The notes under the pieces: model-generated | Database searches by the model: none | What the model saw: only the letters and a program-made list of their open reading frames with translations | Told to the model about the DNA's origin: nothing | Translations under genes and position numbers: made by a program | Source: an uncultured bacterium | Lineage (GTDB): Bacteria; CSSED10-310; CAZUFC01 | Assembly (NCBI GenBank): GCA_964619725.1 | Contig: CAZUFC010000130.1 | Coordinates: forward strand, 1 to 21,703 | DNA length: 21,703 nt | Direction: 5' to 3' | Shown: in pieces, positions 1-21,703 of the stretch | How positions within the stretch are numbered: position 1 is the first letter of the stretch | Layout: the number at the start of each line of letters is the position of its first letter

Positions 1-66
1 GTCGGAATCGGGGTCAGTTTCGGTATCGGTATCTGGTTCGGGATCGGGGTCGGAATCGGGATCGGG
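1..66. repeat. Degenerate hexamer tandem tract (TCGGGG/TCGGTA/TCGGGA/TCGGAA), runs off the window edge
   Basis: gtcggaatcggggtcagtttcggtatcggtatctggttcgggatcggggtcggaatcgggatcggg shows 6-nt periodicity; same unit type at 11640-11708 and 12174-12211. Confidence 0.9.
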
Positions 67-140
67 AGCAAAATCGAAATAAAATGATGCAGGGTTCTAT
101 AGAATTGTAACCTCAAAAGCCGATTTTTTTATCAATGCCA
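61..140 (-). repeat. Dispersed repeat copy A (inverted relative to copies B and C)
   Basis: Reverse complement of 61-140 aligns without gaps to 362-441 at 62/80 nt by manual count (core GGCATTGAT...CTTTTGAGGTTACAAT...TTTCGATTT). Confidence 0.9.
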
Positions 141-249
141 ATAGTCCATACCCATCTCGCCGGAATATGCAACAAACGGGATAAACAGGCCCTGGAAGCC
201 GAACGCATCAGATTATAATGAAAAACACCTTTAGGTTTGAAAATCTGTT

Positions 250-347
250 TAATCCTTTCAGGGTTATAAATTTTATCACTCCTACCCATGGTTGTGCTCG
301 CAGGCTCGCTTAATCCTGGGCTTTGCTTTGCGACCCTTCCAGGGTCG
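250..347. repeat. REP-like palindromic cluster
   Basis: AATCCTTTCAGGGTT (251-265), imperfect stem CCCATGGTT...AATCCTGGG (285-320) and perfect hairpin CGACCCT-TCC-AGGGTCG (331-347). Confidence 0.65.
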
Positions 348-361
348 TTTTATTGAAAAAA

Positions 362-482
362 AGGCATTGATCAAAAATGTGTCTTTTGAGGTTACAATCC
401 TACAGAATATTCACTCGTTTTGTTTCGATTTCGGTCCCGATACCTGCCCCGAGTAATGAAACAACTTTAACAAGTTTTGAAA
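362..482 (+). repeat. Dispersed repeat copy B
   Basis: First 70 nt match 730-799 at 56/70; both copies continue through short CCGAT/CCCGA units to GAAACAA...AAGTTTTGAAA. Confidence 0.9.
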
Positions 483-729
483 GAAGTGTTATCCCGGTTT
501 GATCAGTCCTGATCTTTTCTTAAAATTGCTAACAACAAAAATCAAAAATATTCATCGATCACTCATATAAAAAGGGAAAATAAACACATTTGAAAATCTT
601 AGAAGCGCCTTCGAGGAATTGGGAACTTGAACGGATTGAAACACAACGCCGTTGCGCCATGTCCTATCCAGTCAAATCCTTTACCGACAATTCATTCCTT
701 CAAATATCCTCAACCTGAAAACGAAATAT

Positions 730-857
730 GGTCATTGATCAAGAATGAGTCTTTTGAAGTTACAATTTTACAGAATGCTGCATCATTGTGTTTCGATTTC
801 GATTGCGCTGCCGATACAGAACCCGATTACTGAAACAAACTGCCAAAAGTTTTGAAA
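730..857 (+). repeat. Dispersed repeat copy C
   Basis: Direct repeat of 362-482: GTCATTGATCAAGAATGAGTCTTTTGAAGTTACAAT...TTTCGATTTCG...AAGTTTTGAAA. Confidence 0.9.
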
Positions 858-899
858 TCAGTTCCTGAATTGATGAACCAGCGTCGCCGATTTTCATGC

Positions 900-915
900 C
901 GGCACGAAGATTGCT
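900..915 (+). promoter_or_regulatory. Putative sigma-54 (RpoN) -24/-12 promoter of the cupredoxin operon
   Basis: CGGCACG-AAGA-TTGCT versus consensus TGGCACG-N4-TTGCW (one mismatch); GG at 901-902 and GC at 913-914 are exactly 10 nt apart; correct strand, about 190 nt upstream of ATG 1101. Confidence 0.7.
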
Positions 916-1100
916 GTTGAGAAATTAGCTTTGGACGAAGCGGCAGTGCTTGTAAGTCAATATCAACAATTTCCCAGGAGGTTAAAAAAGCATTGAAAAA
1001 CGATAGTACAGGTGCATCTAAATTCATTATGAACTTGTAATTTTTCGCTCATATTCACAAATCAAGCAGCCAAGGCTGCACAAAACAGGAGGAAGATAAA

Positions 1101-4100
1101 ATGAAACGGAGAAAGTCAACAAACAACCTGACCAGGACGGGAATACTGATGTTGGTATTCCTGTCTTCGATATTTGCGATGGATCGAACTGCAAATGGAT
1201 TCACATTGAATGTGGTTGATTCTGAGGGAATGGATGTTTCGGGATTCTACTGGATGGTGGAGGGGGATACGACGTTGGCGGTAGTGCCGGGCAACCAGGT
1301 TTCCGACAGTCTGGCGCTGAACATTCACACGAGTTATGCTCCAGTCGTGACGAAGGGAACAGAGACTGGAACAAGCGTAATGATAGATGTACCGGCCGAC
1401 AAGCGATATGTGATATCAGTGCTGCCGACGTCGGGCGAGTACACGATGGGCGGCGCCAATGTTGCGATAGACCAGTCTGAGGTGACGGTTACGGTAAATC
1501 AGAATCCTGTGCCGACGGCGAGAATATCCGTCATTGCTTTTCACGACATTCATCCCTTGAATAATGAACTGGATGCTCCTAACGAAGGAGGTTTGGAGGG
1601 ATTCAGCATCGTAGTGTTCGACATGGCTGGTCAGATGATGCTGGATGCTTTCGGGAATCCATTGGGGACGACTTATGAAACGGATGAAGACGGGAATCCC
1701 ATGATGGACCCGGAAGGGAATCCCATTGTTGATGTAATGGGCAACGGGGACATCATTACGGATGAAAACGGTGAAGCTTTAATCGAATATATTGCACCCG
1801 GAAAGTACGGGATTCATGTGATACCACCTGAAGGGGAAGGATGGAGCCAGACATCCACAATTGAAGGAACCAAAACAGTCGATGCCTGGGTAAAAGCGGG
1901 AGAGCCTCAATTAATGGTGGAGTTCGGGAAGGCTTTTTATCATGTTTTCATTGGTTTTGTACAGCAGATGAACATTCTGGATACGATACCCAATCCGGGA
2001 GGTAACACGGGAACCATAACCGGACGTTTCGTAAGCAATCACATGTCGCATCCGCCTGATTTTCAGGGATTCCCCGGCATTCCCATCAACAATGCCTGGG
2101 TGGGCTTGAATTCTTCAACGTCCAAGGATGCGCTTTATGCGGGGAGATGCGAACCGGACGGTTCTTTTGAAATAATGGACGTTCCTCCGGGAAATTATCA
2201 AATAGTCATGTGGGACGATGATCTGGACTATATATTTTATTTTAACACTGCGACGGTACCTGAGGAAGGGGGAACAGCGGACCTGGGCGATATGCAGGTA
2301 TTCGAGTGGTTCGGCAGGATGCAGGGTCATGTTTTTTACGACATGGACGGAGACGGCTTCCGGGACCCCGGAGAAATGGGAATACCGCGCCAGGACGTAA
2401 TACTCCGGTTTCGCGACGGCACGATATACAAGGTTCAGGCGACCGATCCCACGGGTTTCTATTTTTTCGAAGAAGTTTTCCCCTGGTTCAAATTTCTGGT
2501 GACGGAGGTGGATTTCTTGAGGTACAAAGCAACCGGGGCAACGATGGTTGTTGATGCCGGCGGCGAAATACCCGCTCATGCCGGATGGGCCATGCCGTCC
2601 TGGGATACTTTGAACCCTCAGGAACAGGCTGAAATAAATCCCAACACGGGCAACAATTTGTCGAAGACGGAGACCGGCGTCGTTCTGACTGAGAGCATTT
2701 CAATGTTCGCCGGACTGACGAACGTAATCGACTGGGGTAAGGTTGATTATCCGGCGGGAGAGAACGGCGGAATATCCGGCATAGTATTTTATGCTTCAAC
2801 GAGAGCCGAAAACGATCCCCGGTATGCTGCAGCGGAAGAGTGGGAACCGGGCATTCCCTGGGTTCAGGTCAATTTATACTCGGATTCTGATGTCGATGAA
2901 ATGATAGACGATCTGAACGGAGACGGGGATGTGACGTTGGCTGATGTGGACAATTATCCGATGAGCAATTTTCCGGGCCCTGAAGATGTCGACTGGAACG
3001 ACAACGGAGATTTCGATCCGGGGGACGCCATCAACATCACGACGACGGACAGTTGGGACGACAACAAACCCGAAGGTTGCATCAATGAACCTCTGACGGT
3101 TCATGGAATGCCGGTCCGGGATTGCATAGATAATTTTTACAACTGGAACCAGATCGTTCCCGGAGTATTTGACGGCGGATATGCTTTTGAATCCTATTAT
3201 CCTGGAGGCATGGAATCGGGTAGTCCTGAAACGGAAGGATTGCCCAGCGGTATGTACATCGTTGAAGCAGCGCCTCCTTCAGGATATGAAATAGTTAAAG
3301 AAGAAGACAAAAATGTAGATTTCGGCGAACAGTACATACCGGATATGCTGGCTCTTCCTCCGGTATGCGTAGGCGATCCTCATGTCGTTCCTGCCGAGTT
3401 ATCCCTGTTTCCCGGGATTGACGCGCCGTTTGCGGGAGAAACGCGGCCGTTGTGCAACCGGAAACAGATCATAGTAACGGAGGGCGTAAACGCTGCAGTT
3501 GAATTTTTCTTTTTCACTGAGGTTCCGAAGGCAGCGAGAGCTGTAGGATTGATCAACAATGATCTGGCTGCAGAATCCAATCCTTTCAGTCCGGTGGCGG
3601 GCGAAAAAGCGGCGCCGTCCTGGATTCCCATTTCTTTCCGGGACTATAACGGCAATGAGATAGCGCGAACCTATTCCGACGAATGGGGTTCCTACAGCGC
3701 CTTATTACCCTCCTCTTACACAGAAAACCTCGGTATACCGACAGGCATCTCGCCTCACATGATCAGGATTTGCCTGAATCATCCGGGGCCGATACCCGAT
3801 CCTGATAATCCCGGGCAGTATATTACCGATCCGTGGTTCGATCCTGGTTACAATCAGTCCTGTTATACGTTTCAGTTTGAAGCGGGTCGAACGACTTACC
3901 TGGATACGCCGGTTCTGCCGGTAGGCGCTTTCCGGGAATCATTTCAGGGGCGGCTGGACTGCAATTTCTCAGACGGCACGCCGATGATCTATTCCGTCAG
4001 CGGACCCGGCGGCGGACCTTACGTGGAAACGACCGACATGATCCTCACTATCGTCTCTGCGGGAATGATGGAAGTGCCTAATCCTGACTACATTCCTGGC

Positions 4101-6827
4101 GAACCCGGCAGCGAACCTACTATAACGCGAGATTTCGGATTCGGTCCAGGTGAGGGTTCAGTAATGGTCGGCGGAACCGAACTGGAAGTAATGTTCTGGG
4201 CTTCGGACGGCGGCACAATTTTAGCCAGGGTCCCTGCAGGAACGGAAACGGGAAGATTATCGGTCATGCGGGAGGACAACGGCAAAACGACGCCGGTTGG
4301 AGTAACTCTTACAGTAGGAGATTTCGGCGGAGCCGTTATACGCGTAAACCAGGGCGATTCAATACAGGATGCCGTTAATTCTTCTTCCAGCGGCGATCTG
4401 ATCCTGGTTTCGCCGGGTTACTATGAAGAGAACGTCATCGTATGGAAAAAAGTGAAGCTGCAGGGTTGGGGAGCGGGATCAACTTACATCAACGGCATAA
4501 ATATGAATGAAGCAGAAGCTCAAACAGCCTGGACCGACATGGTTGCATCTCTGATCGATGCGGGCCAGGTCGACCTCGCCCCAGGCCAGACAGTCGGCGA
4601 CGATCCTTTCCTGGCATTCCAGGCTCCTCTGATTTTTATCCTCGTCAAAGAGGGTGAATTCACATCGGATGACCCGGCGCGTGTTGACGGTTTAACTCTG
4701 TTGGGTTCGACCACCGGCGGAGGGATACTGGTCAACGCATACGCCCATTACCTGCAGATAACCAATAACAGAGTCCTGAGCAACCTGGGTTCCAAAGGAG
4801 GCGGCATAATCGTGGGGGCTCCTACAGAACCCAATCCCGCCTTCGGACAATATCCCGGATTTGAAAACGATCATATCCTGATAAAATACAACCAGATAGC
4901 TGAGAATACAGGACTTGACAACGGCGGCGGAGTTATGTTTTATCCGGGTTCCGATACATATGAATTGAATCATAACTTCATCTGCGGGAATTTCACACGC
5001 TGGAACGGCGCGGGAGTCTGTCATTACGGATTGAGTCCTCAAGGTTCTATAAAATACAACAAGGTCATACTCAATGAAGTATTTTACGGAGGCGAAATAG
5101 GAGGAGACGGCGCCGGCGTTTTCATCAGCGGCGAAACCGGCGGCGAACAACTGACGCCGGGTTCAGGTTCGGTCGAAATAATTTCCAACCTGGTCCAAGG
5201 TAATCTTGCGGGGTCAGGGTCCGGAGGCGGAATCAGACTTCAATACATTAACGGCGTTGATGTCGAAAATTCCATGGACCCGCCTAATGATTGGTATGAT
5301 ATTCACATCTTCAACAACATGATCGTAAACAACGTCGCCGGACATTACGCGGGAGGCATATCATTACAGGATGCCGCACGAGTAAAAATCATCAACAACA
5401 CGGTGGCGCACAACGACAGTACGGCGACTGTGGCGGAAGTATTCAATGCGGACGGAAGCGAAACCACGCCTCAGCCTGCGGGAATAGTATCCAACGTTCA
5501 TACGCCATTGCTCCAGTCCGCCGTCGGATCAGGAGCGGGACCTGAATTTTCTGAATTCTCCGATCCTGTCCTGCACGATACGATTCTATGGAACAACAGA
5601 TCGTTTTACTTCGTTGCAGCGATGAACGGCGGGCTTGGAGGACTTTTGCAGAATCCCGACATGTTCTTCTGGGACCTGGACGTCATGGGCAGCTCCGACA
5701 TGTTGAATCCTCATTACTGCAATATAACGCACTCGTCCGGGTACGCAGCCGACAACATGGAAGAAATCCCTTCATTCGTACGGCGATACTTCAATCAGTA
5801 TTCCGTTGCTGCGGTCACTGAAGAGGGCGGCAATCTCGTGAACGTCGCTTTTATACCCATGACCTATCTGGCAGGCGATTATCACCTGGCCATGGACTCG
5901 CCTTTAATCGATGCGGGAGGGGGCATGCACGTTTATGACTTCCCGCTGCTGTCGTGGGATATCGACGGCGATATGCGGCCGGACGGTCCTGGCGTTGATG
6001 TCGGTGCAGACGAATACTTCACAGGCTTCCAGCCGATGCCGGACAAAATCGGCGTCTTCTTCAAATTCTTCTACGGTTACTGGAGGCTGGACTTTGACGG
6101 CGACGGCATATGGGAAGGAGCGCTCGAAGACCTGTTCTACAACTTCGGATACTTCACCGACCTGCCGGTAACGGGCGACTGGAACGGCGACGGATTCACT
6201 GAAGTAGGAACCTACTCCAACGGCAAATGGTTCCTGGACTATAACGGGAACGGAGTCTACGATGGAAGCCTCGGCGACCTTTACTATACGTTCAACCCGC
6301 CTGCAGGCGGCATCATCGTCGATGAACGGCTGACCGGAGACCTTCCCGTTTCAGGCGACTGGAACGGCGACGGATACGCTGAAATAGGCATCTACAGGGA
6401 CGGAGACTGGTATCTCGACTATAACGGCAACGGAACCTGGGACGGAGAAATAGACGACATGATGTTTACAAACTTCATCGGTCTGAATGGAGAAAAACCC
6501 GTCACTGGCGATTGGGATGGAGACGGCTTTACTGAAATTGGAATTTACTACCTGGGTTTCTGGGCGCTCGATATGAACGGAAACGGCTCCTGGGACGGAG
6601 TTCTGGATACTCTCTACTACTACGGAAGCGATGACCATATCCCCGTTACAGGCGACTGGGATGCTATGGGCGGCGATGAAATAGGAGTATTCCTGGACGG
6701 CAGATGGTCGCTAGACTCCAACGGAAACGGCATATGGGAAAGTTGCAGTATAGATGCCTGCCACACATTCGGCAACTTCCCTCAATGGTTCAACAGCATT
6801 GTCTACCCGGTTACTGGAAACTGGTAG
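1101..6827 (+). CDS. Large secreted multidomain surface protein (SdrD/CnaB-like domains, IPT/TIG-like domain, right-handed parallel beta-helix, C-terminal FG-GAP-like repeats)
   Basis: 1908-aa ORF with AGGAGG RBS and basic plus hydrophobic signal peptide; SdrD-B-like GHVFYDMDGDGFRDPGEMGI; beta-helix entry SIQDAVNSSSSGDLILVSPGYYEENV with many N..N...GGGI rungs; closing motif DYHLAMDSPLIDAG...DIDGDMRP...VDVGADEY; five terminal repeats. Confidence 0.9.
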   Translation: MKRRKSTNNLTRTGILMLVFLSSIFAMDRTANGFTLNVVDSEGMDVSGFYWMVEGDTTLAVVPGNQVSDSLALNIHTSYAPVVTKGTETGTSVMIDVPADKRYVISVLPTSGEYTMGGANVAIDQSEVTVTVNQNPVPTARISVIAFHDIHPLNNELDAPNEGGLEGFSIVVFDMAGQMMLDAFGNPLGTTYETDEDGNPMMDPEGNPIVDVMGNGDIITDENGEALIEYIAPGKYGIHVIPPEGEGWSQTSTIEGTKTVDAWVKAGEPQLMVEFGKAFYHVFIGFVQQMNILDTIPNPGGNTGTITGRFVSNHMSHPPDFQGFPGIPINNAWVGLNSSTSKDALYAGRCEPDGSFEIMDVPPGNYQIVMWDDDLDYIFYFNTATVPEEGGTADLGDMQVFEWFGRMQGHVFYDMDGDGFRDPGEMGIPRQDVILRFRDGTIYKVQATDPTGFYFFEEVFPWFKFLVTEVDFLRYKATGATMVVDAGGEIPAHAGWAMPSWDTLNPQEQAEINPNTGNNLSKTETGVVLTESISMFAGLTNVIDWGKVDYPAGENGGISGIVFYASTRAENDPRYAAAEEWEPGIPWVQVNLYSDSDVDEMIDDLNGDGDVTLADVDNYPMSNFPGPEDVDWNDNGDFDPGDAINITTTDSWDDNKPEGCINEPLTVHGMPVRDCIDNFYNWNQIVPGVFDGGYAFESYYPGGMESGSPETEGLPSGMYIVEAAPPSGYEIVKEEDKNVDFGEQYIPDMLALPPVCVGDPHVVPAELSLFPGIDAPFAGETRPLCNRKQIIVTEGVNAAVEFFFFTEVPKAARAVGLINNDLAAESNPFSPVAGEKAAPSWIPISFRDYNGNEIARTYSDEWGSYSALLPSSYTENLGIPTGISPHMIRICLNHPGPIPDPDNPGQYITDPWFDPGYNQSCYTFQFEAGRTTYLDTPVLPVGAFRESFQGRLDCNFSDGTPMIYSVSGPGGGPYVETTDMILTIVSAGMMEVPNPDYIPGEPGSEPTITRDFGFGPGEGSVMVGGTELEVMFWASDGGTILARVPAGTETGRLSVMREDNGKTTPVGVTLTVGDFGGAVIRVNQGDSIQDAVNSSSSGDLILVSPGYYEENVIVWKKVKLQGWGAGSTYINGINMNEAEAQTAWTDMVASLIDAGQVDLAPGQTVGDDPFLAFQAPLIFILVKEGEFTSDDPARVDGLTLLGSTTGGGILVNAYAHYLQITNNRVLSNLGSKGGGIIVGAPTEPNPAFGQYPGFENDHILIKYNQIAENTGLDNGGGVMFYPGSDTYELNHNFICGNFTRWNGAGVCHYGLSPQGSIKYNKVILNEVFYGGEIGGDGAGVFISGETGGEQLTPGSGSVEIISNLVQGNLAGSGSGGGIRLQYINGVDVENSMDPPNDWYDIHIFNNMIVNNVAGHYAGGISLQDAARVKIINNTVAHNDSTATVAEVFNADGSETTPQPAGIVSNVHTPLLQSAVGSGAGPEFSEFSDPVLHDTILWNNRSFYFVAAMNGGLGGLLQNPDMFFWDLDVMGSSDMLNPHYCNITHSSGYAADNMEEIPSFVRRYFNQYSVAAVTEEGGNLVNVAFIPMTYLAGDYHLAMDSPLIDAGGGMHVYDFPLLSWDIDGDMRPDGPGVDVGADEYFTGFQPMPDKIGVFFKFFYGYWRLDFDGDGIWEGALEDLFYNFGYFTDLPVTGDWNGDGFTEVGTYSNGKWFLDYNGNGVYDGSLGDLYYTFNPPAGGIIVDERLTGDLPVSGDWNGDGYAEIGIYRDGDWYLDYNGNGTWDGEIDDMMFTNFIGLNGEKPVTGDWDGDGFTEIGIYYLGFWALDMNGNGSWDGVLDTLYYYGSDDHIPVTGDWDAMGGDEIGVFLDGRWSLDSNGNGIWESCSIDACHTFGNFPQWFNSIVYPVTGNW
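6042..6824 (+). repeat. Five intragenic repeats of about 50 aa (IG.Y..G.W.LD.NGNG.WDG...PVTGDW.GDG), probable Ca-binding beta-propeller
   Basis: Units begin DKIGVF, TEVGTY, AEIGIY, TEIGIY and DEIGVF; the protein ends at PVTGNW. Confidence 0.85.
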
Positions 6828-6845
6828 TTCATATAGATTAATGGT

Positions 6846-6891
6846 GATGCCCCGGTTAATTCGGCACGCACTGACAAATTTCCGGGGCATC
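6846..6891 (+). other. Intergenic stem-loop within the operon
   Basis: GATGCCCCGG (6846-6855) pairs perfectly with CCGGGGCATC (6882-6891); no U-tract follows. Confidence 0.65.
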
Positions 6892-6957
6892 CCGATCTGG
6901 AATGAAACAAGAGGAAAAAAATAAATGAAAATGTCATCAAATCAAGGAGTGATAAAA

Positions 6958-8154
6958 ATGAACAGATTCATAATTTCAATCATGACGCTGTTATTGCTGA
7001 CAGGGTTTGCAGAGATCAACGCTGATATATTCGTTCAATGTCCCGGCGACCTGGACGGCGATGCGATCCCGGACGAAGTTGACCCTGAGCATCCCAATGC
7101 CGTATGCATGCATCTGGCTGCAGGCGACGGTTTTGTGAATATGGGCGATGGAAAACTTCAATACATGTTCGGTTTTTCGGATGTAACCGGAGTAATGCCT
7201 GAAATGGTAATGATGGAAGGAATGCTCAATGCGACTTTTCCTTCTCCCACGATTACGTTGAAAGAAGGACAGGAACTTTATCTCACCGTTACGAATGTCG
7301 GAATGATGGTACGGCCGGACCTTTTCGATCCGCACACGGTCCACTGGCACGGTTTTGCCAATGCGGCATCGGTTTTCGACGGTGTTCCTGAAGCGTCGCT
7401 GGCGATCAATATGATGTCCAGCATCACCTACTACTACAAGGTAGTCGATCCGGGGACCTATCTGTATCACTGCCACGTGGAAGCGACTGAGCATATGCAG
7501 ATGGGTATGCTGGGAAACCTCTACGTTACCCCGGCCCAGGATGAATTGCCTGACGGAACCGACCTGAACGGATTCACCCATCATACGGGATACACATACG
7601 CCTATAACGACGGAGACGGCACAACCTATTACGACGTTGATTTCCCCATACAAATGCATTCGTTCGACCCCGACTTTCATGATGCCAGTCTCAATGTGCA
7701 ACCGCTCCCCTTCGCTGAAATGTGGGACAGATACGCCATGCTGAACGGCAGGGGTTATCCCGATACCGCAAATCCGGATGAACTGCCCAATACTTTCGAC
7801 GGAAGATTCTCTCAGAAAACCTCTTCCCTGATCGAAGCCACGGCCGGCGACATCATACTGCTGCGCTTATCGAATCTCTCGGTTACCCGGTTCTTCACGC
7901 TCGCGGTAATGGGCATTCCCATGAAAATAATCGCCAAAGACTCCAGGCTGTTGAGGGGACCCGACGGAAAAAACCTGTATTACGATACCAATTCAATCAC
8001 AATGGGCGGAGGTCAGGCAGCCGATGCGCTCCTGGATACGTCGCAGGTCGAACCGGGAACCTACTGCCTTTACACTACAAATCTTAACTATCTCAGCAAC
8101 AATGATGAAGATTTCGGCGGCATGATGACCGAGATAATCATCAATGCACCGTAA
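6958..8154 (+). CDS. Two-domain multicopper oxidase-like protein A (type-1 Cu site and HxH motifs in domain 1 only)
   Basis: HTVHWHG (His codons 7333-7350) and HCHVEATEHMQMGM (7468-7509); domain 2 (LNGRGYPD...LLRLSN) has no His motifs; AAGGAG at 6944 and signal peptide MNRFIISIMTLLLLTGFA favour ATG 6958 over the alternative 6925. Confidence 0.9.
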   Translation: MNRFIISIMTLLLLTGFAEINADIFVQCPGDLDGDAIPDEVDPEHPNAVCMHLAAGDGFVNMGDGKLQYMFGFSDVTGVMPEMVMMEGMLNATFPSPTITLKEGQELYLTVTNVGMMVRPDLFDPHTVHWHGFANAASVFDGVPEASLAINMMSSITYYYKVVDPGTYLYHCHVEATEHMQMGMLGNLYVTPAQDELPDGTDLNGFTHHTGYTYAYNDGDGTTYYDVDFPIQMHSFDPDFHDASLNVQPLPFAEMWDRYAMLNGRGYPDTANPDELPNTFDGRFSQKTSSLIEATAGDIILLRLSNLSVTRFFTLAVMGIPMKIIAKDSRLLRGPDGKNLYYDTNSITMGGGQAADALLDTSQVEPGTYCLYTTNLNYLSNNDEDFGGMMTEIIINAP

Positions 8155-8171
8155 AAGAAGGAGGAAGAATC

Positions 8172-9500
8172 ATGAATTTCACAAAGCCGAAATTACTGAT
8201 TATTGTAATCATGTTCGTCGGGATTTTCACGTTGAATGATGCGGTCAGGGCGGTCATTCCGGGCGTTGCCGGTCCTTCGTTTTACCTGACGGCGAAAGAG
8301 GGACATATTTACGGCGGCGACGGTTTAACCCTTAAAACGTGGGGATTTGCTTATGAGGACGGTCCTATGCAATACCCCGGACCGACTATGATCGTTCAGG
8401 AAGGAGATAATGTTTCCATAGCGTTGAACAACCAACTGGAGTATCCTGTTTCCATCGTTTTTCCGGGACAAACCGATGTGACCGCTTCACTGGGAGTTCC
8501 CGGTCTTGTAACGCGTGAAGCGCCTCCCGGAGGCTGGGTGGTGTATGAATTTACGGCTGATCATCCCGGGACGTTTCTTTATCGCAGCGGGACCAGGCCT
8601 GATCTGCAGACGGAAATGGGGCTCGTGGGCGCATTGATCGTCCGTCCTTCCCTGGGCGATAATTACGTTTACAACCATGAGGATTCCTATTTCGATCGGG
8701 AATACCTGTTTCTGTTCACGGAGATGGACCTTCAAATCCACAATCTGGTGGACATCGGACTGATGGAACTGGTAGATACGACGACGTTTGACCCTGTATA
8801 CTGGTTCATCAACGGCCGAAATGCGCCGGACACCATGCTTATGCCGAATGTGCCATGGATGCCCAGTCAGCCCTATAACTGCATGCCGAGAATACATCCC
8901 GGGGAAAAACTGCTTATGCGCATTATTGGAGCCGGCCGGGATACTCACCCCTATCACACGCACGGACAACATATGCGGGTGATAGGCGTAGACGGTCGCA
9001 TGCTTGAAAGCGCTCCGGGAATGGGAACGGATTTATCCGAACTGGCATTTACGTATACGGTTGTTCCAGGCGGAACCGCCGATGCGATTTACGTATGGAC
9101 TGGCGAGAACCTCGGCTGGGATATCTACGGTCATGAACAGGATATCGACAATCCTCCTACAGGTAACTTCCCGGGTCCCGAAGACGTCGATCATGACGGA
9201 GACGGAGAATTCGATAATGTCCCCATGGAACCGGGAGAATACGCACCCGATCATGGAAAACCTCTGCCCGTCCTGCTGCCCGAACCGCAGGACATAGCTT
9301 TCGGCAGTTCCTGGAGCGGCAGCCCCTTCCTGGGGACTTTCGGTTACATTCCGCCCGGACAGGGAGGATTCAATCTTAACGCCGGTTACTTCTACATGTG
9401 GCATTCCCACAATGAAGTGGAAATGGTCAATAACGACATTTTTCCGGGAGGCAATATGACTATGTTGATAGTCGAACACCCGGACGTGCCGATTCCATAA
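8172..9500 (+). CDS. Two-domain multicopper oxidase-like protein B (His motifs in domain 2 only, no type-1 Cys)
   Basis: GGAGG RBS, signal peptide, cupredoxin hallmarks YPGPTMIVQEGDNVSI and FINGRNAPD; HPYHTH (8946-8963) and HSH (9402-9410); domain 1 equivalents read VSIVFPG and YRSGTRPDLQTEMGL. Confidence 0.9.
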   Translation: MNFTKPKLLIIVIMFVGIFTLNDAVRAVIPGVAGPSFYLTAKEGHIYGGDGLTLKTWGFAYEDGPMQYPGPTMIVQEGDNVSIALNNQLEYPVSIVFPGQTDVTASLGVPGLVTREAPPGGWVVYEFTADHPGTFLYRSGTRPDLQTEMGLVGALIVRPSLGDNYVYNHEDSYFDREYLFLFTEMDLQIHNLVDIGLMELVDTTTFDPVYWFINGRNAPDTMLMPNVPWMPSQPYNCMPRIHPGEKLLMRIIGAGRDTHPYHTHGQHMRVIGVDGRMLESAPGMGTDLSELAFTYTVVPGGTADAIYVWTGENLGWDIYGHEQDIDNPPTGNFPGPEDVDHDGDGEFDNVPMEPGEYAPDHGKPLPVLLPEPQDIAFGSSWSGSPFLGTFGYIPPGQGGFNLNAGYFYMWHSHNEVEMVNNDIFPGGNMTMLIVEHPDVPIP

Positions 9501-9506
9501 GAAAGG

Positions 9507-10832
9507 ATGATGATGATCATGAAAACAAAATTTAGTTATATCAGTGTTATGTTGCTGCTCCTGTCGTTTGCGTTTGCCGGAATCCGGCATGATGCGGCGC
9601 TGGCGACCGAATACTTCCTTCGCGCCGAAGCGATGACCGGCACGATGTGCGACGGGACGGAAATAGAAATGTGGGGATACGCCATGGATACAGCGTTCGG
9701 CGCTGAAGACGGCACAGTGACGGTTCCGGGGCCTGTTCTCGAAATACCTCCGGGAGATTCGTCCTTGACGATACACATGGACAACAACCTGAACGTGCCG
9801 ACATCAATAGTCATACCGGGCCTGATCGCCTCTATGTCGCCCGTCAGAAACGGCGAAAACAGAATAGTATCCTTCACCCATGAAACATCTCCGGGTAACG
9901 CCGCGCCGGTTGATTACATCTGGAATAATCTCAAACCCGGTACCTATCTCTATCAAAGCGGTTCTCACATGGCCGTCCAGGTGCAAATGGGTCTCTACGG
10001 AGCAGTTAAAATGGACCACATGATGGGTCAGGCATACGATGAAGTCCAAACAGCCTACGACAGCGAAGTAATGCTGCTGTTCAGCGAAATTGACCCGGCG
10101 CTTCACCAGGCGGTCGCCGAAGATCAATACGGTCCGGGTCTCCTTATGACCAGTACGGTCGACTATCAACCCAAATGCTTCCTTATAAACGGCGAATGCT
10201 TCTCTCCCGGACGTATGTCCATTCCGGCCGGAATTCCGGGCGATACCCTACTGGTAAGGTTCCTCAACGCAGGACTGAAAACAAGGGTCCCTGCCTTGAA
10301 CGGGAAAAGACTCGTCATGTGGGCGGAAGACGGAAACCTGCTTCCCTATCCTAAAAATATAGCAGCCCTGCACCTGGAAGCCGGAAAAACAAGAGATGTC
10401 CTGGTTGAACTCGATCAGCCCGGCTACATCCCTGTTTATGACGAACGTCTTGCTCTGACCAATGCCGGCGTTTCTCCGGGAGGTATGCTGGCTTACCTGG
10501 AAGTCGCTTCGGGTATGCAGTACTGGCTTACCGTCGATGTCGCTTCCTTCGGTCCCGCGGGAGGAACAATTCAGACTTTGAGCAAACCCGCAGGCATCTT
10601 CTGCGAATCGAATTGCAGCGTCATGTACAATGAAGATACGGAACTGCTCCTTCGGGCTACACCTGATGAAAATTCGATTTTTATCGGATGGAGCGGCGGC
10701 GGATGCGGCGGCCTGGGAGACTGTATCGTCGAAATGAACGGCGACAGGACCGTTACGGCATTCTTCTTCCCCGGCGCCCTCTTCAGAAATATACTGCCTG
10801 TTTTGAAACCGACTGTTTCAACAAGGAACTAA
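9507..10832 (+). CDS. Two-domain cupredoxin protein C lacking copper motifs, with C-terminal divergent InlB B-repeat-like domain
   Basis: Signal peptide; VPGPVLEI, PGTYLYQSGSHMAVQVQMGLYGA, FLINGE and LVRFLNAG mark the MCO fold; tail PAGIFCESNC...LRATPDENSIFIGWSGGGCGG..DCIVEMNGDRTVTAFF; the exact start may be a later ATG (9510-9519). Confidence 0.85.
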   Translation: MMMIMKTKFSYISVMLLLLSFAFAGIRHDAALATEYFLRAEAMTGTMCDGTEIEMWGYAMDTAFGAEDGTVTVPGPVLEIPPGDSSLTIHMDNNLNVPTSIVIPGLIASMSPVRNGENRIVSFTHETSPGNAAPVDYIWNNLKPGTYLYQSGSHMAVQVQMGLYGAVKMDHMMGQAYDEVQTAYDSEVMLLFSEIDPALHQAVAEDQYGPGLLMTSTVDYQPKCFLINGECFSPGRMSIPAGIPGDTLLVRFLNAGLKTRVPALNGKRLVMWAEDGNLLPYPKNIAALHLEAGKTRDVLVELDQPGYIPVYDERLALTNAGVSPGGMLAYLEVASGMQYWLTVDVASFGPAGGTIQTLSKPAGIFCESNCSVMYNEDTELLLRATPDENSIFIGWSGGGCGGLGDCIVEMNGDRTVTAFFFPGALFRNILPVLKPTVSTRN

Positions 10833-10833
10833 G

Positions 10834-11388
10834 ATGATGAACTCAACTGTAGACAACAGCAAACCATTTCAAAGGTTGAGTCATTTGGCGGCCGGTTTGA
10901 TGCTCGGACTGACGCTCGCGCTCAGTTCGAGCCCGGTCGCAGCAGTGACCCAAGATACAGAAAACTGGAAAAACAGTTCTGTCACGGTTGAGACCCCGGC
11001 GGATGAACCTGGTCAATCCATTCAGAACCTCGAAAATGAATGGGGGATCGAACTGGTGAGATTGGGCTTGTCAGCCGCAGGATACATGATCGATTTCCGG
11101 TATAAATTGATCGACCCGGAAAAAGCAGACTCCCTTTTTAATCGAAAAACAAAACTATACCTGGTACACCAGAAAACCTCAAAAACGATCCCGGTTTACA
11201 ATCCGGCAAAAGTAGGCCCCATGAGACAAACAGCCATTGAACCCAAATCAGGACGCAATTACTTCATCATGTTCGCCAATCCGGGCCGGTTAATTCAACC
11301 AGGCGATAAAATTACGCTGATCGTCGGCGATTCGAAAATTGAAAATTTGACGATCTCCGGCGGCAGCGTTTCCCAGGCAGTAAATTAA
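10834..11388 (+). CDS. Exported hypothetical protein, last gene of the cupredoxin operon
   Basis: 184 aa, starts 1 nt after the previous stop; hydrophobic signal ending VAA; motifs LSAAGYMIDFRYK..DPEKA and KVGPMRQT...YFIMFANPG, which I recall from proteins encoded beside multicopper oxidases (not verified). Confidence 0.8.
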   Translation: MMNSTVDNSKPFQRLSHLAAGLMLGLTLALSSSPVAAVTQDTENWKNSSVTVETPADEPGQSIQNLENEWGIELVRLGLSAAGYMIDFRYKLIDPEKADSLFNRKTKLYLVHQKTSKTIPVYNPAKVGPMRQTAIEPKSGRNYFIMFANPGRLIQPGDKITLIVGDSKIENLTISGGSVSQAVN

Positions 11389-11532
11389 CTTACCCTGCTA
11401 CCCTAACAAAGGAGGTTAACCACATAAAAAATATTTCTCCCTTATTCAAAGACAACCCGAAGTCTAACTGGAGGACGCATTGGATATCCCACCACGATCT
11501 GTCCCCCTTATCCCCTCTCTTCTGGTTGCCTT

Positions 11533-11614
11533 AAGAGTCGCTCACAAAATCAAAAGGGGCTTCCGGTTTATTCCCTACCCGGGTGCCCTTTTCGGAGAAG
11601 CGACTCTTTTTTTT
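11533..11614 (+). terminator. Long stem-loop with U-tract, probable operon terminator
   Basis: AAGAGTCGCT (11533-11542) pairs with AGCGACTCTT (11599-11608); inner stem AAAAGGGGC...GCCCTTTT; T8 run at 11607-11614. Confidence 0.6.
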
Positions 11615-11620
11615 GCTCCA

Positions 11621-11715
11621 GGACAGTTTGCTTAGGTAATCGGGGTCGGGGTCGATATCGGCATCGTTATCGGTATCGGTATCGGGATCGGGGTCGGGGT
11701 CGGGGTCGAAACAAA
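11621..11715 (-). repeat. Dispersed repeat copy D with expanded hexamer tract
   Basis: TCGGGG/TCGGTA-type tract 11640-11708; reverse complement of 11621-11646 matches 820-845 at 20/26; TCGAAACAAA flank matches the reverse complement of copy B. Confidence 0.75.
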
Positions 11716-11989
11716 CTATTTCAATTACCTCTCTGCAAAAAAACGGATGTTATATCAGTAGCTGTTTAACCATATCCTAGGGATTTAACTGCACTGTCGC
11801 CGATTGACGCAGTGTTAAGGAAAATTCGCCGTTTATGGACAAAATCCTGCTAATTTCGGGACTGATACCGATACCAATTGTGCTTTCGATTGCGAAAATG
11901 CTGATTGCTGCCGGTAAATTGAAAAGAACACATAAAAAATTATTGGCCGGATTAGTGGGTTGCTGTTTTGATGGTTTTTGGTTGGTTGA

Positions 11990-12030
11990 CCTCACCCCCC
12001 GGCCCCCTCTCCATGAATGGAGAGGGGGAG
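11990..12030. repeat. REP-like palindrome
   Basis: CCTCACCCCCCGG followed by the perfect stem CCCCCTCTCCA-TGAA-TGGAGAGGGGG (12003-12028). Confidence 0.7.
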
Positions 12031-12173
12031 TCAGATTGGGTTATTTTTGGGCTGGTTGGGGGATTTTGTTGGGGTGTTTTTTTTGGGGACTGTTCAAACG
12101 GGGGTTATACTCTTTCATAAAACGCTTGGAATGATTGAAATCCCCTGTTTTTTTTCATCGAGCGCCGTTTTTT

Positions 12174-12211
<38 letters not shown>

Positions 12212-12312
12212 ACTACAAAAAAATTCGAGGAGATATGGTGTGTTCTGCATCATATTTCGAAGCTTCGTAATTATTCAATACAGCGGTACTGATCAAACAG
12301 GGATTACAAATT

Positions 12313-13062
12313 GTGATATCGATACTCAAAATGAACTTTCGTGCTCAGCGGAGCGGCGCTCATGTCGCCGAGGGATGCACCCTGAACTGGGGCGACGGTA
12401 TGATTGATGAGGCCCCATTGTTCACCGTCGGCGTTGAAGGGGGTTTTTACCTGAGTCAGACAGCAGCAGGACAGGGTGAAAACAGTCCCTGCGTAGATGC
12501 CGGCAATGAGTCCGCATCGAACATCACTTTCGAAGGTCCTGATGGAAACGTCTGCATGGATGAGTTATGGACCCGGACGGATGAAGTCGTGGACTACGAT
12601 GAAGCCGATATGGGATACCATTACGGAATGCTTTCCTGTCCGTTGACTCCGACTCCCTTCCCCACCGCTACTCACATTCCCACATCGCCGACACCCACCA
12701 TGAATCCCAATCTCGCTGTTGATTTGACTCTTTCCAAAACGACATTCGTGCCGGGCGATCTTTTCCTGCTGGCCGCGCTTATCTCGAATCCCGGCCCCGA
12801 CACTTACCAGAACCAGCCTTTCGTAGTCCTGCTGGACGCATACAGCATATACTTCTGGCATCCCACCTGGACGGAAACCTTCGATTACGAACCGTTGAAC
12901 CTGGATATTGAAACGATCGATAAAGAAATATTGAGATTTGACTGGCCCGACGAACCGAGTTCAGGTTCCGGCATAAAGTTCTATGGAGCTTTATTGAATG
13001 AAGAATTCAACGATATACTCGGACTCTTCGATATGGTTGAATTCGGGTGGGCGCCAGAATAG
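12313..13062 (+). pseudogene. C-terminal fragment of a secreted beta-helix-type surface protein (5'-truncated)
   Basis: No signal peptide or clear RBS; the first ~25 codons look non-coding; then PLF...FYLSQTAAGQGENSPCVDAG...TRTD...DMGYHY (motif that normally closes a beta-helix domain), a Pro/Thr linker and a C-terminal beta domain ending VEFGWAPE. Confidence 0.6.
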
Positions 13063-13196
13063 GATAAAGGCATTGAACGAATACTGCAGGGGATATTCAA
13101 ACAAAAACGCCGATAATTCGTCGATACTAGAAAAACCGGGGGACTTTCGGCACGAAAAGCAAAGCCCTGCGTCAGCATATCTGCGATCAGGATAAC

Positions 13197-13715
13197 GTGA
13201 TGAATAGGGAACTGATTGATCAGATGGAATCGCTGGGATACCGGGTGAGAGTCGTTTCAATCCGCCGTCTTAAGAACCTGCAGGAAGAATTCGAAGCAGT
13301 TTACCATCAAGGTCTTCTGAATGAGGAGTTTTATCAGGAGCGATTAGCAGGATTTGTTTTACACGCAGAAAAGTGCATAACCTTCTGGAACGAGAAACCT
13401 GGAACGATTACTTTTCCGGCATGGTTGAACGATGCGCCGTACGACTGGTTAGTGGGGTGTATGAGGCGCCGGAGGGTATGTCCGGAGAACCGGCGGATGC
13501 TTGATTGGTATGAAGAGGGTGGAGAATTTACAGAAGAGGAAATAAATTTTCTGTTGAAAGAGCCGACATCGGCTGAGTTGCCTGCTCCGCCAGTAAAGAA
13601 ATTGGAACGATGGGACATGCACGAATGGCTTGATATCCCACCTCGAAACCTAAATGCTCTTTTGTCCGAAAGAGGTTCAAGATCATTAGAACCTGAAAGC
13701 GCAGATGAGGGATAG
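13197..13715 (+). pseudogene. Epoxyqueuosine reductase-like / 4Fe-4S double-cluster protein with a large in-frame internal deletion
   Basis: N-terminal EEFYQERLAGF is joined directly to LHAEKCITFWNE...LVGCMRRRRVCPEN; the intervening catalytic region and first CxxCxxCxxxCP are absent, and GCxxCQxVCP has lost a Cys. Confidence 0.65.
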
Positions 13716-14106
13716 AGATACAAATATGCTCCTGGCAGCGGATGCCTTTATTAACATTCTACTCGGTGTAGTTCTGCTTCTTTTACCAGCCGGCACAGGC
13801 GATTTGCTTGGTCTGCCTTCGGCCGATTCTTGTTTTTACCCGATGATTCTGGGCGGGGTTCTTTTCGGCATAGGGATTGCCCTTCTCATTGAAATGCGAG
13901 GACGCAGCTCCTCTATCCATGGATTGGCTTTGCCTGGAGCCATAGCGATTAATCTCTGCGGAGGATCGGTTCTTCTGCTCTGGTTGCTCTCCGGCGATGC
14001 GCTCATTCCGCTCAGAGGGAAAATCACCTTATGGATCGTCGCTATTCTTGTACTGGGAATAGGCCTCGCAGAAACCTTGAAGCGCCCCTGGGATAATCGA
14101 CAGTAA
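13705..14106 (+). CDS. Small integral membrane protein (about 4 TM helices), unknown function
   Basis: 133 aa with four hydrophobic segments (DAFINILLGVVLLLL, ILGGVLFGIGIALL, GAIAINLCGGSVLLLWLL, LWIVAILVLGIGL); overlaps the upstream stop. Confidence 0.8.
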   Translation: MRDRDTNMLLAADAFINILLGVVLLLLPAGTGDLLGLPSADSCFYPMILGGVLFGIGIALLIEMRGRSSSIHGLALPGAIAINLCGGSVLLLWLLSGDALIPLRGKITLWIVAILVLGIGLAETLKRPWDNRQ

Positions 14107-14146
14107 ACCGGCGTTCCGCTTTTCTTAATTTACTTGAAAGCGCGCC

Positions 14147-15605
14147 TCAAATTTCATCGCACTTTTTGTCGAGAAGCTTTTTTGTCGTAAAAGCAGGTCT
14201 CCTGTTTTTAAGTTGCGCCGGGAATTTTATTTTCAATCCTGACAGCAGCAATCCGACGAATACTGCAAGGAGAAGAGTGGAGCCGGCGCCTGATGCCGGA
14301 TTCCTTGTAAAAAAGTTGTCCTGTAAGTTCGTCGTCGCCGAAGACGATGATTCGGCTGAGATATCCTGAGCTTTCAACGGCATCCTGTATGGATTTGAAC
14401 GGTTGAGCCTGAGTTCCTCTCTGATCGGTATCCGATGCGGCATTTACATATATCCTTTTTCTGTAATCAATGACGGCTGAAGCGGCATCAACGCCTATAG
14501 ACTGTGCGGTTTCATTAACTGCTTTTACGAATATCGAACAGGCGCCGGTCGTAATATCTTCGCCCGGTTCAATGTAAACAGAACCGTAACGAGTTTCTGA
14601 ATTTCCCGCAGTCGTCAGCTCGATATTGGCGATTCTACCCCCGTCAAAAACAGCGAGAGCGGTATACTCAGTATCCGGGTCCGCCGGTCCTTCGACGAGG
14701 ATACGCATGGTATCGCCTATACAATATTGTTCATTATTGATTGAAACTGAGATATCCATAACGGTTGCATACTCTGTCAGGTATTTCCACGCCTCGCAGA
14801 TTCCTATGATCGCGGCAGCCGACACGTAAGTCCTGCTGTTCGGTATTCCCGATAAAACGGGCCATCCGCCGTCTCGATTCTGATGCAGAAGCAGTGAGAT
14901 GCTTCCGGCTGCAATAATTGCTGTTCTCTCGAAACGACTTACGCCGGCGGGCATCATTTCGGGGCAGACGTCAGAAAGAACCCAGACGGCCAGGGCATTA
15001 TAAAAGGTGTTGTCAGACCAGCGCCAGGTTAACCAGTCGAAATCGTCTATCAAACATCTGAGCGCTGCCTGAGCGTCATCCTGATATTCAGAACCCGCGC
15101 TTTCAAACATGAGAGCCGCTAATCCCGTCGAATGGAGACCGCCAACGCAGTGGCCGCCATATTTCTGATCTAGCCGGGTCATCATGGCTGCGACAACAGG
15201 GTCCGATCCCCAGCCTCACTCGTGTAAAGCCCAAAGTGAGTATAATGTTATGTGCAGGCGAGGAACGGTTACCCTCGCATCCTGCCAGAAACATCCGAAA
15301 CCCTCCTCTTCCGTTGCATCCTCTTGATATACGGCATCAAGCAGTCTCGGCGCTGAACAATCGAGCATTTCCGAAACTGCAGGCCCGCCGCCGCAGGCAT
15401 TGTCCGGCAATCCCAAATCAAGGCTTTTATTCAATAGACAGGTCGTCAGGGCTGTGTTATGAGGGTCTCCGCCCTCCGGCAATCCGTAAATGTTCCAACC
15501 CCAATTGCAGTTGACCGGCTCCCAGAGACTGCACAGTAAATTAACCGCATCTGAAACAGGTTTGCAGGGCGCAGGATTCTGCGGCGTACATTCACTCAAC
15601 TGCAA
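14147..15605 (-). pseudogene. Degraded prenyltransferase/squalene-cyclase-repeat (alpha-alpha toroid) surface protein with Ig-like and DUF1565-like segments
   Basis: ORFs 15216-15605 and 14208-15185 are in the same frame, separated by one TGA (HE*GWGSDPVVAAMM); HQNRDGGWP motif; IYVNAASDTDQRGTQAQPFKSIQDAV; anchor-like tail PASGAGSTLLLAVFVGLLLSGLKIK lies in another frame; no credible start. Confidence 0.6.
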
Positions 15606-15612
15606 CTACGAT

Positions 15613-15996
15613 TCAGAACACCCGCGACGTCTGCAGATTTTCGTCTACCCATAGTCCGACTATATCGAATCCGAAGCCCCACGATTCCGCTAATTTCATG
15701 GACGATTCAATCTGTTTGAGCTGCCTTTCTTTGTCGACTGGATTGCCCGCACAATCGAAATGGCCGACAATGGCGATGACTTTCGAGCCATGTTTTTCAG
15801 CCGAGATGCCGGCATGCCGCCTCAAGAATTCAACCATATCGGTTTCAGTCTGCTCATCAAGGGTCTTGATAGGTCCGGCAGACGTTATCATATCCACGTA
15901 GTCTGCGCCGTATTTTTCTTTCATATAACTGATGACCGGCTCCTGCACACGGCCGTCCATGCAATTCACAGCGGTTACGAATTTTCCTTCAGCCAT
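15613..15996 (-). CDS. Putative small beta-class-like carbonic anhydrase
   Basis: Zn-ligand motifs NCMDGR and GHFDCAGNP; GGAGGTGA RBS upstream of the ATG. Confidence 0.85.
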   Translation of the reverse strand: MAEGKFVTAVNCMDGRVQEPVISYMKEKYGADYVDMITSAGPIKTLDEQTETDMVEFLRRHAGISAEKHGSKVIAIVGHFDCAGNPVDKERQLKQIESSMKLAESWGFGFDIVGLWVDENLQTSRVF

Positions 15997-16048
15997 GGTT
16001 CACCTCCATACCGTTTTCAACTTAGTATAATCCTCTGCCTGTTTTTCA

Positions 16049-17547
16049 TCAAGAAGCGCATCCATGATAATGCCAGGGCAAAGGCTTCATGATTACCTGT
16101 GAAAAATTGCTTGCATTGTATACCGTCGCCTTGCCTTCCTGGTTGTTTCCATTAGCGCTGTGAATGCGAGAGCCTGCTATGATGTCGTCCAGTCCGTCTC
16201 CATTAAAATCGCCGGCGCCTACCGACCATCCGAGCTCCTCAATCCCGTCTCCATAAGCAACGCATTCAGGACTGAATGGATATTCGAATCCAAAGGTGGA
16301 CCCGTAAAAAACGAATACCGCGCCTATGTTGTAATCATAGGCTTTCATACCGATTATTATGTCGCTAAAATCGTCGTCGTTTATCCTTCCATACGAAAGG
16401 CTGGAACCGAATTCTCCATACTTGGGCCCGTAAAGGCTTCTAAGGTAATAAATTCCCGACTGGCGGCCGTCGTAATAATAAACGCGGCCGGGAGAACCGC
16501 AACCGTAACTTTTTGCGCCTACGATAATGTCTGAGTATCCGTCATTGTAAACGTCTCCTGCAGAAGAAACCGCAGAACCGAACTCGCTGCCGTATTCATC
16601 AGAAGAGTCCGTCCAGGCAGGCGTTGAACTTAAACCTGAACTCGAACCATGATACAGATAGACGCGACCGTATTCGCCGCAACCTATGTAATCCGGCGCT
16701 CCGACTATGACGTCTGCATAACCGTCTCCGTTTACATCACCTGCAGAACTGACCGCCTGCCCGAATTTATCCCCGTCCTGGTCGCCGTCGTGAACGTCGG
16801 ATCAATAAAAACCGGGTAAACCGCTTCCTGGTCTTCAACGTAAATCCTGAACCGGAGATTATCCTCGCTTGTCCAAAATCGACATTCGATATCCTTACCC
16901 AGTGAATCGACAGCGTACAGGTCGCCGGCACGGAGAATAATACGGCCCGACTCATCATGAAAATCAACCGATCGGCCTTTCTCTTTTAATTCAGCAGTGA
17001 CGTCGCCTCCCAAAGCCGTTTCTATCCAGAATGACGACTCAATTCCTCCCAAAATTCTCTCGACTATCGTGAATCCCTGCTCCAGCCCATTCTGATCGTT
17101 GAAATACCATTCGGTCATCCCCGCTCCATAACTAAACTCCACTCGATTATCATATACCGAAGGCGCCCCTCTCGCACTGGATAGGGCCTCAGCGCCTCTC
17201 CCATATCCGTTCGGCTTTAATACGCATTTCCAACCATTCTCCATGCTTGTTCGCGGCGTTATCACCATCCTGTCGCTCATGAAATATGTTCGAAAATTAT
17301 ATGCCCTGTTCGGCGCCTGATACGCCGAATCTATGCCCTCAATCGGCGTTTTGTCGCTGAGCGTTACATTATATTCCGACTCGATTAAATGCTTCCTGGC
17401 TAAAGACCACCATGTCGTATCAAACGTCGACGGTTCATGCCCTTTAACGTTCGTCGCGGTTTCCGAAGAGAATAAAACCTCCTCATTCCCCATTAAAAAC
17501 AATACCAGGCAAATTGCTGGAACATATAATAATCGAAATTTCCTCAT
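16049..17547 (-). pseudogene. Frameshifted secreted FG-GAP (integrin-alpha-like) repeat protein
   Basis: Signal peptide and N-terminal domain ending YPVFIDPTF in ORF 16732-17547; a second frame is open from 16792 to 16049 and encodes four FG-GAP repeats (FGQAVSSAGDVNGDGYADVIVGAP etc.). Confidence 0.85.
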
Positions 17548-18006
17548 GCTGAAGCTCCTTTGCTCATTTCCCCGAAACGAAAATTAAAAAACGCGCTTCG
17601 CAGGAAACACAAGAGTCAAACGATAAAAATGCCTTCGAAAGCAAAACGCTTTGCCCCGCTTGCGAATCACATGCATTCATGCTTTTTTCCTTAAAAAATA
17701 TCAAACGTTACTCTTCGCTCACGACTTTTATCCAATAAATCATGAATGATTATCAACAGATTCATTTTACACATTGTTTTTGGAAATGCAAAACAAAATA
17801 GAGGCGGTGATCAAAATAACCCGAATTTTGAAAACAATTCTGAAATTTCGTAGGATTATACTCCGGCGTCATTTATTATTCAACAGAACGCAAAGGAGGT
17901 AGAATCATCAAGTCAGTTCAAAAAAAATTTTTACTGCGACGGATATGGTCAACGGGAATTTTCGTCTGTTCTTCCATTTCGTTCCCGGTGAAATGAGAGG
18001 TGGAGC

Positions 18007-18423
18007 ATGGGAGTAATGGGAGAAGCATTCAGAGCTTTCGCAAAACCTTTGCTTGAAGACCCTGAGCTTACTGAAGAAGAATTGAACCAGGCTTTGTCGC
18101 TTGTTCAACTTTGTTGGAATCTGGCATTATTACCGGAAAAGCAAAGAGAAGAAACTATAGAGAAGGTAAAACCACAATTCAAAATGGACGATGAGGATTT
18201 CGAGGAGTTCCGGCAGGCGGTCATCATGCCGATGATCAGACGACAACATGAGATGTTTCCAAACATGTTAAGGCGAGGGGGTGCGAGCGCTTCAAACCCG
18301 GCGGTGTCTCAGCAATCTCATGAAGGGGCAGGGCAGCAGGGAGGGATATCCTCGGAGACAGGACGCAATGATCCCTGCCCGTGCAAGAGCGGAAAGAAAT
18401 ACAAAAAGTGTTGCGGACGATAA
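18007..18423 (+). CDS. SEC-C motif-containing protein
   Basis: C-terminal GRNDPCPCKSGKKYKKCCGR; helical N-terminal region (FAKPLL...LCWNLALLP). Confidence 0.85.
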   Translation: MGVMGEAFRAFAKPLLEDPELTEEELNQALSLVQLCWNLALLPEKQREETIEKVKPQFKMDDEDFEEFRQAVIMPMIRRQHEMFPNMLRRGGASASNPAVSQQSHEGAGQQGGISSETGRNDPCPCKSGKKYKKCCGR

Positions 18424-18877
18424 ACTGACGTTTTTCAATGAGCGCATGTAGGATACGTTCAATCACGGACGATGTTTTGCTGTGATAAGGGGCTTAAAAA
18501 AGTCGACGGGATTAAAAATTGTCAGATGAAATTAAGCCCGAGACCCGGATAAAACGAAGGACGGAAATACTTAGCCGAACAGCTATGCGATAAGGATACA
18601 AAAGTATTGCAGAATGTTGCTATTGGATGAAGCAGGAGAATCCTGCTCGTCGACTTCTTGCGGTCGCTTTTCTATAGACGCTGTGTACAGACTGGTCTTG
18701 ATTAAGCCCGCAAAGCCCCTTAAAATTTACTCATGCTCTGATCAACGTGCCTGGATGCCATTAATATTCCGGCCTTGCGATCAGTCGTTCAGAGTTGAGT
18801 TTCGCCTATTATGGAAATGGGGCCATAAAATTTTAGGTTGCTGCTAAACGCTACCCTCACCTTACAGCAAGCAATTT

Positions 18878-21031
18878 TCATGCTATAGCCGCTTTAACCC
18901 GATCGGGCGTGACGGGCAACCGGAAGACCCTGGCGCCCACGGCATTAAAGACGGCATTGGCTATTACGGCCCCCATAGTAATGATAGCGGGTTCTCCTCC
19001 GCCCTGTGGATCGGCGTTTTTATCGTCTATGACCAGGGTATCGATTCGGGGGACCCAGGAAAAGCGGGGGATTTCGTATGTATCGAAGTTTTCATCCAGG
19101 ATTTTTCCGCCCCTGAAGCGAATGTCTTCCGCGAGAGCATATCCCAGTCCCATGGTGATGCATCCTTCAATCTGGATTCTCGTTCCTTCAGGATTGACCG
19201 AAAGGCCCATATCCTGGGCGCCCAGGACGCGTTTTACTGTGATTTGACCTGTCTTTTCATCGACCTCGACCTCAGCCATAGTCGTCACAAAGGTACCCGC
19301 ATCAATTCCGCATGCTGCTCCGTATCCTTTGCCGCCGGGAGTCTTACCCGGTTTCCAGTTGAATTTTTCCGCCGCTTTTTCCAGCAATCGCTTCATTTTT
19401 CCCTCCTTGAGGTGCTTCAACCTGAATTCTACCGGGTCCTTTCCTGCTTTGTGAGCCATGATGTCTATCTGGGACTCCCGGGCGAAAGTATTGGTATTGT
19501 TGCCGGGAGCCCTCCACGCTCCTGTGGCGAAAGGATGCGACCCGGGCGTTCCTCTCCATCCGGAACCATGCTCTACGGTTGAATGGTGAGGAATATCATA
19601 AAAATGGTCAGCGCCCCGGTCGCCGGCGAAATATACGTGATAGTCCCACAGAATCATGCGGCCTTCTTTGTTTAGGCCTGATTTTATTTTTACTACGGCA
19701 GCCGGCCTGAACGTATCGAGAAAAAATTCTTCACTGCGGCTCCAGGCGAGCTGAACGGGTTTTCCCGTCGCTTTCGCCGCTAGCGCCGCTTCTTTAACCT
19801 GCAGGTTGCTCGTTTTTCCTCCGAAACCGCCGCCTACAAAAGGCGATATGACCCGCACGTTTTCAGGTTTGATGCCCAGGACTTCAGCAGCCTGATCTTT
19901 CGCCCGAAAAGGCGTCTGTGAAGAGGGCCAGACAGTCGCTTTGCCGTCCTTGAATTCAACGACGGCAGTGTGAGGTTCAATGGGCGCATGCGCTTTATAT
20001 CCGTCCAAATACTTGTGTTCGATAATGATGTCTGCAGCGGCAAGTCCTGACTGGAGATTTCCTCCGCCGTCCACCTTTTGACCTTCGGGAGCTGCACTGA
20101 CTAAATGATCGAATATATTTTCTTCATTGAGTTGCGGTTCAGGGACATCATACTGAGTTTTTACTTTAGTCAGCGCTTCCCGGGCCTTATCAGGCGAAGA
20201 ATGCAGGACGGCTATGAAATCGTCTTCCTCAACGATTGATACTCCGTGGAGCTTTTTTGCTTCGCTGAGGTCGATGTTCAGCAATTTTGCATCATGAGAA
20301 GGGGGCCTGAGAACAGCGGCGTAAAGCATGCCCGGCAATTGAACGTCGCCTGCGAATTTTGCTGCTCCCGTTACCTTTTCCAATGCATCACGGCGCAAGT
20401 AAGGTTTACCCATTATTTCAAATTCTTTCGGCTTCTTCAGTTCAACCTTTCCGGAAGCCCTCCGGTCGATTTGTTTCCCCTTCGTCAATTGGCCGTAGGA
20501 AACTTTCCGGCCTGTTCCACGATGCATCACCATGCCATCCTCAGTCGTGACCTCATTAACAGGCGTTTCCAGGTATTCCGCTCCCAACTCCAGTAAAACC
20601 TGCCTGGCTTCCGCTCCGGCAGCCCTCAACTGCGGTCTGAAAAAGCGCGTCGACATGGAACCGAAAGTGCCCATATCCCAGGGACACAAGTCTGTATCGC
20701 CCATGACCATTTCAACGGCGTCCAGGCCGACGTCCAATTCGTCCGCCAGCATTTGAGCCAGCGATGTGACGATGCCCTGACCCATCTCTATCTTTCCCGT
20801 GAAGCATGAAACGCTGCCCTCTTCCGCTATCCGCAGGTAAGCATTGAAATCCTCCGGTATGCCCCGTCTGCCCCTCCCGGAATGGCTGCCCTGCGCCAAT
20901 ACGGTCCTGGGGCCTAACGTGAAAAATACAAAGATGCCGGTTCCTGCCGTTTTTAAAAATTCCCGTCGCGTCATGGGAAAAGCGGCCTTTATCTCCTTAG
21001 ATTCAACATCCGTACGATCCTCTTTTTTCAT
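18878..21031 (-). CDS. iorB: Molybdopterin-dependent oxidoreductase large subunit, isoquinoline 1-oxidoreductase beta / xanthine dehydrogenase family, Tat-exported
   Basis: Tat motif TRREFLK; KIEMGQGI, DMGTFGS, KVTGAAKFAGD, HAPIEPH, VGGGFGGK, AWRAPG, QIEGCITMGLG and GGGEP motifs; the symbol is family-level and the substrate is unknown. Confidence 0.92.
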   Translation of the reverse strand: MKKEDRTDVESKEIKAAFPMTRREFLKTAGTGIFVFFTLGPRTVLAQGSHSGRGRRGIPEDFNAYLRIAEEGSVSCFTGKIEMGQGIVTSLAQMLADELDVGLDAVEMVMGDTDLCPWDMGTFGSMSTRFFRPQLRAAGAEARQVLLELGAEYLETPVNEVTTEDGMVMHRGTGRKVSYGQLTKGKQIDRRASGKVELKKPKEFEIMGKPYLRRDALEKVTGAAKFAGDVQLPGMLYAAVLRPPSHDAKLLNIDLSEAKKLHGVSIVEEDDFIAVLHSSPDKAREALTKVKTQYDVPEPQLNEENIFDHLVSAAPEGQKVDGGGNLQSGLAAADIIIEHKYLDGYKAHAPIEPHTAVVEFKDGKATVWPSSQTPFRAKDQAAEVLGIKPENVRVISPFVGGGFGGKTSNLQVKEAALAAKATGKPVQLAWSRSEEFFLDTFRPAAVVKIKSGLNKEGRMILWDYHVYFAGDRGADHFYDIPHHSTVEHGSGWRGTPGSHPFATGAWRAPGNNTNTFARESQIDIMAHKAGKDPVEFRLKHLKEGKMKRLLEKAAEKFNWKPGKTPGGKGYGAACGIDAGTFVTTMAEVEVDEKTGQITVKRVLGAQDMGLSVNPEGTRIQIEGCITMGLGYALAEDIRFRGGKILDENFDTYEIPRFSWVPRIDTLVIDDKNADPQGGGEPAIITMGAVIANAVFNAVGARVFRLPVTPDRVKAAIA

Positions 21032-21507
21032 TTTATTTTGCCTCCCATGACTTCAGCCGCCGCTTCCACAGCCCGAATTATCCGTTGATGAGCCCCGCAA
21101 CGGCATAAGTTGTTTTCCATGCCCGCAATGATTTCTTCTCTGGAAGGTTTCGGGTTCTTCTTTAATAATGCGTAAGCGTTTAAAATCATTCCCGGAGTGC
21201 AATAACCGCATTGCAATGCATCATTGTCCATAAAAGCCTGCTGCAAAGGATGAGGATTACCGTTTTTCGCTAATCCTTCAATCGTAATGACCTTTTTGCC
21301 CTGGACAGCCTTAACGGGAGTAATGCATGAGCGTATGGCCTCATCATCCGCTAAAACAGTGCAGGCTCCGCATAGCCCCTCGCCGCAGCCGTATTTCGTC
21401 CCGGTTAAACCCAGATCGGTGCGTAACACCCATAACAGATAACGGTCCCCGTCGGTTTTTATTTCGACAGTTTTGCCGTTAAGGTTGAAAGAAATAACGT
21501 CGTTCAT
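21028..21507 (-). CDS. iorA: (2Fe-2S)-binding small subunit, IorA/CoxS family
   Basis: GTKYGCGEGLCGACTV...C and QCGYCTPGM...NLCRCG; GAGGAGG RBS; ATGA overlap with the large subunit gene; the symbol is family-level. Confidence 0.95.
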   Translation of the reverse strand: MNDVISFNLNGKTVEIKTDGDRYLLWVLRTDLGLTGTKYGCGEGLCGACTVLADDEAIRSCITPVKAVQGKKVITIEGLAKNGNPHPLQQAFMDNDALQCGYCTPGMILNAYALLKKNPKPSREEIIAGMENNLCRCGAHQRIIRAVEAAAEVMGGKIK

Positions 21508-21703
21508 ATTTCCTCCTCATGTTATCTCCCTGTTCATGTTCTATTTTGATGACGTTCAATAATTCCTTGAATTCATTACCTCTCCTTATTCCATGCCGTC
21601 ATTATTTTCCTCAGTTTCAGCCGCTGCCTCGCTATTAATAATGTTAGCATAGTGCCTGTCCATAAACTCGATTGTCGATTCAAAATTTAATGCTGGACAG
21701 TCA

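Follow-up and report, generated by a model that had tools for sequence, protein, structure and literature searches.

The window, i.e. the whole stretch of 21,703 nucleotides that was analysed, carries a module of five genes on the plus strand. Three of them are separate open reading frames (ORFs) for two-domain cupredoxins, each with a signal peptide, which we call proteins A, B and C. They are preceded by the gene of a giant secreted protein and followed by that of a small secreted protein, D. The original prediction had treated A, B and C as a three-gene unit; this grouping held but was incomplete, since the module comprises all five genes. Its features are:

1101..6827, plus strand: giant secreted protein, 1908 aa
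6925..8154, plus strand: protein A, candidate catalytic subunit, ORF of 409 aa, two-domain cupredoxin with Sec signal
7333..7353, plus strand: motif HTVHWHG of A, aligned to HTIHWHG of 3g5w
7468..7509, plus strand: motif HCHVEATEHMQMGM of A, aligned to HCHVNVNEH..M of 3g5w
8172..9500, plus strand: protein B, candidate cluster-completing subunit, 442 aa, two-domain cupredoxin with Sec signal
8946..8966, plus strand: motif HPYHTHG of B, aligned to the domain-2 HxxHxH of 3g5w and 2zwn
9399..9410, plus strand: motif WHSH of B, aligned to the domain-2 HDH of 3g5w
9507..10832, plus strand: protein C, candidate metal-free ring or adaptor subunit, 441 aa, two cupredoxin domains, Sec signal
~10614-10766, plus strand: C-terminal InlB-B-repeat-like domain of C
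10834..11388, plus strand: protein D, small secreted protein, 184 aa, no family match

The probable start of A is M12 of its ORF at position 6958, where the signal peptide begins.

Judged by the curated Pfam cut-offs, which are 20.4-21 bits for these cupredoxin domains, A, B and C belong to the multicopper oxidase superfamily. For the Cu-oxidase_3 model, with a cut-off of 21, all three proteins passed with 60.6 (A), 65.8 (B) and 29.9 bits (C). Across the Cu-oxidase_3, Cu-oxidase_2 and Cu-oxidase models, A reached 60.6, 43.3 and 33.6 bits and B 65.8 and 39.3 bits, while the second domains of B (14.3 bits) and C (15.8 bits) stayed below the Cu-oxidase cut-off. The best sequence relatives of all three proteins in the PDB were type C two-domain multicopper oxidases (2dMCOs) of the same two-cupredoxin-domain fold family, namely the blue copper oxidase of Nitrosomonas europaea (3g5w), the metagenomic enzyme mgLAC (2zwn) and an Arthrobacter enzyme (3gdc). 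Two other assignments were rejected: the NirK model TIGR02376 scored 28.2 bits for A and 38.4 bits for B against a cut-off of 296.3, and the FtsP model scored 15.4 bits for C against a cut-off of 581.

In known type C 2dMCOs all twelve copper ligands reside in one chain, and the enzymes are homotrimers with three type-1 (T1) copper sites and three clusters. In the proteins of the window, unlike in these enzymes, two paralogous chains share the ligands between them and the third chain has none. A motif scan of the translations found exactly two HxH motifs in A, at residues 140 and 182, both within domain 1, where they align with the HxxHxHG and HCHx5H..M motifs of the type C enzymes; A thus shares the N-terminal T1 site of this class. 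The scan found exactly two HxH motifs in B as well, at residues 262 and 411, but both within domain 2, where they align with the domain-2 HxxHxH and HxH of 3g5w and 2zwn. It returned no HCH in B and no HxH in C. Non-ligand residues occupy the aligned ligand positions in domain 2 of A, in domain 1 of B and in the two domains of C, and the T1 positions of B and C hold x-S-G, Q and L. The T1 set His/Cys/His/Met in the N-terminal domain that marks type C enzymes is consequently present in A only, and none of the three chains has the eight cluster His of this type; the full set arises only when A and B are combined. The assignment of ligands in the original prediction, i.e. A with domain-1 ligands only, B with domain-2 ligands only and no T1 site, and C with none, was borne out by the scan and by the sequence alignments to the solved enzymes.

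From the alignments we predict H137, C183, H190 and M195 of A to be the T1 ligands. The predicted trinuclear-cluster ligands are H140, H142, H182 and H184 of A together with H262, H264, H411 and H413 of B. The expectation of eight cluster His from A and B stands with four from each, but the first His of HPYHTH does not appear to be among them: H259 of B is probably not a cluster ligand, because it is His in just 31 of 44 sister-clade sequences.

We scored the ligand columns in 81 sequences of A and 77 of B, drawn from many phyla. All eight ligand columns of A were kept in 80-81 of the 81 sequences (H137 in 80, H140 and H142 in 81), and H262, H264, H411 and H413 of B were His in 77/77 sequences and in 44/44 of the sister-clade B' sequences. 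Such (near-)invariance across many phyla excludes chance as the source of the split. The replacements at the lost sites are likewise the same in B and C and in both clades: HCH is changed to x-S-G, the T1 His to Gln, the Met to Leu and HxH to V..P, such that domain 1 of B carries the remodelled site RSG...Q...L. On this sequence record the ligand split is conserved and is not decay, in line with the original prediction. Constraint on the proteins also appears to track the ligands. The median identity to the window protein is 61% for A, 53% for B and 45% for C; regional conservation is 0.70 in domain 1 of A versus 0.60 in its domain 2, and 0.67 at the ligand-bearing end of domain 2 of B versus 0.55 in its domain 1. 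No obvious covariation was seen between the ligand-adjacent position A141 and B263 or B414. Outside the ligand sites A has an N-terminal extension containing Cys, and domain 2 of B an insertion of ~90 residues.

The arrangement of the three genes beside the giant protein is kept in hundreds of bacterial species. B adjoins A in 79/80 species loci, with C after B in 74/80; every missing B or C coincides with a contig end, where the locus stops less than 1.8 kb past A. With the first ATG in each frame taken as start, the median spacers are 19.5 nt (A-B) and 18 nt (B-C). Ligand split and gene order are the same in a deep sister clade with a Tat signal on A': both A' motifs occur in 80/80 sequences, B' follows A' in 53/53 loci with room, and C' was identified in 28/34 by best hit, with a weaker C-like hit in the expected place for 4 of the remaining 6. 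In the phylum of the window 14 genomes were sampled, of which the same 3 contain A, B and C; of 201 genomes from another order 4 contain A, each together with B and C, in one case recognised only on inspection of the locus. The predicted synteny is hence conserved, and no A homologue lacking B and C was met in the sampled genomes. The 9.17 Mb genome of the window itself contains no Cu-oxidase_3 genes besides A, B and C, so that it offers no alternative partner for the missing ligand halves. These checks, on co-occurrence, ligand conservation and other partners, all favoured the original prediction.

A tree of the proteins had the topology (A,A') | ((B,B'),(C,C')), with a support of 0.996 for A versus B+C and of 0.96 for C+C'. 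For B+B' the support was just 0.55, and one rogue C' sequence was placed inside this group. The topology implies that the triplication predates both clades and that all three lineages were kept. Near the module, 11/80 loci have SCO1/SenC copper-chaperone genes and 14/80 a gene for a cytochrome c protein. Judged by name, many hosts belong to anaerobe lineages (Desulfobacterales, Thermodesulfovibrionales, Sedimentisphaerales), an unexpected setting for an enzyme that reduces O2.

The giant protein consists of a conserved core (residues ~1-1640) and a lineage-specific C-terminal repeat tail. Within the core, Ig-like domains of the SdrD_B/prealbumin type, a conserved 650-residue region of unknown fold and a right-handed beta-helix can be distinguished; searches against Pfam and NCBIfam gave only weak domain hits. 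One of these, to the NosD model TIGR04247 (26.4 bits against a cut-off of 300), covers model positions 1-44 only, which amounts to the N-terminal cap common to beta-helices in general, and NosD was rejected. A homologue of the giant protein lies directly upstream of A in 75/80 loci, with 38-57% identity over up to ~1,640 residues, and in the sister clade in 32/32 loci with room. In 56 sequences 203 of its positions are at least 95% conserved. In 4/80 loci, as well as in the proteins P0127 and P0139, giant protein and A are fused in frame, the giant protein being joined to the N-terminus of A. About 22 of the best 150 representatives have a length of 1,200 aa or more, with A at the C-terminus; two of these were checked.

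Protein D gave no match in Pfam, NCBIfam or the PDB, and no similarity to any solved structure was detected for D or for the giant protein. D lies downstream of C in 61/80 loci; 15 of the 19 loci without it have less than 4 kb after A, while in the other 4 the room exceeds 5 kb. Most D orthologues carry a lipobox-like GC past the signal peptide, and the orthologue consensus has no conserved His, Cys or Met in the mature protein. The orthologues of C range from 331 to 984 aa in total length, with tails of 3-6 Big_9/cadherin-like repeats. Among the 80 loci C is fused once to D (locus L001) and once to a giant-like protein. A-B or B-C fusions were found neither in these loci nor among 5 longer B relatives, which represent other fusions or a frameshift read-through. 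The missing fusions are weak evidence, because with a ring order B-A-C read-through fusions would not join neighbouring domains.

Since each protein keeps only part or none of the ligands, the three probably depend on each other to form a mixed ring that has just one active site. We consider it likely that A, B and C form an obligate hetero-ring with one T1 copper and one trinuclear cluster between domain 1 of A and domain 2 of B, which is held inside a larger extracytoplasmic complex. Physical assembly, ring order, a 1:1:1 stoichiometry and oxidase activity are what we infer here from the sequences. 2dMCOs are described as trimers whose cluster takes its ligands from two protomers, with the T1 site of type C enzymes in the N-terminal domain (PMC13151041). 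The proposed ring would contain six cupredoxin domains, as in the homotrimeric 2dMCOs, with metal at one of the three subunit interfaces. Domain 1 of A would hold the T1 copper (H137, C183, H190, M195) and contribute H140, H142, H182 and H184, while domain 2 of B would supply H262, H264, H411 and H413, such that one trinuclear T2/T3 cluster could form at the B2/A1 interface. Single electrons would enter at the T1 copper and reach the cluster over the Cys183-His182/184 bridge, for the reduction of O2 to water. Protein C would close the ring without metal, providing the A2/C1 and C2/B1 interfaces, and would bear the variable Ig-like tail. The three proteins would be exported separately and assemble outside the cytoplasm. 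A' of the sister clade bears a Tat signal, and the 12 B' N-termini inspected (of 44) look Sec-type, which points to different export routes and to assembly only afterwards. The position of the giant protein upstream of A, the giant-A fusions and the C-D fusion make it probable that the ring belongs to a larger complex together with the giant protein and D. The substrate might be a metal ion, a cytochrome c or some group that the giant partner presents.

Protein C might instead stay outside the ring. A and B would then still build the cluster, closure would be provided by a second A or B (A-B-B or A-A-B) or by another oligomer, and C would act as an adaptor whose Ig-like tail ties the oxidase to D, the giant protein or the cell surface. 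We regard this as unlikely. It would fit C being the least conserved subunit (median identity 45%), its variable Ig, cadherin or adhesive tails and its fusions to D and to a giant-like protein, and sequence data do not fix the stoichiometry. However, both 2dMCO cupredoxin domains are kept in C across the whole family, the remodelled x-S-G ... Q ... L site is common to C and B, and C is present wherever there is room, in a lineage as old as that of B. The simplest role for a two-domain cupredoxin in which interface-type residues are conserved is that of a ring member.

It is also improbable that A, B and C are separate homotrimers or monomers with non-canonical copper sites, linked by a pathway alone. 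A would in this case combine a T1 site with half a cluster, as an electron-transfer or NirK-like protein, B would hold a binuclear site made of its four domain-2 His, and C would be copper-free and structural. Each protein indeed has its own signal peptide, of the Tat type for A' and apparently of the Sec type for B' in the sister clade, A weakly matches the copper nitrite reductase model (28.2 bits), and neither a fusion nor covariation directly ties A to B. This match lies far under the cut-off of 296.3, though, and inter-domain copper sites of 2dMCOs and NirK are described as needing two protomers (PMC13151041), whereas a homotrimer of A would set domain 1 against a His-free domain 2. Moreover, the eight His form the exact canonical set of four plus four, invariant in both clades, which is hard to explain if the halves were independent. 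That the module is no oxidase at all, with the cupredoxins as scaffold or copper-sequestering parts of a giant-protein surface structure and the His serving storage or sensing, is very improbable: no other part of the module is as large or as uniformly conserved as the giant protein, the tails of C are adhesin-like, copper-free structural MCO-like proteins such as FtsP/SufI are described (PMC2661564) and many host lineages are anaerobic by name, but a complete T1 site with the HCH Cys-His bridge plus eight His is the signature of electron transfer to a trinuclear cluster, is invariant in 80-81/81 sequences, and has a geometry that storage does not need.

We found no published heteromeric 2dMCO in the literature. 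The enzyme Nmar_1354 (MCO4) of Nitrosopumilus maritimus is described as a 2dMCO 'alpha-alpha-alpha-prime heterotrimer' with non-identical subunits, an asymmetry in which one gene product occurs with or without a pendant cupredoxin domain (PMC11761707). In contrast to A, B and C, it carries clusters at all three interfaces and its ligands are not divided between paralogues. The A:B:C ring proposed here could hold at most one T1 site and at most one cluster, and the extension of A, the insertion of B, the tail of C, the giant partner and D further set it apart from the type C enzymes. The way in which C and the ligand-free domains of A and B keep the cupredoxin fold without copper ligands resembles FtsP (SufI) as described in PMC2661564. 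FtsP differs in being a monomer of three domains with a role in cell division, while the gene of C invariably accompanies those of A and B.

In the Mnx complex of Bacillus sp. PL-12 the oxidase MnxG, encoded in one operon with MnxE and MnxF, works only as a complex with them. The oxidase ring of Mnx is one chain and its accessory subunits are small and non-cupredoxin, whereas the ring proposed here would itself be heteromeric. Ceruloplasmin, hephaestin and MnxG are rings of six cupredoxin domains with one trinuclear cluster at one interface and copper-free or degenerate sites elsewhere. Each of them is one polypeptide, while the six domains of the putative A:B:C ring are encoded by three ORFs. 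Ceruloplasmin has its T1 sites in domains 2, 4 and 6 and its cluster between domains 1 and 6; its T1 copper thus sits in the C-terminal half of each domain pair, whereas that of A is predicted in the N-terminal domain. The likeness to ceruloplasmin and MnxG drawn in the original prediction would hold for the proposed six-domain ring with a single cluster, but does not extend to the T1 topology of ceruloplasmin. With its T1 copper in the N-terminal domain of the pair, the A:B:C assembly would represent an independent route to an asymmetric ring.

The five genes of the module lie closely packed on the + strand, with spacers of 17 nt between A and B, 6 nt between B and C and 1 nt between C and D:

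1101-6827, + strand, open reading frame of the giant protein (1908 aa)
6925-8154, + strand, open reading frame of A, a two-domain cupredoxin protein; its signal segment begins at M12 (6958)
8172-9500, + strand, open reading frame of B, a two-domain cupredoxin protein
9507-10832, + strand, open reading frame of C, a two-domain cupredoxin protein
10834-11388, + strand, open reading frame of D, a small protein

Between the genes no convincing terminators were found, and a promoter/terminator scan of the window returned no more sites than shuffled sequences. Each of A, B, C and D carries a signal-peptide-like hydrophobic segment at the N-terminus; that of A begins at 6958, where the gene had initially been taken to start. 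Just downstream of the module (about 12135-12292) lies a simple repeat, giving GVGVGV or GSGSGS depending on which of the overlapping open reading frames is followed. For a 249-aa open reading frame without Pfam match (12313-13062), relatives lie close to the module in L001 (upstream) and L015 (downstream), the two nearest of the compared loci. Unrelated neighbours on the - strand are a putative carbonic anhydrase (Pro_CA_2, 15613-15996) and the large subunit of a molybdopterin aldehyde oxidase/xanthine dehydrogenase-type enzyme (18878-21031) with its 2Fe-2S subunit (21028-21507). The sequencing runs listed for this DNA are four DNA runs of a single microbial-mat study, one of them possibly its source, and include no RNA run.

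A, B and C all pass the Pfam cut-off for Cu-oxidase_3, with weaker matches to the second cupredoxin domain. Their best solved relatives by sequence, profile searches included, are the type C two-domain multicopper oxidases (2dMCOs) 3g5w, 2zwn and 3gdc. Alignment to these structures located the following ligand motifs:

7333-7353, + strand, HTVHWHG of A, aligning residue for residue with the domain-1 motif of 3g5w
7468-7509, + strand, HCHVEATEHMQMGM of A, aligning residue for residue with the domain-1 motif of 3g5w
8946-8966, + strand, HPYHTHG of B, aligning with the domain-2 HxxHxH of 3g5w and 2zwn
9399-9410, + strand, WHSH of B, aligning with the domain-2 HxH of 3g5w and 2zwn

Counted by regular expression over the whole proteins, HxH occurs twice in A, both times in domain 1, and twice in B, both times in domain 2; HCH is absent from B and HxH from C. 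The ligand-equivalent positions of the other domains hold non-ligand residues: F/A/M and Y/T in domain 2 of A, V..V.P, R-S-G, Q and L in domain 1 of B, T..V.P, Q-S-G, Q and L in domain 1 of C, and R..A.N and Y.E in domain 2 of C. The motif count and the alignments to 3g5w and 2zwn thus bear out the original prediction that ligands are confined to domain 1 of A and domain 2 of B, with none in C.

The 2dMCOs are trimers whose trinuclear T2/T3 copper cluster is coordinated by residues of two protomers, and in the type C enzymes the type-1 (T1) copper sits in the N-terminal domain (PMC13151041). Judged from the aligned motifs, the canonical set of cluster histidines would be made up by exactly domain 1 of A and domain 2 of B. 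For 3g5w, the cluster reportedly takes four histidines from domain 1 of one protomer and four from domain 2 of the adjacent one. Given a trimer with an inter-protomer cluster and this division, no homo-oligomer of A, B or C could build the cluster. The window's own 9.17 Mb assembly has no Cu-oxidase_3 match beyond A, B and C, which leaves no further gene to provide the missing halves.

The ligand split is conserved and is not a product of decay. A word index returned 5,251 matches to A, of which the best 120 were examined; these have 61-72% identity to A and come from many phyla. One A orthologue among these matches, P0009, is named from the cultivated Dissulfuribacter thermophilus. The A family is large and slowly evolving. 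Among species-representative genomes, 334 stretches encode an A relative, and the best 80 of these, again from many phyla, were taken for locus comparison. Median identity to the window was 61% for A, 53% for B, 45% for C and 41% for D. A has B after it, in the same orientation, in 79 of the 80 loci, the sole miss having 167 bp after A, and C follows B in 74, with 167-1,759 bp after A in the six misses. D was found downstream in 61 loci; four of the 19 misses have more than 5 kb of room.

The ligand split is kept together with the A-B-C order. H140, H142, H182, C183, H190 and M195 of A are each conserved in 81/81 sequences and H137 and H184 each in 80/81, while H259, H262, H264, H411 and H413 of B are each histidine in 77/77. 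The lost sites of B and C are themselves conserved in their new form: the replaced Cys is Ser in 73/76 B and 65/66 C sequences, the next His is Gly, the T1 His is Gln and the Met is Leu. Regional conservation was 0.70 for domain 1 of A versus 0.60 for its domain 2, and 0.67 for the ligand-bearing end of B domain 2 versus 0.55 for B domain 1. Sequence constraint tracks the ligands.

Whole genomes gave a similar result. A, B and C occur in the same 3 of 14 genomes from the window's phylum and are always adjacent. Among 201 genomes from the order to which a Thiobacillus MAG belongs, 4 gave A and 3 gave B and C at the thresholds used; in the fourth A-bearing genome all three genes are present in divergent form, and the giant gene lies downstream of them. 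Homologues of A lacking B and C, which would have spoken against the original prediction, are not common: B and C are missed only near contig ends, and the three occur in the same genomes. A divergent module at L162 (G210:C70:121000-137000) encodes A, B and C with 44%, 35% and 31% identity to the window and has its giant gene downstream of C, not upstream of A.

An exhaustive search of the representatives with A returned 2,798 matches at E <= 1e-3 and 271 at E <= 1e-30. It brought up counterparts of A (A') with 35-45% identity and twin-arginine (Tat) signal peptides, which have, like A, a T1 site and four His in domain 1 and none in domain 2. They belong to a deep sister clade from soil and sediment metagenomes, for which 80 metagenome loci were analysed. 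B' follows A' in 53/53 loci offering 1.3 kb or more of space, and a homologue of the giant protein lies upstream in 32/32 loci offering 2.5 kb or more. C' was present by best match in 28/34 loci, four of the other six giving a weaker C-like match at the expected place, and D' in 15/17. Positions H262, H264, H411 and H413 are histidine in 44/44 B' sequences. H259 is histidine in just 31/44, and is thus probably no cluster ligand.

Maximum likelihood applied to 87 sequences from both clades gave the topology (A,A') | ((B,B'),(C,C')). The A versus B+C split has a support of 0.996, and the C+C' and B+B' groupings have 0.96 and 0.55, respectively; the B group also takes in one rogue C' sequence on a long branch. 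From this topology, triplication and ligand division came before the two clades parted, and B and C are sisters whose domain-1 sites were lost once. Twelve of the 44 B' N-termini were inspected and look Sec-type, with signal-like hydrophobic segments of their own. On the evidence of these twelve, hitchhiker export, in which a Tat-signal A' would carry B' and C' that have no signal, is rejected. With A' exported by Tat and the inspected B' of Sec type, assembly would have to come after export.

A complete canonical ligand set divided between always-adjacent, ancient paralogues is most simply read as A and B forming the catalytic interface together. We therefore regard it as very probable, whatever C does, that A and B share the cluster. 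Since C keeps the full two-domain fold as well as the remodelled site of B, the simplest reading makes it the ring's third member, and an A:B:C ring with a single site appears likely, somewhat less firmly so than the shared cluster. The ring order would be B1-B2-A1-A2-C1-C2. Electrons would pass from T1 through the Cys-His bridge to the trinuclear cluster and on to O2, a chemistry assumed from the family; many hosts belong by name to anaerobe lineages, which counts against an O2-reducing enzyme. Expressed singly, A, B or C would probably yield inactive protein. Two negative results also weaken the reading. No A-B or B-C fusion was found in the 80 loci or among the 5 longer relatives of B; an apparent A-B fusion in L069 proved to be an artefact of ORF extension, and one candidate B-C fusion, the homologous protein P0277, was rejected as a frameshifted read-through whose C portion retains a signal peptide. 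Nor do the ligand-adjacent A141 and B263/B414 show clear covariation; paired sequences number about 100. Two metagenome orthologues of B (P0275, P0276) carry an N-terminal PAP2/haloperoxidase-like fusion of about 420 residues, listed as PF01569 in the precomputed Pfam assignments.

A homologue of the giant protein lies upstream of A in 75/80 loci; identity is 38-57% in alignments that extend to about 1,640 residues at most. Its core is evenly conserved: in 56 sequences, 203 positions are at least 95% conserved, among them four invariant His and no invariant Cys. Domain matches were weak (SdrD_B, fn3_3, Beta_helix, and a NosD model with 26 bits over its first 44 positions), and searches of PDB sequences returned no match for the whole protein or for a profile of its middle region. 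The C-terminal repeat tail after about residue 1640 is common to the window and L015 only. The nine-residue peptide NFPGPEDVD occurs twice in the window, at 2967-2993 (residues 623-631 of the giant protein) and at 9165-9191 (residues 332-340 of B, in a domain-2 insertion). Giant orthologues keep a PGPED.D.N.NG.FD.GDA motif; the insertion of B orthologues is mostly of another, Cys-containing kind.

The giant protein and A form a single open reading frame in 4/80 loci (L025, L043, L063, L074). About 22 of the best 150 representatives, by our count, are 1,200 aa or longer and have A as their C-terminal part, and the two that were checked are giant-A fusions. The closest relative, L001, has D joined to the C-terminus of C (10562-12196), and in L053 C is fused to a giant-like protein. 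C orthologues measure between 331 and 984 aa, the extra length consisting of 3-6 Big_9/cadherin-like repeats or other adhesin-type domains; C of the window bears an InlB-B-repeat-like domain. In a C orthologue of L047 (10510-12420), the two cupredoxin domains are separated by an inserted adhesive domain that is putatively ice-binding-like (pAdhesive_15). D has no family match and, by profile search of PDB sequences, no PDB match; its family consensus has a lipobox-like GC, and neither His nor Cys nor Met is conserved in the mature protein. The fusions suggest that the ring sits on the giant protein via the N-terminus of A, and on D or the cell surface via the tail of C.

Around the module, a LuxR-type response regulator is encoded in 18/80 loci, in 9 of them alongside a PAS histidine kinase, a cytochrome c-containing protein in 14/80 and a SCO1/SenC copper chaperone in 11/80. 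Examples of the flanking protein of about 540 aa with one cytochrome c domain and of the SCO1/SenC gene are found at L024 1337-2917 and L068 745-1377. The two could possibly act as electron donor and copper supplier.

Taken as a whole, the module may be a widespread extracytoplasmic oxidase: a six-domain cupredoxin ring of three ancient paralogues with one T1 site and one cluster across two gene products, docked or fused to a giant beta-helix protein (1,600 residues) and tethered by the Ig-like tail of C and the lipoprotein-like D. It would then be the first obligate heteromeric multicopper oxidase and would have passed from a symmetric homotrimer to an asymmetric ring with one site by a route separate from that of the ceruloplasmin lineage. 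For this full picture we consider the case evenly balanced. The literature searched, which left out most subscription journals, contained no heteromeric 2dMCO, and mention elsewhere is possible. The sole 'heterotrimer' among the matches, Nmar_1354, arises from a single gene, unlike A, B and C. To our knowledge, every characterised multicopper oxidase has its full ligand set within one polypeptide. The module is of type C ancestry but departs from the type C enzymes in that its ligands are not all in one chain.

If true, this would be a new quaternary solution for the multicopper oxidase family, with the cluster formed only between two gene products and a third paralogue being metal-free. It would also show subfunctionalisation of duplicated genes in a natural setting that can be dated, with three active sites becoming one. 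Evolutionary models of ceruloplasmin-type oxidases must assume such a step from three active sites to one. At present A, B and C are all annotated alike as 'multicopper oxidase domain-containing protein'. The module is common and its giant partner has no solved relative by sequence, such that a sizeable unexplored extracellular redox biology may depend on it.
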